Part shown: piece after piece, positions 1 through 64,000 of the stretch
Position numbering within the stretch: the first letter of the stretch is position 1
Layout of the letters: each line of letters opens with the position of its first letter
From: Verrucomicrobiia bacterium
GTDB taxonomy: Bacteria > Verrucomicrobiota > Verrucomicrobiia > Limisphaerales > UBA1319
Direction: 5' to 3'
DNA length: 64,000 nucleotides
Assembly: GCA_963664225.1 (NCBI GenBank)
Contig: OY760937.1
Coordinates: forward strand, 1,760,001 to 1,824,000
Notes under the pieces: generated by a model
Database searches by the model: none
Told to the model about the DNA's origin: nothing
The model's input: the letters and a program-made list of their open reading frames with translations, nothing else
Translations under genes and position numbers: made by a program

Positions 1-2
1 TG

Positions 3-110
3 GCGATGACGGACGCCATCGAGGAGGAATACCGGCTGCCCATCACCCCGATGAGCGCCAAAAACCGCGAGATCCTCAGGGCCACCCTCAAGGCTTGCGA
101 TATTCTGTAA
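3..110 (+). CDS. dapA: 3' end of dihydrodipicolinate synthase (partial, runs off window)
   Basis: Frame from nt 3 reads AMTDAIEEEYRLPITPMSAKNREILRATLKACDIL*. RLP-x-x-PM is typical of the DapA C-terminus, and it lies directly upstream of dapB. Confidence 0.75.
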   Translation, partial: AMTDAIEEEYRLPITPMSAKNREILRATLKACDIL

Positions 111-130
111 ACGAACCGGGTCGTGGAATT

Positions 131-865
131 ATGACAAAACTCATCATTGCCGGATGCAAGGGCCGCATGGGCCACGCGTTATTGGATTGCGCGTCGCGTC
201 TGCCCAAGCTCGAAGTCACAGGCCGCGTCGATCTGGGCGACGACGTCCGTCCGCTCATTTCCGACTGCGACGTCATCATCGACTTCACTTTCCATACGGC
301 CACCCCTGACTTTGCGAAGCTCTGCGCGCAACATGGCAAGGCGCTGGTCATTGGCACCACCGGCCACACGCCGGAGGAGAAGGCCGCGATCCAACTCGCC
401 GCCACAAACATTCCCATCGTCTGGAGCTCGAATTATTCCACCGGCGTGAACACCCTGTTCTGGCTCACGCGCAAGGCCGCTGAAATTTTGGGCACCGGTT
501 ATGACCTTGAGATTGTCGAAATGCACCACCGCCACAAAAAGGATGCCCCGAGCGGCACCGCGGAAACATTGGCGCGCATTCTGGCTGGGGTCCGCAATGA
601 GCAACTGGAAAAAGTCATCCGCCATGGTCGCCAGGGCATCACGGGCGAGCGCACCAATGAGGAGATCGGGATGCACTCGCTCCGCGGCGGCGATGTCGTG
701 GGAGATCACACCGTCATTTTTGCGGGAACGGGCGAACGCCTGGAACTGACCCACAAGGCCTCCAGCCGCGACACCCTGGCCAATGGCGCGTTGCGCGCCG
801 CCCAGTGGGTCGTGGGCCAAAAGGCCGGCATCTACGACATGCAGAACGTGCTGGGGCTCCAGTAA
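131..865 (+). CDS. dapB: 4-hydroxy-tetrahydrodipicolinate reductase
   Basis: GCKGRMG, IDFT, VIGTTG and EMHHRHKKDAPSGTA motifs; ATG at 131. Confidence 0.97.
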   Translation: MTKLIIAGCKGRMGHALLDCASRLPKLEVTGRVDLGDDVRPLISDCDVIIDFTFHTATPDFAKLCAQHGKALVIGTTGHTPEEKAAIQLAATNIPIVWSSNYSTGVNTLFWLTRKAAEILGTGYDLEIVEMHHRHKKDAPSGTAETLARILAGVRNEQLEKVIRHGRQGITGERTNEEIGMHSLRGGDVVGDHTVIFAGTGERLELTHKASSRDTLANGALRAAQWVVGQKAGIYDMQNVLGLQ

Positions 866-883
866 AGGCGCTGGAGCGAGTCC

Positions 884-1417
884 ATGCACCCCGATTCGCA
901 CATCCAATGGGATTGGAACCGCGCTGCGTTCATTGCCCTGGGATCGAACGTCGGCGATCGCCCGCGCATTGTCCGGGAGGCGATGAAACAAGTGGCTGCG
1001 CTTTCCAGCGGTCCGGTCAAGTTTTCCTCCCTCTGGATCACCACCCCGGTGGATTGCCCGCCCGGTTCCCCCGCGTTCTTGAATGCTGCGGTGGGGATCA
1101 CGCCAGCCACCGGTCTGGAACCTGAAGAACTCTTGCGCCAGTTGCTCCACCTCGAAAAAGAATGGGGGCGCCAGCCCAAAATCGTCCTCAACGAACCCCG
1201 CCCGCTGGATCTGGACCTCATCGCATTCGGCACATGCGTCCGCCACACGGCGCAATTGACCCTGCCCCATCCGCGTGCCCATCTGCGGCGGTTTGTGCTC
1301 CAACCGCTCAGCGAGATTGCGCCGAATCTTGTTTTGCCGGGGCAAACAAGGACGGTGGTGGAGTTGTTGGGCGAGTTGCCCGTTGATGCGGCCCTGCGGA
1401 AATACTCGGAAGCGTAA
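884..1417 (+). CDS. folK: 2-amino-4-hydroxy-6-hydroxymethyldihydropteridine diphosphokinase
   Basis: IALGSNVG, FLNAA, PRPLDLDLI and LPHPRAHLRRFVLQPL motifs. Confidence 0.95.
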   Translation: MHPDSHIQWDWNRAAFIALGSNVGDRPRIVREAMKQVAALSSGPVKFSSLWITTPVDCPPGSPAFLNAAVGITPATGLEPEELLRQLLHLEKEWGRQPKIVLNEPRPLDLDLIAFGTCVRHTAQLTLPHPRAHLRRFVLQPLSEIAPNLVLPGQTRTVVELLGELPVDAALRKYSEA

Positions 1418-1476
1418 AGAGCTGCGACGGGTGCGAGACAGGAATTGTCCGGAAGGAAGGAAGTTTTCTAAACGGA

Positions 1477-1501
1477 CCCCGCTCGTGCCTCGCTGGGCGA
1501 G
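1477..1501. repeat. REP-like palindromic repeat (second copy at 9155-9179)
   Basis: CCCCGCTCGTGCCTCGCTGGGCGAG versus CCCCGCTCGTGCCTCGCAGGGCGAG; 24/25 identical, both intergenic. Confidence 0.7.
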
Positions 1502-1743
1502 GAATAAGATTGGCGCGATTAGCGTGTTCGGGGCGCAGGGGTGGTAGTGGACGCGGCGGCGGGTTCCAGCGCCTGCGGATTGGAAATCCGCGATACGGTT
1601 GGAAACCTGCGCTACGGGTCGGCCCGGATCGGTGCGCAGAAGAGTGGCGCGATAAGCGTGTTCGGGGCGCAGGGGTGGTAGTGGAAGCGGTGGCGGGTTC
1701 CAGCGCCTGCGGATTGGAAATCCGCGATACGGCAGCAACGGTG

Positions 1744-2706
1744 TCATGGAGCAACACAGAATCTGGGATCTTTTAGGGCATGATTCATCAATACGATGAG
1801 TTTCCGCATCACTGCTGTCAGCGCCACTTTGGGCTTCTTGCCCGCCGCCCGCAGCCTCTTATAAAAGGCCTTGAGGATGGAATTGCAGCGCACCGCTGCC
1901 ACGGAGGCCATGTAGAGGGCGCGGCGCACCCCGGTCCGGCCGCCACCAATGTGACGCTGGCCTTCCCAAGGGCCGCTCTGGCGCACCCACGGGGCCAGCC
2001 CCGCCAGGGCTGCCGCCTGGCCCCGGTTGAGGGTTCCCAGTTCGGGCATCTGCGCCACTACCGTCACGGCCGTCAGCATCCCCACGCCGGGAATTTCCGC
2101 CAGGCGGGTGACTTGTTTTTGCTCGACGGCGTGGCGGGCCAGGGCGGCGGTTAATTCGGCCAGCACTGCGGCCAAACGGCTTTCCAGATGCCGTATCAGC
2201 TTGGCGTGTTCGGTGCGGACGAAGGGTGAGTCGTGGTGTTCGGCCTGATTTTTGGCGATGGTCAGGAGATCTTTGAGTTGTTCGCGCCAGGTCACCAGGG
2301 CGGTGAGCTCAGTGTGGGCTGGCGTCGGGGCGGTGGTGGCAGCGGGCTCCAGGGCCTTGCCGAAGGCGCTCAGGCTGGCAGCATCGATCGGATCGCTCTT
2401 GGCCCGCTGGCCGGTGGCGCGGGCGAAGGCACGGGTCTGGGCCGGGTTGACCACGCTGACGGGTAAACCGGCCGTGTGAAGTGCCGCCACGACGGCACGC
2501 TCATAGCCGCCAGTGGCTTCGAGGATCACGTGGGCACCGGGCACAGCACCCAGACATTGGACCAGTTGTGTGTGCCCCGCCGCATCGTTGGTCACGTCCA
2601 GGAGCCGTCCGGGAAGGTGAAGTTGGAGAGTGGCCTTGGCGACGTCCAGACCGACATGGACAGGGGCGGATTTTTCAGTCATAATATTAAAGTTGTTCGG
2701 ACTCAT
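1744..2706 (-). CDS. IS110 transposase (DEDD RuvC-like + Tnp20 domain)
   Basis: GLDVAK, LEATGGYE, KSDPIDA, IPGVG, GLAP..RQSG and VRRALYM motifs. Start placed at ATG 2706 by analogy with copy B. Confidence 0.95.
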   Translation of the reverse strand: MSPNNFNIMTEKSAPVHVGLDVAKATLQLHLPGRLLDVTNDAAGHTQLVQCLGAVPGAHVILEATGGYERAVVAALHTAGLPVSVVNPAQTRAFARATGQRAKSDPIDAASLSAFGKALEPAATTAPTPAHTELTALVTWREQLKDLLTIAKNQAEHHDSPFVRTEHAKLIRHLESRLAAVLAELTAALARHAVEQKQVTRLAEIPGVGMLTAVTVVAQMPELGTLNRGQAAALAGLAPWVRQSGPWEGQRHIGGGRTGVRRALYMASVAAVRCNSILKAFYKRLRAAGKKPKVALTAVMRKLIVLMNHALKDPRFCVAP

Positions 2707-2875
2707 TCTTGCAAATACGAGCTGGCGTTGTAACACGCCGCTCTGGTAACGGTTCGAGTTTCGGACAAAGGCGAGCGCGATTCATGCTGCCGTACGGTCT
2801 GGCTTTCACCAGACCAAGATTGGAACGAACACGCGTCCGCCGTCCCTTCCCCGCCTGCAGGCGGGGAAGGGACAC
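2707..2875 (-). ncRNA. Predicted bridge RNA of IS110 copy A
   Basis: 5' hairpin at 2842-2873. Target loop: LTG 2817-2825 and RTG 2787-2794 around the stem GGTCTGG/CCAGACC. Donor loop: LDG 2745-2753 and RDG 2708-2713. Transcript ends approximate. Confidence 0.82.
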
Positions 2876-3119
2876 CACTTCTTTCTTGTTCAACGCGAAC
2901 CAACAAACAAGTGGCAAATTCAAACATACAAGGTTGGAAACCTGCGCTACGGGTCGGCCCGGATCGGTGCGCAGAAGAGTGGCGCGATTAGCGTGTTCGG
3001 GGCGCAGGGGTGGTAGTGGAAGCGGTGGCGGGTTCCAGCGCCTGCGGATTGGAAATCCGCGATACGGGTCGGCAGAAGCCTGATCTTGCAAATGGGCCAT
3101 GATCACCTAGCTTTGGGGG

Positions 3120-3797
3120 ATGGATTTGCCTTGCCAGGTACCGATCATGACACTGCCGGACGCGACCCTCTTTCCAGGGTCGCTTCTGCCGTTGCACATT
3201 TTCGAGCCCCGTTACCGGCGCATGCTCAAGGATGCCCTGGAAACGAGCCGGGTGTTCGCCATTGCCATGCGCAAACCCGGAAGCAAACAGGAAATTCCCC
3301 TTCAGGTGGCCGGTTTGGGCATGATCCGCGTGGCGTTGAAACGGCCGGACGGCACGTCCCATGTCATTTTGCAGGGCCTCTCTCGGGTGGCGCTCATGGG
3401 CGCGGTGCGGCGCAGGCCCTACCGGATTGAATCCGCCATGCCTCTGCTGGCCAAACGGGATACCTTCCCGGATGCGCCCGCATTGACCCGCCAGTTGCGA
3501 AACCTGGTCACCGCGCGTCTGGAACAGGATGAGCCCATGACCAAATACGAACTGCTCAAGCAACTGCCTCCGGAGGCGGTGCCGCACTTCGATGCCATGG
3601 CCGCCTCTTCGCTCAAGCATTTCGTGGAACTCCTGGGCGAGGTCAAGGATCCGGGCCAGGTGGCCGATCTGGTCGGTTGCACCCTGCTGCGCAAAGCCAG
3701 CGAGCGCCAGATCATCCTGGAGACCGTGGAAATCGAGCCCCGCCTGCGCATGGTCATCCGATTTCTGAAGGAGGAAATTCATAGCGAAGGTTTATGA
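3120..3797 (+). CDS. LON peptidase substrate-binding domain protein
   Basis: LFPGSLLPLHIFEPRYRRM signature; no ATPase or protease domain. Confidence 0.88.
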   Translation: MDLPCQVPIMTLPDATLFPGSLLPLHIFEPRYRRMLKDALETSRVFAIAMRKPGSKQEIPLQVAGLGMIRVALKRPDGTSHVILQGLSRVALMGAVRRRPYRIESAMPLLAKRDTFPDAPALTRQLRNLVTARLEQDEPMTKYELLKQLPPEAVPHFDAMAASSLKHFVELLGEVKDPGQVADLVGCTLLRKASERQIILETVEIEPRLRMVIRFLKEEIHSEGL

Positions 3798-3868
3798 AGG
3801 CCACAAAGCATTGATTTGGAGTCCACCGAGTCCAGTTTGAATCACGAACCAAAACACAGAGTCAAACC

Positions 3869-4300
3869 ATGAACCCACCTTCAGAAAGGGACTTGAACCC
3901 CGTCAACACCGGCCTCGCCGAGTATCACGCGGCGTTGTTTGCCAACCTGGTTGTTCAACAGGCCAGCCTGGCCATGATGTTCCTGGGCCAGATCGCCAAT
4001 CCCGAGACCGGCCAGCCCATGCTCGATCTGGAGGGCGCCCGGCTCATCATCGACCAGTTGGAAATGATCCAGGCCAAGACCAGGGGTAATTTGTCCCCCA
4101 ATGAAGAGGAAATGCTCAAGGAAAGCCTGACCAACCTGCACCTGGCTTTTGTGCAGCAGGCCAATGCGACCCCTTCCGCCGAATCCGCCACAGCAGCGGC
4201 CACCAAACTCCCGGCCTCTGCTGAAGCTCCCAATTCTTCCGCAGGCGCCGAAGAAGCCGAATCCAAAAAGAAGTTCACCAAGAAATACGGCCAGGAATAG
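3869..4300 (+). CDS. DUF1844 domain protein
   Basis: LGQIANP..DLEGARLIIDQLEMIQAKTRGNLSPNEE pattern. Confidence 0.8.
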   Translation: MNPPSERDLNPVNTGLAEYHAALFANLVVQQASLAMMFLGQIANPETGQPMLDLEGARLIIDQLEMIQAKTRGNLSPNEEEMLKESLTNLHLAFVQQANATPSAESATAAATKLPASAEAPNSSAGAEEAESKKKFTKKYGQE

Positions 4301-4411
4301 GCTGGGAAGGCCGGAGAAGATCGGTGGTTTCGTGGTTCTTATCGCCATGCGGACACGGTATTTCGCACAAACCTCTTGTGTAACGGCCCGTCATGGTTTT
4401 GATTGGCGGGA

Positions 4412-6394
4412 ATGAATCGCGTCCGCCTGTTACCAGAGCAAGTCGCCAACCAGATCGCCGCCGGTGAAGTCGTCGAACGACCCGCCAGCGTCGTGAAGGA
4501 ATTGGTGGAAAACGCGCTGGACGCCGGTTCGAGCCGCATCACCGTTGAAATTCAAGCCGGGGGTCGCGCCATGATCCGTGTCACCGACGACGGCATCGGC
4601 ATGAGCCGCGATGACGCCCTGATGTCCCTGGAGCGTCACGCCACGAGCAAAATCAAGACCGCCGAGGATCTCCACGCCATCACGACCATGGGATTCCGCG
4701 GGGAGGCTCTCCCCAGCCTTGCGAGCGTCAGCCGCATGACCCTGACCACGCGGGAACGCGACGGCGCGTCCGCCGAGGGGGCGCAGATCGTCATTCACGG
4801 TGGAAAAATTCTGGAGGTCAAATCCGCTGGAGCGCCCACGGGCACCTGCATCGAGGCCCGCCAACTCTTTTACAACCTGCCCGCGCGCCGCAAATTCCTG
4901 CGCACCGAGGAAACCGAACGCGCCCACATCCAGCACTACCTGATCCTTGCCGCACTGGCCAATCCCGGGGTCGCCTTCACGTTCCTCCAGGAGGGACGCA
5001 CCGTCTGGCAACTGCCCGGCATCCCGTCAGCGCCTGACGCGGGCCATCCCTTTGCAGCCTTGCTCGACCGCTTGCGCGCGCTCTACGGCACAAACGAACG
5101 ATTCATCCGGGTGGACCATGAGGCGTTGCTGCCCGTGCCGCCCACTTATCAAAATGAGCCTCCCGAAGAACCTCGGCGATTGATCGTGTGGGGCTTTGCG
5201 GGGGAACCGGGCGTCTCACGCTCGACCCGCGAGAACCAGCATTTATTCGTCAATCGCCGCCCTGTCGATAATCGCGGCCTGAATTTCGCGCTGCTCGAAG
5301 GCTACCACAACGCCTTGATGAAAGGGCGCTACCCGGTCTGCTGCCTGTTTCTGGAAATCGATCCGATGGAGGTGGACGTGAACATCCATCCCTCCAAACG
5401 CGAGGTGAAATTCCGTCGGGAACAAGCCGTTCGACAGATCGTGGGCCAGGCCGTCCGCCACGCGCTCCTGGAGCATCATGCCGCGGGACAGGCCGCGTCC
5501 GCAGCGCAAGCCACCGCGTCAAGCCCGGCATCGCAATCGGCATTGGCACCTGCGCACACACAACCGCCTGAAATCCCGCATACTGCGGTCGATCTCCCCA
5601 TTTTTCATGCGCCTCCTCAGCACGCGCCAACACCCACGCCAAATTTCCCAGCGGTCCCAGGCGCGCCTGCAATCCCGATTTCTCCGATAGGTAAACCTTC
5701 AGCGCCCATCGCGCGTCAGGAACCCTTGCTGCCACAAACGGCGTTTCGCCCGCAGCCCCCTGGCGATCCCAAAGCCCCCGCTCCGTTCGATGCCGCCCCC
5801 GTGCCGCTCCTGGCCGTTCCCCTGCGCATGATCGGCGTGATCGGCCGTCTCTACGTGGTGCTGGAATCGGATCGCGGTTTGGTGCTGATGGACCAGCACG
5901 CCGCGCACGAACGGGTTCTCTACGAGCAGATGCTCGCGCGCGCCGACCAGGGCCAGGCCCCGTCCCAGCGATTGCTCCTGCCGGACACCATCGAACTCTC
6001 CGCGCGGGACGCCCAATTCCTGCGCGAGCAGCTTCCCCTGCTCAACCGCCTGGGGGTGGGATTGAGCGAATTTGGCGAACGCACATTTCTGCTGGACGCC
6101 CTGCCGCCCTACGCGCCTGCCGGCAACGCGCGCCAATTCGTGCTGGATATTCTGGATGAATTAAAAGCTGCGGGCCAGTCCGTGAATTCCTGGCGGCTGG
6201 GCGAAAACGTGGTGGCCAAAACCGTCTGCCGTCACGCCGTCAAGGCGCACGATCCCCTGGCCGCACCGGAGATTCTCACCCTGATCGAGGACTTGCGCCG
6301 CTGCACCATGCCCTACACCTGTCCGCACGGCAGACCCACGCTCATCGAGCTGGGCTTTCGCGAATTGGAGAGGCGATTCGGTCGCGTGCAGTGA
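4412..6394 (+). CDS. mutL: DNA mismatch repair endonuclease MutL
   Basis: NQIAAGEVVERPASVVKELVENALDAG, GFRGEAL, DQHAAHER and CPHGRP motifs. Confidence 0.98.
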   Translation: MNRVRLLPEQVANQIAAGEVVERPASVVKELVENALDAGSSRITVEIQAGGRAMIRVTDDGIGMSRDDALMSLERHATSKIKTAEDLHAITTMGFRGEALPSLASVSRMTLTTRERDGASAEGAQIVIHGGKILEVKSAGAPTGTCIEARQLFYNLPARRKFLRTEETERAHIQHYLILAALANPGVAFTFLQEGRTVWQLPGIPSAPDAGHPFAALLDRLRALYGTNERFIRVDHEALLPVPPTYQNEPPEEPRRLIVWGFAGEPGVSRSTRENQHLFVNRRPVDNRGLNFALLEGYHNALMKGRYPVCCLFLEIDPMEVDVNIHPSKREVKFRREQAVRQIVGQAVRHALLEHHAAGQAASAAQATASSPASQSALAPAHTQPPEIPHTAVDLPIFHAPPQHAPTPTPNFPAVPGAPAIPISPIGKPSAPIARQEPLLPQTAFRPQPPGDPKAPAPFDAAPVPLLAVPLRMIGVIGRLYVVLESDRGLVLMDQHAAHERVLYEQMLARADQGQAPSQRLLLPDTIELSARDAQFLREQLPLLNRLGVGLSEFGERTFLLDALPPYAPAGNARQFVLDILDELKAAGQSVNSWRLGENVVAKTVCRHAVKAHDPLAAPEILTLIEDLRRCTMPYTCPHGRPTLIELGFRELERRFGRVQ

Positions 6395-6442
6395 GACGGC
6401 GGCAGAGCCAAAGCAGAATGCGGATGCGGCGAAGCGGCTTCA

Positions 6443-7075
6443 TCAATCCACCTCCGAATGATGCCGCGCCACGGCTTCAACCCGGTTGCGCACCTGCATT
6501 TTCTGGCAAATGCTTTTCACGTAGGTGCGCACTGTTTCCACACCGATATTCAATTTATCGGCAATTTCCTTGTATATAAACCCTGTGGAAAGCAGGTCCA
6601 GCACCTGCAATTCGCGCGCCGACAGGTTCTGTTTTGGCTTGTTGGCGGGGCCGATCAGGTGGAAATGTTGCACCACTTTTCGCGCAATATGACTGGACAT
6701 CGGCGCTCCACCCGCATAGGCGTCGCGTATGGCATCGAGCAATTGATTCGGGGGGCTGGACTTGACCAGGTAACCGTTGGCTCCGGCCTTCAAGGCGCTG
6801 AAGATGCGCTCACTGTCCTCGTAAACCGTCACCATGATAATCTGGAGCGTGGGCACCAGCTTGGTCAGTTCCGCAACGCACTGGATGCCGGACATGCCCG
6901 GCAGCCGGATATCCATGAGCACGACGTTGGGTTTGAGCGTCGGAATGCCCTTCAAGGCCTCCTCACCGGACGCAAACACACCCACGCATCGGATATCCGG
7001 GGCGGTGCCCAGAACATCCACGAGCTGCTGCCTGAGTCCCGGATCATCCTCCACTATCGCCACTGTTTTGTTCAT
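6443..7075 (-). CDS. NarL/LuxR-family response regulator
   Basis: REC domain (VEDD, LMDIRLP, YLVK) plus LuxR HTH (LSARELQVL..EIADKLNI..ETVRTY). Confidence 0.93.
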   Translation of the reverse strand: MNKTVAIVEDDPGLRQQLVDVLGTAPDIRCVGVFASGEEALKGIPTLKPNVVLMDIRLPGMSGIQCVAELTKLVPTLQIIMVTVYEDSERIFSALKAGANGYLVKSSPPNQLLDAIRDAYAGGAPMSSHIARKVVQHFHLIGPANKPKQNLSARELQVLDLLSTGFIYKEIADKLNIGVETVRTYVKSICQKMQVRNRVEAVARHHSEVD

Positions 7076-7091
7076 AATGCGCGCCCTTCGA

Positions 7092-8786
7092 TTAAGTGTT
7101 TGCTTTTATTACAAGGCGCATCCGCACCGTTGTTCCCCGGCCAGCCTGGCTTTCAATGGAGCAGTCGCCGCCGATATCCGCCAGACGCCGTTTCATATTG
7201 GTAAGGCCGTTTCCGATCGTGTCGTCCGCCTGCTGAAAACCGCCGCCGTCATCCTGAATGGAGACTGATAGCAACTGCGCTTTAAAGTCAACGAGCAAGG
7301 TCACCTCCGACGCGTGGGCGTGCTTCATGACATTATGCACCGCCTCCTTGACCGCCATGATGATGTTGTGACGCGTCTGGCTGGAAACCTGGACATCGCG
7401 CGGCAGATCCAGCACATGGAGCCGGCAGCGAAGCTGGGCCTGCGTGCACAATTGATTCACCATCTGGCAGAGGTAATTTCCCAGGGCATCCAGATTGTCG
7501 TTCTCCGGATTCACCGCCCAAACCGTTTCGTAGAGCGCGGAGACCAATTCCCGCGACATGCTCGAAATACTGGCAAAGTCGGTGCGCGCCTTTTCGGGTA
7601 GCGTGGCGGTGTCTTGAGCCATGCCGCTTAACAGGGAAATCTGGGTCACACGCGCGCCCAGGTCGTCGTGAATATTCTGGGCGATGCGCAACCGTTCCTG
7701 TTCCAAAAGCCGCTGCTGCTGGAGCCGCAAAACCTCCCGCCGCATCCGATGCCACGTGTAATACCGGCCGGACGCCACCGAGGCCGCCATGATCAGGAGG
7801 GCGGACAGGCCCCAAAACCAGGGCATACTCCAAAATGGGAGCGGCACCCGCACCCGCAGCAAAGCCTCCGCCCCCGTGGGAATGCCCAGGGGAGTGGCCT
7901 CCGCAACACGAAAACTAAAATCGCCATGGGGCAGAGTCCCGTAAAAGGCGCTGTTCACGTCGCTGGCGCCGATCGTGAACAACTCGTTCCATTCCACCAG
8001 CAATTGTTCGCCCGCCACCACCTTTGGCGCGATATCGTTCAGGTTGCGCCACTCGGCGTGACTCAACCCGTCCTCATCCAAAATGGCAAAGGCCCGGGTC
8101 AAAGGATCCCGCCCAATCTCCACAATGATCGCCATGCTCGGACGGGTGCCATCCCGAATCCACCCCTGTGGCACCTGGTTGAGAGGCTCATTCTTCGAAT
8201 CCTGGTTGAAAGGCGAGCGTATCAATGCGACTGCGGGACGATTGCCGGACGAAATCCTGGAAACCACCAGATCGTCCACCACAAAAATGCCCACCGTGGA
8301 GGGCGGCCCCGCGGAGGAAATCACCGCCTGCAGTCGGGACGCACCCGGTGGAACGATCAGCGTCTCCCGCCGATGCGTCAGCGTGGCACTTTCCAGCGCG
8401 CCATTCCATCCCGCGCTGTCCCCGGTGGCCCTGAAAGTTTTCATGGCGATAAAATCCCCGGCATCGTCCAGAAACCGCAGCACCAGATTCATCTCGCCAC
8501 CACCCTCGTGCCAGGTCGTGTCGTATCCCTCCAATTTGTAGCGCAATCGGATGGGCGCGCGGCTCGCATTGGTGGCGTGACCAAAACCGAACGAAATGTT
8601 TTTTGGAAATGGCCTTAAAAGCAACGGCCCTCCGGCACGCCACGGCACCGGCTTGCCATCCACGACCGCCGAACGGATCTCCAGGAAATTCGTCGCCTGA
8701 TTGACGGGCCGGGCCGCCTCCGCACGGGAAGACCCCGCGAAGAATGCCAGAAGCATCAAAAGAACGGCTGCAATGCGCTTTACCAC
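7092..8786 (-). CDS. Sensor histidine kinase (HisKA_3) with periplasmic sensor and Y_Y_Y-type domain
   Basis: ERLRIAQNIHDDLG, EAVHNVMKHA, DDGGGF and GNGL motifs; signal-like segment KRIAAVLLMLLAF; one TM helix. The longer ORF start (9101) runs through intergenic repeats, so GTG 8786 is estimated. Confidence 0.88.
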   Translation of the reverse strand: MVKRIAAVLLMLLAFFAGSSRAEAARPVNQATNFLEIRSAVVDGKPVPWRAGGPLLLRPFPKNISFGFGHATNASRAPIRLRYKLEGYDTTWHEGGGEMNLVLRFLDDAGDFIAMKTFRATGDSAGWNGALESATLTHRRETLIVPPGASRLQAVISSAGPPSTVGIFVVDDLVVSRISSGNRPAVALIRSPFNQDSKNEPLNQVPQGWIRDGTRPSMAIIVEIGRDPLTRAFAILDEDGLSHAEWRNLNDIAPKVVAGEQLLVEWNELFTIGASDVNSAFYGTLPHGDFSFRVAEATPLGIPTGAEALLRVRVPLPFWSMPWFWGLSALLIMAASVASGRYYTWHRMRREVLRLQQQRLLEQERLRIAQNIHDDLGARVTQISLLSGMAQDTATLPEKARTDFASISSMSRELVSALYETVWAVNPENDNLDALGNYLCQMVNQLCTQAQLRCRLHVLDLPRDVQVSSQTRHNIIMAVKEAVHNVMKHAHASEVTLLVDFKAQLLSVSIQDDGGGFQQADDTIGNGLTNMKRRLADIGGDCSIESQAGRGTTVRMRLVIKANT

Positions 8787-8856
8787 AAAGGAGTGTTTAC
8801 CGGTGGCATCGAAAATTGGCAAGCCTGCCGGGCCGTTGCGGAGGGCGCAGGAGTTA

Positions 8857-9038
8857 TTAACATGGATAGTCAGGATGCACAGGATGGGGGGATTTTTAAC
8901 CACGGATTGGACGGATGACACGGATGGGGAGATAAGCGGGGGCGATCCACAGATGGCAGAAGAACACAGATTTGGACCAGGAGGATAAGATTTAACCGGA
9001 TAGCTTTTAACCGCTAATTGACGGCAATAGGCGCTAAT
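8857..9038 (+). repeat. Cluster of 9-10 nt period triple-motif repeats
   Basis: GGAT at 8864/8873/8882; CGGAT at 8903/8912/8921; CACAGAT-type at 8948-8971; GCTAAT/GGCAAT/GCTAAT at 9013/9023/9033. Three of the four are preceded by TTAAC. Confidence 0.7.
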
Positions 9039-9501
9039 ACAATGGAAATTGGAATATGAGTAGGGATTGTATATTCCTGTGCCGCTAAGGGTGCAGGACA
9101 AATTCCTTCGGTGAAAAAGGAAGGACTCTTAATGAAGCCCTTCTCTCCAGCTCTCCCCGCTCGTGCCTCGCAGGGCGAGAGAGAAGAATCACGCGATCGG
9201 TTTTTTGGGCCGACTGTGTTCATTCGTCCGATATATTTCCATGTCGTTTTAAAGCATTTTTAGGCTTTCTGGAGAATTCTGTCATGCACCCTGACCCTGT
9301 GGCTTGTCGCATTTGTCAGGAGAATGTTGCGGTTTTGAATTGTGCCCTGCGACCCGAAAAAATTCAGGGCCGCAGGGCTGATTTCGGCACTCACTGGCGA
9401 CGGCCATAGCCGACGAAGCCTCGAATGGATGCGAGGCCGACTCGGAGGAACAAGCCATCCGCGCAATAACCGAAATTGAATTGTGGCGAAATCCCGGGTG
9501 T

Positions 9502-10149
9502 TTACATTGGGTCCAGACGCCCGGGTTCCGCAGGATGTTCGCCGGTTGAACTTCTGAATCCCTGACTGCATCGAACCAGCCATGCGGCGAGGCAAAAGAG
9601 CGTCAGGTCTATCGCGAGATTGACCAGGCCAATGTGTTTGCCGCCCAGCGTCCCGAAGCAGCCACATTCGATGTTCAATCCCCGCGCGAGTGCGGACAGG
9701 ATGACGATGGCAAACATCACCGTCATGCCGGCAATGAGAAGCGCGGCGGCTCTCAACCAAACGCCTGTGAGGACAAACGCGCCGGCGACGACCTCCATCC
9801 AGGGCATGAGAATGGCGACCAGGTTGGTGAACTGGTGAGGCACCAGCCGGTAGTTGCTGACGTCGATGGCGAACTTCGCCGGATCCGCAATTTTTAGGAC
9901 GCCGGCGAAAATAAACGCGCCGCCCACCACCAAACGCAGCATCCAGGCGATATAAATCGCACTGTTTTTGGGCGCAAAGGGCCGGTCTGCGCGCACGTCA
10001 CGACCGAACTTGTCCGCGCCTTTCCCCTCGCCAACCGACATGAGGGAATGAACTTGCGGCGATGCGATGGCTTGAGCCATACCGGCGGAAGACACGGAAC
10101 CTCTCTGCGACAAGACAAAATCATCGCACTGTGTGGGAGGCGATTTCAT
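9502..10149 (-). CDS. MauE/DoxX-family membrane protein
   Basis: LRLVVGGAFIFAGVLKIADP..PWMEV..RGLNIECGCFG; ATGA overlap with the upstream gene. The start could be later. Confidence 0.85.
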   Translation of the reverse strand: MKSPPTQCDDFVLSQRGSVSSAGMAQAIASPQVHSLMSVGEGKGADKFGRDVRADRPFAPKNSAIYIAWMLRLVVGGAFIFAGVLKIADPAKFAIDVSNYRLVPHQFTNLVAILMPWMEVVAGAFVLTGVWLRAAALLIAGMTVMFAIVILSALARGLNIECGCFGTLGGKHIGLVNLAIDLTLFCLAAWLVRCSQGFRSSTGEHPAEPGRLDPM

Positions 10150-10610
10150 TGCTGGCCTTTCTGCGCGGTCGGCAAGCCGGCCTCGCGCCATTTGGTCCAG
10201 CCATCCAAGAGGAGGTGTGTATTGGTGTAGCCCAACTGGCGCAGGCTTGCCTGGAGGCGATGACTGAGTTCACAATCCATGCCGTCACAATAGAGAACGA
10301 GGCTCGAATCGGGCGAAAGGATCGGCGCGATTTCACCGAAGTGCTGATCGAACGATTGCGCGGGAAGATTCAAGGCGTTGCCGATATGACCGGCGGCGTA
10401 ATCCGCGGGTTCGCGCGCGTCCAGAAAGAGTGTGGCGCCGCCATGCCAAAGCTCTTTTGCCTTTTCGAGTGGGATGAACTCATCGGCTTGGATCGCCTTC
10501 TTTGGAGGGGTGATCAACGGGAGGCCGCGTGGGGAGGCCTGATTGCCCGCCAGACCCAATGCAACGCCCAGGAGGAGAATCACAGAGGCCTGTTGGAGTA
10601 GTCCACGCAT
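10146..10610 (-). CDS. Exported rhodanese-like domain protein
   Basis: FLDARE..YAAGHIGNALNLP and VLYCDGMDC motifs; N-terminal hydrophobic anchor. Confidence 0.88.
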   Translation of the reverse strand: MRGLLQQASVILLLGVALGLAGNQASPRGLPLITPPKKAIQADEFIPLEKAKELWHGGATLFLDAREPADYAAGHIGNALNLPAQSFDQHFGEIAPILSPDSSLVLYCDGMDCELSHRLQASLRQLGYTNTHLLLDGWTKWREAGLPTAQKGQQ

Positions 10611-10618
10611 AAGCGGTG

Positions 10619-11650
10619 TTACGGCTTGAAGACGTTGACAATGACGGGCACTTCCATCCTGGGCTGCGCCGGGACGGAGGTTTCAAAAGACACGTTGCCG
10701 CTGACCGTCTTTTCGGGGGTTTCATTGAGTTTGGCCACGAGCTCATAGACCTTGCCGGAATCCCCGGGGACAAGCTCGACTTGAATTCCGGGGATGGTGC
10801 TCCTGGCATTCTTGATCTCAATTGGTTCTCCGGTGGCCGAGCGTATGGTCACGCGGCGCACCACCTGCGCTTCCGGGGGGGCTGCCGCTGTTGGCGCGGT
10901 TCCAGTGACACTCCAATACAGGGCTTCCGGGCTGAGACTGACCTGACCCATGAACTGGCCGTATATATAGACGCTTGAAACGGGGCTGTTCGTTTGATCG
11001 GCGGCGTAGATGTGGACATATTCGTTGAAGCGGCGGGGAACCCCCTCGCGTTGAATCGTGATGTTAATGCGCGCGCTGGAGGCATCCGCCCCGCCCGCCG
11101 GCTCGACCCTGGCCGTGATCCAGGGCTTGGAAACGTCGAGCCTTAGGATCGTGAGCGGCTTTCCATCAGTGCGGGTAATCGTGGTAAATTGTGAGGCTTC
11201 ATTGGTGCCGAAAGGCAGGTTGAGCGGCAGCGCCATTGGGTTGAGGTCGTAGAGTGGCGTGTAGTCCACCTTGATGGCGAGCGAAACCACGGGTGTCTTT
11301 GGATCGTTGGACATCACCGAAATGTGTTTTTCCATGTTCGCGCGCGCGCGGCCCAGACTCAGCGTAAAGGTCAACTCGCCGGTTTCACCCGGTTTGAGTG
11401 TGTCAGGCTTCAGGCCGGCGGTGGTGCAGCCGCAGGAGAGTTTGGGCGGTTCGAGTTTGAGGATGTCATCGCCAGCGTTGGTGTATTTGAAGGTGCCGGA
11501 AACGGTTTCGACCAGCGAGGTTTTACCGAAGTCATAAACCAATTGGTCGAACTGGATTTTGGGGGCGCCGGCCCCAAGAGCGGCGAAACACATCGCCCCG
11601 GTGAAAGAGACGGCGATGAAGAGGGTTGATTTGAGAAATGTCAATTTCAT
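10619..11650 (-). CDS. DUF1573 domain exported protein
   Basis: Signal peptide MKLTFLK..; YDFG..FKYTNAGDDILKL..SCGCT..LKPGETGEL; two further Ig-like domains. Confidence 0.82.
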   Translation of the reverse strand: MKLTFLKSTLFIAVSFTGAMCFAALGAGAPKIQFDQLVYDFGKTSLVETVSGTFKYTNAGDDILKLEPPKLSCGCTTAGLKPDTLKPGETGELTFTLSLGRARANMEKHISVMSNDPKTPVVSLAIKVDYTPLYDLNPMALPLNLPFGTNEASQFTTITRTDGKPLTILRLDVSKPWITARVEPAGGADASSARINITIQREGVPRRFNEYVHIYAADQTNSPVSSVYIYGQFMGQVSLSPEALYWSVTGTAPTAAAPPEAQVVRRVTIRSATGEPIEIKNARSTIPGIQVELVPGDSGKVYELVAKLNETPEKTVSGNVSFETSVPAQPRMEVPVIVNVFKP

Positions 11651-11741
11651 GTTTTCGTGGTGTTTTCTTTTATCATTAAATGGCAACCCTTGGGATGTCC
11701 GCCGGGTCCGCTTATTCATCCGCACTGATCTTAACAAAGAT

Positions 11742-11779
11742 AAAAACCCAGCCGAAGAATAATATACTCCGGCTGGGTT
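11742..11779 (-). terminator. Rho-independent terminator after the large repeat protein
   Basis: Minus strand AACCCAGCCGGAG..TTCGGCTGGGTTTTT, 16 nt after the stop codon. Confidence 0.75.
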
Positions 11780-11795
11780 CAACGGTCGCGTCGAA

Positions 11796-14700
11796 TTATT
11801 GCGGCGCGAGAATGAGCCGATAGAAGCAGGTCGCATGACCTTCCTGCGTATCGGTGACGGTGAGAATGCCGCCTGTGCCGGCGATCGGCATATTGGGCAG
11901 GCTGGTCCAGGTCGAATCGCTCAACGAGCTCTTAAACTGGACCATGTATAGCTTGCCAATCTCGCTGGCAAACGACAGGGAGAAACCATCCGCGTTGTAA
12001 CGCAGGACGGGGACTCCCGAACCGCCAATGAGCGGCCGAATGGATTGAATCGCGCAACTGGCTGTGGCGGAGACGGTGCATTCGGTGCAGGTCAGGCAGG
12101 TTGATTTGCCTGTGACGGTGACGGTGACCGCGCTTGCGTCAACCGGGACCGTATAGCTGCCCGCGAACGATTTCGATTCACCCGGAGCCAATTCAATCGG
12201 GCCCAACACCGGGGTGGTGTTTCCGGACTGAGGACCGAACACGATGACATTGGTCAGGGTGACGTCGCCAGAGTTGCTGACTTTGCCGTTGAACACATAC
12301 AAGCCGCCCAGCGGTATCGGCGACGACGGGCACACCTGGGTGAGGGTGAGTCGTGGCGAGCTGAGCAGCGGACACACCTGCGAGGCGGTGGCGCTCACGC
12401 GTGTGTTGGCGCAACGGTCCTGACCGCGCGCGGTGACGGTGTCCAGAATTTCGCAGCAGTCCATCGGTGCGGTGTAACTGCCTGTGAAGTCCGCAACGGC
12501 TCCCGGCGCCAGGGTGATCGGACCGATGACCGGGACATTGTTGCTGGGCTGATTGTTCACCACAAAGACATTGACCAGGGTGACATTGCCAATGTTCTTA
12601 ACCGTGCCGGTGAAGGTGTAGAGGCCGCCGCGCGGTGTGGGTGAGGACGGGCAGTTCTTGGTGACGGCGATGCGCGGAGTGGTCATTATCGGGCAGGTCG
12701 TCGAAACGCTGTTTGAAACTGCGGCGTCGGTGCACAAGTCATAGCCAGTGGCCGTGACAATGTCGTTCCCGCAGAAATCCTCGGGAACGATGAAGGAGGC
12801 GTAGTAGGTCACCATTTCTCCCGGCGCCAGGATGATGGGGCCCAGCACTGGAGTATTGTCGCCTGACTGGTTATTCACCACGGTCACATTCATGAGGGTG
12901 ATGGTACCCGCGTTGCTGACCGTGCCGCTATACATGAGCAGGTCGCCGGGTTGGAGAATCGCGGTGGGACAAACCTTGGTCACCACGATCTTCGGCGAAG
13001 TCACCAGCGTGCAAGTCCGCGTGAAGGTGTCGGTGACTGTGACGCCGGTGCAGTCCTGGCCACTGGCGGTGACCATGCTGGAATCGACGCAGCAATCCTC
13101 GTGCGTGGTGTAGCTGCCTGAGAAGTTGGCCGACGCCCCCGGGGCCAGCGAATTGAGGGTGAAGATCGGGGTAAGCCCGCTGCGATCATTGTAAACAACG
13201 ATGTTTCTGAGCGTGCTGTTCCCGGTGTTGCTGACCTTGCCGGAGTAGGTGAGTATTCCGCCGGGCACGACGGGTATGGCCGGGCAGGTCTGGGTCACCG
13301 CGATCGCGGGGGCGGTGACGAGGTTACAGGTCGTGGACACACTGTCGGAAACCAGTGCTCCGGTGCAGGTGCTCCTGGCCGATGCCGTCAGCACGGAGAC
13401 GATGGAACATTCCGCGCCCGCGGGCACGGGGAGGTTGAAACTGAAGTCCGCGGTTGCGCCGGGCGCCAACCCTGCGACGGTGAAGACGGATCCACCGGGT
13501 ACGGTGGGCGTCGTCGTTGTCGATAAGGCCAGAACCTCGGATGCGCTCAGGCCCCGGTTGTAGATGCGGACTTCATCAATGACACCATTGAAGAACCGAT
13601 CCAGACCGGCGTCGCGGGCGCCGATGGCCCAACTGGCGTTGACTTGCAACGATCCCATGCCAGTCGCGGTGGACGCGATGGCAACGCCGTTGCGGTAGAG
13701 AATCCATGCCGAACCGTTGTAAACGCCGGTCAGGTGGACGTAGTTGCCCAGGTCGCTGCCAGGCATCGCAGCGGCGGCGACGGGCTCGTTGACGTTGTCC
13801 CAGGATCCCACTTCATATCGACCACTGTTGATGCGCAGGAACACGGAGCCGAAGGTCGTCGTGGTATAACCATGGGCCACGATATCCTGTTTGCCAGTGG
13901 TGGACAGGGGCTTGATCCACGCCGACATGGTGATCTGGCCGGCGAAGTTCAGGCTGGCGTTGTTGGGGATCAGGACCGCCGAATTGGCGCCATTGAAGTT
14001 GAGGGCGTTGTTGATTCTTCCAGAAACGCGCGCGGCGTTCATGATGGAGCCGTTGTTGGCCAAACCGGAACCGTCGAGAGCCACGTTCCCGCTGGTTTCA
14101 TCGAGCGGCCAATAGCCGACCAATCCGGAGGTGGTTGGCCCCGGCTGACCGGGCTGGCTGCCATTGACCACAACGATGTTGGTCAAAGAAACGTTACCCG
14201 TGTTTCTGACCGTGCCCTGATAGATGAGGGTTCCGCCCTCGGAAACGGGCGAAGTGGGGCAGAATTGGGTGACCACAATGCCCGGCGTGGTGATCAGCGG
14301 ACAGGTGGCCGAAGCGCTGTTGCTGACAAGGGCGTTGGAGCAGGCGTCGCTGCCTGTGGCGGTCACCGAACTGGTGAAGGAGCAGGCATCCGCCGGCGTT
14401 GTGAAGTTCGCCGTAAAGTTGGCGGACACTCCAGGCGCCAGGCTAGGCACTGTGAGCACGGCCGTGCCGGACTGGGGCTGGGTGGTGACGACGGTCACAT
14501 TATTCAATGTGACATTGCCGGAATTTCTCACCGTGCCGGTGTATGTGATTGGACCACCGATGGTAGTGGGGGCGGTCGGACAGACGAGAGACACCGCAAC
14601 GGACGGAGCGGTGGCCACCGGGCAGGTGGACACGAAGGTCTGTGCGACTGCCTCGCCGGTGCAAGGATCCTTGGCGGAAGCCCTGATGTTGGCGGTGACG

Positions 14701-17090
14701 GAGCAGACATCCGCCGGGACCGTGTAACTGCCCGTGTAGTTAGCGGACGCTCCGGGCGCCAGTGTCGCCGCGGTAAAGACGGTTGTGTTCGCGGCCGGGC
14801 GGTCGCTGATCACAACGACGTTCGACAGGGTGATATTTCCAGCATTGCGGACCGTGCCCGTGTAAGCGAGCAGGCTGCCAGGCGCGACGGGCGCGGTCGG
14901 ACACGATTGAGTCACCGTGATGACCGGTGTTCCAAGGATGGCACAGGTCGAAGTGACCTTGTTCGAGACGGGCACGCCGCAAATGCTCGTGCCAGTGGCG
15001 GTCGAGACGCTTGTGATGGAGCAATTCGTCGGCGCCAGGTAACTGCCGGAGAAATTAGCGGTCATTCCGGGAGCCATCGTGGGTGCGGTGAACACGGGAG
15101 TGCTGCCGCTCCGATCGTTCATCACAACGACATTGGTGAGCGTGATGTTGCCGGAGTTGCGCACTGTGCCGGTGTAAAACAACTGACTGCCCGGAGTCAC
15201 CGGGTTGGCGGGACAATCCTGGGTGACAACGATGCCGGGCGTGGTAATGAGCGCGCAGGTGGCCGAAGCAATGTTTCTGACCAGGGTGTTGGCGCAGGCG
15301 TCGCTGCCCGTGGCCGCAACCGTGGCGCTGACCGAGCAGGCATCCGCGGGAGCGGTGAAGCTGGAGGTAAAGTTGGCTGAAGCTCCAGGCGCCAGGCTCG
15401 GGACTGTCAATACGACCGTGTTGGGGACGGGCAGATCGTTGAGGACGGTGACATTGTTCAAAGTGACGTTGCCGGAATTCCTGACTGTGCCGGTGTACGT
15501 AATTGGGCCGCCTGTGGGGGCGGACACGGCGGGACAGGCCAGAGTAACGGCGATGGCCGGACCCGTACCCACCGGGCAGGTGGAGACGAAGTTCCGGGTG
15601 ACGGCTGCTCCCGTGCAAGAATCTTTGGCATTGGCCTGGATGTTGGCGGTGACGGAGCAAACGTCCGCCGGGACGGTGTAACTACCTGAGTAGTTGGCGG
15701 ACGCGCCGGGCGCCAGGGAAGCCACCGTGAAGACCGTTGTATTAGGGGTCGGACGATCACTGACCACAACCACGTTGTTGAGGGTGATGTCCCCCGAGTT
15801 GCGAACCGTGCCCGTGTAGGCGAGCAGACTGCCGGGTGCAACCGGCGCAGCGGGACAACTTTGTATCACTTCAATGGAAGGAGTTGTGAGGATGGGAGTG
15901 GTCGCGCTGGCTGTATCGGTCACCTGGACTCCGCATGCGCTCGCGGCGCGGGCGGTCAGGGTGTCCGAGATGGAACAGTTGGTCGGCGCCGGGTAACTGC
16001 CGGAGAAAGTGGCGACCGCACCGGGCGCCAGTGACGGCAGTGTGAACACCGGCGTATTGGCAACGGGTTGACTATTCACGACGACAATGTTGGTCAATGT
16101 TACATTGCCCGTATTGCTGACGCTGCCGGAGAACACCACTAACTGCCCTGGTGAAACCGGCGTGCCGGGATACGACTTGGTGACCCGGATTCCCGGTGTC
16201 AACACATTCGCGCAGGCCGCGCTCGCGGAACTGGTTACGGTCTTGGGGTTTGCTGTAAATTGGTCAATGCCTTGCGCCACCAGAATGGCGGTGTCCGGAC
16301 TGCAGGGATTCAACGGAATCCAGCTCCCACTAAACGTGGCAACCTGGCCCTTGGCGAGGTTGGTGGGGAAGAGAACCACGAAAGAACCGTTGTCCACATT
16401 ATTTGTGACGGTCACACCCACCAGTGTATTGTTGCCGCAATTATTGACCGTGCCGGTGAATCGGATCAATCCGTTTTCTCCCACTCCGCCAACGCATTGC
16501 ACCGCGATCTGGATGCAGGGCTGGCTCACCTCTGTATTCACTCCCTGGAAACCGCCACCGATGCTGGGCGTCTCGTTCTGATGAATGACACCGATGTCAT
16601 TGGCCGTGGCGCGCAAGGTGCCGTCGGGCTGAATATCCTGGGCGCGAACGACATAAGAGACGACGTTGGGATAGAAATCCGACTCCCCGTTAAGCAAACT
16701 CCTCCGCACCAAAATCGACGTGAAGTTGTTGGTCTTGCCATCCGGTGTGGTAATGAACGCCTGAATATCGCTGGCATCACAGGCGATTTGCGGACTGCCG
16801 GGCAACCCGTTGAATACGGTCGCGCTATAGCGGAGCGTGTCACCAACGTGGACGTCTGCCGCATCGGTATAGAGGTTGATACCCAGAGCACTGCCGGTGC
16901 ATCCCGGCGGGCTCTGCGCCCAAGCTGGAAGCGTTCCATACAGCAGAAAAGCCATTCCAGCCAGGAACAGCAGTATCCTGAATGGAATGCCTCCTTTGCG
17001 TGTAAAGGAAGCTATTTCTCGCGCCTGGGAAGATCCACACGGAGATGGAAGGCGGGAAGCCATCTGGTGGGTTTTTGTTGAAGTATTCAT
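11796..17090 (-). CDS. Large secreted Cys-rich Ig-like repeat protein (12 DUF11/DUF7507-like repeats) with inserted LamG domain
   Basis: Signal peptide ..LPAWAQ; ~103-aa repeats PxIxVTxxCP..YTGTVRNSGNxTLxNV..LAPG; LamG (LVGYWPLDE..FNGVIDEVRIYNRGLS); C-terminal W..FYRL motif. Start uncertain. Confidence 0.85.
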   Translation of the reverse strand: MNTSTKTHQMASRLPSPCGSSQAREIASFTRKGGIPFRILLFLAGMAFLLYGTLPAWAQSPPGCTGSALGINLYTDAADVHVGDTLRYSATVFNGLPGSPQIACDASDIQAFITTPDGKTNNFTSILVRRSLLNGESDFYPNVVSYVVRAQDIQPDGTLRATANDIGVIHQNETPSIGGGFQGVNTEVSQPCIQIAVQCVGGVGENGLIRFTGTVNNCGNNTLVGVTVTNNVDNGSFVVLFPTNLAKGQVATFSGSWIPLNPCSPDTAILVAQGIDQFTANPKTVTSSASAACANVLTPGIRVTKSYPGTPVSPGQLVVFSGSVSNTGNVTLTNIVVVNSQPVANTPVFTLPSLAPGAVATFSGSYPAPTNCSISDTLTARAASACGVQVTDTASATTPILTTPSIEVIQSCPAAPVAPGSLLAYTGTVRNSGDITLNNVVVVSDRPTPNTTVFTVASLAPGASANYSGSYTVPADVCSVTANIQANAKDSCTGAAVTRNFVSTCPVGTGPAIAVTLACPAVSAPTGGPITYTGTVRNSGNVTLNNVTVLNDLPVPNTVVLTVPSLAPGASANFTSSFTAPADACSVSATVAATGSDACANTLVRNIASATCALITTPGIVVTQDCPANPVTPGSQLFYTGTVRNSGNITLTNVVVMNDRSGSTPVFTAPTMAPGMTANFSGSYLAPTNCSITSVSTATGTSICGVPVSNKVTSTCAILGTPVITVTQSCPTAPVAPGSLLAYTGTVRNAGNITLSNVVVISDRPAANTTVFTAATLAPGASANYTGSYTVPADVCSVTANIRASAKDPCTGEAVAQTFVSTCPVATAPSVAVSLVCPTAPTTIGGPITYTGTVRNSGNVTLNNVTVVTTQPQSGTAVLTVPSLAPGVSANFTANFTTPADACSFTSSVTATGSDACSNALVSNSASATCPLITTPGIVVTQFCPTSPVSEGGTLIYQGTVRNTGNVSLTNIVVVNGSQPGQPGPTTSGLVGYWPLDETSGNVALDGSGLANNGSIMNAARVSGRINNALNFNGANSAVLIPNNASLNFAGQITMSAWIKPLSTTGKQDIVAHGYTTTTFGSVFLRINSGRYEVGSWDNVNEPVAAAAMPGSDLGNYVHLTGVYNGSAWILYRNGVAIASTATGMGSLQVNASWAIGARDAGLDRFFNGVIDEVRIYNRGLSASEVLALSTTTTPTVPGGSVFTVAGLAPGATADFSFNLPVPAGAECSIVSVLTASARSTCTGALVSDSVSTTCNLVTAPAIAVTQTCPAIPVVPGGILTYSGKVSNTGNSTLRNIVVYNDRSGLTPIFTLNSLAPGASANFSGSYTTHEDCCVDSSMVTASGQDCTGVTVTDTFTRTCTLVTSPKIVVTKVCPTAILQPGDLLMYSGTVSNAGTITLMNVTVVNNQSGDNTPVLGPIILAPGEMVTYYASFIVPEDFCGNDIVTATGYDLCTDAAVSNSVSTTCPIMTTPRIAVTKNCPSSPTPRGGLYTFTGTVKNIGNVTLVNVFVVNNQPSNNVPVIGPITLAPGAVADFTGSYTAPMDCCEILDTVTARGQDRCANTRVSATASQVCPLLSSPRLTLTQVCPSSPIPLGGLYVFNGKVSNSGDVTLTNVIVFGPQSGNTTPVLGPIELAPGESKSFAGSYTVPVDASAVTVTVTGKSTCLTCTECTVSATASCAIQSIRPLIGGSGVPVLRYNADGFSLSFASEIGKLYMVQFKSSLSDSTWTSLPNMPIAGTGGILTVTDTQEGHATCFYRLILAPQ

Positions 17091-17820
17091 ACTGTTCCTC
17101 TTTTCTAAACCGAATTGGATGAAATACATTTTAAGCTTCCACCTTACTGGCTGCCTGTCAAAAAATTAAATGCAACGACTTTAATTTTCGCGCCAACAAC
17201 GCACCGAGGCCAATAACACTTGGCGTTCGGCGGCAAGTGAGCACGAGAAGCAAGCTCCGACTCGCGTTCGCTGCATTCAAACGGGCTCGATTGAAGACTC
17301 TTGATGGCTGCCATATTTTTCCGGGTTTTCCAGTCCCAATACTCAAAGGCAAATCGACTCAGTATCACCTTCCAGTGGAATATATTTCGCATTTACGCGG
17401 CCTATGTTACTCCAGCGAGGAAGTCGGCGCCATGGGGTGTTACCCTACCTTTCCACGTGAGGGTAGTATCCGGCACAAGGGTAGTGAATACCGAAACTAA
17501 TAGGTATTAATATTGAAGCCGCACCCTAAACAGCACCATCCATACTACTTACATTACTCATTGCTGCATAAGTATTTCTGAATGAATCCGACAGACGAAT
17601 AATCCATTCTTATCGATCCCATTTTCCCTTAGGAACCGGTGCCGGAGGAGGGAGGTGGCCGGGTTGGGAGCGATCCGGTGCGATCGGCAAGGCGAGGCTC
17701 AGTGCGAAGCACCCCTTCACGGACGCCGGTAAAATCGATCGCAAAAGCGCTCACGCCGCCGCACGGAACGCATTTGCCGACGAACCCAAAGGATCGCGTT
17801 CCGTTGCCTTGCCGACCCGC

Positions 17821-18693
17821 TTATTTCGCGGCCGACAGCCGCAGCTTGACGATGACGGGATAATGGTCGCTGGGAAATTCACCGGGGCGCGCGTAGATCA
17901 CGGTTTCGGCGCGATCCACCTGCACGCCGCCGCGCGTAAGAATCCAGTCGATGCGCTCGCCGGTGGGCACTGCGGCTTTGAAATTATTGAATGTGGCAAA
18001 GCCTTCACCGTGCCGCTCAGGGGCCGCCAGCCAGGCGTCGGTGAAGAACTTCTCCCCGGTCAAAAGGTCGTAAGCCTTGTTGTCACCGGCGGCCGCGTTG
18101 AAATCGCCCGTCAAAATCACCGGGAGTGTTGTCCCCAGGGCCTCGACGCGTTTGCGGAGCAGTTCCGCGCTCTTCTCGCGGGCGAGTTGCACCTGGTGAT
18201 CGAAGTGGGTGTTGAAGTGGTAAAACTCCGCACCCGTAACGCGGTCGCGAAACTTGATCCATGTGACCATGCGGCGATTGGTGTTGCCCCAAGTCGTCGA
18301 GCCCATCACCTCGGGTGTGTCGGACAGCCAAAAGTGATCATAGGCAAGCGGTTCGAGCCGCGCCTTGCGATAGAACACGGCCATGAACTCGCCCCGGCTG
18401 CCGCCTTCGCGACCCAGGCCAATCCATTCGTAATCCGGAAGTTCGGCGGCAATGTCCTTGAGCTGCGAATAAACCCCCTCCTGCGTTCCCATCACATCCG
18501 GCGCAAGCTCGCGGATCAGTTTGGTCATGAGGGGACGGCGCTCCGGCCATGCGTTGGGCGGATTCGTACTGGCGTAGCGCAAATTGTAGGTCATCACGTT
18601 GAGCGCGGACGGCGATACGTTGGACTGTGCGCTGGAACGGCTTGGAGTGACGAGCGCCAACAACAGGGCGATGGAGAGCAGGAGTGATTTCAT
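17821..18693 (-). CDS. Exported endonuclease/exonuclease/phosphatase family protein
   Basis: VMTYNLR, GTQE, NTHFD, LTGDFN, RIDWI and SDHYPV motifs; signal peptide. Confidence 0.92.
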   Translation of the reverse strand: MKSLLLSIALLLALVTPSRSSAQSNVSPSALNVMTYNLRYASTNPPNAWPERRPLMTKLIRELAPDVMGTQEGVYSQLKDIAAELPDYEWIGLGREGGSRGEFMAVFYRKARLEPLAYDHFWLSDTPEVMGSTTWGNTNRRMVTWIKFRDRVTGAEFYHFNTHFDHQVQLAREKSAELLRKRVEALGTTLPVILTGDFNAAAGDNKAYDLLTGEKFFTDAWLAAPERHGEGFATFNNFKAAVPTGERIDWILTRGGVQVDRAETVIYARPGEFPSDHYPVIVKLRLSAAK

Positions 18694-18711
18694 AATTGAT
18701 TCAAAAGCCTT

Positions 18712-19815
18712 CTACACATTGAATTTGAAGTGCAGCACTTCGCCGTCGTTCACGACGTAGTCCTTGCCCTCGACGCGCAGGGTCCCCTTGTCCCGGGCGC
18801 TGCTCAGGGAACCGCACTTGACCAGCGCATCCCAGAGGATGGTTTCCGCCCGGATGAAACCGCGCGCAAAATCCGAGTGAATCGCACCTGCGGCCTGGAC
18901 GGCGGTGTCGCCCGCGTGAATGGTCCAGGCGCGCACTTCCTTATCGTTGAACGTGAAAAAGGTGCGCAAGCCGAGGAGCTTGTAAACACTTTGTATCAAG
19001 AGATCCACGCCCGAATCCTTCACACCCAACTCCTTGAGAAACTCCTTCCCTTCCTCGGGTGTCAAATCCGCGAGATCGCTTTCAAGCTGCGCGCTGACCA
19101 CCACCGTGTCGCAATCGTGATGGGCGCGGGCGAATTCACGCACTTTACTGACCAGCGGATTCGTGTCCGCAGTCGCCAGGTCCGCATCCTTGACGTTGGC
19201 CACGTAGATCACCGGCTTGTCGCTGAGCAGGTAAAAGCCCTTCATCAAGACCTTCTCCTCCTTCGTCAAGGTCATGGTGTTCGCCGGTTTTCCCGCGTTG
19301 AGGTGCGGCTCAATCCGGACGAGCAAATCCATCTCGGGGATGGCGGCCTTGTCGTTGTGCTTGATGTCCTTGGCGAGTTTGATTTTTTTGTTATGTAGCG
19401 CCTCGAGGTCCGAAAGAATCAACTCCGTCGCCACAATCTCAATGTCGCGCACCGGATCGATGGTTCCGGTCACATGCGTAATGTCCTCATCTTCAAAGCA
19501 TCGCACCACATGAATCAACGCATTGACTTCCCGCACATGGCTCAGGAATTTATTACCCAGGCCCTCCCCCTTGGAGGCGCCCTTGACCAACCCCGCGATA
19601 TCCACGCACTCGATCATGGTGGGAATGAGGTTCTGATTGTGCGCAATGGGCATCAGCGCCTTGAGCCGCTCATCGGGAACGGCCACTGCCGCCACATTGG
19701 CGTCGATGGTGCAGAAGGGGTAATTGGCGGCCTCCGCCTTGTGTGTGCGCGTGATGGCGTTAAAAAGGGTGGATTTGCCCACATTGGGCAAACCGAGAAT
19801 GCCGGCTTTCAACAT
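18712..19815 (-). CDS. ychF: Redox-regulated ATPase YchF
   Basis: [40 protein letters not shown] and AGAIHSDF motifs. Confidence 0.97.
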
Positions 19816-19953
19816 AAGAATCAGTGATTAAATCTTCCGGCTGAGGCCGGGGTGGGCGCGAACATTTCCGTCCGCGCCCGGGTAATTTTTTCCAAAGAGA
19901 ATCGATGCCCCAAACCATGGGGCGCCGATCGTATTTAACCCGTCAATGCCCGA

Positions 19954-21192
19954 TCAGGCCTTCAGACCGGTCGTATCGAATTCGTACTTCGTGGCCGCCT
20001 TCATCATTTCGTCCCAGGTGACCTCGCGGCGCTCGTAGGCGGCGGTCCGGCCGAGGATGGTGGTCAGATTGCTTCGAACGCTCGGCACCACAGTGGCATT
20101 CTCGAAGTTGCCTTTGGTGATGTTGTCGTAAAAAGTGGCGATATTGGTGATCACTCCCTCGGTGTAGAGGTTCTTCATCGCGCCGCCGTTGTAAGGATCG
20201 TCGCTGCGAATGAACACGTTGCCGAAATAGTTGGTCTCGGCGTAACCCAGCGTTCCAAACACGCGGCAGAGAATGTCGTCGAAGTGCATGCCCACCTGCT
20301 TGGAATTGAAATCGACAATCTGGTCGCCGGGGAATTTGAAGAGCACGCCGAAATGATCCCAGCAATCGCCGACGAATTCGCGGATCTTGCCGCCCATGCC
20401 GTAGGCGCTGATCGGGGCCGCGTCCATGAACCAGCACGCCACGTCCAGCGCGTGAATGTTCTGCTCGGTGATGATGTCCCCGGACAGGAACTTGTCCACG
20501 CCCCAGGCGCGCAGGCGCACCTCGGGATTCTTTGGATCCTTGCGCAGGATGGGGTCCATGCCGCCCCAGGTGGAATCGCAGCGGTAGCAGGCCTCGGTGA
20601 GAATGATTTTGCCGATCTCGCCGTTGCGAACGCGCTTGACCGTTTCCTGATAGGCGGGATTGGCGCGGGTCTGGAAATCGACCAGGAAAACCTGCTTCTT
20701 CTCAGTCGCCTTTTTGCCGCTCGCCTCAATCGTTTGACAGCCGGGCACGTCCACGGCGATGGGCTTGGCCACATACACATGTTTGCCTGCGGCCACTGCG
20801 GCCTCGGCATGAATGGGATGGAAGTAGGGGGGCGTCTCGATGACCACGGCGTCGAGTTTTTGTTCCAGCAGCTTTTTGTAACCGTTCAAGCCGCTGAACC
20901 GCATATTGGTCTCGATCTTGAAGGTGTCGCCGCAGGCATTGGCCTTGTCCTGAAAATAATCCGCGCAGGCCACGACATTGTAATTGCCGTTTTTCTTGAA
21001 CAGGTCGGCAATCCATGTGCCGCGACCGCCGCAGCCGATGAGGCCAATATCGATTTTGGTGTTCGCCTCCGCGCCGAAAACCAGGTTCGGCTGGACCACG
21101 GCGAAGGACATGGCGGCGGCACCCGCAGTGACAAACTGGCGGCGGGACAACGCACCCGCGCCCGCATTCTTAAGCGCATGATTCTCAGACAT
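19954..21192 (-). CDS. Tat-exported Gfo/Idh/MocA oxidoreductase
   Basis: SRRQF Tat motif; IGCGGRG, GKHVYVAKP and EQNIHALD motifs; SD GGAAGGAG before ATG 21192. Confidence 0.9.
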   Translation of the reverse strand: MSENHALKNAGAGALSRRQFVTAGAAAMSFAVVQPNLVFGAEANTKIDIGLIGCGGRGTWIADLFKKNGNYNVVACADYFQDKANACGDTFKIETNMRFSGLNGYKKLLEQKLDAVVIETPPYFHPIHAEAAVAAGKHVYVAKPIAVDVPGCQTIEASGKKATEKKQVFLVDFQTRANPAYQETVKRVRNGEIGKIILTEACYRCDSTWGGMDPILRKDPKNPEVRLRAWGVDKFLSGDIITEQNIHALDVACWFMDAAPISAYGMGGKIREFVGDCWDHFGVLFKFPGDQIVDFNSKQVGMHFDDILCRVFGTLGYAETNYFGNVFIRSDDPYNGGAMKNLYTEGVITNIATFYDNITKGNFENATVVPSVRSNLTTILGRTAAYERREVTWDEMMKAATKYEFDTTGLKA

Positions 21193-21327
21193 TGAATCTC
21201 CTTCCATTGACATGTTTACCCCACAAGCCCGGCGCAATCAGTTGCAACGGGCTGGTGCGGCTGAGAATGCCGTTCTGAGACGCGACAGGCAAGATGAAAG
21301 GAGAGACCGGGAAACCGGACCAGTCCC

Positions 21328-21903
21328 CTACTCGTTAATGCCCCAGTGGGTGCTCTGCTGGGCGCGGGAAAGCATTTCGTCGAGTATTGGCGAAGAGGCG
21401 TTGGCCCGGCGCAACATCATGTCCAGGTAGTCCATCCCCTCAGGAGGTTGGGATTCCCAGCGGGACATGAATTGCATTCCGGCGCGTTTGGCCAGGTCCG
21501 CCAGATAACCATGAACAGGAATGGGCCGTCGCTTCAAGTTGTCCCTGCCGATCAGCGCCGCCAACAAGCCGCTTTTGCCCTGACGTTGATCCAGCCATAA
21601 CTCGTTGCAGGCCCTGGCCTCATCGGGCAAATCACTGGTTGCGTCCAGCGAATAGATGATCATGTCCGCCTGCGCGGCGGATTGGGCTGCGAGACCTGCG
21701 ATAACCCCATCCATCAAAAACTGAAATTTCCACCACGAAAAATCCAGATCGACGTCCGACATGAACTTGAAAGCCAGACGTGAAGACAACTTCAAAGCCC
21801 GTTCGCGAGACTCCGTATCGCCATAGAACACGGCCACCCTGCAAGGTGCATCCGATTCGCTGAATCCATCAATGCTCTTAAATTGTTCTATCTTCTCGGT
21901 CAT
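21328..21903 (-). CDS. Hypothetical protein
   Basis: 191-aa ORF with globular alpha/beta-like composition ending HWGINE; fills the space between neighbours. Confidence 0.7.
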   Translation of the reverse strand: MTEKIEQFKSIDGFSESDAPCRVAVFYGDTESRERALKLSSRLAFKFMSDVDLDFSWWKFQFLMDGVIAGLAAQSAAQADMIIYSLDATSDLPDEARACNELWLDQRQGKSGLLAALIGRDNLKRRPIPVHGYLADLAKRAGMQFMSRWESQPPEGMDYLDMMLRRANASSPILDEMLSRAQQSTHWGINE

Positions 21904-22103
21904 TTTTTTCGGAAAAGCAGCGACACTTCGCCCCCCATGTGTGTGCCGCCAATCCTATGAATGAACATCGTCCAATCATCCGTATTGTCAAAAAATGATA
22001 TTCGAAAAAATCAAATGTCCGGTTCAGAACATTACCTGTTCAATACCAGATATATGCACACTGGACTGCGACCTGTGGTTTGATTCTTCCCGGAACCTCC
22101 CTG

Positions 22104-23102
22104 TTATAGGATGGTTCCATCCAAAAATGGCGCGCCCGCCGCCCCTTTTTGAATGTTTTCCACCGTGACCCGGGCGATTTCGGTCAACGCCTCCCGGGTT
22201 AAAAACGCCTGATGCGATGTGATGATGACATTGGAAAAAGTCAGCAAACGGGACAATTCATCATCCTGGAGCACCTGCCCGGAAAGGTCCTGGTAAAAAA
22301 TACCCGCCTCCTCCTCATAAACATCCAGAGCCACGCCGCCCAATCGGCCATTTTTCAAGGCCTTGATCAAGGCCGTGGTTTCGATGAGCTTTCCACGGCT
22401 CGTGTTGATTATAAATGCCCCCGGTTTGAGCAGCGCGAGGGTTCGCTCATTGAGCAGATGCATCGTTTCGGGCATCAATGGCACATGCAGCGACAAGATG
22501 TCGCTGGCGCCCAGCAGGGTGTCGAAATCCGAATAAACCACCCCGAACTTTTCCGCCCATTCCCGATCTGGAAATGGATCGTAGGCCAGTATTTTCACAC
22601 CGAATCCATGGAGAATTTGCGCGGTTACGCGTCCGATCTTGCCGGTGCCAACAATGCCCGCGGTTTTTCCGTAAATCTCAAACCCGACCAGTCCGGTCAG
22701 CGAAAAATTAAGCTCCCGCACGCGCAGCCAGGCCCGGTGCGTTTTGCGCGCCAGTGTCAGCAGCAGGGCCTTGGCGTGCTCGGCCACCGCATGCGGGGAA
22801 TAGGCCGGAACGCGGGTGACGGCAAAGCCCAGCTTGCGGGCCGCCACCAGATCCACATTGTTGAATCCAGCGCACCGCAAAGCCACATGCCGCACCCCCA
22901 ATTCATGCAGGCGGCGCAGACACGCCTCGTCCACCCGGTCGTTCACAAACACGCAGGCCACACCCGCGCCGGATGCCGTCGCGGCCGTTTCCGAATCCAG
23001 GCGAAATTCGTGAAAACGCCACTGAATCCGGTCCGGTGCGGCGGCCTGGCCCAGAAATTCGACATCGAAGGGCTTGGCATCATAAACTGCGACAGTCGTC
23101 AT
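22104..23102 (-). CDS. ldhA: D-lactate dehydrogenase / D-2-hydroxyacid dehydrogenase
   Basis: ALRCAGFNNVD, RVPAYSPHAVAEH, GTGKIG, INTSRG, LDVYEEE and SHQAFLT motifs. Confidence 0.92.
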   Translation of the reverse strand: MTTVAVYDAKPFDVEFLGQAAAPDRIQWRFHEFRLDSETAATASGAGVACVFVNDRVDEACLRRLHELGVRHVALRCAGFNNVDLVAARKLGFAVTRVPAYSPHAVAEHAKALLLTLARKTHRAWLRVRELNFSLTGLVGFEIYGKTAGIVGTGKIGRVTAQILHGFGVKILAYDPFPDREWAEKFGVVYSDFDTLLGASDILSLHVPLMPETMHLLNERTLALLKPGAFIINTSRGKLIETTALIKALKNGRLGGVALDVYEEEAGIFYQDLSGQVLQDDELSRLLTFSNVIITSHQAFLTREALTEIARVTVENIQKGAAGAPFLDGTIL

Positions 23103-23351
23103 AAGATTATTGAGGGTGATTCCGGGTTTTGAAATGCAACCCATGCCCGGCATCCTATCCCTTTATTCTGGGTTGGCAACCCGGATGACCGGTCGCCCCA
23201 CCGGCAATACCGGACAATATTTCACTTCCCAATTGACACGAAACTGTCAAATGGCCCATGCTTCCAACGTAGCGAATGGGTGGCGCGCGTTTCTACCACA
23301 ATCTCGTTTATCTGGTTGAATCCCCCGACGTCACCCATCGGAACCGAGCTT

Positions 23352-26300
23352 ATGAACGATCAACGTCTGGCCCATCGGCGGATTTCTCCGAAACCTTCAT
23401 CGATACTTCTCACGCTGGCCATGGTGTGGTGTTGCGGCCACGTGCCCGCCGCGGCCGGCAGTTCCGATCCAAACCGCGTGGGCGAGTACGTTGTCCGGCT
23501 CAACCTGACCTGCAACGGCACAGCGGCATCAAGTGTCAGCAGCGATGGCATTACCGCCACATCGAAGGATGCGTTTTCGGGATCGGTCAACAGCGAAATA
23601 CACTACGAAGTGATCCGGATCAACGCGGAGACGTTTGCCTCCGGCGATGAGATCAGCGGAAGCTCCTCCGTGAGTGTTTCCGGAGGAGGCTCCGCTTCCA
23701 TCAAATCCAAGGATGGCAGTTTCAGCGCCTCATGGACCTATTTGCCAGACCCGTATTTCGATCCCACGATTGCATTGGCCTGCGGCACCATGGAGTCCGG
23801 TTCCGATCCCGATATAACCCCCAATGCCTGGGCCTGCCGTGGCGATGACCCGAATAGTCAAATCAAGATCACACCCGAAACCGCCAATCCCTCAACGCAA
23901 GGTCGTGGGGCCGCCGCCGATGCGGTGGCGAAACTGGAAGGCTTCGATTTCACAATTCCGACCAATAAAGTGGGTTGGACCCGCAGCGGGACGCATTCGG
24001 CCCAGGTCAGTTATCCAACCCTCGGTGGTTCCATCCAGGGCAGCGCCTCTGTCTCTGTCACCGTCGAGTTCATTCCCGACCAAAACTCCCCTTGGGAGGC
24101 CATCATTGAAGGAGTTCCCGGTGCAAAGCCCGCCTACGAGGATTGGATCCCCTTGGGAGGCCCGGATGATGCGGACGAAAACCCCGGCAGCATGTTCCCC
24201 GTGCATGTCTATATCCGCGCCAAAGATGGCAGCGACAAGATTCCCCCATTGGCGAAATACTCTTTCTTCCTCAAAGACGTGTCCCGTGAACCGGGGATCA
24301 ACATGAACTTCCCTCATCGATCCGTCCCCGCTTACCTGGATGATGTCGAAATCCCTTTCGATCTGCGAATCCAGCCCGGCGATGGCATGACCCCGGGCGA
24401 AGTCGGCCAGTTGACGGAAACCGACGATATGGTCGTGGGTGCGGCGGTGGGGATCAACAGTTACGACTACGGCGCCTATGGAAAGTTGCGGGTGATTGCG
24501 CAAACCAGCGATGGCTACACCCTCGTGGCGCATCCGAAAGACCAGCCGGATGTCGATTTCCTAACCCTGCCCAAGGATGACAATCTGAACCATGTGGCCG
24601 ATGCCTGGGAGAAGGCGACCAACGTATTCGATCAATCCTATGCCGCCGATTGGGATGAAACCTCGACTCCTGCGAAACAGCGCACCAATGGGGACGGCAT
24701 ATCCCTCTACGAAAAATACCGCGGTTTTAGTTTTCACCGCGTTTACCAAAGACTGAATCCGTCGCTAAAATATGTATTTGTTTACGACCCCAGCGGGATG
24801 GTGGGGATGACCATTGGGGCCGATGGCAGCGACTTTCAAAAGGCCTCCGGCTGCAAGGTGATCATTGTTTCATCCAAGGAGTGGACCGGGCAAGGTGACT
24901 TCGATCATTATAATCGGATTGTGAACTTCAACTGCCTGCGGGAAAACCATGCCATCGATCAGCACGCCCTGCACTTCGAGATGAATTACGAAGATCACCC
25001 GGGCAACCCGGTGGAATGGACGCGCCTCTTTCGTGAGAAGTATGGCGAAGCGCCCGACCCCATTGGGGACACGGTCAATGGCTGCAACTTCCCTGATGTC
25101 ACTGTCGCGGGAGACCCATGGACGCCCAAGAACTCGATACGCGCAGAAGCTTACCCGGCGCACATCATCAACAACATTAACCAGACGGCGGCATACCACA
25201 CGATGGGACTCGCCAAATTCAGCACCTATTCAAGCCTCTCGGGCGACGCCCAACGCCGGATGGGCCAGGATATTTGGAAGAATAATGATGATTACATCGC
25301 CGCAAATCATGACCAGTGGCTGCGGCGGGTTCAACTGGGAATCTCCCGAACGATTGCCCACGAATTGGGCCACGGAATTGGCGTGGATGATCTTTCAAAT
25401 CATCAAGTGCATCCAACGAACTGCCTCATGCGCTACTTCGGCTCGTCTGACTTCGCAAGAAACCCGGACGACCGCTTTGAGCTAAAAGCCCGTGTGCCCT
25501 GGCCCAATATTTTCTGCGGGAAGGCCGAAGGCACCAAAAAAGGTGTTGCCTGCTGGGCACAACTTGGCGTGACCGACCGCCTGCCCTCCAGTGGAGCGGC
25601 CCTCATGGCCGCAATCACCATGAATTCAGCAAATTCAAGCGTTGCGACAAGGGCTGTATCGGGTGGCGCCACCACGTACTTTGCTTCGGGAACCGAGCAA
25701 ACGGCCGCGCCTTTTGAACTGAGCCAGGAACTCCGTTGGACCAACGTCTGGGCGGGTGATCCGCTCCGTCTGCGTCTCCGGCTGGATTGTGCGCAATTCC
25801 AGCAGGCCTGGACTTTGGCTGCCATTGAGGCAACGACCAATATCAGCCCGTCGAGCACGCTGCCGTGGATATCCACCAATTGGCACGAAGGTCTTTCTTT
25901 GAGTCTTTATCGCCTTGAAACCAATGGAGTGCGGACTCCGATTTTGAGCGGGAATGGCTGGACCAACTATTTGCGTCCGGTCTTGGTCCAGCCCGAGGAC
26001 TTGGGTTTGCGCTCATGGTCTTCCTCACGCGAGTGGCTGGTCACTCCTGAAGCAGCCGGGCTAAAGGAAGGAACTTACGTTGTAACCGCACAATGGCAGG
26101 GAGCCGGCCTGACCGATCCGCCAACAGCGCCCAGCGATGGACCGGTAATGGCCGCGGATTTGACTTTTCAGGTCGTTAAACCGCTGGATAACGAAGATAA
26201 AGCCGATTATTTGCACCACATGGCCTTCTGGCAATTCTTGAACGGCCTGAATGGTGCGGCACTCACGAATGCCCTCGAGGCATTGCGCCTACAGCCCGGC

Positions 26301-26681
26301 GTCGTTAATCCAGAGACGCATGAGTTGACCATGATCGCAGCCACTGCCGCACTACGATTGAACGATCTTCTTTCAGCAGCAAAAACTCTGGATGCACAGG
26401 AATTACTGATGGAGGCTTCCCCGACGTCTGAAGTTGGGGACTGGATCAAGCACACGCTCAAGGCCTTGAAACCCGAGCTTCGGGTTGCAAAGTTATCGCC
26501 TTTAACCATAACGGTAATCGGACACACCAATCAGAATTATCAAGTGTTCTCAAGTCCGGATTTGAAAACCTGGACTTCGGTTCAAACCATAAAGATGACC
26601 GACAACCAAACGAACATTGTGGATCCAGAGGGCGTATTGGCCACTCCGAAATTCTATAGGATAACGTGGCTTAAACCTTAG
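23352..26681 (+). CDS. Large secreted protein with zincin-like HExxH motif and C-terminal verrucomicrobial-type domain
   Basis: Signal-like N-terminus; DDNLNHVADAWE and NGDGISLYEKYRGF Ca-binding-like motifs; TIAHELGHGIG..CLMRY; C-terminal YQVFSSPDLKTW..FYRI. Confidence 0.75.
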   Translation: MNDQRLAHRRISPKPSSILLTLAMVWCCGHVPAAAGSSDPNRVGEYVVRLNLTCNGTAASSVSSDGITATSKDAFSGSVNSEIHYEVIRINAETFASGDEISGSSSVSVSGGGSASIKSKDGSFSASWTYLPDPYFDPTIALACGTMESGSDPDITPNAWACRGDDPNSQIKITPETANPSTQGRGAAADAVAKLEGFDFTIPTNKVGWTRSGTHSAQVSYPTLGGSIQGSASVSVTVEFIPDQNSPWEAIIEGVPGAKPAYEDWIPLGGPDDADENPGSMFPVHVYIRAKDGSDKIPPLAKYSFFLKDVSREPGINMNFPHRSVPAYLDDVEIPFDLRIQPGDGMTPGEVGQLTETDDMVVGAAVGINSYDYGAYGKLRVIAQTSDGYTLVAHPKDQPDVDFLTLPKDDNLNHVADAWEKATNVFDQSYAADWDETSTPAKQRTNGDGISLYEKYRGFSFHRVYQRLNPSLKYVFVYDPSGMVGMTIGADGSDFQKASGCKVIIVSSKEWTGQGDFDHYNRIVNFNCLRENHAIDQHALHFEMNYEDHPGNPVEWTRLFREKYGEAPDPIGDTVNGCNFPDVTVAGDPWTPKNSIRAEAYPAHIINNINQTAAYHTMGLAKFSTYSSLSGDAQRRMGQDIWKNNDDYIAANHDQWLRRVQLGISRTIAHELGHGIGVDDLSNHQVHPTNCLMRYFGSSDFARNPDDRFELKARVPWPNIFCGKAEGTKKGVACWAQLGVTDRLPSSGAALMAAITMNSANSSVATRAVSGGATTYFASGTEQTAAPFELSQELRWTNVWAGDPLRLRLRLDCAQFQQAWTLAAIEATTNISPSSTLPWISTNWHEGLSLSLYRLETNGVRTPILSGNGWTNYLRPVLVQPEDLGLRSWSSSREWLVTPEAAGLKEGTYVVTAQWQGAGLTDPPTAPSDGPVMAADLTFQVVKPLDNEDKADYLHHMAFWQFLNGLNGAALTNALEALRLQPGVVNPETHELTMIAATAALRLNDLLSAAKTLDAQELLMEASPTSEVGDWIKHTLKALKPELRVAKLSPLTITVIGHTNQNYQVFSSPDLKTWTSVQTIKMTDNQTNIVDPEGVLATPKFYRITWLKP

Positions 26682-26762
26682 CTGTCCGTCCTGTCTGCCG
26701 ACGAAAAATTCAGACCGTGCGGACTCGACAAATCGCCGGGCCGGGAACAGTCTTTGATTCAA

Positions 26763-27374
26763 ATGGATAGTCAAACAGATTCACCTCTCGACCGCCTCTG
26801 GGACGAATACGCCCTCGCGTTCAAGGATTTCGATGATCTGACCCTGGCGCGATGGATGTCGCAGACCCTGGGCCAGCTTCATGGAAAAGTCTGGAGGCTC
26901 TCGCATCCCCTGGTGGGCGCCTTTCGATTGGCCTCTCACCAAGGCCATGAGCGTCAGATCTGGCTCAAGCGCCTCGTGAACATTCCCATGTCCTACGTGG
27001 AGGCGCCCTGCTGCCGCGCCCCATTGCTGCCCCTGCTCACCCGCGATGTCCTCGATGCCGGCCTCGTTTGCCAGCATTGCAATGGCACGGCTGTGCCATT
27101 CAATGAAATCCCGGCTGAATTGCAGTCCAAGATCAAATCATGGGCGCTGGCTTACGAACCCGTCCATGCCGTGGCGCACCAGGAGGATGATAAACATATT
27201 AGCGCGGCCGAATACGATCGCCAATTCGAGGTCGCTGCCACAGCCGCCGAGGGCTTTCTCACCACTGCGGGAAATGTCCTCGCGCCGCTGCTGCTCGATC
27301 ACTACCCGGCAGTCATTTGGGAAGACCAGGATGAGTGCCTCGAAGTGCGGCCGGAGGATATCGTGTTCCATTGA
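26763..27374 (+). CDS. Hypothetical protein with Cys pairs
   Basis: 203-aa ORF with PCC and CQHC, a possible Zn site; coding-like codon usage. Confidence 0.72.
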   Translation: MDSQTDSPLDRLWDEYALAFKDFDDLTLARWMSQTLGQLHGKVWRLSHPLVGAFRLASHQGHERQIWLKRLVNIPMSYVEAPCCRAPLLPLLTRDVLDAGLVCQHCNGTAVPFNEIPAELQSKIKSWALAYEPVHAVAHQEDDKHISAAEYDRQFEVAATAAEGFLTTAGNVLAPLLLDHYPAVIWEDQDECLEVRPEDIVFH

Positions 27375-27446
27375 ACTCGAATCGCCAACTGCAAGCAGCG
27401 CAACTTCTTCTTTCAAAAAAGCCGCGTTTCCACTAAATACACCCCC

Positions 27447-28382
27447 ATGAAATCCATTTTTAACCGCCTCCAATCGCTACAAATGGCTGCCGCCATCCTC
27501 GCGACCGCCTGCGCCGTAAATGCTGCTGCGCCATCCGGTCCCATTGAATTGTGGCCTCAGATCCCTCCCGGAGACACCGCTGAATCGATGAAAGCCCTGG
27601 GAGAAGAAAAGGATATATCCAAGACCGGCGAAGGTCTAGTCGCGGGCAAACCGCTCATTCGCCTCGGCAACGTCACCCGCCCCACCATCACCATAAGCAA
27701 ACCCGCGCCTGATAAAGACACCGGCGCCGCCGTCCTGGTCTGCCCCGGCGGCGGCTATACCATCCTGGCCATGGACCTCGAGGGAACGGAAGTCGTTTCC
27801 TGGCTCAACTCCGTGGGTGTGACCGGCATCGTTCTCAAATACCGCGTGCCCGCGCGGCCCAATCGCGAGCGCTATGACGCGCCCCTTCAAGACGCCCAGC
27901 GGGCGATGGGGTTGGTACGACAACATGCCTCCGAATGGGGCATCAACCCCCAGCGCATTGGCGTCATGGGATTCTCCGCGGGCGCTCACCTTTCGGCGGC
28001 GTTGAGCTGCAATTACGAAAAACGCACTTATCCAGCCATCGATGACGCCGATCAGCAGAGCTGCAAACCCGACTTTACCCTCCTGGTCTATCCCGCCTAT
28101 CTCACGGTCGAAAAAGAAGGCGACCGCGTGGCCTCCGAATTAAATATCACCCCGCAAACCTCCCCGACATTGCTCATTCAAACCGGGGACGACCCCGTGC
28201 GCGTGGAATCGAGCCTTTATTATTACATGGCATTGAAGAAGGCCAAAGTCCCTGCGGAAATGGACATCTTCGCCACGGGCGGTCACGGCTACGGTTTGCG
28301 GCACACGGCAGACGCGGTAACGGATTGGCCGCAGCGCGCCACACGCTGGATGCAAGGCCTTGGCGTGCTGGAGAAGAAATAA
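27447..28382 (+). CDS. Exported alpha/beta hydrolase (esterase)
   Basis: CPGGGY, GFSAG, DD and GGHGYG motifs. Confidence 0.9.
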   Translation: MKSIFNRLQSLQMAAAILATACAVNAAAPSGPIELWPQIPPGDTAESMKALGEEKDISKTGEGLVAGKPLIRLGNVTRPTITISKPAPDKDTGAAVLVCPGGGYTILAMDLEGTEVVSWLNSVGVTGIVLKYRVPARPNRERYDAPLQDAQRAMGLVRQHASEWGINPQRIGVMGFSAGAHLSAALSCNYEKRTYPAIDDADQQSCKPDFTLLVYPAYLTVEKEGDRVASELNITPQTSPTLLIQTGDDPVRVESSLYYYMALKKAKVPAEMDIFATGGHGYGLRHTADAVTDWPQRATRWMQGLGVLEKK

Positions 28383-28429
28383 AGAAATGAAGTAAACGGG
28401 CGGATTCCGTGAGGGTTTAATCCTCAGAG

Positions 28430-29179
28430 TCAGGCGCTCAAGGACTCCGTTCCGCTGTCGTTGGAATCGAATAATTCAGGCTTTCCGATCATGCGGGAAA
28501 GCATCGACTGCAGGGCCCGTTCCGCAGCCTCCACTGCGTTGAGCGCGCCTGGGATGTTGCCCGCCATCACCGCCAGTTCCAAGCTCACCATGGTTTGTGA
28601 GAATCCGTATAAATCCAATTTGCGCGCCCGGGCCAACAAAGCCCCGGCCAATTCCCATGCACCAAGCCGGTCGTTGACGTTCAGCCATTGCCGCAATTTT
28701 GCCAGGTCACGTTCGGCTGTTTCAAGAAATGCCAGGCATCCGTCTATTAACGGTTCGTTCGGAGTGACCTCTTTCAAACCCTCTGGTGCTGGTTGATCCT
28801 TTGTCGGGGGAGCGCATTGGGTGGCGCGCTCAAAAACCCGTCTGACGGTTTCCTGTGTAAACGGTTTTAAGATGTAACCTTCCACATCGAGGGAAACCGC
28901 GGTTTTGATCGACGCTCTGTCTCTGACCAGGGAGCAAAAGATGACTTTGAGCCGCTTAAAACGATCATCCTGACGGAGACGTCGAAGCAATTGGATCCCG
29001 TCCATGCGCGGCATCGTGATTTCCAAAAGGCATAGATCGGCCGCCACGCCAGCATCCAACTGATTCCAGGCATCCAGGCCATCTTCGGCCTCAACGACTT
29101 CGACGTCCTGGGCCTGGCTGAAAATTTGCCGAAGCAGTGCTCGCGTTACCGCATCGTTGTCCACGATCATTAACTTCAT
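28430..29179 (-). CDS. Atypical response regulator (REC + degenerate HPt-like domain)
   Basis: MKLMIVDND..LLEITMPRMDG..YILKPF receiver followed by a helical domain. Confidence 0.8.
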   Translation of the reverse strand: MKLMIVDNDAVTRALLRQIFSQAQDVEVVEAEDGLDAWNQLDAGVAADLCLLEITMPRMDGIQLLRRLRQDDRFKRLKVIFCSLVRDRASIKTAVSLDVEGYILKPFTQETVRRVFERATQCAPPTKDQPAPEGLKEVTPNEPLIDGCLAFLETAERDLAKLRQWLNVNDRLGAWELAGALLARARKLDLYGFSQTMVSLELAVMAGNIPGALNAVEAAERALQSMLSRMIGKPELFDSNDSGTESLSA

Positions 29180-29351
29180 AATTCGCAATCCAGAATTGAC
29201 CCCACCATCGCCCTGTTTTCCCGGGCCCCATGTTGCTTCTTGTGAAGAACCGGCCAACCCGACAATCCTCATCCCGAAGATTTCCGGATAGCGGCGCAAA
29301 AACCAGCAACTCTCATGCCGAAGAGCCTCAGCTCGAGATATTTGATGAACA

Positions 29352-30452
29352 TTACTTAATTCCGGATTGCAGCCACTTCGCCGCTTTTCTATGCGCGGCG
29401 GCGAACGGGAATCGGCCCAATTGGTCCATCGTCAGCCATCTCATTGACGAATCCCGCAGAGTTGGAGGGTGAGAGACGCATCCGCGAAACACATGCATCA
29501 CAATCCGATGATGCGTAATGGAGTGTCGGATCTCTCCCAGCTTGTGTCCCAGTTCAGGACGGAACCCGAGGATTATTTCCACCACTGCCAGTGATTTGTC
29601 CATGCCAGAGGAGGAAGACTCCACACTTGGAAACTCCCATAAGTGTGCATTTACGCCATTTCCGGAGCGTTGACAGGCCAGCACGCGGCCATTGTTTTCG
29701 ATAATCCAACATACCAATTTTTTATGGACAGTTTTGGTCCTGATTTTGGGCGGTGGAATAATCCCAGTCAGACCGGACAGATAAGCGAAGCAAAAACGTT
29801 GCACGGGACATCGGTCGCACCGGGGCTGGCGAGGTGTGCAGATAAGAGCTCCCAGTTCCATCAACGATTGATTCAAATGACTGCATTGAAGACCCATGGG
29901 CGACTTCCGGCGATGCGCCGCCTCCACCAACTCCGCCGCTCGCAGCCAGAGAAATTGGTTTGTTTCTTTCGCGCGCGGATCCGTCCGAATTCCCAGAATC
30001 CGGCATAAAACCCGGGTGACATTGCCATCGAGAATCGGTTCCGGCTGGTTAAAGGCGATGCTGCAGATCGCTCCAGCGGTGTATCGACCGATGCCGGGCA
30101 ACGCGAGCCAGCCTTCCAGGTCCATGGGCAAACGGCCTTCCTGCGTTTCCACCAGCCATTGCGCGGCGCTTCGCAGGTTTCTCGCGCGGGTGTAATACCC
30201 CAGTCCCTCCCAAAGCTTGAGCACCTTTTCTGCAGGGGCGGAGGCAAGCGCCTGCACCGTGGGAAAGGCCTTAATCCAACGTTCCCAATAAGGCACCACG
30301 GCGACCACCTGGGTCTGCTGCAACATGGCTTCTGACACCCATATCGCATAGGGATCGCGCGTTCGCCGCCAGGGCAAGTCCCGAGCGTTGTCGGAATACC
30401 AATCCAGTAATTTGGAAACGATGGCAGCGATTTTTCTTTGATCCGGCGTCAC
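29352..30452 (-). CDS. mutY: A/G-specific adenine glycosylase MutY
   Basis: RDLPWR, VSEAMLQQT, WEGLGYY, LPGIGRYTAGAI, DGNV and CTPRQPRCDRCP..C motifs; start estimated. Confidence 0.95.
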   Translation of the reverse strand: MTPDQRKIAAIVSKLLDWYSDNARDLPWRRTRDPYAIWVSEAMLQQTQVVAVVPYWERWIKAFPTVQALASAPAEKVLKLWEGLGYYTRARNLRSAAQWLVETQEGRLPMDLEGWLALPGIGRYTAGAICSIAFNQPEPILDGNVTRVLCRILGIRTDPRAKETNQFLWLRAAELVEAAHRRKSPMGLQCSHLNQSLMELGALICTPRQPRCDRCPVQRFCFAYLSGLTGIIPPPKIRTKTVHKKLVCWIIENNGRVLACQRSGNGVNAHLWEFPSVESSSSGMDKSLAVVEIILGFRPELGHKLGEIRHSITHHRIVMHVFRGCVSHPPTLRDSSMRWLTMDQLGRFPFAAAHRKAAKWLQSGIK

Positions 30453-30516
30453 ACGCACCACATACTGAGAAAAAACCCTCCTACGCAAGAGAAGAACCAC
30501 AGTTGAAGAACCAAAG

Positions 30517-30590
30517 CCACAGATTTACACAGATCCGCACAGATTCATAAAAAAGAAATTGATTCCGTTTGTGCTGTGCCAATCTGTGAG
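30517..30590. repeat. CACAGAT x3 (10-nt period) and partial inverted copy
   Basis: CACAGAT at 30518, 30528 and 30538; CTGTG..ATCTGTG at 30574-30588. Confidence 0.75.
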
Positions 30591-30628
30591 GGTATGCGGC
30601 TATTCCCGTGGCTGTCTTTGCGGCTGAT

Positions 30629-31009
30629 TCAAAAAACCATTCGTTTGAACTCCACTTTCGTTTTGCCAAAATTGATCAACAATCCGACTTTGATTCCGGT
30701 GGCTTTGAGCTCGTTGAGCAACTGCGCTTCGTCGGAAGGTTGGTATTCCACCGCCACTTTCAATTCCACGAGCACGCGTTGCTCCACCAGCAAATCGGCC
30801 GCGTAATCGCCCACACACACGCCTTTGTAACGAACCGGAATGGGATGCTCCAACTCCGCGTTGCGTCGGCGCATTTTCAACTCCACCTGCATCGCCCGCT
30901 GATAAACCTTCTCCAGATACCCATATCCCAATTCCCGCTGCACATCGAATGCAGCGCCGATGATATCGCGCGTCACCGGATCCCTTTCCGTTTGTGATTC
31001 TGTGTTCAT
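30629..31009 (-). CDS. GxxExxY family protein (PD-(D/E)XK nuclease-like)
   Basis: IIGAAFDVQRELGYGYLEKVYQRAM, YAADLLVE..VELK and GLLINFG motifs. The ATG lies inside a CACAGATGAACACAGA repeat. Confidence 0.93.
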   Translation of the reverse strand: MNTESQTERDPVTRDIIGAAFDVQRELGYGYLEKVYQRAMQVELKMRRRNAELEHPIPVRYKGVCVGDYAADLLVEQRVLVELKVAVEYQPSDEAQLLNELKATGIKVGLLINFGKTKVEFKRMVF

Positions 31010-31179
31010 CTGTGGCCAAATCAATCGCTCATCACCGGAGCTTTCTCCGTTTTCATCTCCATCCGAACAGAAGCATGATAATCTAATTGCCAATTAATTG
31101 AAATGGCAATCCCTGACGGGCGCATTTTTGTTTAAATTATGGCCGGACTTTTCTACATTGAGGCGTCATTGCTGAACTT

Positions 31180-32145
31180 GTGAAACCACTAACGAGCCAT
31201 ACTTGCCTGCTGAACGGGGACCAGGCCGCGATCTTGAAAGATTATTTGGAAGATCACGGATTCCTGTTTCGCGAGGTGCCGTACGCCCGCTTCGCCGCGG
31301 CCAACGACCTGGTCAACGTGGTCTATTACCAGAGCGGCAAGCTCGTCATCCAGGGCAAGGGAACACAGGAATTCGTCGAGTTCATCCTCGAGCCTGAGAT
31401 TCTCAAGGAAGCCAAAGTGGGCTATGAGAAGGTGCTTAATCCCGACCTACTTCTGCCTCGTGTGGGCGTGGACGAAAGCGGCAAGGGCGATTTCTTCGGG
31501 CCCATGTGTGTCGCGGGCGTGTATGTGAACGAGGCCGTCATCAGGGCGTGGGAGGACGCCGGCATCCGCGATTCAAAGCTCATTTCCAGCGACAAGAAGA
31601 TTGCCGAGCTGGCCAAAGTCATTCGCGAAACCCCGGGCTGCGTTCAGACCGTGGTGCCGATTGGCAACGAGGCCTACAACCGGTTGTATGCGAAAATGAG
31701 ATCGGTCAACGCGTTGCTCGCCTGGGGTCATGCCCGCGTGATCGAAAACCTCATGGGCCTGCGTTATAAAATGCAGCCGCCGCCCGTGCGCGCCATCAGC
31801 GATCAGTTTGCCAGCGAAAAAAGCGTGGTCTCGAAGGCCATGATGAGCATGGGCCGGGAGATCGAACTGGTCCAGAGGCACAAGGCTGAATCTGATATCG
31901 CGGTCGCCGCGGCCTCGATTCTGGCGCGTGACGAATTCGTGAGCCGACTCGCGCGCATGGAAAAACAGTTCGGCGTGAAATTTCCAAAAGGCGCTTCACC
32001 GGCCGTGGAAGCCGCCGGGCGCGCCTTCATCGAAAAGCACGGCGCCGAAAATCTGCCCAAAGTGGCCAAGATGCATTTCCGCACCTCCTTCCGCATCCAG
32101 GGCCTGCCCGAGCCGCCGAAATACGAGTGGAAGAAGAAGGGGTAA
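31180..32145 (+). CDS. rnhC: Ribonuclease HIII
   Basis: TBP-like N-domain (YQSGKLVIQGK); GVDESGKGDFFGP, DSK, DQF, VAAASILAR and AKMHF motifs. Confidence 0.95.
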   Translation: MKPLTSHTCLLNGDQAAILKDYLEDHGFLFREVPYARFAAANDLVNVVYYQSGKLVIQGKGTQEFVEFILEPEILKEAKVGYEKVLNPDLLLPRVGVDESGKGDFFGPMCVAGVYVNEAVIRAWEDAGIRDSKLISSDKKIAELAKVIRETPGCVQTVVPIGNEAYNRLYAKMRSVNALLAWGHARVIENLMGLRYKMQPPPVRAISDQFASEKSVVSKAMMSMGREIELVQRHKAESDIAVAAASILARDEFVSRLARMEKQFGVKFPKGASPAVEAAGRAFIEKHGAENLPKVAKMHFRTSFRIQGLPEPPKYEWKKKG

Positions 32146-32166
32146 TGCCTGAGGACGTGAAAAGTA

Positions 32167-32323
32167 AACCGCTAACTCGCGGGGAATCACTAATGGATTA
32201 AAACCACTTTTTATTAGTGGCAATTAGTGTCAATTAGCGGTTTCAATCCGTGTTCATCTGCGGCATCTGCGGATTATACTTCCTTGTTTTTCTTTCCTCC
32301 GCGCCTCTGTGTCTCAGTGGTTA
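32167..32323. repeat. Cluster of periodic triple-motif repeats between convergent genes
   Basis: AACCGCTAA..CACTAAT with inverted ATTAGTG/ATTAGTG/ATTAGCG (32213/32223/32233); ATCCGTG-ATCTGCG-ATCTGCG; CTCCGCG-CTCTGTG-CTCAGTGGTTAA. Confidence 0.72.
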
Positions 32324-32874
32324 ACCCGCCCCTCCCGCTGCCACAGTTCCCAATAATACAGGGCCACAACCACGAGCGAATGCCGGATCTTCCCTTCGCG
32401 CACCAATGCCGGAATGGAGTCCACAGGGACCAGCCGCGTGACGAGGTCTTCGCCGTGGTCAAATTCAGTGGGATGCGTCTCCCGGCAGTTCCGCACGAAA
32501 ACCGTGTGGCAGGTGTTGCTCATGATGGCCGGATTTGGAAAGACCTGGCCTATGATCCCGGCGGATTCGCCGGTATAACCCGTTTCTTCGCGCAGCTCCC
32601 TCAATCCGGCGGCCAGCGGTGACGCATCCTGCGGATCGATCATTCCCCCTGGAATCTCAAGCTCCACCGTGTTGGTGCCGTGGCGGTACTGCTCGATCAT
32701 CACCATTTCCTCCTTGGGCGTCACCGCGACCACGTTCACCCAATCGACCGTGTCGATGACATAGAAATCGTGACTGGCGCCCGTGCGGGGAGAGACTTTG
32801 CGGTCGGAGCGGATTTTGAAGATCGAATAATCCGCCAGGGCGCGGGAGCCTTCTTTTGGCCAGGGGCGAATCAT
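32314..32874 (-). CDS. NUDIX hydrolase (ADP-ribose pyrophosphatase-like)
   Basis: QYR..LEIPGGMID..AAGLRELREETGY Nudix box. Confidence 0.92.
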   Translation of the reverse strand: MIRPWPKEGSRALADYSIFKIRSDRKVSPRTGASHDFYVIDTVDWVNVVAVTPKEEMVMIEQYRHGTNTVELEIPGGMIDPQDASPLAAGLRELREETGYTGESAGIIGQVFPNPAIMSNTCHTVFVRNCRETHPTEFDHGEDLVTRLVPVDSIPALVREGKIRHSLVVVALYYWELWQREGRVNH

Positions 32875-33077
32875 AATCCTTTTTCCTTTGCGGCCCAACC
32901 CTCGCGCATGAGCTTCAACAAATGCGCCATGGCCTCGACCTTTGAACAACCCTTTTTGGCGGCAAGCTGGTCGGCGCGCTTGTCGAGTTGAGCGGCCATC
33001 CCGGCGGTTTTATCCGCCGGACAGCCCATTTGCTTTAAGAGCTCTGAAAGTTCAGTGACGTCCAAGGGAAACTCCAT
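32871..33077 (-). CDS. Small hypothetical protein
   Basis: 68-aa helical ORF with ATGA overlap onto the NUDIX gene. Confidence 0.7.
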   Translation of the reverse strand: MEFPLDVTELSELLKQMGCPADKTAGMAAQLDKRADQLAAKKGCSKVEAMAHLLKLMREGWAAKEKGL

Positions 33078-33117
33078 TTTTGTGCGTCACAGCCATCGAT
33101 TGACGGTTGGCCTGCGA

Positions 33118-33750
33118 CTACTTGACCGAGTCCGCAGGAACGATCTTCACGCTCTCGAGACCTACGCGCGTCAGCGGAACGCTTTTCTCACCGGAATTTC
33201 CGACACCCACCGGGGAGTCCCCGAGCTTGCCCAGAACGTCGTCGCCCTTGATGACATGCCCGAAAGCGGTGTATTGACCGTTCAGGAAGGAGGCATCACC
33301 CAGACAGATGAAGAACTGGCTGCCCGCGCTGTCCGGGTTTTGGGAACGGGCCATGGAAAGGACGCCCCGCTCGTGTTTGCGATTGTTGAACTCGGCCTTG
33401 ATCTTGTAACCGGGGCCGCCGGTGCCCACGGCCGGGCTGTTGCTCTTGCTCAGGGGATCGCCGCCCTGAATCATGAATCCCTTGATGATGCGATGAAAGG
33501 CGGTTCCATCGTAAAAGCCCTGATTGGCGAGCTTCTTGAAATTCTCAACCGTGTTGGGGGCGACATCGGACCAGAATTCGATGACCATTTCGCCTTCGGC
33601 GGTTTTAAGTATGGCGACTTCGTTGGTAGTTGCTGTGCTCACAATATTAGTTTCTTTTGATGTGGACGTGGTGGATTGAGGCCCCTGACTGCATGCGGTC
33701 AGCAGTCCGGCCATAAGTCCCAATAAAACAAGGTTCAAACCGTATTTCAT
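33118..33750 (-). CDS. Cyclophilin-type peptidyl-prolyl isomerase (lipoprotein)
   Basis: FHRIIKGFMIQGGDP, GTGGPGY, SMARS and SAGSQFFI motifs; LTAC lipobox. Confidence 0.95.
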   Translation of the reverse strand: MKYGLNLVLLGLMAGLLTACSQGPQSTTSTSKETNIVSTATTNEVAILKTAEGEMVIEFWSDVAPNTVENFKKLANQGFYDGTAFHRIIKGFMIQGGDPLSKSNSPAVGTGGPGYKIKAEFNNRKHERGVLSMARSQNPDSAGSQFFICLGDASFLNGQYTAFGHVIKGDDVLGKLGDSPVGVGNSGEKSVPLTRVGLESVKIVPADSVK

Positions 33751-33857
33751 GGGTTCATTATTCGCACATGCGCGGCCCCTTGTCACGCGCCGAACGAGAA
33801 CAGGAGATTGGAGAAAGCGCGGGAGAAAGCTTCGGCAGGCGAAAACCGTCCGGAACA

Positions 33858-33919
33858 AACATGGAAGAGCAGGATTGGGGGATGGGATTTGATTCAACGC
33901 CTAAAGCGTTGGGATTTCC
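33858..33919. repeat. Composite repeat (GGAT triple motif + CAACGC/GCGTTG hairpin), second copy at 63665-63736
   Basis: AACATGGA..CAGGAT..GGAT followed by GGGATTTGATTCAACGC(C/T)TA(A/C)AGCGTTGG(G/A)ATTTC at both loci. Confidence 0.78.
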
Positions 33920-33963
33920 GGGGGAGGAGGGGCGGCACGCGAAGGGGGGAGGAGCAACGGTAT

Positions 33964-34905
33964 TTAATTTGAGAGTGCAAAATCTGGGTTTTTGAGGATT
34001 TGGTTCATCAGGACAATGAGTTTGCGCATGACGGCGGTGAGCGCGACTTTGGCGGGCTTGCCCGCCAATCGGAGTCGTTCGTAGAACTCCTTGAGTTGGC
34101 GATTGCAGCGCGCAGCCACCAGGGCGGCCATGTAGAGGGCACGTCTAACGGCGGCTCTTCCGCCACCGATGGAGCGGCGGCCTTGCCACTGGCCGCTTTC
34201 TCGAGGATGTGGAGCCAGTCCGGCCAAGGCGGCGGCCTGCCCCCGATTGAGCGTGCCCAACTCGGGCAGCTCAGCCAAAACCCCCAAGGCGGTAATCGCG
34301 CCCACCCCGGTGATGGCTTCGAGTTTTTTTGCGCGTTCATCCAGTTCTGTGGTTTTCTGGCGCAGCGCTTTGAGTTGGGTCTCGATATGCTCCAGATCCC
34401 GTTCCAATCGACGCAGCAGGCTCTGGGCCTGGCGGCGCAACTTGGGCAGCGTGAGGCGTTCGATCTGATGGCGCTGGCTAATAAGCAGATCAAGGATCTG
34501 AGTGCGGCGGCGAACCAGTTCGGTCAACTGCTCCTCCACCTCGGAACGCGCGGGCGTGGGTTTGGGGGCGAAGGCCTGCCCATAGGCGGAGAGGACGGCG
34601 GCATCTATACGGTCGGTTTTGGCCCGTTGTCCCTGGGCGCGGGCGAAATGCCGGACGCGGGCGGGATTGATGATGCTGACAGGAATGCTGGCATGATGGA
34701 GGGCGTCAGCCACCTCACGCTCGTAGCCGCCGGTGGCTTCACAGATGACGTGAGCGCCGGGATGCTGCGCCAGGAGTTTGACGAGCTGGCGATGACCGGC
34801 GGCGGTATTGGGCAGATGGTGGGAACGACCGGCCAGTTGGAGATCAAGACTCAGCTTGGCAATATCCAAACCAGCGTAGATAGTGGTCATAGTGTTCTGG
34901 CTCAT
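33964..34905 (-). CDS. IS110 transposase
   Basis: GLDIAK, CEATGGYE, KTDRIDA, GLAP..RESG and VRRALYM motifs; clearly homologous to copy A but diverged. Confidence 0.96.
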   Translation of the reverse strand: MSQNTMTTIYAGLDIAKLSLDLQLAGRSHHLPNTAAGHRQLVKLLAQHPGAHVICEATGGYEREVADALHHASIPVSIINPARVRHFARAQGQRAKTDRIDAAVLSAYGQAFAPKPTPARSEVEEQLTELVRRRTQILDLLISQRHQIERLTLPKLRRQAQSLLRRLERDLEHIETQLKALRQKTTELDERAKKLEAITGVGAITALGVLAELPELGTLNRGQAAALAGLAPHPRESGQWQGRRSIGGGRAAVRRALYMAALVAARCNRQLKEFYERLRLAGKPAKVALTAVMRKLIVLMNQILKNPDFALSN

Positions 34906-35072
34906 TCTTGTAAATACGAGCAGGCCTTGGTGGGCCGCTCAAGCAACGGTTCGAGTTTAGGACACAGGCACGAACGGCTCTGGCTCCTCGCGCATTTGGT
35001 TAAAAACCAATGCAAGAAGGAAACGAGCTCGTCCGCGCCACTGTCCTGCCGCCTGCAGGCGGCAGGACAGTT
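34906..35072 (-). ncRNA. Predicted bridge RNA of IS110 copy B
   Basis: 5' palindrome at 35041-35070; LTG 35015-35023; RTG 34984-34989; LDG 34942-34950 (9/9 to donor); RDG 34907-34912 (6/6). Ends approximate. Confidence 0.83.
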
Positions 35073-35238
35073 CCATCTATTCCGTCTTTTCAAACAAAAC
35101 AAGAATAGATGGAAAATCAGATACAAGGAAGGAAGGAAACCGCTAATGGGAGGGAATTGACGCTAATAGGAAGGGAATGGGGATTTGGAAAATGATATTT
35201 AGCCTGATTTACAGTTTCTCTGCGAGGCGATGGCCGAG

Positions 35239-35258
35239 CCGGCTGAAAGCCGGGACTC
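35239..35258 (+). repeat. REP-like hairpin forming the 5' exon of the group II intron
   Basis: CCGGCT-GAA-AGCCGG then GACTC; continues as CATAC at 35879 after intron removal. Confidence 0.75.
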
Positions 35259-35878
35259 GTGTGTCTGGCAGGTATTGGATCTATTGGGATGAAAGGAGCC
35301 CAACGGGGGCGGTGACGCCAACCGTAGCGGTAGGCCAGGTTCGATCCGCGAGGGTCGGGCGCGAAAGGGCCGAGAGCAAAGGCGCGACCGTAGGAACACG
35401 AACGGGCAGTGAGGCCGGGTGCGTGGGTTAGCTGGCGAGTAACGGCGAAACCCAAAGGTCATCCAAACGCATCAGGTAGAGCCCGGCGGCGCGCGCCGAC
35501 AGAGTCAATACCGACCCAGAGAGATCTGTCCCGTGAGAGCGGGACAGAAGTCAGCAGAGGCCATAGTAGTGATGAGGCCCGGTGAAAGCCGGGAGGAGCG
35601 AAGGGCCGAAGGAACAAACGGAGCCAACCAAGGCGTTGGACATGAGGACGAGTGATGGAATGAAGCAACAGGACGCAACAATTACGGTTACCATCCTGGC
35701 ACTGGCAAACGGCGGGCCCAACGCTGGAAGCGCCCAACCCGTCGAAGCATTCCGGGGTCACATGTCTGCACGACTGGGAAGGAAGAACTCTGAATGTTCC
35801 AACCGCCGGATGCGAGAAAACCGCACGTCCGGTGGTGTGGGAGGGTGCCGGGGCGAAATCCCTGGCACCCGACCCGAT
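35259..35878 (+). mobile_element. ORF-less class IIC group II intron (620 nt)
   Basis: 5' GTGTG; DII/DIII AGAAGTCAGCAGAGGCCATAGTA..GAAGGGCCGAA; short DV AACCGCCGGATGCG..CGCACGTCCGGTGGT with CGC triad; DVI GGGTGCCGGGG..CCCTGGCACCC; 3' end ACCCGAT. No RT ORF. Confidence 0.9.
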
Positions 35879-36059
35879 CATACTCCGGAACGCCGGGCCG
35901 GGGGACCCGGCCTACAAGTTGATGCGCCGGATAATGCGATGGACTGGTCGGATGAAGCTGGGAGACCAAACCAAGGAAAATACGGCAGAGTTTAGGTCAG
36001 GGTTTCCACCGCCCCTTAAATTGCCTTTCGCAATGGTCCTGATGCGGTATTCTTGAGGC

Positions 36060-37718
36060 GTGTCTGATACGCAAACAAAACAACACCCGGTGCGGATCGG
36101 TTTGATCTCGCTGGGTTGCGCAAAGAATCTGGTGGATTCGGAAGTCATGCTCGGCTCGCTGGCGCGGGATGGCATGGAGATCACCAATGACGCCTCGCTG
36201 GCCGATGTCGTCATTGTGAACACCTGTTCGTTCATCGACTCCGCCCAGGAAGAGAGCGTGGATACCGTGCTCGCCGCATCCCAAACGCGGGATGCGGAAT
36301 ACCCGCATCAGGCCGTGATCGTGGCCGGTTGCCTGCCGCAGCGTTTTCAAAAAGAACTGCCCGGCCTGTTGCCCGAGGTGGACGCCTTCATGGGTCTGGA
36401 CCAGGTGCCGCAGGTGGCCCAAATCGTGCGCGAAGCGCTGGCCCACCGGTCCGCGCGACTGGCTGCGCCAGCGGAACGCAAGACACGTTCAAAGAAGCTC
36501 ATACAAAAGCATTTGGAGGCATTGGACAAGGCGCATCCTGAAACCGAAGACCGCCCCATGCGGGCGGGCGCCACTTCCACGAAAACCAGCAAAGTCAGTT
36601 TGCCCGAACCGGTGAATCTGGTCAGTCCCCGTTCGGTCTATGTGCCGGATTACAATACCCCACGGTTCCGACTGACGCCGCGGCATCTGGCGTATGTGAA
36701 GATCGCCGAGGGCTGCAATCATCCGTGCAGTTTCTGCATCATTCCGCGCATTCGCGGATCGCACCGCAGCCGTGTGCAATCGGATATTGTGGCCGAGGCA
36801 CGCCAGTTGATTGCCTCGGGCGTGCGGGAGCTGAACCTGATTTCGCAGGATACCACCTATTACGGTCTGGATTTGCGGCCCGGACGCGATGGTTCCATCT
36901 CCGCCCCGGAAAAATTCACCGCCGCGAACCTCTCGCTTCCTTCCGGCTCGTCCACCCTCCCGACCTTACTGCGGGAATTAAACGGCATCGAGGGCGATTT
37001 CTGGATCCGGCTCCTCTACACCCATCCGGCGCATTGGACCCCGGAATTAATTGAAACCATCGCGGCCTGCGAAAAGGTGGCGCGGTATGTGGATATGCCC
37101 CTGCAGCATATTCATCCGGTGATGCTTGAACGGATGCGGCGCGAAACCACCCGCCAGTATATTCTCGATCTGATCGAGAAAATCCGGGCCGGAGTTCCGG
37201 GCATTGCGCTGAGAACGACGTTCATCGTCGGTTTCCCGGGCGAAACGTCGGAGGCCTTCCAGATGCTTCTGGACTTCATTCGTTCAGCGCGTTTCGAGCG
37301 GTTGGGGGTGTTTGCCTATTCGCAGGAAGATGGGACGCGCGCCTCGAAAATGGAGGGGCAGATTCCCGTTTCGGTTAAAAAGCAACGTCACCAGCAGGCC
37401 ATGGCCGCGCAATTGGAGGTGGCCCGCACGGTGTCTGAATCGTTCGTCAACCGCACCATCCGCGTGCTGGTGGAGGACGAGGCCAGCGCGAAAGAGTTAC
37501 AGCAGGCCCGGGTGCAAAGCTGGGAACATGGCCTGGTCCGGGGCAAGGACTACCATGAAAGCCAGCTCAAAGGGCTTTATCTGGTGGCGCGCGGCGATGC
37601 GGACGCGCCGGACATTGACGGCCGGGTCTATGTGCGTGGCAAGCTGCCCATGGGCGAATTTGCCCAGGTAAAAATAATCGGCCACACCGATTACGATCTC
37701 ATTGCCGAACCGGCCTGA
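36060..37718 (+). CDS. rimO: Ribosomal protein S12 methylthiotransferase RimO
   Basis: SLGCAKNLVDSE, NTCSFI, GCL, YVKIAEGCNHPCSFCIIP and DAPDIDG motifs. Confidence 0.96.
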   Translation: MSDTQTKQHPVRIGLISLGCAKNLVDSEVMLGSLARDGMEITNDASLADVVIVNTCSFIDSAQEESVDTVLAASQTRDAEYPHQAVIVAGCLPQRFQKELPGLLPEVDAFMGLDQVPQVAQIVREALAHRSARLAAPAERKTRSKKLIQKHLEALDKAHPETEDRPMRAGATSTKTSKVSLPEPVNLVSPRSVYVPDYNTPRFRLTPRHLAYVKIAEGCNHPCSFCIIPRIRGSHRSRVQSDIVAEARQLIASGVRELNLISQDTTYYGLDLRPGRDGSISAPEKFTAANLSLPSGSSTLPTLLRELNGIEGDFWIRLLYTHPAHWTPELIETIAACEKVARYVDMPLQHIHPVMLERMRRETTRQYILDLIEKIRAGVPGIALRTTFIVGFPGETSEAFQMLLDFIRSARFERLGVFAYSQEDGTRASKMEGQIPVSVKKQRHQQAMAAQLEVARTVSESFVNRTIRVLVEDEASAKELQQARVQSWEHGLVRGKDYHESQLKGLYLVARGDADAPDIDGRVYVRGKLPMGEFAQVKIIGHTDYDLIAEPA

Positions 37719-37878
37719 TTGGGTATAGTCTTGCGCGGTTAATGTCTTCAGGCCACGCTGCATACTTAAAGCCGGGTGAAGGACTGGTACTTTTGCGCCA
37801 GTCCCGGTGGTTGGCTTTCACACCTTTCCCCTCGCTCAGGCGCGCGATTCATAACCCATCGGATGAAGGACGAATCGC

Positions 37879-38451
37879 GTGAATTTACCCAATCAACTCA
37901 CCGTTTCGCGTCTGGCGCTGACTGTGGCTTTTCTGGTCTGCCTGATGTCCCCGATGCCCTATGGCCAAACGCTGGCCCTGGTTTTCTTTGTGGCTGCGAG
38001 TCTGACGGATTATTACGACGGCAAGATCGCGCGACGCGACAAGCTCATCACCAACTTTGGCATTCTCATGGATCCGCTGGCGGACAAAATCCTGATCTGC
38101 TCGGCGTTCATCGCATTTGTCGATCTGCGCCTGATGCCCGCGTGGATGGTGGTGGTCATCGTCTGCCGCGAATTAATCATCACCGGATTGCGCTTGCTGG
38201 CGGCCTCCAAACAGGTGGTGCTGGCGGCTGAAGGCTACGGCAAACATAAAACCGCCTCACAGATCACCGCCATCATAGCCATGCTGGTCTTCATCAGTTA
38301 CGCACAATGGGGCGGCTGGTCCCGGGCGATTTTCGACCCATGGATCGACTTCTTCCAAAACGCCATGAAATGGGTCGCGGTCTTCCTCACGCTCCTTTCC
38401 GGTGGAATGTATCTCTGGCGCAACCGCGCCATGTATCTGGCGGATCTGTAG
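37879..38451 (+). CDS. pgsA: CDP-diacylglycerol--glycerol-3-phosphate 3-phosphatidyltransferase
   Basis: NLPNQLT and TDYYDGKIARR..TNFG..DPLADK motifs. Confidence 0.95.
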   Translation: MNLPNQLTVSRLALTVAFLVCLMSPMPYGQTLALVFFVAASLTDYYDGKIARRDKLITNFGILMDPLADKILICSAFIAFVDLRLMPAWMVVVIVCRELIITGLRLLAASKQVVLAAEGYGKHKTASQITAIIAMLVFISYAQWGGWSRAIFDPWIDFFQNAMKWVAVFLTLLSGGMYLWRNRAMYLADL

Positions 38452-38461
38452 GAATCCGCCC

Positions 38462-38998
38462 ATGAACACTCCCCCATCCCGAACAACAACGGATGCGGTC
38501 ATTCTTTGGGCCGCTCAAGGCTTCGGTATCGGTCGCATTCCCGTAGCCCCCGGCACATGGGGATCGCTCCTGGGCGCGGGCTGGCTCCTGATCTTGCTGG
38601 CACCGGGCCAGCTCTGGATTTACATCGCGGGTCTCATTTTAAGCAGCTTTTTCTCCGTCTGGGTCTGCGGGCGCGCCGAAAAAATCCTCGGCCTCACGGA
38701 TCCCGGTTCCGTGGTCATGGACGAAATCATCGCCGTGCCCCTGTGCTTTGGGGCTTGGATCCTGCTCCAGATGAGCCGGACAGGTCATATTCCGAATCCC
38801 GGCGCGCTATTGGAGCCAAAAAACCTGCCGGTATTCATCGGACTGGTCATCGCCTTTCGTTTTTTCGATATCGCCAAACCCTGGCCTGTGCGCCAGAGCC
38901 AGTGTCTGCCGGGCGGTTGGGGCATTACCATCGACGATCTCCTGGCCGCGCTGTATGTAAACCTAAGCTACCTGATTGGGGTCCTTCTTTTTCGATAA
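38462..38998 (+). CDS. pgpA: Phosphatidylglycerophosphatase A
   Basis: APGTWGS, DPGSVVMDE, FRFFDIAKPWP and GWGITIDDLLA motifs. Confidence 0.94.
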   Translation: MNTPPSRTTTDAVILWAAQGFGIGRIPVAPGTWGSLLGAGWLLILLAPGQLWIYIAGLILSSFFSVWVCGRAEKILGLTDPGSVVMDEIIAVPLCFGAWILLQMSRTGHIPNPGALLEPKNLPVFIGLVIAFRFFDIAKPWPVRQSQCLPGGWGITIDDLLAALYVNLSYLIGVLLFR

Positions 38999-39047
38999 TT
39001 CCTTGCGCGGCGATTGACAGACTGTCCCGGTGGTTCAGACTGTGCGG

Positions 39048-39752
39048 ATGCGCGCGAACCAGCTTCCAAAGGCGGTGATTTTCGACATGGACGGCGTTTT
39101 GGCTGATTCCGAGCCGATGATTTGCGCCGCGGCCTGCGCCATGTTTCTCGAACGCGGCCTTGCGGTGCAACCGGAGGATTTTTCGCCGTTTGTTGGCACG
39201 GGCGAGAACTCCTACCTCGGCGGCGTTGCCAGAAAATATCAATTTCCCATCGATATTCCCGCCGCCAAAAAGCGGACCTACGAAATCTACCTGGAAATGG
39301 TGCCAGGTCATTTGAAGGCATTTCCCGGGGCTGAAAAACTGGTGCGGGATTGCCGGGCGGCAGGATTGAAGATCGCCCTGGCCTCCAGCGCCGACCCCAT
39401 CAAAATCGAGGCGAATCTGGCAGCCATCAACCTGCCGCCCGGGCTTTGGGATGCGGTGGTTTCCGGCGCGGATGTGAAGCATAAGAAGCCGGCGCCCGAT
39501 CTCTTCCTCGAAGCGGCGCGGCGGTTACAGGAACCTCCGGAACGCTGCGTGGTGGTTGAGGATGCCATGCACGGCATTCAAGCGGCGGTGGCGGCGGGCA
39601 TGCGTTGTGTGGCGGTGGCGCACACGTTTTCGCACGGTCAATTATGCGGGGCGGCCCTGGTGCGCGCCACTGTGGCGGAAATCAGCCTCGATGATTTGCT
39701 GAACGTGGACTCCAATGGGACGCCTGCAATCGAAGTCACCCAACCGATCTGA
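39048..39752 (+). CDS. HAD-superfamily phosphatase
   Basis: FDMDGVLADSE, KPAPD and VVEDA..GIQAA motifs. Confidence 0.92.
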   Translation: MRANQLPKAVIFDMDGVLADSEPMICAAACAMFLERGLAVQPEDFSPFVGTGENSYLGGVARKYQFPIDIPAAKKRTYEIYLEMVPGHLKAFPGAEKLVRDCRAAGLKIALASSADPIKIEANLAAINLPPGLWDAVVSGADVKHKKPAPDLFLEAARRLQEPPERCVVVEDAMHGIQAAVAAGMRCVAVAHTFSHGQLCGAALVRATVAEISLDDLLNVDSNGTPAIEVTQPI

Positions 39753-39766
39753 CCGCAAACCGCCGA

Positions 39767-40285
39767 CTACTTTCTTAAGGGACGCCCGGAATTGCCATCC
39801 AGCTTTTCTGGTTGTTCCGGTTCCAGTAACACGGCCAGGCAGGCCAGCCATGCCCCCAGACTCACGGTAACAAGGCAAAACAGAACCATCCAAAAACCGC
39901 TCAGGGTCCCGGCACGAACCAGCATCCACGACAGCGCCAGCAGCAGCACATCGGCCGCAAACAGGGAGAGTTGGACCAAACCGATGGGAACCGGGGACGC
40001 TGCGGGGCGAACTTCAGGTTGGGATTGAGGCTTCGCCGTTTTATCTTCGGCGGATTTGATACCGGTCCTGAACAAGTCCGGGGCCACCGGTGGCGACGTA
40101 ACGTCCAGGGGCAGTTCATCGCGCGCAGGAATCCCGTTGCCTCTGAGCAGGCTGCCCAGGCCCGGGGTCACCGAGGTGAGATCCAATTGATCGGACGCAG
40201 GCGCGGCACTCCCCTCCGGACTGGCGTTCTTGCGCGAGCCTTCCAGCAGATTTCCCAGACTTCGTCCCAAAGCGGGTTTTGTCAC
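39767..40285 (-). CDS. Hypothetical membrane protein with ParB-like N-terminal peptide
   Basis: KPALGRSLGNLL N-terminus, Pro-rich linker, two C-terminal TM helices. Confidence 0.68.
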   Translation of the reverse strand: MTKPALGRSLGNLLEGSRKNASPEGSAAPASDQLDLTSVTPGLGSLLRGNGIPARDELPLDVTSPPVAPDLFRTGIKSAEDKTAKPQSQPEVRPAASPVPIGLVQLSLFAADVLLLALSWMLVRAGTLSGFWMVLFCLVTVSLGAWLACLAVLLEPEQPEKLDGNSGRPLRK

Positions 40286-40324
40286 AAGCACAGGTTTAAT
40301 GAGTCATGGCCTTGGAGCAACAAT

Positions 40325-40354
40325 AAAAAAGGACACGTCCTGACAGACGTGTCC
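40325..40354 (-). terminator. Rho-independent terminator after secG
   Basis: GGACACGTC/GACGTGTCC stem followed by T6 on the minus strand. Confidence 0.82.
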
Positions 40355-40376
40355 CTGTATTCAAAAAAGAAGCGGC

Positions 40377-40820
40377 TTAATTTTTAGGCGTGGCCACCGC
40401 ATTGCTCGTGGTGAGCAACAGATTGGTGGCGGCGGGCTTGATCGCGTTGGCCGCATTGGTCATGGCCTTGACGGGACTCTCGGCCAGGTTGGTGCTCACG
40501 ATCATCTGATTTGTCATGGCGCCGGGCAGGCCGGCCTGCTTCTTGAGCACGTCCTTCAAAAGGGATTTCTCCTGATATGACCTGTGCGCGTTGAGGACGG
40601 TGAGTGACACTGCCAACACGAAGAACAGGGTGGCCGCGTAACGTGTCAATACCGTCAACGCGTTGCCCGAGCCCGCGCCAAACAAGGCGTCCGTGGCCGC
40701 TCCCCCGAACGCGGTGCCCATGCCCGCTTCCTTTTTGGGAAGCTGCATGAGGATCAACAAAATCAGGAAGACACAGTCAATCGCCAGAATGACGGTCATT
40801 AAACCAATGAGATATCCCAT
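40377..40820 (-). CDS. secG: Preprotein translocase subunit SecG
   Basis: Two TMs around LMQLPKKEAGMGTAFGG..LFG..LT; follows tpiA. Confidence 0.9.
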   Translation of the reverse strand: MGYLIGLMTVILAIDCVFLILLILMQLPKKEAGMGTAFGGAATDALFGAGSGNALTVLTRYAATLFFVLAVSLTVLNAHRSYQEKSLLKDVLKKQAGLPGAMTNQMIVSTNLAESPVKAMTNAANAIKPAATNLLLTTSNAVATPKN

Positions 40821-40832
40821 AAGACGGCTGTA

Positions 40833-41597
40833 TTAAATACTGTTTTTTACAATGTCAGAGAAACTGCGGACTTCGAGCGCGGCACCGCCGACCAACGCGC
40901 CATCCACATCGGGCTGGCTCATCAGTTCGCGGGCGTTTGCGGCCTTCACGCTGCCACCATATTGAACGCGCACGCGACGGGCGGTTGCTTCGTCGAAGAG
41001 AGAAATCAGGGTCTTGCGGATGAACGCATGAATGTCCTGCGCCTGCTGCGTGGTCGCCGTCTTACCGGTGCCAATCGCCCAGACCGGTTCGTAAGCCAGG
41101 ACGGTCTCTTCCATTTGGGCCTTGCTCAGGCCGGCCAGACTGCCTTTGAGCTGGGTGCCAATGACGCTCTCGGCCTGTCCGGCTTCGCGTTCGGCCAATG
41201 TCTCGCCGACACACACGATGGGCTTGAGGGAGGCGGCATGGGCGGCCAGGGCCTTTTTGGCAATCAGCGCGTCCGATTCCTTCTGGAACTGACGGCGCTC
41301 CGAGTGCCCCAAAATGACGTAGCGCACCGAAAACTCGCGCAACATGGCCGCGCTGATTTCACCGGTGAACGCGCCCGCGTTGTTTTCGCTCATGTTCTGG
41401 GCGCCCAGGCGGATGTTCGAGTCCAGGATGGCCTTGGAAACCTCGCTCAAAGCGGTGAAGGGAGGACAGACGAGAATATCGACTTCCTTGACTCCGGCCA
41501 ATTCCCGGCGCAGGCCCTGGACGAGGTCCAGTGCTTCCGCCACGGTCTTGTTCATCTTCCAATTGCCGGCAATTAGTAATTTACGTTCTTTGTTCAT
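40833..41597 (-). CDS. tpiA: Triosephosphate isomerase
   Basis: AGNWKMN, GHSERR, AYEPVWAIGTG and YGGSV motifs. Confidence 0.98.
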   Translation of the reverse strand: MNKERKLLIAGNWKMNKTVAEALDLVQGLRRELAGVKEVDILVCPPFTALSEVSKAILDSNIRLGAQNMSENNAGAFTGEISAAMLREFSVRYVILGHSERRQFQKESDALIAKKALAAHAASLKPIVCVGETLAEREAGQAESVIGTQLKGSLAGLSKAQMEETVLAYEPVWAIGTGKTATTQQAQDIHAFIRKTLISLFDEATARRVRVQYGGSVKAANARELMSQPDVDGALVGGAALEVRSFSDIVKNSI

Positions 41598-41633
41598 GCG
41601 AAAATAATTTGAAATTCGGTTCTGTAATCGTTG

Positions 41634-42890
41634 TTATTTATCGGACAACGCGGCCACGCCGGGCAGGACCTGGCCTTCGAGAAACTCGAGGCTCGCTCCG
41701 CCACCCGTGCTCATGAACGTGACCTGGTTGCCCAGTTTGGCCTTGTTGATGGCCTTGACGCTGTCGCCGCCGCCAATGATGCTCTTGGCGCCTTTTTTCT
41801 GCGTCGCCTCGGCCACCGCGCGGGCCACCGCAAAGGTGCCATCTGCAAACCGGGGATCCTCGAACATGCCCATCGGGCCGTTCCACAAAATGGTTTTGGC
41901 GTTCATCACCACATCGGCATACGCCTTCGCAGTGGCCGGACCAATATCCAGACCCGCCACGTCATCGGGGCAGTTCATGCCGGGATTGGCCGTGGGATTC
42001 TGCCATTCGATGATCGCCTTGCCTTTTTTATCGAGCTTGTCGGTTTTCACCGGCTTGGCCACCACATCATCCACAGGCAGGAGGAATTTCACGCCCTTGG
42101 CTTTCGCCTTGGCGAGGGCCGCATTGGCGGTATCGACCTTGTCGGCTTCGACGAGCGACTTGCCCACCTTGTATCCCTGGGCCAAACGGAACGTATAGGC
42201 CATGGCGCCGCCGATCAGGATCGCGTCCGCCTTTTCAAGCAAACGGTCAATGACCTTGATCTTATCGGAAACCTTGGCGCCGCCGAGGATCACAACAAAC
42301 GGACGGGCGGGATTTTCCAATTCATCGCCCAAAAACTTCAATTCGCGCTCCATCAAAAGTCCGGCCGCGCATTGGCCACCGCGGGCGGCCACCACACGGG
42401 CCACACCCTCGGTCGAGGCGTGCGCGCGATGAGCCGCACCAAACGCGTCGTTCACATATACTTCGGCCACCTTGGCCATCTTCGCGGCGAACGCCGGTTC
42501 GTTGGCTTCCTCTTCGTTGTAATAGCGCACGTTCTCCAGCAACAGGATGTCGCCGTTCTGCAGGGCTGCGGCTGTCTTTTCAACCTTCTCGCCAATGCAA
42601 TCATCAACAAACGCCACGGGACGGTTGATCATTTCAGCCAGCCTGGCCGCCACGGGACGCAGCGACATGGACGGCTCTTTCTTGCCCTTGGGCCGACCCA
42701 AATGGGCGGCCAGAATGATTTTGGCTTCGTTCTTGATAAGCCATTCCAACGTGGGGAGGGTTTCCTTGATGCGGGTGGAATCATTGATGACCATCTGGCC
42801 ATCTTTCTCCTCCATGGGCACGTTGTAGTCAACGCGGACAAAGACGCGCTTGCCGCGAACGTTCAAATCTCGAATGGTTAATTTAGCCAT
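41634..42890 (-). CDS. pgk: Phosphoglycerate kinase
   Basis: [34 protein letters not shown] and [13 protein letters not shown] motifs. Confidence 0.98.
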
Positions 42891-43001
42891 AACTCGTAAA
42901 TAAGTCAGGGATCATACCGAATCCCCTCCCCGAGTCAAAGTGAAATAAAAAACGAAAAAAACGTCGCACCCGCCCGCATTCCCACGCGCCCGCAGGAAAT
43001 G

Positions 43002-43030
43002 AAAAAGGCGCCCCATGCAAAAGGGCGCCT
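43002..43030 (-). terminator. Rho-independent terminator after the phosphofructokinase gene
   Basis: Minus strand AGGCGCCC..GGGCGCCTTTTT. Confidence 0.7.
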
Positions 43031-43072
43031 CGATTAAAACGGTTACAGGCCTGCCTGTATGCGATCCGACTC

Positions 43073-44341
43073 CTAGCGGGGAGGCAGCTTCTTCTCCAGC
43101 TTGTTCTTTTCAAGCACGGCGAATTTCGGCAGTCCGCCTTCCATGGGAATCTTGACTTCGCCCTCGATCAGGGGACGCGCATACTCGATAAACTTGTCGT
43201 TGGGCATCATCCCGTCCTCCTCGATCCAGTCGCGGGGGATGAAATGCTCGACATTGGCCACTTCGGCCAGGTCATGCAGATCCGTCGTCCACTGGTAAGG
43301 CAGGTTTTGCTTGCGAACGATTTTCACCATGAAACCGCTCTTGCCGGAAATCGCGGCGCGCACGGCCGTTTCGCCGCAGGCGGTCGCCTCGGTGATATCG
43401 GTCTGGCTCGAGAAATGGGAGGCCGCCCGCTGGGCGTAACCCAATTTGACGGTGCGGGTCTTGGTGTTGAGCTTGCCTTGCACAATCTCCGCCAGGCGAT
43501 CCGCCGCGCCCGAAAGCACAGGGTGACCGAAGGAGTCCAGACGCGTCTTGTCAGCGCCGATTTCCTCACCGGCGGCGTTCTTCAGGCCTTCGCCCACGAC
43601 GACGATGCAATACTTGAGCGTGTCCACGGTGGCCTTGACCTTGTCGAGGAACTTCTGTTCGTCGAAGGGCAATTCCGGGAGCAAAACAATGTGGGGGGCA
43701 TCGGTGGTCTGGCGGCGGGCCAGGGCGGTGCCGGCCGCGATCCAACCTGCGGAGCGGCCCATAACCTCGATGATGCAGCAGGATCCGTCGTCGGTAGCCA
43801 TGCTCGAAACATCGGCGGCGACTTCCATCACAGTGACGGCGTTGTATTTGATCACGGAACCGAAGCCGGGGCAGTGGTCCGTGTGGGGCAGATCGTTGTC
43901 GATGGTCTTGGGCACACCGATCACACGCATGGTATAGCCGCGCTTGACGGCTTCCTCGTGGATTTTGTGCGAGGTGTCCTGGCTGTCATTGCCACCGGCG
44001 TAAAAGAAGAAGCGGATGTTGTGCGCTTCGAATACCTGGAACAAACGGTCCATGTCCTTGGCCGCGGCTTCAGGCTTCTTCTTGAAATCGATTTTGTAAC
44101 GGCAGGTGCCCAGGGCGGCCGCAGGCGTGTATTTCAAACCTTCGATCGTCCGGGCTTTCTCTTCGTTCAGGTCGATGATTTCCTCGTTGAGGATGCCCAG
44201 AATGCCATTGGCGCCTCCATAGATTTCCTCAATGCATTCATGCCGACCCGCCTCTTGGATAACACCAGCAACGCTGGCGTTAATGGCGGCAGTGGGCCCG
44301 CCCGATTGGGCAACGAGTAAATTTCCAGTCAATTCGGCCAT
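43073..44341 (-). CDS. Phosphofructokinase family A (ATP- or PPi-dependent)
   Basis: QSGGPT, GGNDS, PKTIDND, EVMGR and GYAQR motifs. Confidence 0.92.
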   Translation of the reverse strand: MAELTGNLLVAQSGGPTAAINASVAGVIQEAGRHECIEEIYGGANGILGILNEEIIDLNEEKARTIEGLKYTPAAALGTCRYKIDFKKKPEAAAKDMDRLFQVFEAHNIRFFFYAGGNDSQDTSHKIHEEAVKRGYTMRVIGVPKTIDNDLPHTDHCPGFGSVIKYNAVTVMEVAADVSSMATDDGSCCIIEVMGRSAGWIAAGTALARRQTTDAPHIVLLPELPFDEQKFLDKVKATVDTLKYCIVVVGEGLKNAAGEEIGADKTRLDSFGHPVLSGAADRLAEIVQGKLNTKTRTVKLGYAQRAASHFSSQTDITEATACGETAVRAAISGKSGFMVKIVRKQNLPYQWTTDLHDLAEVANVEHFIPRDWIEEDGMMPNDKFIEYARPLIEGEVKIPMEGGLPKFAVLEKNKLEKKLPPR

Positions 44342-44485
44342 AATATTCTTCAAGTTAACCCGGGCGCGCGACTACATTCATGCTTCGACACGTTAACGAC
44401 CCGGCGTGTATCAATCAGTTGGATAACCTGCCAACCCAATGCCCCACTGTCAAAGCGGAATTCTTAGAGATTTTGGGTCGCCTCC

Positions 44486-44758
44486 CTAATCGACGTCGAT
44501 CGCCTTGCCGCCTTCCCTCTTATCGTAACTGCGAAAAGCAAACATCGTCTCGCTGTCCACCACCCCTTCCGTCCTGAGAATGTGGTCGGTGATCAGGCAC
44601 TCGATCTTGTCCAGCGATTCACATTTGATGACCACCATCAGGTCGTAGCGGCCGGAAATGGAATACACCTCCGTGATGTCGTGGAGATCCAGCAGCTTTT
44701 CTGCCGTTCCAGTAACCTTGTTATGGTCGATTTTCAGAAGGACGATTGCAGTAGGCAT
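44486..44758 (-). CDS. Stand-alone Lrp/AsnC ligand-binding domain protein
   Basis: EVYSISGRYDL..GVVDSETM; no HTH. Confidence 0.85.
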   Translation of the reverse strand: MPTAIVLLKIDHNKVTGTAEKLLDLHDITEVYSISGRYDLMVVIKCESLDKIECLITDHILRTEGVVDSETMFAFRSYDKREGGKAIDVD

Positions 44759-45045
44759 AAATTATTACGGATTTTATCTGACGATCGATTCAGCCGCCAA
44801 CACTCCTGGGCAGCATGGCGTTGAACCAACAAAAACCATAAAACGTGGCCAAAAGCAATCGCCAACGGCGAGTTTTTGACCGGTTCTTTGAACGCCTGAT
44901 TTGAATAGGGCCACCGAAGATCGGCGCCCAAAAACGTTTGGGGTGGTCAGGATCTTCAGGGTGGCTCTGTGGCACATAAAACACCAAAAATATCCATGAA
45001 TGTTCTTGCACTGCATCGCGTCCAATTTACAACTTTCACAACCCT

Positions 45046-45528
45046 ATGACTCACAAGATCAACCGCAGAGAACTGCTCCAGGGGGCTGCTGTGCTGACAG
45101 GAGGTTTGTGCGCCTGTTCGCTGGCCGGTTGCGCCTCACACCCCAAAGCCACTGCCTGCATCACTCCCGCCCTGGAATCCGACAGCGTCACGTTGACGGA
45201 TCAGGCCATCACCATTGACCTGGCCAAAGCGCCCTCGCTATCGGTTGTCGGCAGCGCGGCCTTCCATGTGGACCCGGCCAAAGACCTCCAAATCATCGTC
45301 ATCCGACCACGGGACCGCGAATATCGCGCCCTGTCGCGGCTCTGCACCCATGCCCATCAAGTCCTCAGCTACAACCACGCCCGAGGCGTCCTCCAATGCA
45401 ATGGCTTCAACCATTCCCTATTCGCCCTCGACGGTCTCCCGCTCAAAGGGCCTGCCTCCGATCCCTTGAAAACCTTTCCCGTAACCTTGAAAGACAACTT
45501 GCTGGTCATCTCTCTAAACGCCGCATAA
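45046..45528 (+). CDS. Tat-exported Rieske-like (2Fe-2S) protein
   Basis: NRRELL Tat motif; LCTH box and QCNGFNHS.F..DG...GPA. Confidence 0.8.
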   Translation: MTHKINRRELLQGAAVLTGGLCACSLAGCASHPKATACITPALESDSVTLTDQAITIDLAKAPSLSVVGSAAFHVDPAKDLQIIVIRPRDREYRALSRLCTHAHQVLSYNHARGVLQCNGFNHSLFALDGLPLKGPASDPLKTFPVTLKDNLLVISLNAA

Positions 45529-45546
45529 CCCCTGACTCGAGCTTTT

Positions 45547-46371
45547 ATGAATCGATTCTTGTTGATGCTGGTCGTTGCGCTGGTTGCCGGCTCCGCACGC
45601 GCATCGGATGTTCCACCAAAGGGCCAGTCCTGGCGAAATCCAAAGGACGGGATGACTTTTGTCCGGGTTCCTGCCGGATCTTTCGACGTGCAACCGGCGG
45701 ACGGCGAATCCTCACAAACCGCCAATCCCACCAAATCCACCAACACCACCATCCGTTTTCCCAAGGGATTCTGGATGGCGCGCACGGAGACCACTGTGGG
45801 CCAATTCCGGCGTTTTGTCCGACAAACGGGTTATGTCACAGACGCTGAAAAGGCAAAAAGCCGGCTTGTGTGGAGTTCTCCCGGTTTTAAACAGACAGAC
45901 AAACACCCGGTCGTCTTTCTGAGTTATCAGGACGCATTGAACTACGCCCGGTGGGCCGATGTCGATCTGCCCACCGAACAGGAATGGCTCTATGCCTGCC
46001 GGGCTGGAACCACGTCGCAATTTTATTGGGGCGATGCGTTGGACGATCGGTTTGTCTGGCACCGCGCCAACACCGGCGGAACCGGCACCCGGCCTGTGGC
46101 CAGAAAACGTCCAAACGCCTGGGGTCTATATGACATGGTGGGCAACGCCTGGGAATACTGCCGTGTCGATGAGGTCTGCTATGTATTCCGGGGCAGTTCC
46201 TGGACCCGTTGCCCGGAATACCGCACCCGCCAGGGTTTTATGGCCACAAACCTGATCGCCGATGGCGTTGCAAACAAGCTGACCCGCCACGAACATCCCA
46301 ATCCAGCGCCTCCCTATCCCTGGGATGATGACCGCGGCTTTCGGTGCGTCCTGCACGGAGCCCCGCGATGA
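45547..46371 (+). CDS. Formylglycine-generating enzyme (SUMF1)-like domain protein
   Basis: HPVV, LPTEQEWLYACRAG, PNAWGLYDMVGNAWE and GFRC motifs; signal peptide. Confidence 0.9.
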   Translation: MNRFLLMLVVALVAGSARASDVPPKGQSWRNPKDGMTFVRVPAGSFDVQPADGESSQTANPTKSTNTTIRFPKGFWMARTETTVGQFRRFVRQTGYVTDAEKAKSRLVWSSPGFKQTDKHPVVFLSYQDALNYARWADVDLPTEQEWLYACRAGTTSQFYWGDALDDRFVWHRANTGGTGTRPVARKRPNAWGLYDMVGNAWEYCRVDEVCYVFRGSSWTRCPEYRTRQGFMATNLIADGVANKLTRHEHPNPAPPYPWDDDRGFRCVLHGAPR

Positions 46372-46478
46372 TCCCGCCGCGCTCATTCCTCCGCGCCAAA
46401 CCGCACGTGTCGGGCTTGCATTCCTTTTTTCTTGAGGCTGGACAGGCCCCGCCCAGTCTGGCAGAACCCCTCACATCA

Positions 46479-49031
46479 ATGACACACCGGAGCAATCCAA
46501 TCGTTCCAATAGTTCCAATCGCACTCGCCTGCCTCATGGCGATTTGGGCCTTTTGCGGAATCCGTTCGGAGGCGCAGACCTGGACTCAAGTTCTGTCCGA
46601 TGCACGTGACGCGGAGTTCTCGGAACTTTCCACGGATCTGACCAACCGCGCCTGGTTTTCAAAAATCGCAGAGCAGGCCTATCGCCCGGAGGCCTTGATA
46701 CAGGATGCCGATCGCGATCCTCTGGATGTGGTGATCAGGCGGACAAGCGCTCTACTGAAAGATGCCAAGGGCGCATCCTCAAAACTCGGCCCGCTGGAGC
46801 AACAGCTATCCGCCTTGAAATCGGCTGCCGGGAATACGGCCATCACCAATCAAACGGCGCGTCGGGCCCTTTTCAATCAAGCCTGTGACTTGCGCCGCGA
46901 GATCGCCTTCAGCAATCCCGCGCTCAATTTCCAGAGTCTGCTCTTTACCATGTCCAAGAGTTCGGGCGGCGACTACCACATGTGCGACCAGTATTATGGC
47001 GGATACGCCCGGCCCGGAGGCAGCCTTTACATCCTGAACAAACCTTTCGGGCAAAATCCCAACCTCATCAATCCGCTGGCAAACTCCATCGTCGGGCAGG
47101 GTCGGCTCAAGGGCCAAAAACTCCAAAGCGGCATGTTCCTGAACGCCTCGCTCTCCTATGACGGCCAGTGGATCGTATTCGCCTATTCCGAGTGCGGCCT
47201 GAATACCACGAACCCGGCCCCCAGACCCTACGGACAGGCCATCTGGTCACAGGAGCATTCGTTCCATATTTTCAAAGTCAAAACCGACGGCACCAGTCTG
47301 GCGCAATTGACCGATGGCCCGTGGAACGATGTGCATCCCTGCTGGCTCCCGGATGGCCGCATTGTCTTTATTTCCGAACGCCGCGGTGGTTTTCTGCGCT
47401 GCTCCGGGGACCGCCCCTGCCCTGGTTACACCCTCCATGCCATGGATGCGGATGGCGGGCGCATGGTCCGATTGAGTTACCATGAAACCAACGAATGGCT
47501 GCCCTCCGTCAACAACGACGGCATGATCGTTTACACCCGGTGGGATTACGTGGATCGCGGCGCGGACACCGCCCATCATCCCTGGATCACCACCCCCGAT
47601 GGCCGCGATCCCAGAGCCATCCAAGGCAATTATAAAAAGCAGCATAACAGCGCGCCGGACATGGAACTGTATATGCGGGCGATCCCCGGCTCGCATCGCT
47701 ACATGGCGCTCGCAGCCCCGCACCATGGCGCCGCCTATGGCTCGCTGATTGTGATTGATCCCCGTGTGCCCGATGACGACGCCATGGCGTCCGTCAAGCG
47801 CTTCACGCCGGAGGAAGGATTCCCGGAAATGGCCGTGACCCGTGATTACCAGGGCAAGGACTGTCCTGACCGGCTTGGTCACGATGGCTTTGGCTGGAGC
47901 GCCCCTGTGGAAACAAGCCACCAACGCTATGGAGCCGCCTGGCCGCTTTCGGAAAAAGTCTGCCTGACCACGCGCGATCAGGGTTTGTTCTTGGTGGACG
48001 CGTTTGGGAATCGAGAGCTGCTTTTCAGAACAAACGATTGGTATTGCCTGGGGCCGGTGCCTTTGCAATCGCGCCCCGCGCCTCCCATCATTCCAGCGGT
48101 GGGGGAACCGCCTCTTTTGGCGAACCATCCTTCCTGGACCCGCATCGGCGATGAGCACCCGCTCGATGCAAAAAGTGTCGGCGCGACCGCCAAAGCCATC
48201 GTGGGCGTCGCCAACGTTTACGACAGCCGCTATCCATTGCCTGAAGGCACCAAAATCAAATCGATGCGCATCATCCAAGTCCTGCCCAAGACCACCGTGC
48301 TGCATCAGGACCCCTGGATTGGTTATGGTCGCGAGACCGGCGCCAGGGCTGTGCTGGGGACTGTTCCGGTCGAAGCGGATGGCAGCGTTCAGTTTTACCT
48401 GCCACCCGGCAAATCCGTTTATTTCCAGGTGCTCGACGACAAAGGCCGCGCGGTGCAATCCATGAAAAGCGCCACCTACGCGCACGGGGGCGAGACCCTC
48501 TTATGCGCCGGCTGTCACGAATCGAAAAACCAGGCCCTGCCCCGCAAAGCCACAGCCACGCCCATCGCATTCCGCAGGCAGCCCTCGGAAATCGCACCCG
48601 AACCGGACGGATCCAATCCCTTCAGTTTTGCCCGCCTGGTGCAACCGGTTTTAAACCGTCAGTGCATCGGTTGCCATGATGGAACCAAAGACACGGGGCA
48701 TTCCTTCGAGTTAAGACCCGGCGGCTGGGATCAGGACCGTTACAAGTGGTTTGCATCCTACCGCAATCTCCACCCCTACGCCTCGCACAGCGGAGCCGAT
48801 GGCGAAGGCTTCGATTTGTGGGAACAAACCAGAAGCATTCCGGGCAAGGTGGGCGCGCGCGCCTCGAAGCTGCTTCCTCTGCTCGAAAACAAACATCAGG
48901 GCGTGACTCTTTCCGACGACGATCATCGGCGCCTCGTGGTGTGGCTGGACGCCAATTCGGACTTCTTTGGCGCCTACGAAAACATTGAAGCCCAGGCGCG
49001 CGGCGAAGTGGTGCAACCCAAATTGCAGTAA
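46479..49031 (+). CDS. HzsA-like beta-propeller / di-haem c protein
   Basis: PD40-like repeats, YTRWDYVDR, LGTVPVEADGS..FQVLD..AVQSM, and two CxxCH motifs (CAGCH, CIGCH). Confidence 0.85.
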   Translation: MTHRSNPIVPIVPIALACLMAIWAFCGIRSEAQTWTQVLSDARDAEFSELSTDLTNRAWFSKIAEQAYRPEALIQDADRDPLDVVIRRTSALLKDAKGASSKLGPLEQQLSALKSAAGNTAITNQTARRALFNQACDLRREIAFSNPALNFQSLLFTMSKSSGGDYHMCDQYYGGYARPGGSLYILNKPFGQNPNLINPLANSIVGQGRLKGQKLQSGMFLNASLSYDGQWIVFAYSECGLNTTNPAPRPYGQAIWSQEHSFHIFKVKTDGTSLAQLTDGPWNDVHPCWLPDGRIVFISERRGGFLRCSGDRPCPGYTLHAMDADGGRMVRLSYHETNEWLPSVNNDGMIVYTRWDYVDRGADTAHHPWITTPDGRDPRAIQGNYKKQHNSAPDMELYMRAIPGSHRYMALAAPHHGAAYGSLIVIDPRVPDDDAMASVKRFTPEEGFPEMAVTRDYQGKDCPDRLGHDGFGWSAPVETSHQRYGAAWPLSEKVCLTTRDQGLFLVDAFGNRELLFRTNDWYCLGPVPLQSRPAPPIIPAVGEPPLLANHPSWTRIGDEHPLDAKSVGATAKAIVGVANVYDSRYPLPEGTKIKSMRIIQVLPKTTVLHQDPWIGYGRETGARAVLGTVPVEADGSVQFYLPPGKSVYFQVLDDKGRAVQSMKSATYAHGGETLLCAGCHESKNQALPRKATATPIAFRRQPSEIAPEPDGSNPFSFARLVQPVLNRQCIGCHDGTKDTGHSFELRPGGWDQDRYKWFASYRNLHPYASHSGADGEGFDLWEQTRSIPGKVGARASKLLPLLENKHQGVTLSDDDHRRLVVWLDANSDFFGAYENIEAQARGEVVQPKLQ

Positions 49032-49133
49032 CTCAAGGGCGGAATCGCGCCACCTATGGGACGCGGACTGGCCCTTTAAAAAAAATGGAAACGCCTTTGA
49101 AAACGTTTCCATCACGGATTCGGCAAATACTGG

Positions 49134-49457
49134 CTACTTGGTTTTCTTTTCAGGAACGAAATAGAGCACGAAATGCATGTTTGTGGACAATGACAGCGTG
49201 GGAAACAGGGTTTCGAGGACCTGCATGCCATTGTCGTAATCTGGTTCAAACCTGAATTCGTCCCCCTTCTCGAGGGTTCTCGTGCCGACCATCTTCCCGG
49301 AAGATGTCTCCATGAGAATGGCGGTGCCGTTCTGGGGTGCGTTCCATTTGATGGTGAGCCCGCCGCCGACCTTCTGGGCGCCGCTGGGAAGAGAGCATGT
49401 GGCGCATCCCGAAAGAATGCACAGAGCGGCCATCGCGGCCATTGGTTTGAATTTCAT
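49134..49457 (-). CDS. Small hypothetical lipoprotein
   Basis: MKFKPM..ILSGC lipobox. Confidence 0.68.
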   Translation of the reverse strand: MKFKPMAAMAALCILSGCATCSLPSGAQKVGGGLTIKWNAPQNGTAILMETSSGKMVGTRTLEKGDEFRFEPDYDNGMQVLETLFPTLSLSTNMHFVLYFVPEKKTK

Positions 49458-49737
49458 ATCCGTATTTGAGGTGATTATGTTTATTCCAGCCCTAAATTTC
49501 TGCATCAGGCGCGCTTCTTAATCCCGCGCATCGTCGCGCGCGACCTTATGCATATCCGGCATACATGCAAGGCGATTTATAATTCTGCACAGCGGTTAGC
49601 GCTTGTGCCACAGCAGCTTTTGTTGATATATGCGGAAGCTGACCCGGGTTGTCATCGCTCTTATCAGAGCATTACCAGAGGATCCATTACATTTTGGTTG
49701 ACGGTATGAGCCTTGAAAATACTATTGATGGACTAAT

Positions 49738-50433
49738 ATGAACATGCGTATTTGTGCGGTTTCAGTGGCGGCAATGCTTGCCACGGCAGGCCAGGTTTGG
49801 TCCGCTGTTCTCTACGTCAATGATTTGGCGGGGTACGACACCGCCATTGGAGGCCTCTCGTTGGCCGGAACGGAAAACTTCGAGAGTCTTTTCCCCACCG
49901 GAGGGTCGTTCGAGGATCTGGGCAGTCTGAGCGGCACTGTGATCAACGCTGGCTTGGGTCTGAAAGTGACAGCCTCAAGCGGCAACTTGGGTGGGGTGGG
50001 CAGCACATTTGGCCTGGGAGCTGACTCGAACTCGCTCTGGGATGGAAATTACGGAACCCTGACAGTGGAGTTGGCTCCTTCCTCCGGCAAGCCCGTGCTG
50101 GGTCTCAGTCTTAACGTGCTATCCTGGAATGACACTTTGGGAGCTGCTGGCACGCCAGACATTAAGGTATATAACCTCTCGGGAACCCTGATTGGCTCCG
50201 GCACCGTTGCGGCCTCAACCATGGCCAGTGCCAGCGGTTTCGTGGGCATTGTCGCTAGTCCCGGGGAATCCATTGGTAAGATTGTCCTCACCCCCACTTT
50301 GGATTACACCGTGGGCGTGGATAATTTCGCGGCAGCCGTCCCCGAACCCGCCACTTATACGCTGGCTTTGGGGATATGCGCTCTGGGTGTGGGCTTTGTG
50401 AGACGATGCCGCCGTTCAAATTCGCGGGCGTAA
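49738..50433 (+). CDS. PEP-CTERM protein
   Basis: Signal peptide; C-terminal VPEPATY + TM + RRCRR. Confidence 0.9.
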   Translation: MNMRICAVSVAAMLATAGQVWSAVLYVNDLAGYDTAIGGLSLAGTENFESLFPTGGSFEDLGSLSGTVINAGLGLKVTASSGNLGGVGSTFGLGADSNSLWDGNYGTLTVELAPSSGKPVLGLSLNVLSWNDTLGAAGTPDIKVYNLSGTLIGSGTVAASTMASASGFVGIVASPGESIGKIVLTPTLDYTVGVDNFAAAVPEPATYTLALGICALGVGFVRRCRRSNSRA

Positions 50434-50443
50434 TCGGATCTTG

Positions 50444-52162
50444 TCAGAAATTTTGGATGGCAGCGGGAACACCACCCTGCCATATCCAATCGCCCTCGTT
50501 CATCGAGATCCTGTTCGAAGGTTTGTTAATAGCCATGCCACCGTCGTCCTTCCCGTTGAAGCCGATCGAATAGAGCACGAAGTGTTCCTTATCAATCCGG
50601 CGATACCGGTAAGGTTCGCCAGTCAACATATCGTGAGGCACCTTCTCGATATATTGCGGCATCAGGTCGCCAAGACCCGCCGGGTATTCCTTCCTATCAA
50701 GAAAATACCGCTCCAGGGCGCAGCCCAGATACGCCAAATCCACAGTCGTTTGTTCCAGGACGGCCGGTTTCGCCAGAGAATAAATGGTCCATAAACATTC
50801 ACTAACCTTGACCTTGTGATGCCAATAAGGGTGGAATATACTCGGGCTATTCCACAAGCCGGTTATGCGCGCAAGTTCGTTGGTGGACATCCTCCCATTT
50901 GCGAGATCGAAAACTCGCGGGACGAATTCATCATAACATTGGCTCAGATGCAGCTTTTCAAAATCATACCAACCTGCGGGTCCCCATTGGTAATAAAGAA
51001 CATACGGTAACGCACCACTATTCTCGAGGTTCAATTTCCACTGTTCCCAATCGAATCGACTCCGCTGATATTCCTTTCGATCTTCATCGACCAGCGGAAT
51101 GCACCATGCTCGATGACACATGAGAACCCGACTTGCCTCGACAATTTCGTTGTTTGGGATTCTCAGTTTCTGCAAACGCTCCAATTGAGCAGCCGACCAC
51201 AGGTGTCTCGACGCCCCTTCCCATATCGCCTGCGTCAAGTAACGATCAGAGGCCCAACGGACAGTATAGGATGTCTTCCACGGATCCGTTTTTAATGAAT
51301 TGCAAAGGTGGAATCCGAGTTCGAGATCGGCCATTGCCGAATCGGTTTGACCTGACTCCAAGTGGCAGATGGCTGATATCCGCAGGAAAGAGGTGAGATT
51401 CATAATTACGTTTCGATGCGGTTGCCTGATGGCGTATATCGGCTCATTGTCGTATTTGACTGGATAGCGACAATAAGGGCGCTTCATGGCGGATCGGAGC
51501 TCGTCCCAAACCGGCTGCATGGTTTCCATGCTTTGAAGAATCTCCTGTGCCTGCTCGTTCTTACTCATCTGGGAATAACGTTCAACCAGTGGATCAACCT
51601 TGGTGGATTCAATTTCCCGGTCGGCTGTTGCCGAATTCGACGGGGGGACAAGGCCGTAACGCTTCAGCATCGCCGGGCTCATCCTTGGGAAGTGCCCCTT
51701 CGAGCCAGGAGCCTGGTTGGTCAAGACTTCAGATAAAGAGGTATGCAAACCGAGCATCCAATTTCCACCGCCGAAATCCAAATGCTTGTTGAAAATAGAA
51801 TCAGTGAGTTGTTTGATCCTCGAGGAGGAATTCGTGTCCCGGTATTCCTGCGTGCCGGGTTTGAAATCGTATAAAGCCGCCAGAACCGGCGTCATGGCAA
51901 AATTCTCAGCGTCCGGCACTTGTGGCGGAATGCAGGACTTCCAATCCAAATGCAATCCCTGCGCGGTCTTCGCCTGCACGTAGTTCGTCCAGGCGCGATG
52001 CCCGCGCCAGTTTTCTTCCGCATAGAATGCCAGGACGAGGGCGACACCGATCAACGCCATCCGCCAAAGAATCCGGAAGCTGAACAACCGGCGAATTCGC
52101 GATACACGGGAGCCTTGTTTCATGTTCAGATCTCCACCAGCCGGTCCTTCTGGAAGATTCAT
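50444..52162 (-). CDS. Hypothetical membrane-anchored protein with GspG-like C-terminal segment
   Basis: TM then EENWRG; C-terminal LERY..YP..L..LMPQYI..VPHD..Y..LYSIGFNGKDDGG. The start may be the second Met. Confidence 0.72.
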   Translation of the reverse strand: MNLPEGPAGGDLNMKQGSRVSRIRRLFSFRILWRMALIGVALVLAFYAEENWRGHRAWTNYVQAKTAQGLHLDWKSCIPPQVPDAENFAMTPVLAALYDFKPGTQEYRDTNSSSRIKQLTDSIFNKHLDFGGGNWMLGLHTSLSEVLTNQAPGSKGHFPRMSPAMLKRYGLVPPSNSATADREIESTKVDPLVERYSQMSKNEQAQEILQSMETMQPVWDELRSAMKRPYCRYPVKYDNEPIYAIRQPHRNVIMNLTSFLRISAICHLESGQTDSAMADLELGFHLCNSLKTDPWKTSYTVRWASDRYLTQAIWEGASRHLWSAAQLERLQKLRIPNNEIVEASRVLMCHRAWCIPLVDEDRKEYQRSRFDWEQWKLNLENSGALPYVLYYQWGPAGWYDFEKLHLSQCYDEFVPRVFDLANGRMSTNELARITGLWNSPSIFHPYWHHKVKVSECLWTIYSLAKPAVLEQTTVDLAYLGCALERYFLDRKEYPAGLGDLMPQYIEKVPHDMLTGEPYRYRRIDKEHFVLYSIGFNGKDDGGMAINKPSNRISMNEGDWIWQGGVPAAIQNF

Positions 52163-52262
52163 ACCCTGCAGACCATGTCAGATTCTCCACCTTCCTGCGA
52201 CTAATTTTAATCCCGTTTTGCGCTGTGATCAGTTAATCTGCGGATGACGCCCCGCCCTTCGC

Positions 52263-54554
52263 CTACTCACGCCACGGCACTTCGTAAACCCGCACCGGTT
52301 CGCGAATGCCTTTGGCGACCACGGGGGATTGTTCCACGCAGGTCGCCGCCAGGGCCGGATCGCCGACCAGCAAGTCCGCGTGGGTGGACGCGCTGATGAT
52401 GATGCGGCTGCGCCCGGAAACCCCTTCCAGGCGGCTGGCGACGTTCACTTCGCGTCCGAACACGGTGTAGTTGAGGATGTGCTTGTCGGAACCCATCAGG
52501 CCCACGGTCGCCACCCCCGTGTTCAAACCGGTGCCCATGTCGAGTATCGGCAATGGCGCCTGAAACGGCAGGCCCGCGGCATTGTCCGCTTCGCGTTTCC
52601 GATTTTCCTCCGTCCGCGTTGCGTTGAGCTGATGAATCGCGCGCTGGATTTCGATGGCGGCGCGCACCGCCCGCAACGCGTGATCGGGATACGCCGCAGG
52701 CGCGCCCCAAAAGGCCATCACACAATCGCCGATGTATTTATCCAGCGTGCCGTTGTGTTTCTTGATGATGTCCGCCACCACGCTCAAATACAGGTTCACC
52801 GTCATGAGCATCTCCCGCGCCTGCGCGTCAAAGAAATCAGCCGCATCGCGCTCTTGAAGCTGCCGGGAACGCGCGGATTCCGCAGCCCGCGCCTGGTGGG
52901 CGTCTGTGATCTCAGTGAAACCGCGCACGTCGGCAAAGAAAATCGTGATGCGCCGGCTGGCGCCGCCGAGGGACAAATGTTCCGCATTGAGCAGTTCATT
53001 GACCACATCAGGCGATACGAGGCGGGAAAAGACCGACCGCACCCGCCGCCGTTCCTGCTGCTCGAAAATCACGCGGTAGGTCACCATGCACAGGTGCGTC
53101 GTGAACAAGGCGCCAAAAACCGGCAGCACGATGGGCGCCCAGATCCGCATTTCGACAAATAGCGACAACGCGGCGGCCAGTTCCACCACCATCAGCACCA
53201 GCACCAGGAACGAGGCCCAAAGCACCCGCAGCCGCCATGTCAGCCATGCCGAAATGAGGCTCATCGCCAGAATCAAACCCAGGGCGATCGGGACCGGGAC
53301 CGGCCGTATCACCCGGTCCATCAACAGGGCGTTGGCCACATTCCAATGCTGGCTGATGCCGAAAGTCTCCTTCTCGAGCGAAGTGGCCACCTTGTCGCGC
53401 AAATCGTTTCCGGTGGCGGTGGACCCGACCATTACCAGCCGTCCTTTAAACAGGTCCGGCGTTTCGTTGGTCATTCCATTCTCGCGCAGGATATCCCGCG
53501 CCAGCAGGGCCTCTAATGAGGTCGAAGCCAGGACGGGGTCGTTGATCGGAATGCTCCAATCGATCACAAACCGCCCCTCCCCATCCACCGGAATCACCCG
53601 CTGAATCGCGCCCGGCCCGCGCAAAATAATCCGCCCGGGCGCCACTTCGGCATGGTCCAGATCCAGTCCCAGCCCCAGCGCCGCCATCGCGATCCCCATA
53701 TTCCACACGCGCGCATCGACATAGGCCGGAGCGCGACCTGGCGCTGGATTGGCTGATTCATCGTGCAACACATCGGCCTTGAAACGACCCACATCGAAAG
53801 TGCCGTTCGTATCCGTGGCCAGTGCGAACGGCAATGGCACCACCGCGCCATTCCTGTGGCATGTGAATTCGCCCGCTGCGTTGCGCCGCACGGTGAGCAA
53901 ATCCACCCCCTCCAATTGAGCCGCCTGCACGATCGACGGATGCCAGATGCGGTAATCTGAAAAAGCCCTGGCCCGACGCAGTATCCCGTCCCTCTCGACT
54001 TCCGCAGTGATGTCCCCCATCTGGCTGGCATTCGTCCGGAATAATGCCGCTGGAGGAAAGCCCCGGGCTGCGGCAAGAACGACGTTGCCGGCGCTCTTTA
54101 TCTCCCGGGCAAAAAACTGGTCCGAACCAATCCGCCGCCCATCCGGCAACAACAGTGCGGCATGATCCGGGCGATTTTCGCCAAACGCGATGTCAAAGCC
54201 CACAGCCGTGGCCCCCTGCCGGGAAAGCTCCCGCACCACGCGTCCATATAAATGCCTGGGCCAGTATAGACCGTATTGGAAGCCAAGGGAACCGTCGCCG
54301 ATCACACCAATGCTCGCGTCGCTGATGAAGACGGCACCGAGATTGGTGGCCGTCACGGGCGCCATCTTCGCCGCCCAACGCACCCGCCAATCGAAGCTCA
54401 TCCATTCGAGACGATTGGCAAACTCGACGGGAGCGAAACGGGCCGGCGCGAGTTGCAAAAAACAAAAGAAACCCGCCACCAGGGCGGGTATCACGACCAG
54501 ACCCCACTTAAACCGCAAAGCCGCGCTTCGGTGTTTTGCGGGCTGGGAGGTCAT
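52263..54554 (-). CDS. CHASE2-domain class III adenylate/guanylate cyclase
   Basis: CHASE2 (WPR..VGFDI..DGILRR), 3 TMs, FADVRGFT, DKYIGDCVMAFWGAP, YTVFGREVNVASRLE. Confidence 0.93.
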   Translation of the reverse strand: MTSQPAKHRSAALRFKWGLVVIPALVAGFFCFLQLAPARFAPVEFANRLEWMSFDWRVRWAAKMAPVTATNLGAVFISDASIGVIGDGSLGFQYGLYWPRHLYGRVVRELSRQGATAVGFDIAFGENRPDHAALLLPDGRRIGSDQFFAREIKSAGNVVLAAARGFPPAALFRTNASQMGDITAEVERDGILRRARAFSDYRIWHPSIVQAAQLEGVDLLTVRRNAAGEFTCHRNGAVVPLPFALATDTNGTFDVGRFKADVLHDESANPAPGRAPAYVDARVWNMGIAMAALGLGLDLDHAEVAPGRIILRGPGAIQRVIPVDGEGRFVIDWSIPINDPVLASTSLEALLARDILRENGMTNETPDLFKGRLVMVGSTATGNDLRDKVATSLEKETFGISQHWNVANALLMDRVIRPVPVPIALGLILAMSLISAWLTWRLRVLWASFLVLVLMVVELAAALSLFVEMRIWAPIVLPVFGALFTTHLCMVTYRVIFEQQERRRVRSVFSRLVSPDVVNELLNAEHLSLGGASRRITIFFADVRGFTEITDAHQARAAESARSRQLQERDAADFFDAQAREMLMTVNLYLSVVADIIKKHNGTLDKYIGDCVMAFWGAPAAYPDHALRAVRAAIEIQRAIHQLNATRTEENRKREADNAAGLPFQAPLPILDMGTGLNTGVATVGLMGSDKHILNYTVFGREVNVASRLEGVSGRSRIIISASTHADLLVGDPALAATCVEQSPVVAKGIREPVRVYEVPWRE

Positions 54555-54641
54555 GGGATCGATCACAGAAATGAAAAAACCCAAGGCATCGAAGACGCCC
54601 TGGGTTTTGTCTTAAAGTTCTTCCGATTCCATCACATCGGA

Positions 54642-55412
54642 CTAGTCTTGCGGCGGCGTCACAGGAGCAGACGCGGGGGCAGGATTGCCGATGATCGGGG
54701 ACACGGGCACCTCAATGGGCTTCACAACTCCACCAACGGGAGTGACGACCACCGGGGGTTGACCCGTAGGAGGCATCGGCAAAGGCGACCAACCGGCAGG
54801 AGGCGTGTTCTGAATCGTGGGAACGCCAGCGGCATCCGTGGGAGGAATGAACCATTCGCCTTCGCGGACAGTCATGGTGGTGACTTTGCCGGACGGCGAC
54901 ACGTAGGTCACGATCACTTCGCCCGTCACAACATGAACGACACCCGAGGCGCTTATGTCATATTCCGTGCCGCGAATGCCCACGGTGCCCGTCGGCACTT
55001 TGACTTCATAGCGGGAGGCGGCGGCCAATTTCTTGACGTTGCCCAAAATACGTCCGCTGGCGAGATTCAACTGGGTCTCGACCACGGTTTCCGCACCCGT
55101 GTCATCAAACAGAATTTTGTCCAAACCGAGCGTGGTGTCTGACGTCAAACGAACCACCGGGCCATTTTGCTTAAGGAACAGATCCACTTGAGAATCCGAA
55201 GCGGTTTTGACTACAGCGCCCGCTTTGAGGACTTTGCCCACCTTCAGCGGGGTCCAGGCGCCACCCGCGTCGGAATACTGCGCACTGCCGCGCAAGGATG
55301 TGACTGTTGCCGTTCCTTCTTGTTGAGCCTGAGCGGAGCTGAGCATGGCCGAAACCACGAGAGCGACTCCGCCAGCCGCCAATTTAGATATTAAGCTACC
55401 GAGGTGTTTCAT
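54642..55412 (-). CDS. Exported FecR-domain protein
   Basis: Signal peptide; LKAGAVVKT..S.VDL and TGTVGIRGTEY motifs; Pro-rich tail. Confidence 0.85.
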   Translation of the reverse strand: MKHLGSLISKLAAGGVALVVSAMLSSAQAQQEGTATVTSLRGSAQYSDAGGAWTPLKVGKVLKAGAVVKTASDSQVDLFLKQNGPVVRLTSDTTLGLDKILFDDTGAETVVETQLNLASGRILGNVKKLAAASRYEVKVPTGTVGIRGTEYDISASGVVHVVTGEVIVTYVSPSGKVTTMTVREGEWFIPPTDAAGVPTIQNTPPAGWSPLPMPPTGQPPVVVTPVGGVVKPIEVPVSPIIGNPAPASAPVTPPQD

Positions 55413-55532
55413 ATTATGCTCCAGATTTGATCAATTTACCTTAAATCTTCGCCCACTTTAGTGACTCAGCGCCAATTGTCAACCGCATAATTCGCAGTTC
55501 AATCAACTTTCTCAAAAAAAAGCGGCAAAGAG

Positions 55533-57404
55533 TCATTTTTTGCCGCTGGAAGCGGCCTTGCGACGATCGATCAGCCAAATATACTTCAAAGCAATCGGGT
55601 TGTCATTATGATTTAACTGGTATGACCGTATAAACCACACCCTCGCCCCATCGTAATCTCCGAGTTGAATCAAATGCCATCCTTGATGGGCCAAGGTGTA
55701 ATACCCATTGGGATCCAATTCCAGAGCACGCTCAAAATATCGCGCCGCCTCCTCTTGCCGCCCCAACCAGTCCAGGCACATCCCATATCGCAGCCAGGAG
55801 TATCCATCGTATGGATTGATTTTCGTGGCTCGATCAAACCATTCCATTGCCTTCTGCGCGAGCAGTTTATAATCGGAGTTACCCTCCCAGCTATGCATCC
55901 GCCAGGACTCGCCAATCTCGTAGGCGGTCTTGGAATTCATCGGTTCCCCGGCAAAAGCCTTTTCAAGGGCTTCGATTCGCGCCATCGAATATTCCTTCAG
56001 CTTCTCAGCATTGGCCAGGCGCACCTCTTCGCGAAAACGACGAATCCCCTGGGTCCCCAAATAATACATTCCACCCAGGCAGAGGATCGTGACCAGAATT
56101 TTGAAACCTACGCGGCCCCGGACCCAGTATCGGTCTGTTGAAAATCGTAAATGACTCGACATCAATGCCATGAGAGTCACTGCGAGAATCGCATTCGCCG
56201 GGATTCGCATGTTAAAATCCACCACCGAATGCAAAAGAATGGCCATCAGGCCAATGGATGCGCCCAAAACAAAAGCCGGTTTGTTGCTTTTCCGGGAAGC
56301 GCCATCGCTGGAGACGCGCAGCACAAATTTCCAGGTTTGGAATACGCCCACATAGAGCAAAACCCACGCCGAAAGCACCAATGCCGTTCCCACCACCCCG
56401 TAATCGGACAGCGTGTTCAGATAATCGTTGTGAACATAATAGGGGCGCATTTGCACCTCTTCAGGCCGGTATTGCCGGAACCGGAGATCGAAATGCCCCG
56501 GCCCGACCCCCAGCAACACGTTTTCCTCCCACATCTTCAGGGCCGGTTTCCACAGCCGAAAGCGGGTATCCTCAAGCTTGCCCGCCACGAACATTTCGCT
56601 GAAGCGTTTTTGCGTCATCCTCGCGTTCGAGACGAAGGCCACGCCAAAACCGAGCAAAACCACCAGAGCGACGATCGCGGGAATCCGATACTGGCGCTGG
56701 CGCAACAGCACAATGAACAGCACCGTCAACGCCAGAGCGGTGGCAATCCAGCCGCCCCGGGAAATGGAAGTGGCTATCCCGGCCAGCATCACCAATCCGG
56801 CATACCCGATAAAAATCCTGGTCACCGCACTAATCTTGCCCATGAACACATAGGCCAATGTCAGCGGCAGCACCATCTCCAGAAAGCCCGCCAGGTGATT
56901 CGGGCAGATATAAGTGCCCGAACCCCGCTTCATATACTGGGCAGGCTTGATAAAGCCCCAAACACGGTCCGAATTGGTTGCAAACTGATAAATTCCATAG
57001 GCGGCAACCGCCATGGCCAGAAAAATCAGGACGAAACTGATGATTTGCGTCGATTCCTGATGATGCAGATGGTTCACCACCGCAAAAAACAGGAAGGCAT
57101 AAATAATCACGCGGATCATCTCCTCCCGCGCGGTATATTCGACTCCGGCCTGGAAATAACGGACAATCACATACGTGGCAAAGGCCAGCACGGCCCAACC
57201 GATGGGAGGAAATAAGAAACGGCGGGACTCGCCAAACCAAAGCCGGACAATCCACAGACCCAGAACGCCGATCGTCAAGCCCTGGATCACCAGAAAGTCC
57301 GTGGGACGCACCGCGCCGGTGGCCAGCGGACCAAACACCAGGATCGCCAAGACCAGGCCCAAAATCCCCCACTCGCACCAGCGATCAATCCGTTCGCGAT
57401 TCAT
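55533..57404 (-). CDS. O-antigen ligase family protein with C-terminal TPRs
   Basis: Multi-TM; GTYICPNHLAG, SRGG, GVGPG, HNDYL and HSVVDFN motifs; TPR tail. Confidence 0.9.
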   Translation of the reverse strand: MNRERIDRWCEWGILGLVLAILVFGPLATGAVRPTDFLVIQGLTIGVLGLWIVRLWFGESRRFLFPPIGWAVLAFATYVIVRYFQAGVEYTAREEMIRVIIYAFLFFAVVNHLHHQESTQIISFVLIFLAMAVAAYGIYQFATNSDRVWGFIKPAQYMKRGSGTYICPNHLAGFLEMVLPLTLAYVFMGKISAVTRIFIGYAGLVMLAGIATSISRGGWIATALALTVLFIVLLRQRQYRIPAIVALVVLLGFGVAFVSNARMTQKRFSEMFVAGKLEDTRFRLWKPALKMWEENVLLGVGPGHFDLRFRQYRPEEVQMRPYYVHNDYLNTLSDYGVVGTALVLSAWVLLYVGVFQTWKFVLRVSSDGASRKSNKPAFVLGASIGLMAILLHSVVDFNMRIPANAILAVTLMALMSSHLRFSTDRYWVRGRVGFKILVTILCLGGMYYLGTQGIRRFREEVRLANAEKLKEYSMARIEALEKAFAGEPMNSKTAYEIGESWRMHSWEGNSDYKLLAQKAMEWFDRATKINPYDGYSWLRYGMCLDWLGRQEEAARYFERALELDPNGYYTLAHQGWHLIQLGDYDGARVWFIRSYQLNHNDNPIALKYIWLIDRRKAASSGKK

Positions 57405-57554
57405 CAGGCCAAGGAGCCTACCCGAATCAACCGGTTCCGGTCACTTAAAAACTCGAAATGCTCCACGGGGCTTTGCGCCACGCCGGCTTGGTGTGGAACA
57501 AAAGTTGCTTCCCATGGTTTTTTTAGTGCCAAAGTGCTCTTTGAGCCTTCCTGT

Positions 57555-59090
57555 TTACACACAAGACTCGGGAGCCGGCTTCATGAGATTGGAATCCTGG
57601 GGATGCATACCGACCTCCCCGGCGGTTTGGGTGGATCGCTCGAAACGGAGGACCGCGCCGCGAAAATCCACGCCATCGGCAGATAAGGCGGCGACGGGCA
57701 ATTCAAATTGTCCGTCTGGCAGGGCAAACCGGAAGCTGAACCCTCCGTCCGGCCGCAGGCGTATCGGATGGCTGCCAATCTCGACCCTGGCGTCGGGTTC
57801 TGTGGCGCCGTAAATGACCAGTTCCGCATTCACCGTGAACCAGAACTTTCGGCCAGGCACGGCACCCGGTTGGCCGGGTTGGACGGACTGGCCGGGCAGA
57901 AAGCTTGTCGGCAAGGAAAACACTCCCGGAAATGAAGAGGGCAATCCTCCAGGCTGGGGAACTGGTGCTGTGCCCGGAACTTCTTGCGGGCCTGAAACCG
58001 GACCGGGGATTTCACGTTCGGGCCCGACCATTTCAACCCACTGGAGTGAGTTGGCCATGCCGACTGACTTCGCTGTTTGAACCGGGGCGCCCAAGGTTGC
58101 CAGGGCAGCTTGAACTTCCGGGATCCAGGGAACATCGGATGCAGGAGTGATCCGGGCCGCCGGAAAATTGCGCACAAGCGGCTCCGGTTCCACCCCAAGG
58201 CCTGTGCTTAATATCCCGGGAACGGGTGTCTCCAGGACAGGAAACACCACGGTGTGCATCTGTGCTGTGGCGGGTTCGGCCGGCGCCTCCGCAGGGGTGG
58301 CCGCCAAAGCAGGGTCCGCAATGGGCACCCAGGCCCCTGCCCGGTTCCGATAACCCATTTCCACCCGGTATTCGGCGCCCGCGCGCGCCACTGGGATGAA
58401 CCATTCGCACGCTTCAGGCGTTAAAATGACATCGTGCTCCCCGCCCTGCCCCACCACGGCAACCTTCAGGTGGATGCAACCGTCAACGGCGCGCAAACGG
58501 TGGAGTGCGAGTGCGCCGGCTGGAAAATCCCACGTTGCGAACAAACAATGGGGATCGCGCGCAAGAAGATGGAGAATCCCCCGTTCGAGTTCTTGAAACT
58601 CCATTACAGGCACTCCCGGGTGCAGCGCCAATGGTTCGGGGACGTGAATTGCCATTTGCTCCGTTACTGCTGGCTGGGGCGCCATCGCAGGTTCCAAATT
58701 CACCAAGGCAGTTTGCGCATGGGCCAGGGTCGGAATGATCGGCGCCACTTCGAGGACGGATACGGTTAAAAACCGGGGCTTGGAACTTTGGACCGGGCTG
58801 GTCTGAATATTTTCAACTCGCTCTTCAACTCTCTCTTGAACAAGTAATTGTGCCTCAGCCAGCGGTGTCTCCACTAGTTGGGATTCCGAAATCCGTGGCA
58901 CCAGCGGGGGAGGTGCTGTTTCGAGTAAAATCGGGGGAATGACAAGAGCCTGAGAGCGCGGTTTGGCGATGCGCGGGGCGGCTTTTGCAGCCCGGACCGG
59001 AGTCCTGCGCTTCGCTGGCAAAGCGACGCCAGCCGACGTCCGCACTTTCTTGCGTGCCGGCTTCACCGCTTTTTTGACAGGCTTTTTCAT
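57555..59090 (-). CDS. DUF4912 domain protein
   Basis: LLARDPHCLFATWD and C-terminal FWFTVNAELVIYGATEP..DGGFSFRFALPDG. Confidence 0.82.
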   Translation of the reverse strand: MKKPVKKAVKPARKKVRTSAGVALPAKRRTPVRAAKAAPRIAKPRSQALVIPPILLETAPPPLVPRISESQLVETPLAEAQLLVQERVEERVENIQTSPVQSSKPRFLTVSVLEVAPIIPTLAHAQTALVNLEPAMAPQPAVTEQMAIHVPEPLALHPGVPVMEFQELERGILHLLARDPHCLFATWDFPAGALALHRLRAVDGCIHLKVAVVGQGGEHDVILTPEACEWFIPVARAGAEYRVEMGYRNRAGAWVPIADPALAATPAEAPAEPATAQMHTVVFPVLETPVPGILSTGLGVEPEPLVRNFPAARITPASDVPWIPEVQAALATLGAPVQTAKSVGMANSLQWVEMVGPEREIPGPVSGPQEVPGTAPVPQPGGLPSSFPGVFSLPTSFLPGQSVQPGQPGAVPGRKFWFTVNAELVIYGATEPDARVEIGSHPIRLRPDGGFSFRFALPDGQFELPVAALSADGVDFRGAVLRFERSTQTAGEVGMHPQDSNLMKPAPESCV

Positions 59091-59217
59091 AACGTTATCC
59101 TCGCATAAAGACGGGCTTTTAAAAAGGATTATTCTGGCGAATATGAGGACTTTTCAAGGCTGCAGCCAAAAGGATTGGATTGCCTAACGCCCCGATATTC
59201 TTAAAAATCCTATTCGC

Positions 59218-60837
59218 ATGGTTTTTAACTCACTCGTATTCCTGATTTTTTTGGGAATCGTTTTGATTCTGTACTTTCGGTTGAACTTCCGGGGGCAGAA
59301 TTGGATGCTGATCTGCGCCAGCTACCTTTTTTATGGCTGGTGGGATTATCGTTTTTTGGCGCTGCTGCTGTTTACGACGTTTTTCGATTATTATTGCGCC
59401 TTGTGGATCGATCGGGAGTCGAATTCCAAAAGACGGAAACTCCTGCTGGCTTCGAGCATGACGGTGAATCTGGGCGTGCTGTGCATTTTCAAGTATTTCA
59501 ATTTCTTCATGGATAGCCTGCAAAGCGCCATGGGGACTGTCGGTGTCACCATGAGCTTTCCGATGCTGCATGTCGTTCTGCCGGTCGGAATATCGTTTTA
59601 TACCTTTTTGTCGATGAGCTACACCATCGACGTTTACCGGAGGGAGTTGAAAGCGACAAATAATCCCAGCGATTTCATGCTCTACGTGGCGTTTTTTCCG
59701 CATTTGGTGGCCGGACCCATCGTTCGCGCCTCAATCCTGCTGCCCCAATGTCAAAAGCCGCGCACGATCATCCCGGCAGAGGTGGCCAATGGCCTCTGGC
59801 TCATTCTCATGGGATTTGTCAAAAAAGTCGTGATTGCCGATCGTCTGGCGCAAGTCGTCAACTGGGGTTTCACTGGAGGTGTGCCGCCTTATGCGGATGC
59901 GAATTCGTGGTTGATCATCTACGCCTTTGCGTTCCAGATTTACGGCGATTTTTCAGGGTACTCGGACATTGCGCGGGGGGTGTCCAAGCTGATGGGATTT
60001 GAACTGGTGGAAAATTTCCGGGCGCCCTACCTGGTAACCAATCCATCGGCCTTTTGGCGGCACTGGCACATCAGCCTCTCCACCTGGCTGCGGGATTACC
60101 TGTATATACCGCTGGGGGGGAATCGATACGGGTCGTATAAGACTTATCGCAATCTGATGATTACCATGTTGCTGGGCGGGCTGTGGCATGGTGCGGGCGC
60201 GGCCTATGTTCTGTGGGGGCTTTATCATGGGGTGTTGTTGGCGGCACAGAGGGCATGGAACGGGGTCATGGAGCGGGTTTGCGGCCAGAGGGCCTCATTG
60301 TCCACGGTTTCACAAATCCAGGCAAAGGCCATGGTGCATCCAAGGGTCGAACGGGAATTGGTGCCGGTGGGAATTCAGGAAGCGCCAATGGATTGTGAGG
60401 GGAAGAATCGCCAAAAATCGGGAGTGCGGGAAACCGTGGCAGCCACCGATGAACAGACCTCCATACCGTTGCAGACCGCGTCTCCGATATTCGCAATGCT
60501 CAAGAACGCGGTGTTCGTCCTATTGTTTTTTCATTTAACGTGCCTGGGATGGCTGCTTTTCCGCGCCGGCGCGCTTCCCCACGGAGTGAACCAGGTGAAA
60601 TGCGTTACGGATTACCTCCACACGCTGATGGTTTTTCCGTCAGCCTTCAGTCCCATGGGCCAGGGAGTCCTATTGCTGGGTGGGGTGGCCTTGTTCTTTC
60701 AGTGGAAATATGATGCGATGAATCGTTTCTCACAATGGTCGGACGGTTGGAAGGCGATCGGTGTGATCACGGCCATTGCGGCCATTGCCGGGCTCGGAGT
60801 CTTCGAAGGCTCCCAATTCATTTACTTCCAATTCTAA
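59218..60837 (+). CDS. MBOAT O-acyltransferase (AlgI/DltB-like)
   Basis: LPVGISFYTF, FFPHLVAGPI, DFSGYSD, FWRHWHISLSTWLRDYLYIPLGG, GLWHGA and FIYFQF motifs. Confidence 0.95.
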   Translation: MVFNSLVFLIFLGIVLILYFRLNFRGQNWMLICASYLFYGWWDYRFLALLLFTTFFDYYCALWIDRESNSKRRKLLLASSMTVNLGVLCIFKYFNFFMDSLQSAMGTVGVTMSFPMLHVVLPVGISFYTFLSMSYTIDVYRRELKATNNPSDFMLYVAFFPHLVAGPIVRASILLPQCQKPRTIIPAEVANGLWLILMGFVKKVVIADRLAQVVNWGFTGGVPPYADANSWLIIYAFAFQIYGDFSGYSDIARGVSKLMGFELVENFRAPYLVTNPSAFWRHWHISLSTWLRDYLYIPLGGNRYGSYKTYRNLMITMLLGGLWHGAGAAYVLWGLYHGVLLAAQRAWNGVMERVCGQRASLSTVSQIQAKAMVHPRVERELVPVGIQEAPMDCEGKNRQKSGVRETVAATDEQTSIPLQTASPIFAMLKNAVFVLLFFHLTCLGWLLFRAGALPHGVNQVKCVTDYLHTLMVFPSAFSPMGQGVLLLGGVALFFQWKYDAMNRFSQWSDGWKAIGVITAIAAIAGLGVFEGSQFIYFQF

Positions 60838-60839
60838 AC

Positions 60840-62090
60840 ATGAGACGCACTTTTGTTTTTGCCTCGCTGGCGCTGAGCGCGGTTGCATGGATGGCCTACG
60901 GGCTGCTGGGGCATTCCCTAGCGGGTTGGATCGGCCGGAAATGGGGCGGCCAAATGCTGCGCATGGGGGATGGCAAGTTTTCCGATGCGGCGGCGTTTAT
61001 GGAGCATCGCTTTTTTGATGCGGCATTGCTATTCACAACGGGCATCGGGCTCCTGCTGGTGGCTGCGGCCCTGGGGGCCCTGCTTGGACGGAGGTTGCCC
61101 AGATTATGGAAGTGGATCCCCCATGCCGTCACGGGGTTTGCCGCGTTGAATATCTGGATCAAGATTGCGATGGGGACCTGCCTGTTCTGGTGCTTCTTCT
61201 GGAATGGGAAGAACAAGACCGACAATTTCACCCAGTTCCATATCAAATTGCAGTTGATGGACGAGAATCCGGCGCCTGTCAAAGTGGTGCTCGGGGGATC
61301 CAGCCAGACGCGCACCCAGATTGACCACCGTCTATTGAATCACCGGCTGGGACCCGATCTTTTCTCCACCGAGCTGCATTTTCCAGGGAGTTACGGGTTT
61401 GATTTTCTGTTTCTGGATCGCAAGCTGGCAGGGCACAAGGCGGACATCATTGTTTGCTATTTAAGCGAGGTGAACTTTTTCAACGACGGTCTGAGCGTTG
61501 GGTTCCCCCTGTTTTTCTCCTTTGGCGATCTGCCTGATTTTCTCCGGCTTGGCGGCAATTTGCAGTGGGACAAAAAGGCCGAGGGTTACGGATTATTGAG
61601 CCATGTCCTGCCAGCCTTTCAATTGCGGGAATCCCTTGCCCAACGACTTCTCGGCGATGATGTGGCAAAGGTGCGACAACGCCAGCGGGACACCACGTTG
61701 AGCACCAATATGCACGAACGCGTGATCGAAGCGGCAGCCACGTATCATGGGAAAGAGCAGAGTGCGTTTGAGATGGCCGCGTTCGAGCTATTCGTTGCGC
61801 GATGCCAGGCGGAACACAGAACCGTGGTCCTTTGTTGCGGCCAGGTTAATCCCCTGCTTGCCCGCGAACTGGATCCCGCGCTGCGCCCTCAAATGGTGAG
61901 CTTCCTGAAGTCACTGGCCGCGCACCATGACAACGTGGTGTTGCTGGAGGAATCCGCGCTGCCCAAACAGACGCCGGAGGATTATGAGGACCTGACTCAT
62001 GTAAATCCTGAGACACAGGTTCGATTTACCGAGGCATTGGGAGATGTGCTGGAAAAGCTGATCCGACGCAAGGAAGTTGCTGCGAAATGA
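60840..62090 (+). CDS. Hypothetical membrane-anchored SGNH-like partner of MBOAT
   Basis: N-terminal TMs; GGSS block and DLTH (DxxH); 2 nt after the MBOAT stop. Confidence 0.7.
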   Translation: MRRTFVFASLALSAVAWMAYGLLGHSLAGWIGRKWGGQMLRMGDGKFSDAAAFMEHRFFDAALLFTTGIGLLLVAAALGALLGRRLPRLWKWIPHAVTGFAALNIWIKIAMGTCLFWCFFWNGKNKTDNFTQFHIKLQLMDENPAPVKVVLGGSSQTRTQIDHRLLNHRLGPDLFSTELHFPGSYGFDFLFLDRKLAGHKADIIVCYLSEVNFFNDGLSVGFPLFFSFGDLPDFLRLGGNLQWDKKAEGYGLLSHVLPAFQLRESLAQRLLGDDVAKVRQRQRDTTLSTNMHERVIEAAATYHGKEQSAFEMAAFELFVARCQAEHRTVVLCCGQVNPLLARELDPALRPQMVSFLKSLAAHHDNVVLLEESALPKQTPEDYEDLTHVNPETQVRFTEALGDVLEKLIRRKEVAAK

Positions 62091-62262
62091 CTCTGAAACG
62101 GTGAACTGGTAACGAACGGATTCACCATAAAACCAGATCGGTGTGTAACGATCATGGATCGTCAGCAGACGATCAATCCCCCGCCCGAGCAAAGCAGCGC
62201 ATCGACTATCTGCAATCTGGCTGGCGTGCAGATATCTCCTCTGGAGTTTATTGCGTCCGCCA

Positions 62263-62574
62263 TCAAAGCCAGCACACGCCCACCAACAACGCAAAGAAAA
62301 GAGCAGGCGCGAGGATCAGGCGTCCCAGTTCGCCTCGGCGCTGCAGGCGTTTTCCAAAGAGGAGGAGGTAAAGAATCCAGCCAAGGATCTGAGCCACCAT
62401 GACCGGATTGGGGCCTATGAATTTAAGATGTCCATGCCCCCAGAGCGGCAGGATGAAAAAGGTGACCATGGCAAGCAGGCTAACATACCGCATCTCATCC
62501 GCCTCCGGCGACCAGAGCGAACGGTTTAAGGCGCGCAGACAACGGAGAAGGAAATGGGGTTTGGCGGCGTTCAT
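62263..62574 (-). CDS. Small hypothetical membrane protein
   Basis: 103 aa with three hydrophobic segments. Confidence 0.5.
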   Translation of the reverse strand: MNAAKPHFLLRCLRALNRSLWSPEADEMRYVSLLAMVTFFILPLWGHGHLKFIGPNPVMVAQILGWILYLLLFGKRLQRRGELGRLILAPALFFALLVGVCWL

Positions 62575-62644
62575 TGTCCCTTGATCCGTTTGCGCTGTCT
62601 GGCTTCGATTTTCCGGATGTTTTCCACAATTGGCCCTTCCACCC

Positions 62645-63103
62645 TCATTTCAAAACCAGATGTACTAGCGCGCCCACCATCCATACGATGAGAAAAACCC
62701 AGAGTAAGACTCCAGCAATGCGCGTGGCTCGTGTGTCGGTCCAATAGATTTTGTCGCACTTAACACATCGAACCTGCTGCTCGCGGCTCGCGCCCCAAAG
62801 TGCCGCAAACAGCCAGCCACCCAAGGCAAAGAACCACGGATTGTGCAAAGTCCGCAAAATGCCTGCGGCCTGCCACTCAGCGCATCCACATTGTGGACAG
62901 GATTTGCCGGGCGCGGTGACTTTCGCCCACAACAGAGCGTATGCACCCCATAGGGGAAGCAGCCCCAGGAAGAGAAACATAACGGCAACCATCCACAGCG
63001 GAACCTGCGAATCCGGATCAAAAACCAGAACGAAGGTACTAAGCAAAAACATGACACCAACAGTGGCGAGCAGAATTCCTGAGATGTGCTTCAATGCTCG
63101 CAT
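62645..63103 (-). CDS. Hypothetical membrane protein with Zn-ribbon
   Basis: TMs plus CPQC..CVKC; SD AGGGAA upstream. Confidence 0.68.
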   Translation of the reverse strand: MRALKHISGILLATVGVMFLLSTFVLVFDPDSQVPLWMVAVMFLFLGLLPLWGAYALLWAKVTAPGKSCPQCGCAEWQAAGILRTLHNPWFFALGGWLFAALWGASREQQVRCVKCDKIYWTDTRATRIAGVLLWVFLIVWMVGALVHLVLK

Positions 63104-63130
63104 AAGACCATTCCCTTGTTCGCCTCCAGT

Positions 63131-63496
63131 TTACAGTGCATTGATAATTGCATCCAAGAGCCTCGCCGAGCCGTTCGCTGTCAACTTTTGCAGTTCACGG
63201 TCAATATAAGACTTCCTGCCGAGAATGCCGCAGAGAATGATGAAGATGCAGCCCAACCCAAACAGCACCCAAATCCACCATGGGGCACCGCCACGATAGC
63301 ACGTATAGGCTAAGGCACCCACCAACAGGCCCATCACAGAAATTGCGACTCTCTTCCATGATTCCACGGTTTGAATTTTCAACTGAAGCACTTCTTCTTT
63401 CGTGAGCGGTCGTCCGGCCTTTCTGCTTTTGTGTTGTGCCAGTCGTATCGCTTGACGAGATAGGACGTCCGGATTCATGGCATTTGTGGCAAACAT
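63131..63496 (-). CDS. Hypothetical membrane protein
   Basis: 121 aa with two TM helices. Confidence 0.6.
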   Translation of the reverse strand: MFATNAMNPDVLSRQAIRLAQHKSRKAGRPLTKEEVLQLKIQTVESWKRVAISVMGLLVGALAYTCYRGGAPWWIWVLFGLGCIFIILCGILGRKSYIDRELQKLTANGSARLLDAIINAL

Positions 63497-63662
63497 TATT
63501 ATTTTCTCAAACTCAACACCGGAAATGAACCGGTCTTTCAGTGGTTTATGCGGGAAATAATATCAATCATTATCTTCGCGAGCAAGACAATAGCAGGTGC
63601 GCGCGAAATGATTTTACGACGTAGGAAATCGCGCGCGCGAAGGCGCAAAAGGAAGGGGGCTG

Positions 63663-63810
63663 TTAACATGGATAATCAGGATGGTCAGGATGTGGAAAAG
63701 GGGGATTTGATTCAACGCTTACAGCGTTGGAATTTCTCTGGGGGCGAGCACCCCGGGTGGCTCGTTCCTCGCGACCCGGGGCTGATTGATTGCAATCCCT
63801 ACAGGATTGC
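63663..63810. repeat. Cluster of REP-like repeats
   Basis: TTAACATGGATAATCAGGATGGTCAGGATG (near copy of 8857-8886), a CAACGC/GCGTTG hairpin, CCCCGGGT..ACCCGGGG and CAATCC..GGATTG hairpins. Confidence 0.72.
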
Positions 63811-64000
63811 GCTTCCTGGCACGAAGGTCACGGTGTGGCGGTCACTGTTGTAACAAGTATTACCAAGGGCAGCGGACGAAACGTTTATAGGACAAAACCT
63901 TCTGGAACAAAGAAGGCGCTTAACGCCCCTGATACGACGCTCCCCACTTGTGACAATTCAGGTTTTGGGGCCAGGGTGATGAGGCACACAATATGGGGCC

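Follow-up and report, generated by a model that had tools for sequence, protein, structure and literature searches.

What directs an IS110-family insertion sequence to its sites in the genome of a Verrucomicrobiia bacterium, and is that information carried in the element's own left end? We addressed this question for IS-A, an insertion sequence on the minus strand of the window, the 64,000-nucleotide stretch of contig OY760937.1 analyzed here. IS-A is an IS110-group element that very probably works as a bridge recombinase of the IS621 type, a reading that we develop below from the anatomy of the element, the site specificity of its six insertions, a conserved RNA structure and the covariation of RNA guides with flanking DNA in relatives.

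Element, recombinase and predicted bridge RNA

IS-A occupies window positions 1734-2931 and measures 1,198 bp, counted with one core and one extra T and with its ends defined as the points where copies cease to be alike. The genome, searched for copies as one contig of 5.78 Mb, holds five full copies, four of them identical and one with three SNPs, as well as a sixth, truncated copy, 96% identical over the 68 nt of left end that it keeps, which follows TTCCAAC-CT. A CT dinucleotide stands at both junctions in 5/5 full copies, and all five interrupt their hairpins in one and the same orientation. An inverted-repeat search over 1450-3150 found no terminal inverted repeats of IS-A, only an internal hairpin. 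On the minus strand the sequence that flanks the element reads ...GCGCAGGTTTCCAAC-CT at the left and CT-GCCGTATCGCGGATTTCCAATCCGC... at the right, and the flanks of the window copy, with CT at 2932-2931 and 1735-1734, give TTCCAAC-CT-GCCGTA (Table 1). The preliminary description of this locus had called that 15-mer the empty target; the string is correct as read from the flanks, but because the window is without an intact copy (0 at two or fewer mismatches) the "empty target" is a reconstruction.

Table 1. Coordinates of IS-A, its flanks and the parts of its predicted bridge RNA within the window
Feature	Position	Strand	Description
IS-A	1734..2932	minus	CT core at both junctions: C2932-T2931 left, C1735-T1734 right
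Left target (LT) TTCCAAC	2933..2939	minus	loop and 3' arm of REP-like hairpin GCAGGTTTCCAACCTGC
Right target (RT) GCCGTA	1728..1733	minus	end of hairpin arm and spacer to next hairpin
Left donor (LD) ACCGTTG	1736..1742	minus	right end of IS-A
Right donor (RD) TGTATG	2925..2930	minus	left end of IS-A
Recombinase gene	1744..2682	minus	312 aa from ATG at 2682
Bridge RNA, ~172 nt (predicted)	2701..2873	minus	5' hairpin, then target-binding loop, then donor-binding loop
5' hairpin	2842..2873	minus	perfect 16+16 nt palindrome, apex GCCUGCAGGC
Left target guide (LTG) UUCCAAUCU	2817..2825	minus	target loop; same sense as LT+CT
Cap hairpin of target loop GGUCUGG-UGAAAG-CCAGACC	2796..2815	minus	stem arms 2815-2809 / 2802-2796
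Right target guide (RTG) UACGGCAG	2787..2794	minus	complementary to top strand CT+GCCGTA
Candidate target-loop handshake guide CA	2785..2786	minus	complementary to donor positions 7-6 (G, T)
Left donor guide (LDG) ACCGUUACC	2745..2753	minus	against left donor ACCGTTG+CT (1742-1734): 7/9
Right donor guide (RDG) AUUUGCAAG	2708..2716	minus	GCAAG pairs with CTTGT, one G.U

The recombinase contains the Pfam domains DEDD_Tnp_IS110 (PF01548; E 9.4e-18, 64.9 bits against a cut-off of 29) and Transposase_20 (PF02371; E 8.5e-18, 65 bits against a cut-off of 21.3); an alternative 330-aa reading from a GTG at 2736 would overlap the RNA. Comparison with solved structures returned the IS621 transposase as the top match (8wt6_A, E 7e-34, over residues 9-303), with the ISCro4 transposase structure at E 8.4e-33. 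IS-A residues D13, E55, D97, D100, S236 and G237 align with D11, E60, D102, D105, S241 and G242, which form the IS621 active site (Hiraizumi et al. 2024, PMC11208158; the PDB chain is numbered +2 relative to the published residues), and all six are invariant in 5/5 aligned relatives. The recombinase was present at E <= 1e-30 in 4/60 other close-relative genomes; because these are too few, relatives were drawn from a wider genome collection.

The predicted bridge RNA, with probable ends at 2873 and 2701, lies between the left end of IS-A and the recombinase gene and contains two internal loops. The minimum free energy fold of the 249-nt left end reaches -108 kcal/mol (z = -7.7; 0/200 shuffles equally stable) and begins with two leader hairpins; behind these come two stems, and each stem opens into an internal loop containing one guide pair. 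The apex GCCUGCAGGC of the 5' hairpin recurs among the left ends of relatives. In the target loop, the left guide agrees with LT plus core at 8/9 positions, the sole mismatch being a U opposite a bottom-strand G, and this guide, which reads in the sense of LT+CT, would pair with the bottom strand; the right guide is complementary to CT+GCCGTA at 8/8. In the donor loop, LDG positions 1-6 are exact against the left donor, and the AU of the RDG may pair with the AT that follows CTTGT, with two U skipped, if the discontiguous 9-on-7 pairing described for the IS621 RDG (Durrant et al. 2024, PMC11208160) is applied here. The candidate target-loop handshake was placed by the description of IS621. The guide and stem strings assigned to the minus strand in the preliminary description were all present at their positions, including UGCAAG at 2713-2708, and we reproduced its pairing counts for both target guides (8/9 with a U.G wobble; 8/8 as reverse complement) and for the second loop (7/9 to the left donor; one wobble with the right donor, GCAAG pairing with CTTGT through one G.U). 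The IS621 layout that it proposed likewise holds for IS-A: a CT core, a target loop before the donor loop, and a left-end RNA upstream of a DEDD/Tnp recombinase.

When the left end was mononucleotide-shuffled 200,000 times, a single shuffle gave an exact RTG 8-mer together with an LTG match of at least 8/9 located 12-70 nt upstream. Against Rfam 15 the left end gave only sub-threshold chance matches, and no curated family there covers the IS-A RNA; elsewhere in the window, a group II intron is the only match at the gathering threshold.

By homology with IS621, we infer a path of transposition in which each loop reads one DNA partner. The first loop, through LTG UUCCAAUCU and RTG UACGGCAG, would read the two strands of the 15-bp target TTCCAA(T/C)-CT-GCCGTA, which lies in the 3' arm of the REP-like hairpin and in the spacer behind it, and the second, through LDG ACCGUUACC and RDG AUUUGCAAG, would read the joined element ends ACCGTTG-CT-TGTAT. 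IS-A would leave as a circle, whose junction ACCGTTG-CT-TGTAT would form the donor site; a recombinase tetramer would hold both loops while D13, E55, D97 and D100 and the putative nucleophile S236 exchange strands at CT; and the element would enter in one orientation, with CT on both sides. The sequence TTCCAATCTGCCGTA would then be the target to be joined with the joined element ends by recombinase and RNA.

Conservation, guide-flank covariation and transcripts

The relatives comprise 80 loci encoding related recombinases, mostly from Verrucomicrobiota assemblies, and a covariance model, R1, was built from 19 left-end segments aligned with MAFFT, using the RNAalifold stems and the outer donor stem. 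R1 has one match upstream of the gene and on the gene's strand in 79/80 of these loci, and the single locus without a match has only 28 nt upstream. In the window it matches IS-A at 2695-2843 (131.4 bits) and a sister element, IS-B, at 34894-35041 (147.8 bits), and nothing else. Across 70 distinct rows, in an alignment that was fitted to the R1 structure and so favours it, 94.6% of 1,737 stem cells are paired against 67.1% in shuffles, both sides have changed in 23/26 pairs, and 0/500 shuffles reach any of five measures; a slid-partner control gave 30-42% paired. The earlier MAFFT alignment, made before the model, has compensating changes in 13/22 pairs.

Guides were extracted from the relatives by position, the LTG as the nine residues after a conserved G and the RTG as the nine ending at an invariant AG, and with donor strings taken likewise this gave 67 distinct guide sets. 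Left ends of relatives were set at the nearest TTGTA, found for 67/90 distinct insertions, and right ends were located by the first 7 nt of the LDG; a rule that took the farthest TGTA as left end had produced implausible element sizes at about ten loci and was replaced. Guides and flanks vary together. Over 45 distinct loops, LTGs match their own LT at a mean of 6.53/9 positions versus 4.38 (sd 0.16) after permutation (0/2000), and over 54 distinct guides the contiguous match of the RTG to its own RT, counted from the core, is 6.48 versus 2.35 in cross pairs (0/2000), with a modal length of 7 (27/54).

The candidate handshake positions follow patterns that fit the guides described for IS621, in which a handshake dinucleotide follows each right guide (Durrant et al. 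2024, PMC11208160; Hiraizumi et al. 2024, PMC11208158). In the donor loop, the first nucleotide after CAAG pairs with LT position 7 in 24/33 cases versus 18.0 after permutation (2/2000). The first nucleotide after the target-loop AG is C in 75/76 rows, opposite donor G7, and donor position 7 is G in 63/63 right ends, 60 of which read GCT. Agreement between LDG and LD across the family (59/63) is circular, because the right ends were found with the LDG itself, and is not counted as evidence. LDG positions 8-9 are other than CU in 54/67 distinct guide sets, and an A at LDG position 7 occurs in 2/67; the IS-A donor-loop mismatch, 7/9 with this rare A, might lower activity.

Metatranscriptome contigs from two soil studies cover only the bridge RNA, at 2701-2872 and 2701-2833. 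The longer spans the RNA from the foot of the 5' hairpin up to the final base pair of the donor stem, and the shorter has sequencing adapters on both sides. These RNA-library contigs are 95-99% like the window and come from close relatives in soil, not from the source genome; three of their five differences fall in or beside the LTG and one in a handshake pair. The contigs give a hint, short of proof, of a discrete RNA of the extent 2701-2872 in a close relative: such libraries can include DNA, and a contig does not mark where a transcript ends. A search for promoter-like sites on the minus strand of the integrated left end was negative. At the computed circle junction the hexamers are weak; the best pairs, ATGACA-16-TGAATT spanning the junction and TTGCCA-18-TTGAAC within the left end, reach 8/12, a score that does not justify calling a promoter. 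For IS621, integrated copies are reported to be weakly expressed (PMC13626964). DNA contig joints that skip 1,201 and 1,197 bases (run X3) were considered as an excision product or empty site and set aside: their sides are only 28-29 nt long, and they are no evidence of excision because other copies of the hairpin repeat explain them; a circle junction is, moreover, something that contigs are unable to reveal.

The targeted repeat and rival explanations

The repeat targeted by IS-A is a hairpin, GCAG-xx-TTCCA-yy-CTGC, followed by CGT; in the window the insertion splits the hairpin GCAGGTTTCCAACCTGC. A loose pattern finds 112 units in the genome, the eight commonest variants sum to 75, and a stricter pattern gives the same variants, whose stems differ by compensating, paired changes. 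As a short imperfect palindrome with many repeats and compensating stem variants, the family has the features of a REP; we call it REP-like because a search for a RAYT-type link found no family hairpin within 500 nt of the genome's nine Y1_Tnp genes (0/9). The full target is present only at units with GCCGT behind them, of which 24 are empty and five occupied (~29 usable). The commonest variant, ATTTCCAAT, accounts for 40 units and is free of insertions wherever it lacks GCCGT as its right half. It is the variant that the left guide of IS-A fits best, and IS-A cannot use it because that right half is absent there. Scored against the guides, intact 15-mers in the genome number 0 at a perfect match, one at one mismatch and 19 at two or fewer, while the 182 at three or fewer are near chance by our own estimate. 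A single intact TTCCAACCTGCCGTA is present elsewhere in the genome.

Read as LT-CT-RT, the five full copies lie at TTCCAAC-CT-GCCGTA (two), TTCCAGT-CT-GCCGTT (two) and ATCCTGT-CT-GCCGTA (one), with the consensus (A/T)TCC(A/T)(A/G)(C/T)-CT-GCCGT(A/T). These sites differ from the guide-predicted 15-mer at 1, 1, 2, 2 and 3 positions, and the guide matches the RT half at 7-9/9 in all five. Occupancy of the target variants declines with mismatch, in small numbers: TTCCAAC is occupied at two units, plus the truncated copy, and empty at one; TTCCAGT..GTT occupied at two and empty at three; ATCCTGT occupied at one and empty at eight; and TTCAAAC, TTCCAGC and ATCTTGT are empty at five, two and five units and occupied at none. 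Pairing alone may not explain site choice, because one insertion has three LT mismatches. The two TTCCAGT insertions, numbers 2 and 3, are separated by 9 kb and occupy paralogous copies of a ~129-nt repeat, so that they may or may not be independent events; the sequence to their right is 93% alike over 149 nt, and that to their left is unrelated and gave no BLAST match. The flank sets of the remaining three insertions differ.

Seen against these data, the expectation that other copies of IS-A would share related sites is borne out by all five full copies and the truncated one, and covariation across homologous left ends, to which the preliminary description had also looked, is found in stems and loops alike (0/2000 permutations for the loops). 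Its "genome-wide REP" survives as a repeated hairpin that is targeted, but one of only ~75-112 units, with ~29 usable sites and no Y1_Tnp link.

The bridge-recombinase reading competes with three others, which differ in what they make of the guides. IS-A could have been RNA-guided once and be immobile now, its guides relics and its copies the product of duplication of REP-containing repeats. We consider this improbable. The imperfect donor loop (LDG 7/9, with the rare A at position 7), the paralogous right flank that insertions 2 and 3 have in common, the absence of any perfect 15-mer target left in the genome and the lack of an identified promoter in the integrated copy would all suit an element at rest, but such an element is hard to reconcile with four copies identical over 1,198 bp and a fifth that differs at three positions, or with an intact ORF and all catalytic residues in place. 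It is also at odds with the unrelated left flanks of insertions 2 and 3 and with the differences among the other three flank sets, and a non-CU core in the LDG is usual (54/67) in relatives that appear to be multi-copy. The matches between left end and flanks could, alternatively, be coincidental, the left end being no more than an mRNA leader or regulatory region for the recombinase. The strings are indeed short, at 8-9 nt, and no Rfam 15 family matches; against this, both matches arise together in only 1/200,000 shuffles, the family-wide guide-flank covariation is reached in 0/2000 permutations, and the structure covaries too, so that a reading by coincidence is close to refuted.

A protein, or protein-RNA complex, that picks the REP-like hairpin as a DNA structure, with the RNA loops adding little, would account for the observation that all insertions lie in hairpins with compensating stems while LT carries up to three mismatches, and it has a precedent in ISPpu10, for which a target stem-loop is described as a second specificity determinant (bioRxiv 10.64898/2026.03.19.712850). 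This reading is nevertheless very unlikely. Guide-flank covariation extends to relatives whose targets are unrelated and are not hairpins; the sites of IS-B, a resident of this very genome, are pyrimidine-rich and match its own loop; the RT half is matched at 7-9/9 in all five IS-A copies; and the 40 units of the commonest variant are uninserted where the GCCGT half is missing. A combined form, in which both the guides and the DNA hairpin gate the choice of site, is a reading that we hold only tentatively and think less likely than choice without such gating: the hairpin variants that IS-A entered carry 1-3 LT mismatches, with the stem always kept and the right half matched.

Known bridge recombinases and elements of the same genome

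On the reading that we prefer, in which IS-A is a bridge recombinase, its closest described counterpart is IS621 of Escherichia coli, an IS110-group element with a bridge RNA of 177 nt (Durrant et al. 2024, PMC11208160; Hiraizumi et al. 2024, PMC11208158), compared with ~172 nt for IS-A. As in the published accounts of IS621, the left end of IS-A encodes the RNA, the target loop precedes the donor loop, left guides read like the top strand and right guides are its complement, the core is CT, a handshake dinucleotide is placed after each right guide, and targets are of the REP type; both recombinases have a DEDD plus serine active site and they align at E 7e-34. IS-A differs in its target and left donor, in an LDG that mismatches the donor core and position 7, and in its host, a Verrucomicrobiota member. 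The RTG-RT match is 8-9 nt in IS-A versus four, extendable to seven, as described for IS621. The length of this match had been singled out in the preliminary description, and it does exceed that of IS621, but it is normal for the clade (mode 7) and already published: some IS621 orthologues are described as having longer RTGs, and extension to 7 as improving specificity (Durrant et al. 2024, PMC11208160).

In ISPpu10 of Pseudomonas putida, the target is a REP, and a 5' extension of it is described as base-pairing with the left target, which gives a stem-loop (bioRxiv 10.64898/2026.03.19.712850). As far as that account describes ISPpu10, the two elements share a target whose fold is better conserved than its sequence and insertions in several copies of a single repeat. 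For ISPpu10 a role of the stem-loop was tested by mutation, whereas for IS-A it is only suggested by the hairpin variants with 1-3 LT mismatches; the IS-A repeat family is also much smaller, and its targets need a second unit or spacer that supplies GCCGT. If hairpin gating is true for IS-A, it would represent a "sequence plus structure" logic that, in the sources cited here, has so far been shown only for ISPpu10, and would extend that logic to a lineage far from Pseudomonas in which few usable sites are left.

IS-A is a well-supported further natural example of the bridge-RNA recombinases already described, and it might already be among the thousands of RNA-target pairs in the supplementary tables of Durrant et al. 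2024. It leaves the understanding of the IS110 mechanism unchanged. What it provides is a natural bridge recombinase from a poorly studied lineage for which four guides, both putative handshakes and six sites have been mapped.

The sister element IS-B is ~1,177 bp long and present in five copies, one at 33951-35128 of the window, and its recombinase is 55-56% identical to that of IS-A. Its ends are the same as those of IS-A, ACCGTTG-CT, which includes the LD 7-mer, and CT-TGTAT, and its donor loop fits this shared donor at 9/9 and 6/6, compared with 7/9 and one wobble for IS-A's own. The target loop of IS-B takes two forms. The form UUUCCUUCU/GCGAGGAG is found in three copies, of which a pair lies at ..CCTCCTT-CT-CCTGGG and one at ..CCTTC-CT-CCTCCC; the form CCAUUCCCU/GUCGGGAG is found in two copies, ~6% diverged, at ..GCTCC-CT-CCCCGC and ..GTTCC-CT-CCCTGC. 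Target loop and site vary together while the donor loop is constant. Each element keeps to its own type of site, in 6/6 IS-A and 5/5 IS-B insertions. Shared donor ends with separate target types would imply recombinase-RNA orthogonality or a preference in cis. IS-A and IS-B together amount to a natural swap of the target loop, and the pair is suited to the study of orthogonality, long right guides and tolerance of LT mismatches within a DNA hairpin.

In the IS1111 group of the IS110 family, the guide RNA lies downstream of the gene, at the right end of the element; IS-A belongs to the same recombinase family as that group, with its RNA upstream of the gene instead. The genome holds a fourth IS110-type element, IS-E, of 1,621 bp in four copies. 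R1 gave no match in the two IS-E copies searched, and IS-E may be a member of the IS1111 group.

Bridge RNA of a soil relative and a sigma-70-like site directed antisense across the bridge RNA

Contigs from RNA libraries of two soil studies (runs X19 and X20) contain a relative's bridge RNA that aligns to window 2701-2872 with 95-99% identity. Positions 4 and 6 of its left target guide are changed relative to the RNA of IS-A, the IS110-family element of the window, yielding UUCUAGUCU, and the other differences fall at the residue after the guide, the second handshake residue and one stem position. Such a pattern resembles natural retargeting, given how similar the two RNAs otherwise are. Within the start of the IS-A recombinase gene we also observed a sigma-70-like site (TGGACA-17-CATAAT, 10/12), directed antisense across the bridge RNA and the sole one in window 1600-3100 (shuffle mean 0.3), which could be a chance occurrence or an antisense regulator.

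IS-A insertion sites

IS-A is flanked by a tandem direct repeat of three units of 134-136 nt that are 76-99% alike, and its insertion point is the exact boundary of two units. The next unit junction, near window 1597, reads TTTCCAAC-CGTATCG and is missing 4 nt of the hairpin arm, so no CT-GCCGTA target exists there; this gap may be a deletion variant or a footprint. Tandem units of ~129 nt house REP-like hairpins elsewhere in the genome as well. A 68-nt left-end remnant, 96% identical to IS-A, preceded by GGGTTTCCAAC-CT and ending abruptly within the RNA's 5′ hairpin, is a dead sixth IS-A insertion.

Other IS110-type elements

The donor ends of the sister element IS-B are identical to those of IS-A, and its target loop occurs as two sub-variants, each fitting its own pyrimidine-rich insertion sites. 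An in-frame TAG occurs in one IS-B copy (genome 1738660-1739571). The window copy lies ~200 nt from group II intron RNA domains (RF02001, 84.1 bits; RF00029, 44.7 bits). A third IS110-type element of the genome, IS-E, is 1621 bp long, has a DEDD domain (107 bits) and is present in four copies. The left-end RNA model found no match in the two of these copies searched; by analogy with the IS1111 group, in which the guide RNA is located elsewhere than the left end, the guide RNA of IS-E may lie elsewhere in the element.

Coordinates of IS110-type elements and associated features
Feature	Coordinates	Strand
Repeat units flanking IS-A	window 1463-1732, 2932-3067	
Sigma-70-like site	window 2657-2685	+
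IS-B, window copy	window 33951-35128	minus
Group II intron RNA domains	window 35342-35878	+
IS-B, other copies	genome 1738417-1739593, 3172066-3173224, 771092-772268, 2701687-2702863	
IS-A remnant	genome 3572938-3573005	
~129-nt tandem units	genome 2577832-2579870	
IS-E copies	genome 968202-969822, 2964636-2966256, 3179276-3180896, 4663566-4665186

Follow-up and report, generated by a model that had tools for sequence, protein, structure and literature searches.

Anatomy, guides and target sites of an IS110-group insertion sequence with a left-end bridge RNA in a Verrucomicrobiia genome

Among the closest described systems to the element presented here is IS621 of Escherichia coli (Durrant et al. 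2024, PMC11208160; Hiraizumi et al. 2024, PMC11208158). According to these accounts, IS621 has a CT core, a long left end (LE) and a very short right end (RE), and its LE encodes a bridge RNA. The architecture of bridge RNAs is described as a 5′ stem-loop followed by target-binding and donor-binding loops (PMC11208160). In IS621 the 9-nt left guides for the target (LTG) and the donor (LDG) are located on the 5′ sides of these loops and the right guides (RTG and RDG) on the 3′ sides, and the 9-nt RDG is able to pair discontiguously with 7 donor bases. The element has a sub-terminal repeat of the ATA../..TAT type, and functions have been assigned to the DEDD and catalytic serine residues in its recombinase (PMC11208158).

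Two other systems are relevant. ISPpu10 of Pseudomonas putida is described as targeting many copies of one intergenic stem-loop repeat, with the stem-loop as a 5′ extension (bioRxiv 10.64898/2026.03.19.712850). Elements of the IS1111 group share a DEDD recombinase and RNA guidance with the element considered here, and are reported to carry their bridge RNA in a long RE and to have sub-terminal inverted repeats of 7–17 bp (PMC11208160).

Here we describe an insertion sequence (IS) located within the window, a stretch of 64,000 nucleotides of a Verrucomicrobiia genome. Each of the features of IS621 listed above recurs in it: the same protein family with DEDD and serine motifs, the CT core, the long LE and very short RE, an LE-encoded RNA with a 5′ stem-loop and target and donor loops, the placement of the four guides, the potential of the RDG for discontiguous pairing, and the type of sub-terminal repeat. 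Unlike IS621, it has an additional hairpin upstream of the 5′ stem-loop, a Verrucomicrobiota host, and a pyrimidine-rich target. Membership of the IS1111 group was considered and rejected, since the RE is 9 nt long and the RNA lies in the LE, with matches to its covariance model upstream of the gene in all ten copies in the genome. The data are best read together as an intact, probably autonomous IS110-group element with a bridge RNA in its LE, most likely inserted at a half-match site and using a donor that is conserved across its clade (probability about 0.9).

The element, its ends and its recombinase

The genome is a single contig of 5.78 Mb and contains ten IS110 genes, which fall into two families of five. 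In family B, the copy in the window (B1) is nearly identical to B2 and B3 and shares 92% protein identity with B4 and B5. Proteins of family A are 55% identical to those of family B, and one member of family A also lies inside the window. The ends were mapped by aligning copies together with 600 nt of flank. The five family-B copies, in their different contexts, define a complete IS110-group IS of 1171 bp at 33955–35125 on the minus strand, and the placement of the element in the preliminary description holds. All ten copies start with CT|TGTAT and finish with ACCGTTG|CT. When RE and LE are joined across the core (RE...ACCGTTG + CT + TGTAT...LE) the resulting 14-nt junction is identical in 5/5 B and 5/5 A copies, extending to the whole genome what had been noticed for the two copies in the window. 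Empty sites had been proposed as a check on the boundaries, and paralogous ones are available: about 30 unoccupied copies of the repeat into which B2 and B3 inserted have just one CT, which confirms the boundaries and the core of B1. The LE extends for 220 nt ahead of the ATG and the RE for 9 nt past the stop codon, the IS110-group layout of a long non-coding LE and a short RE. As is also typical of this group, terminal inverted repeats are absent and the CT core is present on both sides of the element and singly in the empty site. The coordinates of all features are collected in Table 1.

Table 1. Features of the window copy (B1) and the location of the family A copy in the window.
Feature	Position	Strand	Basis
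Right CT core copy (AG on + strand)	33953..33954	-	Alignment of 5 copies with flanks
RE; tip ACCGTTG is the left donor (LD); only 9 nt, 3′ of the stop codon	33955..33963	-
IS110-family recombinase, 313 aa, intact	33964..34905	-	PF01548 + PF02371, NF033542, IS621/ISCro4 alignment
Donor-binding stem-loop: outer stem CTCG/TGAG, LDG 34942–34950, inner stem, RDG 34907–34915	34901..34955	-	R1 model positions 85–139
Target-binding stem-loop: outer stem, LTG 35015–35023 (TTTCCTTCT), inner hairpin, RTG 34984–34991 (GCGAGGAG)	34967..35039	-
5′ stem-loop of bridge RNA, 13-bp perfect hairpin, loop TGCA	35041..35070	-	Fold
Additional hairpin between LE tip and 5′ stem-loop	35072..35113	-	Fold and homologues
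LE tip TGTATCTG..., the right donor (RD); with RE makes ATAC...GTAT sub-terminal inverted repeat	35114..35125	-
Left CT core copy	35126..35127	-	Copy alignments; metagenome contigs holding the IS cease matching at 35127
Copy A, family A, 1195 bp, recombinase 55% identical, in REP-like hairpin repeat	1736..2930	-

For the locus of B1 itself, no empty-site allele was found among 30 relatives; these have no intergenic synteny with it, and their sole match is to the neighbouring PPIase gene (query positions about 17–530 of 853). Contigs of four sequencing runs compared with the locus contained neither a circle junction nor a clean empty site. Two other candidates were examined. Own-genome paralogues of the right flank of B1 are members of a different repeat, and their similarity to the flank ends about 25 nt short of the insertion point. 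In addition, a peat-metagenome contig that joins 33913 to 35218 (skipping 1304) was not counted because only 29 letters lie on its shorter side and these are within a repeat.

Near-identical counterparts of the element (window 33950–35127) are present in metagenome contigs from peat (run X5) and landfill (run X6), differing at 6/1120 and 11/1024 letters, respectively; their match ends at the LE boundary (35127), and other sequence flanks the LE side. A dispersed repeat with the core CCAACGCTGTAGGCGTTGAATCAAATCC, present in about 40 copies, is represented by a partial copy at approximately 33860–33930, 25 nt from the right boundary of the IS, and full copies of it elsewhere include a CCCGGG-rich palindromic part. 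On the other side, about 75–750 nt beyond the left boundary, is an ORF-less group II intron on the plus strand (35342–35510 and 35801–35878; Rfam RF02001 at 84 bits and RF00029 at 44.7 bits), with only short ORFs between the two parts.

The recombinase of B1 matches Pfam families PF01548 (E 1.7e-19) and PF02371 (E 1.4e-19), and scores 202 bits with the NCBIfam model NF033542 (‘IS110 family RNA-guided transposase’), for which the cut-off is 140. Matches to PDB structures of ISCro4 (9t56, E 4.7e-39) and IS621 (8wt6, E 7.6e-39) extend over residues 10–306. The protein contains the motifs GLD(14)IAK, CE(56)ATGG, KTD(98)RID(101)A, and PRES(237)G. By comparison with IS621, D14, E56, D98, and D101 correspond to the DEDD residues and S237 to the catalytic serine of the Tnp domain, and this combination of a RuvC-like DEDD domain and a Tnp domain with a conserved serine is that of the IS110 group. 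It had been suggested that the start codon directly follows the RDG. This is true of the window copy, where an ATG is located at 34905–34903, but B4 and B5 have AAG in that place, and the true start codon may be the second ATG, 15 nt downstream.

The left-end RNA and its guides

The LE folds into four elements, consisting of two hairpins followed by two stem-loops with large internal loops (34967–35039 and 34901–34955). Leaving aside the first hairpin (35072–35113), whose structure is retained among homologues and whose sequence is variable, this fold is the architecture of a bridge RNA. A covariance model, R1, was built from B1, B4, and A2. With a limit of E<=0.01, this model returned 91 matches from 89 sources, made up of the ten loci of this genome and 79 homologous loci in other genomes; 87 distinct places from these matches were taken into the guide analysis. 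One homologue in another genome (L064) has two R1 matches (825–977 and 2208–2360) that are 1383 nt apart, apparently tandem copies.

Across 69 distinct rows of the alignment, 95% of cells are paired and 31/35 pairs have changed on both sides, percentages that are inflated towards structure by the fitting of the alignment to R1. The observed pairing was reached by 0/500 shuffles, and slid controls pair at 28–41%. In the target loop, pairing amounts to 97% in helix 1 and 91% in helix 2, with two-sided changes in 22/23 pairs; in the donor loop, it amounts to 93% in helix 3 and 97% in helix 4 over the same rows. The 5′ stem-loop and the pair of stem-loops that each have an internal loop, with covariation in this model-fitted alignment, are what is expected of an IS110-group RNA. 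The palindrome around CGCCTGCAGGCG is present in both A and B with different arms, and also in homologues. Families A and B share the same loop architecture and have near-identical donor-loop motifs; their stems vary in a compensatory manner and the motifs flanking the loops are kept, as had been proposed from the two copies in the window.

Searches for other known signals were also conducted. An Rfam search of window positions 30000–40000 at E<=1 assigned no family to the LE, its hits being confined to the neighbouring group II intron, and a consensus scan of 33800–35300 for sigma-70-like promoters found no site on the minus strand. The sequence TTGCTT-17-TATTCT, which would span the RE-LE junction, weakly suggests a candidate promoter: its -35 element agrees at only 3/6 positions, and TAnnnT occurs at the place of the -10 element in 16/42 distinct LE starts.

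By homology with IS621, the element would excise as a circle in which RE and LE are joined across one CT, and the 5′ ~225 nt of the element would be transcribed as the bridge RNA. The donor loop would pair with the RE-CT-LE junction, the LDG (ACCGTTGCT) with the bottom strand and the RDG (AUUUACAAG) with the top strand, and the DEDD/Ser recombinase would exchange strands at CT. Transcription, circle formation, and catalysis are here read across from the known system. The guides themselves fit this scheme. The LDG (34942–34950) matches the RE end plus CT at 9/9 positions, and the last six bases (34907–34912) of the RDG, ATTTACAAG, are the reverse complement of CT and the first 4 bases of the LE (6/6), reproducing the matches first reported; such complementarity of the donor loop to the RE-core-LE junction is a property of the IS110 group. 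The donor guides of family A are LDG ACCGTTACC (7/9) and RDG ATTTGCAAG. Their sole departures from those of family B are at positions 7 and 9 of the LDG and the replacement of an A by G in the RDG, where the G would form a G.T wobble.

Conservation of the donor extends far beyond this genome. Every R1 match has an LDG of the type AC[CAG]G[TC]TG. Outside this genome, both ends were located in 49 places, with the junction being exactly ACCGTTGCTTGTAT in 22 of them and ACAGTTGCTTGTAT in 18. In these 18 places the LDG is altered to match, and the variants ACAGTTG and ACGGTTG track variants of the RE. Clade-wide conservation of the donor agrees with the published account, in which the second loop is far more conserved than the first across bridge RNAs (PMC11208160).

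Target guides were compared with the flanks of homologues, a comparison on which the preliminary description had placed weight. The LE boundary was located by CTTGTAT (>=6/7, unique best) 40–130 nt upstream of the R1 match, leaving 22 of the 87 places without a left target (LT) and 11 without a right target (RT). Between RTG and right flank, cognate pairs match at 4.37 of 6 non-core positions and non-cognate pairs at 1.84 (41 distinct RTGs); between LTG and left flank the values are 4.06 of 7 non-core positions and 2.21 (36 distinct LTGs). The covariation is strong, as permutations reached the observed match in 0/10,000 cases for each arm and the figures are unchanged without the loci of this genome. 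The signal comes from LT positions 4–7 and RT positions 3–7. Match rates at RT positions 3–7 are 0.93, 0.98, 0.85, 0.73, and 0.61, and those at LT positions 1–3 are only 0.33–0.42, LT rates being lowered by several LTGs that the model alignment places one column off. The match up to RT position 7 together with the low rates at LT 1–3 indicates that the effective guide is shifted towards the right arm, unlike IS621, for which a 4-nt RTG is described.

These data also bear on whether the LE structure acts as RNA guide at all. It could instead be a DNA or mRNA-leader element, serving as a recombinase binding site or in translational control, with the likeness to flanks reflecting a site preference of the protein; the outer stem of the donor loop does overlap the start-codon and ribosome-binding region. 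This is highly improbable given that the two sides of the loop each vary, position for position, together with the flanking DNA of the respective homologue (in sense orientation for the 5′ side, as the reverse complement for the 3′ side), and that the LDG follows the RE in its variants, a pattern of covariation that defines bridge RNAs in the published work (PMC11208160). Protein domains, fold, covariation, and guide matches all agree with an IS110-group element whose left end encodes a bridge RNA, as originally proposed.

Target sites and natural retargeting

Three target-loop variants are present in the genome, all on one donor. B1-3 have LTG TTTCCTTCT and RTG GCGAGGAG, B4-5 have LTG CCATTCCCT and RTG GTCGGGAG, and family A has LTG TTCCAATCT and RTG (G)TACGGCAG. 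Their matches to the flanks range from 6–8/9 on the left and 7–8/8 on the right in family A, to 7/9 (seven contiguous) and 6/8 in B2 and B3, and 6/9 and 6/8 in B4 and B5. In the window copy, the RTG as its reverse complement (CTCCTCGC) matches the flank CTCCTCCC at six contiguous positions (CTCCTC), as had been observed, and at 7/8 overall. A resemblance of the LTG to the left flank had also been reported. The fit to TTCCTTCCT is poor (6/9 in register, with mismatches at -1, adjoining the core, and at -3), a resemblance within a pyrimidine tract and no convincing match. Complementarity between target loop and insertion site is found for the family as a whole; in B1 only the right arm fits.

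The nine covarying positions were scored at all 538,889 CT sites of the genome. B2 and B3 score 8/9, and 164 of these sites score as high. B1 scores 6/9, a value that 9,063 of the sites reach. Among homologues, 8/30 guide pairs score 6 or less, so the score of B1 is low, though not unheard of among natural pairs, and to call its site ‘off-target’ is a judgement and no proof. For IS621, complementarity to the core and one arm is reported to suffice for recombination in vitro and to explain many off-target insertions (bioRxiv 10.64898/2026.08.31.748434). The site of B1, with the core and right arm only, is most likely an off-target insertion of this half-match type.

It could also be that B1 entered a good target and that a later change in the left flank, by slippage or insertion of 1 nt in a (TTCC)n tract, hid the LTG match. 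The flank GGTTTCCTTCCTTCCT does hold the initial 8 nt of the LTG (TTTCCTTC), displaced by 4 nt from the register, and, as read from the sequence, deletion of one C adjoining the core would yield an LTG match of 8/9. We consider such a history improbable: no empty-site or ancestral allele of the locus was found in the 30 relatives, among own-genome paralogues, or in contigs of the four runs, and contigs of two isolate-like runs span the junctions unchanged (X4 at the RE; X4 and X2 at the LE). Insertion at a half-match site is the preferred reading.

Exact TCCTTCTCCT sites number 51 in the genome, about 30 of which are in one hairpin repeat family. B2 and B3 are located inside this dispersed repeat, unoccupied copies of which read ..ACT[CT]CTCCTT-CT-CCTGGGGGAGAAGG.., and the repeat (..TCCTT-CT-CCTGGGGGAGAAGG.., about 30 copies) is the preferred target of the B1-3 subfamily. 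B1 itself sits outside it. Copies of the repeat (..CAATACT[CT]CTCCTTCTCCTGGGGGAGAAGG[CT]CGGGATGAGGGCG..) are often clustered, for example at 157688–158377 and 4439585–4440293 of the genome. Family A inserts into REP-like arrays of GCAGAnnTCCnnTCTGC hairpins, which occur at 1962–1964, 2141–2142, 2220–2224, and 3670–3672 kb. Targeting of GCAGAnnTCCnnTCTGC hairpin arrays by family A and of the CCTTCTCC-TGG-GGGAGAAGG hairpin repeat by B1-3 resembles the behaviour described for ISPpu10, and repeat targeting here matches this known habit of IS110 elements. The two cases differ in geometry, as the hairpin of the B1-3 target is on the right-target side with the core in its 5′ arm, and the stem-loop of ISPpu10 targets is described as a 5′ extension. 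Unlike the targets described for ISPpu10, the site of B1 has no such hairpin.

Families A and B had been presented as a natural retargeting pair within one genome, with the same donor and target guides that differ completely. They do have different target loops on the same donor, but the difference is incomplete (LTGs share 6/9 positions, or 4/7 of those outside the core, and RTGs 3/8), and family B itself provides a better pair. Identity between B1-3 and B4-5 is 93%. Between B1 and B4, 81/1171 positions differ, with none in LE positions 1–86, and the differences affect 11/18 guide positions compared with 70/1153 others (6%; odds ratio 24, Fisher p 1.9e-9). On this evidence, B1-3 and B4-5 are a sharper natural reprogramming pair than A and B.

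B2 (~1738.4–1739.6 kb, L002) carries seven B4-type alleles at element positions 782–817, a conversion tract between the subfamilies, and a TAC-to-TAG nonsense change. A variant cluster as in B2 recurs at window positions 34309–34344 in contigs of runs X2 and X4. B3 (~3172–3173.2 kb, L003) has an 18-bp in-frame deletion of 6 codons at element positions 463–480, in the region of the DEDD domain. The nonsense codon in B2 and the deletion in B3 leave B1 as the only intact copy of its subfamily.

Relations between the families and wider significance

The identical junction in A and B raised the suggestion of cross-mobilisation. In its strongest form this would mean that both target guides chose the site of B1 and that A and B are a functional pair, each recognising the ends of the other. 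Several observations are compatible with this: the 14-nt junction is common to all ten copies, the few departures of the A donor loop include a change that would form a wobble, the bridge RNA of IS621 is reported to act in trans (PMC11208160), and ISPpu10 is reported to mobilise LE-cargo-RE constructs in trans (bioRxiv 10.64898/2026.03.19.712850). It is nevertheless doubtful. The LTG of B1 fits its flank at only 6/9 positions with a mismatch next to the core, 0/5 B copies are at A-type sites and 0/5 A copies at B-type sites, and identity between the recombinases is only 55%, with RNA stems that also differ. Furthermore, the 14-nt donor, earlier taken to tie A and B to each other in particular, is the same 14-mer in 22/49 homologous elements of other genomes, and its conservation across the whole Verrucomicrobiota IS110 clade deprives the shared donor of any special A-B meaning.

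No chimeric A/B elements are present among the ten copies, which within each family are equal in length except for the 18-bp deletion of B3. There are also no orphan bridge RNA genes, as R1 finds exactly ten in the genome, all of them next to a recombinase gene and upstream of it. With no copy at the target of the other family and no orphan bridge RNA, cross-mobilisation between A and B is unsupported, though not refuted. A limited literature search on cross-reactivity and orthogonality of bridge systems returned nothing on co-resident natural families that share a donor, which does not establish that such reports are absent. The preferred reading remains that of an intact, probably autonomous element with its own bridge RNA, at a half-match site, and with the donor of its clade.

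Nothing in these findings is new in kind. Bridge RNAs had been established in 2024 on thousands of elements, as had the fact that their target loops covary with insertion sites. What the findings offer is a compact set of natural data from a single closed genome, in which three target-loop variants share one conserved donor. This set includes two subfamilies that are 93% identical with differences concentrated in guide segments, and a clear canonical target, a repeat that provides dozens of unoccupied sites. The location of B1 at a site that fits the right arm only is consistent with the half-match route by which off-target insertions have recently been proposed to arise. Engineers of bridge recombinases could take an interest in this clade, in which the effective guide is longer on the right and shorter on the left.

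A broader, speculative and rather unlikely extension is that A, B, and much of the Verrucomicrobiota clade form a single donor-compatibility group, in which any bridge RNA would recognise the ends of any member. If this were true, families could mobilise each other's defective copies, such as B2 and B3, and the ends of A and B could recombine through donor-donor (half-match) reactions, giving rise to inversions or deletions between unlike IS copies. Turnover of the target loop, seen here as change at 11/18 guide positions compared with 6% elsewhere, would then be the sole barrier between lineages.

Follow-up and report, generated by a model that had tools for sequence, protein, structure and literature searches.

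How does a group II intron that carries no protein gene come to sit directly behind a repeated hairpin, and which enzyme could have placed it there? The question arises at positions 35259-35878 of the window (the whole 64-kb stretch of DNA that was analysed), where the forward strand holds a complete group II intron ribozyme of 620 nt without a protein gene. The intron runs from GTGTG at 35259 (GUGUG in RNA) to ACCCGAT ending at 35878, with the 3' exon CATAC from 35879, and it splits a unit of a repeat family that we call type A. All the elements that an earlier note on this DNA had listed are present where it had placed them. The Rfam comparison that it had suggested gave, at gathering thresholds, exactly two matches in the 64-kb window, both inside the intron and both over the full length of their models: RF02001 group-II-D1D4-3 at 35342-35510 (84.1 bits, cut-off 32, model 1-170) and RF00029 Intron_gpII at 35801-35878 (44.7 bits, cut-off 40, model 1-77). 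The features of the locus are as follows.

35181-35258, + strand: 5' half of a type-A repeat unit (nhmmer type-A profile, model positions 2-79); the unit is about 130 nt and is split by the intron
35239-35253, + strand: target hairpin CCGGCTGAAAGCCGG, read from the sequence, ending 5 nt before the insertion point
35255-35258, + strand: IBS1 ACTC, the last four 5'-exon bases, complementary to EBS1 GAGU
35264-35520, + strand: domain I (MFE fold; RF02001 covers 35342-35510)
35437-35440, + strand: EBS1 GAGU, in the 8-nt loop of hairpin 35431-35446 (covariation with the exon)
35521-35552, + strand: domain II (MFE fold; hairpin retained in the relatives' consensus fold)
35559-35607, + strand: domain III (MFE fold and consensus fold)
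35611-35800, + strand: domain IV, 190 nt (MFE fold; pre-ORF leader only, RT ORF wholly absent)
35802-35836, + strand: domain V with CGC catalytic triad (RF00029 alignment, fold)
35838-35876, + strand: domain VI (RF00029 alignment, fold; unpaired G-A on its 3' side)
35879-35929, + strand: 3' half of the type-A repeat unit (nhmmer model positions 80-130)

Assignment of the window copy to group IIC, as proposed earlier, is supported by its ends, its CGC-triad domain V, its compact ribozyme (about 440 nt outside domain IV) and a target made of a stem-loop plus a 4-nt IBS1, all of which fit. The RF00029 alignment sets CCGC against the consensus GAGC, and a domain V of about 34 nt with a CGC triad instead of AGC is a mark of group IIC. 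The class-C RT/maturase of group IIC is encoded not by the window copy but by a sibling, whose RT is closest to the GsI-IIC RT (6ar1, E 2.8e-144); the window copy, having no RT, is therefore an ORF-less derivative of a group IIC intron. Pfam gave nothing at E ≤ 0.01 for the four longest ORFs over the intron, and tblastn with the sibling RT gave no match at the 35259-35878 locus. Empty paralogous sites show the same junction, so the intron boundaries are exact: 18 unoccupied type-A sites read ...CCGGCT(G/A)AAGCCGGGACTC before the insertion point and CA(T/A)(A/G)C after it, and 12 of the 18 read exactly ...GACTC followed by CATAC, the junction left by excising 35259-35878 and the one previously predicted for the splice product. 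Contigs of four public sequencing runs, short fragments that break at repeats and have no bearing on splicing or strain polymorphism, include none that joins across 35259-35878 and none that bridges an empty site. A single contig from one public run shows a 130-nt skip at 35415-35546.

The minimum free energy fold of the intron has six top-level domains (z = -4.53 against 20 shuffles). Failure of domains I-III to fold had been named as the sign of a relic; they fold and are intact, and the unpaired A of domain VI lies 7 nt before the intron 3' end. Domain IV, predicted to be about 190 nt without an RT, measures 190 nt in the fold and has no Pfam or tblastn RT match. One internal hairpin, CCCGGUGAAAGCCGGG (35579-35594), resembles the type-A target as if mimicking it, but the likeness is probably a coincidence, since this hairpin forms the tip of domain III and is variable in the relatives.

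A genome-wide search for sibling copies and an RT-bearing relative, as the earlier note had advised, found three ORF-less copies (A, B and C), 99.7-100% alike and at unrelated sites, and one RT-bearing sibling (FL); RF02001 matches exactly these four in the genome. Copies B and C are identical, copy A differs at 2 of 620 positions, and the flanks beyond the repeat unit are different at all four sites. With so few differences at unrelated sites, the three copies appear to have spread recently. The sibling is 1879 nt long (genome 2134364-2136242) and encodes a 416-aa class-C RT/maturase with RVT_1 and GIIM domains and no endonuclease domain, scoring 404 bits on TIGR04416 (cut-off 300). It is the only RT of this intron lineage in the genome, where tblastn with it gave 24 matches at E ≤ 1e-5, one being FL itself and the other 23 just 32-35% identical. 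Three copies with 0-2 differences in 620 nt and different flanks, together with a single cognate RT gene, agree with the earlier description of an ORF-less, non-autonomous intron.

The ribozyme parts of the ORF-less and RT-bearing forms are identical at 349/352 and 83/84 positions (99.1% over domains I-III). By position, domain IV in the ORF-less copies is homologous to FL 358-535, with which it shares only 57% identity, yet its leader helices are preserved through paired changes in the relatives' consensus fold. A reading of the 178 nt in the middle of these copies as a remnant of the RT N-terminus is rejected, as tblastn of the peptide finds no RT; multiple alignment identifies this segment instead as a homologue of the pre-ORF domain IV leader. 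Judged from these alignments, with 99% identity in the ribozyme and 57% in a leader whose structure is kept, domain IV would behave as a swappable module. The ORF-less form did not arise from the resident full-length copy by simple deletion.

What, then, directs the intron to its site? The loop GAGT at 35437-35440 had been paired with ACTC at 35255-35258 as a candidate EBS1, and covariation confirms this assignment. Among 51 intron/site pairs, with 26 distinct EBS1 sequences, 29 have 4/4 pairs and 19 have 3/4. Across the relatives' 38 distinct EBS1/exon combinations, 129 of 152 positions pair (shuffle mean 67.4 +/- 5.7), and none of 2000 shuffles reaches 129. The poor pairs are two from relatives, EBS1/IBS1 GAGC/TCAA and ACAA/TCCG, with 1/4 each, and one further pair with 2/4. 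Copies B and FL have GCTC as IBS1, in which G pairs with the U of EBS1 as a wobble. All four copies thus show the IIC target habit of a stem-loop plus a short IBS1-EBS1 pairing of 3-4 bp: each follows a G+C-rich hairpin and N(A/G)CTC, with the insertion 4-5 nt past the hairpin (a single G separates the CCGGCTGAAAGCCGG hairpin from ACTC) and C as the first 3'-exon base. This C, the first base of the type-A 3' half in the window, is a candidate IBS3.

The hairpins are supplied by two repeat families. Type A, which contains the window copy, comprises about 36 units in the genome (38 nhmmer profile matches), some in locally duplicated blocks. Type B comprises 97 units in 21 clusters by profile, mostly 85-bp tandem arrays of up to 18 units, with a 7-bp stem (GCCGGTC/GACCGGC) preceded by GTAA (or CTAA). 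Its placement appears to be extragenic, with a period that is not a multiple of 3 and arrays that end upstream of clpP-like and ileS-like starts; inspected by eye, the 85-bp units follow one another without intervening cassettes. The exon motif, which would have spoken against a repeated target had it been single-copy, occurs at 20 strict type-A sites genome-wide (2 occupied, 18 empty), and there are 63 strict type-B sites. Rfam gave no family for type A or type B on 78 kb around the arrays and other copies. A search of 40 related genomes did not find the 85-bp unit; most of these genomes are fragmented assemblies, from which repeats are often missing. Cumulative GC skew, examined as a guide to how introns and repeats are oriented relative to replication, gave a curve without a clear minimum/maximum pair.

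The proposal that the target resembles a REP is supported, with a qualification for type A. Canonical REPs conserve a GTAG tetranucleotide next to a palindrome, whereas type-B units have GTAA or CTAA at that place. The type-A unit at the intron has a second hairpin (35896-35912) followed by TAC, which on the minus strand reads as GTAG plus palindrome. A 275-aa ORF in the genome scores 98.9 bits on NF047646, REP-associated tyrosine transposase (RAYT; cut-off 80), and is enclosed by type-B units: one lies 33 nt beyond the stop codon, and a group of five begins 30 nt upstream of the start codon, all in the same orientation and not inverted. Both families offer a repeated hairpin without a T-tract, and type-B arrays enclose a RAYT gene; no such link is seen for the window's own type A. 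Only one of 12 Y1-transposase-like genes lies within 3 kb of a type-A unit. This unit is present on a single side, and a direct repeat of another kind flanks the gene. Because no RAYT gene is flanked by it, we describe type A as a repeated hairpin-bearing element. Perfect sites (hairpin, 5 nt, then (A/G)CTC before C) number 257, of which 174 lie outside both families and none of these 174 is occupied. The four insertions give weak support to a preference for repeats ((83/257)^4, about 0.01), and occupancy of repeat hairpins may reflect the simple abundance of those sites.

Could this be an ordinary terminator-homing IIC intron, its hairpins being host transcription terminators whose repetition is incidental? 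Passages of PMC4424553 and PMC1702495 describe insertion after terminator stem-loops as the classical habit of IIC introns, and distant relatives follow it: those in genomes G009 and G005 lie after hairpin+TTTT terminators. Among relatives with an RT at least 57% identical, a threshold picked after viewing the data and set at a natural gap, 0 of 27 sites have at least four T in the last eight exon bases; the more distant relatives show this at 15 of 19 sites. Siblings after ordinary terminators, named earlier as an observation that would count against repeat targeting, are thus found among distant relatives elsewhere and nowhere within this genome. The closest RT relatives, in Verrucomicrobiota and Acidobacteriota, also sit after hairpins without a T-tract. 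One Bryobacterales genome (G041) contains the target motif 50 times, with 0 in the reversed control, and two of its target-repeat copies lie downstream of a RAYT-like ORF, one of them carrying an intron.

The sites themselves do not look like intrinsic terminators, in which a G+C-rich stem-loop is followed by a T-tract: GACTCCATAC or GCGCTCCGAAG follows the stems, none of the four sites has a T-tract, and a terminator consensus scan calls nothing terminator-like within 35239-35258. Tandem arrays with an 85-bp period repeat the type-B hairpin as many as 18 times, and copies of it stand on both sides of a RAYT gene. Copies A and B have co-oriented genes downstream of them, and the ORFs before them are on the opposite strand, none being co-oriented; a terminator would be unexpected there. 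EBS1 is GAGU, G-rich and not A-rich, and landing after hairpin-plus-U-tract terminators would therefore not be expected. We regard terminator homing as very improbable.

That the copies moved as DNA, through segmental duplication or as passengers in a repeat unit mobilised by a Y1 transposase, is also very improbable. They do lie inside mobile-looking repeat units, type-A units do occur in locally duplicated blocks, and the genome has eight Y1_Tnp matches in addition to the RAYT gene. However, the flanks within the unit differ between A and C and between B and FL (loop length, upstream and downstream sequence), one intron occupies two different repeat families, and the junctions are exact at the base predicted from EBS1 pairing. 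That the intron is an immobile relic, at most splicing and merely persisting, is the least credible reading of all. In its favour, the intron lacks an ORF, passages of PMC4424553 describe ORF-less introns of bacteria as having lost retromobility, and truncated relics of this lineage lie at genome 5031161-5031249 and 3429273-3429331. Against it, the three copies occupy unrelated sites and have just 0-2 differences, none of the six domains is damaged and their identity to the RT-bearing sibling is about 99%, and the domain IV leader helices are maintained by paired changes.

We therefore favour, with good confidence, the reading of 35259-35878 as an RT-less IIC intron that targets repeat hairpins through a stem-loop and EBS1 and is served in trans by the RT of its sibling. 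We infer that the intron splices, that the RT acts on it in trans and that the copies arose by retrohoming. The DNA target would most likely be found single-stranded, as in other IIC introns, and two cues would define it: a short stem-loop ending 4-5 nt before the insertion point, and a 4-bp pairing of EBS1 (GAGU) with (A/G)CUC at the end of the 5' exon, together with the C that opens the 3' exon. Landing sites would be G+C-rich hairpins followed by CTC, supplied mainly by the two dispersed repeat families, one of them RAYT-associated and REP-like. The 416-aa RT/maturase of FL, supplied in trans, would be needed for reverse splicing into DNA, for cDNA synthesis and probably for efficient splicing. 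As the domain IV leader is just 57% identical, the main binding site of the RT may differ and cognate recognition is not assured. A broader and more tentative proposal, which we hold at somewhat less than even chances, is that a IIC subclade in Verrucomicrobiota and Acidobacteriota switched from terminators to REP-type hairpins by re-tuning EBS1, and that the RT-less mini-introns it gives rise to spread, in the manner of MITEs, on the RT of one sibling.

Reviews, in passages of PMC4424553, recognise three target habits for bacterial group II introns, namely homing sites, terminators and attC sites; a lineage landing in REP-type repeat hairpins would, if real, add a fourth safe haven. It would mean a parasitism in three layers, of intron on repeat on genome, with intron and RAYT exploiting the same single-stranded DNA hairpins, and it would show that a change in one EBS1 loop can redirect a IIC intron. 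In bacteria, introns without an ORF are described as rare and for the most part immobile (lost retromobility in passages of PMC4424553), and three near-identical copies at different sites, with a single sibling RT in the genome, provide a natural setting in which to test trans-mobilisation. For mechanistic or engineering work, the 620-nt ribozyme, its separable RT and a target of only a small hairpin plus four bases form a compact system as well.

Among known systems, B.h.I1 of Bacillus halodurans and GsI-IIC of Geobacillus stearothermophilus share with this intron the compact ribozyme, the GUGYG...AY ends, the CGC-triad domain V and the endonuclease-free RT/maturase, the GsI-IIC enzyme (6ar1) being the closest to the sibling RT. 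As here, the terminator-homing target combines a stem-loop with a 3-4-bp IBS1-EBS1 pairing and IBS3, according to passages of PMC1702495. In contrast to B.h.I1 and GsI-IIC, EBS1 here is GAGU and not A-rich, the hairpin lacks a T-tract, the window copy lacks an ORF, and repeat units, dispersed or in tandem, serve as targets, with a RAYT association in one of the families. The hairpin-to-site spacing is 4-5 nt, whereas in the T-rich sites of relatives it is 5-16 nt.

The IIC-attC introns of integrons present the same kind of retargeting: passages of PMC3001079 and PMC4424553 describe a IIC lineage that moved from terminators to recombinogenic palindromes folding as single strands. The targets here are 85-bp tandem or ~130-nt dispersed repeats without cassettes and, judged by eye, not attC sites, and they go with a Y1 (HUH) REP-associated transposase in place of an integron integrase. 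In cyanobacteria, RT-less copies share a genome with a closely related RT-bearing intron whose RT serves them in trans (for example in Trichodesmium dnaN; PMC4424553 and PMC12584367). Those Trichodesmium-type introns are presented there as splicing-only and lie within genes, whereas here near-identical IIC copies occupy different repeat sites between genes, and recent mobility is therefore indicated.

A literature search on group II or IIC introns with REP or RAYT gave no REP-homing IIC intron among the matches listed, save for a table entry in PMC1525189. There, Tobes and Pareja list a group II intron of Pseudomonas putida KT2440 as REP-associated in 2 of 9 copies; REPs likewise serve as landing sites for insertion sequences and for this KT2440 intron. 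The present intron differs in that all four copies lie in repeat hairpins, at a fixed base explained by EBS1 pairing, and in that relatives in another phylum behave likewise.

Direct reading of the window places the ORF-less group IIC intron, designated copy A, behind a short hairpin, and the coordinates, the GTGTG and ACCCGAT ends and the CATAC exon claimed by an earlier note are all correct. We searched the whole 64-kb window against Rfam at gathering thresholds and found just two families, both within the intron. In the DV alignment to Intron_gpII the window copy reads CCGC against consensus GAGC, which confirms the proposed CGC triad. A thermodynamic fold of the 620 nt yields six top-level domains, DI-DIII among them (z = -4.53 vs 20 shuffles). 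As predicted, DIV is close to 190 nt and lacks a reverse transcriptase/maturase (RT): no ORF across the intron has a Pfam match at E <= 0.01.

Window copy of the intron and its target (window positions)
35239-35253: target hairpin CCGGCTGAAAGCCGG, then G; read from sequence
35255-35258: ACTC, last four 5'-exon bases; read from sequence
35259-35878: intron, GTGTG to ...ACCCGAT, 3' exon CATAC next; read from sequence
35342-35510: group-II-D1D4-3, 84.1 bits (cut-off 32), full model; Rfam
35801-35878: Intron_gpII, 44.7 bits (cut-off 40), full model; Rfam
35264-35520: DI; fold
35521-35552: DII; fold
35559-35607: DIII; fold
35611-35800: DIV, 190 nt; fold
35802-35836: DV; fold
35838-35876: DVI; fold

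Searching the organism's one contig (5.78 Mb) with the intron sequence gave seven DNA matches, two of which are short DV/DVI fragments. The remainder supplies the siblings and RT-bearing relative that the earlier note had sought: two further 620-nt copies and one full-length element, FL. B and C are identical copies, from which A departs at 2 of 620 positions.

Intron copies (genome positions)
1795259-1795878, + strand: copy A (window), full-length 620 nt
3175532-3176151, + strand: copy B, full-length 620 nt
1236926-1237545, - strand: copy C, full-length 620 nt
2134364-2136242, + strand: FL, 1879 nt, two of the seven matches combined

The FL ORF (FL nt 536-1786) encodes a 416-aa protein with RVT_1 and GIIM domains and nothing further, which scores 404 bits against TIGR04416 (cut-off 300) and has the GsI-IIC RT as its closest solved structure (6ar1, E 2.8e-144). 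Searching the genome with this protein (tblastn, E <= 1e-5) returned 24 hits: FL itself and 23 loci just 32-35% identical, which are part of other intron families. Genome-wide, RF02001 matches only A, B, C and FL. From the low identity of the other RTs and this confinement it follows that the genome holds exactly one RT cognate to the RT-less copies. RF00029 has 33 genomic matches. One family accounts for 19 copies of equal score, whose RTs share 32% identity with that of FL, and a second family for 4; group II introns are unusually abundant in this genome. Its cumulative GC skew over the whole contig rises near-monotonically with a plateau at ~1.2 to 3.6 Mb and shows no clear origin/terminus pair.

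All four copies share one insertion grammar. With a slash at the insertion point, A and C (type-A repeats) sit in ...CCGGCTGAA(A)GCCGG GACTC/CATAC..., and B and FL (type-B repeats) in ...GTAA GCCGGTC AGGA GACCGGC GCTC/CGAAG.... The stem ends 4-5 nt before the insertion, and the first 3'-exon base is always C. Flanks differ at all four sites outside the repeat and in detail inside it, so each copy is an insertion of its own. Of 20 genomic sites with the strict type-A motif, 2 are occupied, and 12 of the 18 empty ones read exactly ...GACTC/CATAC, so the reconstituted exon motif is indeed multi-copy; strict type-B sites number 63, again with 2 occupied. The genome also contains 174 perfect hairpin+(A/G)CTC/C sites other than the repeats, and with four insertions the preference for repeats over these is statistically modest.

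It is very improbable that the target hairpin is a transcription terminator. As the earlier note held, it lacks a U-tract, no T-tract following the hairpin at any of the four sites, and a consensus terminator scan called nothing at 35239-35258. Copies A and B are each followed by a co-oriented gene (a methylthiotransferase-type and an ileS-like gene, respectively) and preceded by opposite-strand ORFs, leaving nothing for a terminator to end, and eighteen-fold tandem repetition is at odds with such a role.

The hairpins are better read as parts of REP-like repeats. Type-B units measure 85 bp (76 bp in one array) and are strung head to tail, with as many as 18 units, ~95% identical, in an array; a profile search found 97 units in 21 clusters, and no Rfam family matched the unit.

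Type-B arrays, each unit with the hairpin (genome positions)
3271750-3273277: array L008
1989452-1990469: array L009
3241760-3242606: array L010
3292301-3293059: array L011
1978588-1979272: array L012

Type-B units flank a 275-aa ORF: a five-unit array begins 30 nt upstream of it, and a further unit lies 33 nt past its stop. This ORF is the genome's sole above-cut-off hit to the NCBIfam equivalog NF047646, REP-associated tyrosine transposase (RAYT; 98.9 bits, cut-off 80). Given this flanking, type B behaves as a REP/RAYT family, with two departures: its units are direct, not inverted, repeats, and the four bases preceding the stem are GTAA. Such direct tandem arrays seem unusual for REPs. An ~80-nt element ending ...GAAGAATTTTGTCCTGCACC (e.g. 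genome 1990460-1990540, 3176152-3176230 and 2592740-2592820) adjoins type-B array ends, other repeats and apparent 3' ends of another intron family; its core GAATTTTGTC occurs 103 times on both strands together, and the element probably marks the terminus of a MITE or IS.

Type A, the target family of the window copy, is a dispersed unit of ~130 nt with 38 profile hits, two of them halves split by the intron.

Type-A repeat and neighbourhood of copy A (window positions)
33964-34905, - strand: IS110-family transposase gene (DEDD_Tnp_IS110 + Transposase_20)
35040-35071: ACTGTCCTGCCGCCTGCAGGCGGCAGGACAGT, perfect 32-nt palindrome ~135 nt upstream of the transposase start
35181-35258 and 35879-35929: type-A halves, profile hits
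35896-35915: second type-A hairpin, minus strand reads GTAG + palindrome
36060-37718: UPF0004/radical-SAM/TRAM methylthiotransferase-type gene, co-oriented with copy A

Of 12 Y1-transposase-like genes, only 1 is close to a type-A unit, and other repeats flank that gene. The proposed REP-like target thus holds for type B, with its RAYT; type A is REP-like in form and multiplicity, but has no assignable transposase. Contig depth spikes at the ACTGTCCTGCCGCCTGCAGGCGGCAGGACAGT palindrome in 4/4 public runs, so it is probably repeated. Elsewhere (genome 3202090-3203067), an IS200-like Y1 transposase gene is flanked by an ~110-nt direct repeat, in pieces 96% and 91% identical, that has no relation to types A and B; this repeat holds another family of G+C-rich palindromes, which also precedes an intron fragment at 5031161-5031249.

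We sorted relatives' insertion sites by RT identity to FL, placing a post hoc threshold of 57% in the gap between 58.3% and 53.5%. At or above it lie 27 sites (by record title, Verrucomicrobiota, Acidobacteriota and a few others), with hairpins ending 0-7 nt ahead of the insertion and at least four T in the last eight exon bases in 0/27. Below it lie 19 sites, many from Bacillota, of which 15 are T-rich and laid out like classical terminators. One Verrucomicrobiaceae contig carries an intron after AAAGCCGGTCACAGACCGGCGCTC, a type-B-like hairpin. In a Bryobacterales genome, four introns follow variants of GACCYCAA..GRGGTC NNCGCTA, a motif with 50 genomic occurrences (reversed control, 0); two copies, one holding an intron, lie just downstream of a RAYT-like ORF scoring 57.8 bits, under the cut-off of 80. 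Insertion after T-tract-less hairpins thus looks like a habit of the clade, not a one-off. The objection that siblings might follow ordinary terminators falls for the genome's own copies but stands for relatives with more divergent ribozymes (in genomes G009 and G005), which follow textbook terminators.

The earlier note proposed the domain-I GAGT loop as EBS1, the loop pairing with the last four 5'-exon bases, here ACTC. In the Rfam alignment, GAGU (35437-35440) lies in an 8-nt hairpin loop aligned to a consensus A-run. We located relatives' 5' ends by means of a profile built on alignment columns 1-215 and compared, for each, the four aligned loop bases with the last four exon bases, counting Watson-Crick or G-U pairs. 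Among 51 intron/site pairs, 29 paired 4/4, 19 paired 3/4, one 2/4 and two 1/4. Once duplicates were merged, 38 combinations were left, in which EBS1 took 26 different sequences (for example UGGA with UCCA, GACC with GGUC, UAGC with GCUA, CAAA with UUUG, AUUG with CAAU), and 129/152 positions paired; shuffled pairings averaged 67.4 +/- 5.7, and 0/2000 attained the observed value. This covariation establishes the loop as EBS1, and both exon variants, ACUC and GCUC, are explained since each pairs with GAGU.

Compared with FL, the ORF-less form is identical at 349/352 positions in DI-DIII and 83/84 in DV-DVI, and at 57% (115/201 aligned columns) over the intervening 178 nt (alignment score 16; shuffle mean 0 +/- 5.1).

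DIV leaders compared
35611-35800 (window): ORF-less form
2134721-2134898 (genome): FL

A multiple alignment with five close relatives identifies the 178-nt stretch, by position, as homologous to the DIV leader ahead of the ORF. Its helices are preserved by paired changes: for example, FL CGGG...CCCG corresponds to CAGG...CCUG in the ORF-less form, and GCGGU...ACCGC to GCGCU...AGCGC. The ORF-less form lacks the ORF from near the start codon until shortly before DV. Such sharply region-dependent identity makes it a mosaic instead of a plain deletion product and suggests that intron lineages recombined at the DIV boundaries, with either form as the possible recombinant. In a contig from run X4, the same DI-DIII joins yet another leader at ~35611, which suggests module swapping at the DIII/DIV boundary. 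A relative in genome G007 lost its ORF by a different route, an in-frame deletion keeping approximately the first nine and last nine codons; ORF loss is thus recurrent in this group. Two extremely reduced forms of related IIC introns were also seen: an element of ~327 nt (G005:C15, ~693-1019), its domain-I core nearly abutting DV/DVI, after a classical terminator, and an ~105-nt relic (G007:C28, ~1450-1554) in which the initial 52 nt are fused to DVI and the 3' half of DV.

We infer that the FL RT serves the RT-less copies in trans, given that the ribozymes are 99% identical, that the DIV leader has kept its helices and that the genome has no other cognate RT; the leader's 57% identity counts as a caveat. 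Contigs from four public sequencing runs end at repeats, and none bridges the intron sites. Our literature search, with most subscription papers outside its reach, found no report that a IIC lineage homes into REP/RAYT repeats or that an ORF-less IIC intron has spread across them. Zimmerly and Semper review three bacterial target habits (homing sites, terminators and attC sites) and describe bacterial ORF-less introns as rare, usually accompanied by a related IEP-bearing intron (PMC4424553). Tobes and Pareja tabulate the group II intron of P. putida KT2440 as REP-associated in 2/9 copies (PMC1525189). Toor et al. 2006 already place IIC introns after terminator motifs 'or other inverted repeats' and credit IBS1 and the stem-loop with recognition of the 5' exon (PMC1702495). 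In its mechanism the element follows the known IIC scheme; what appears new is the class of target, an EBS1 re-tuned to it, the recent dispersal of a copy without RT and the mosaic DIV.
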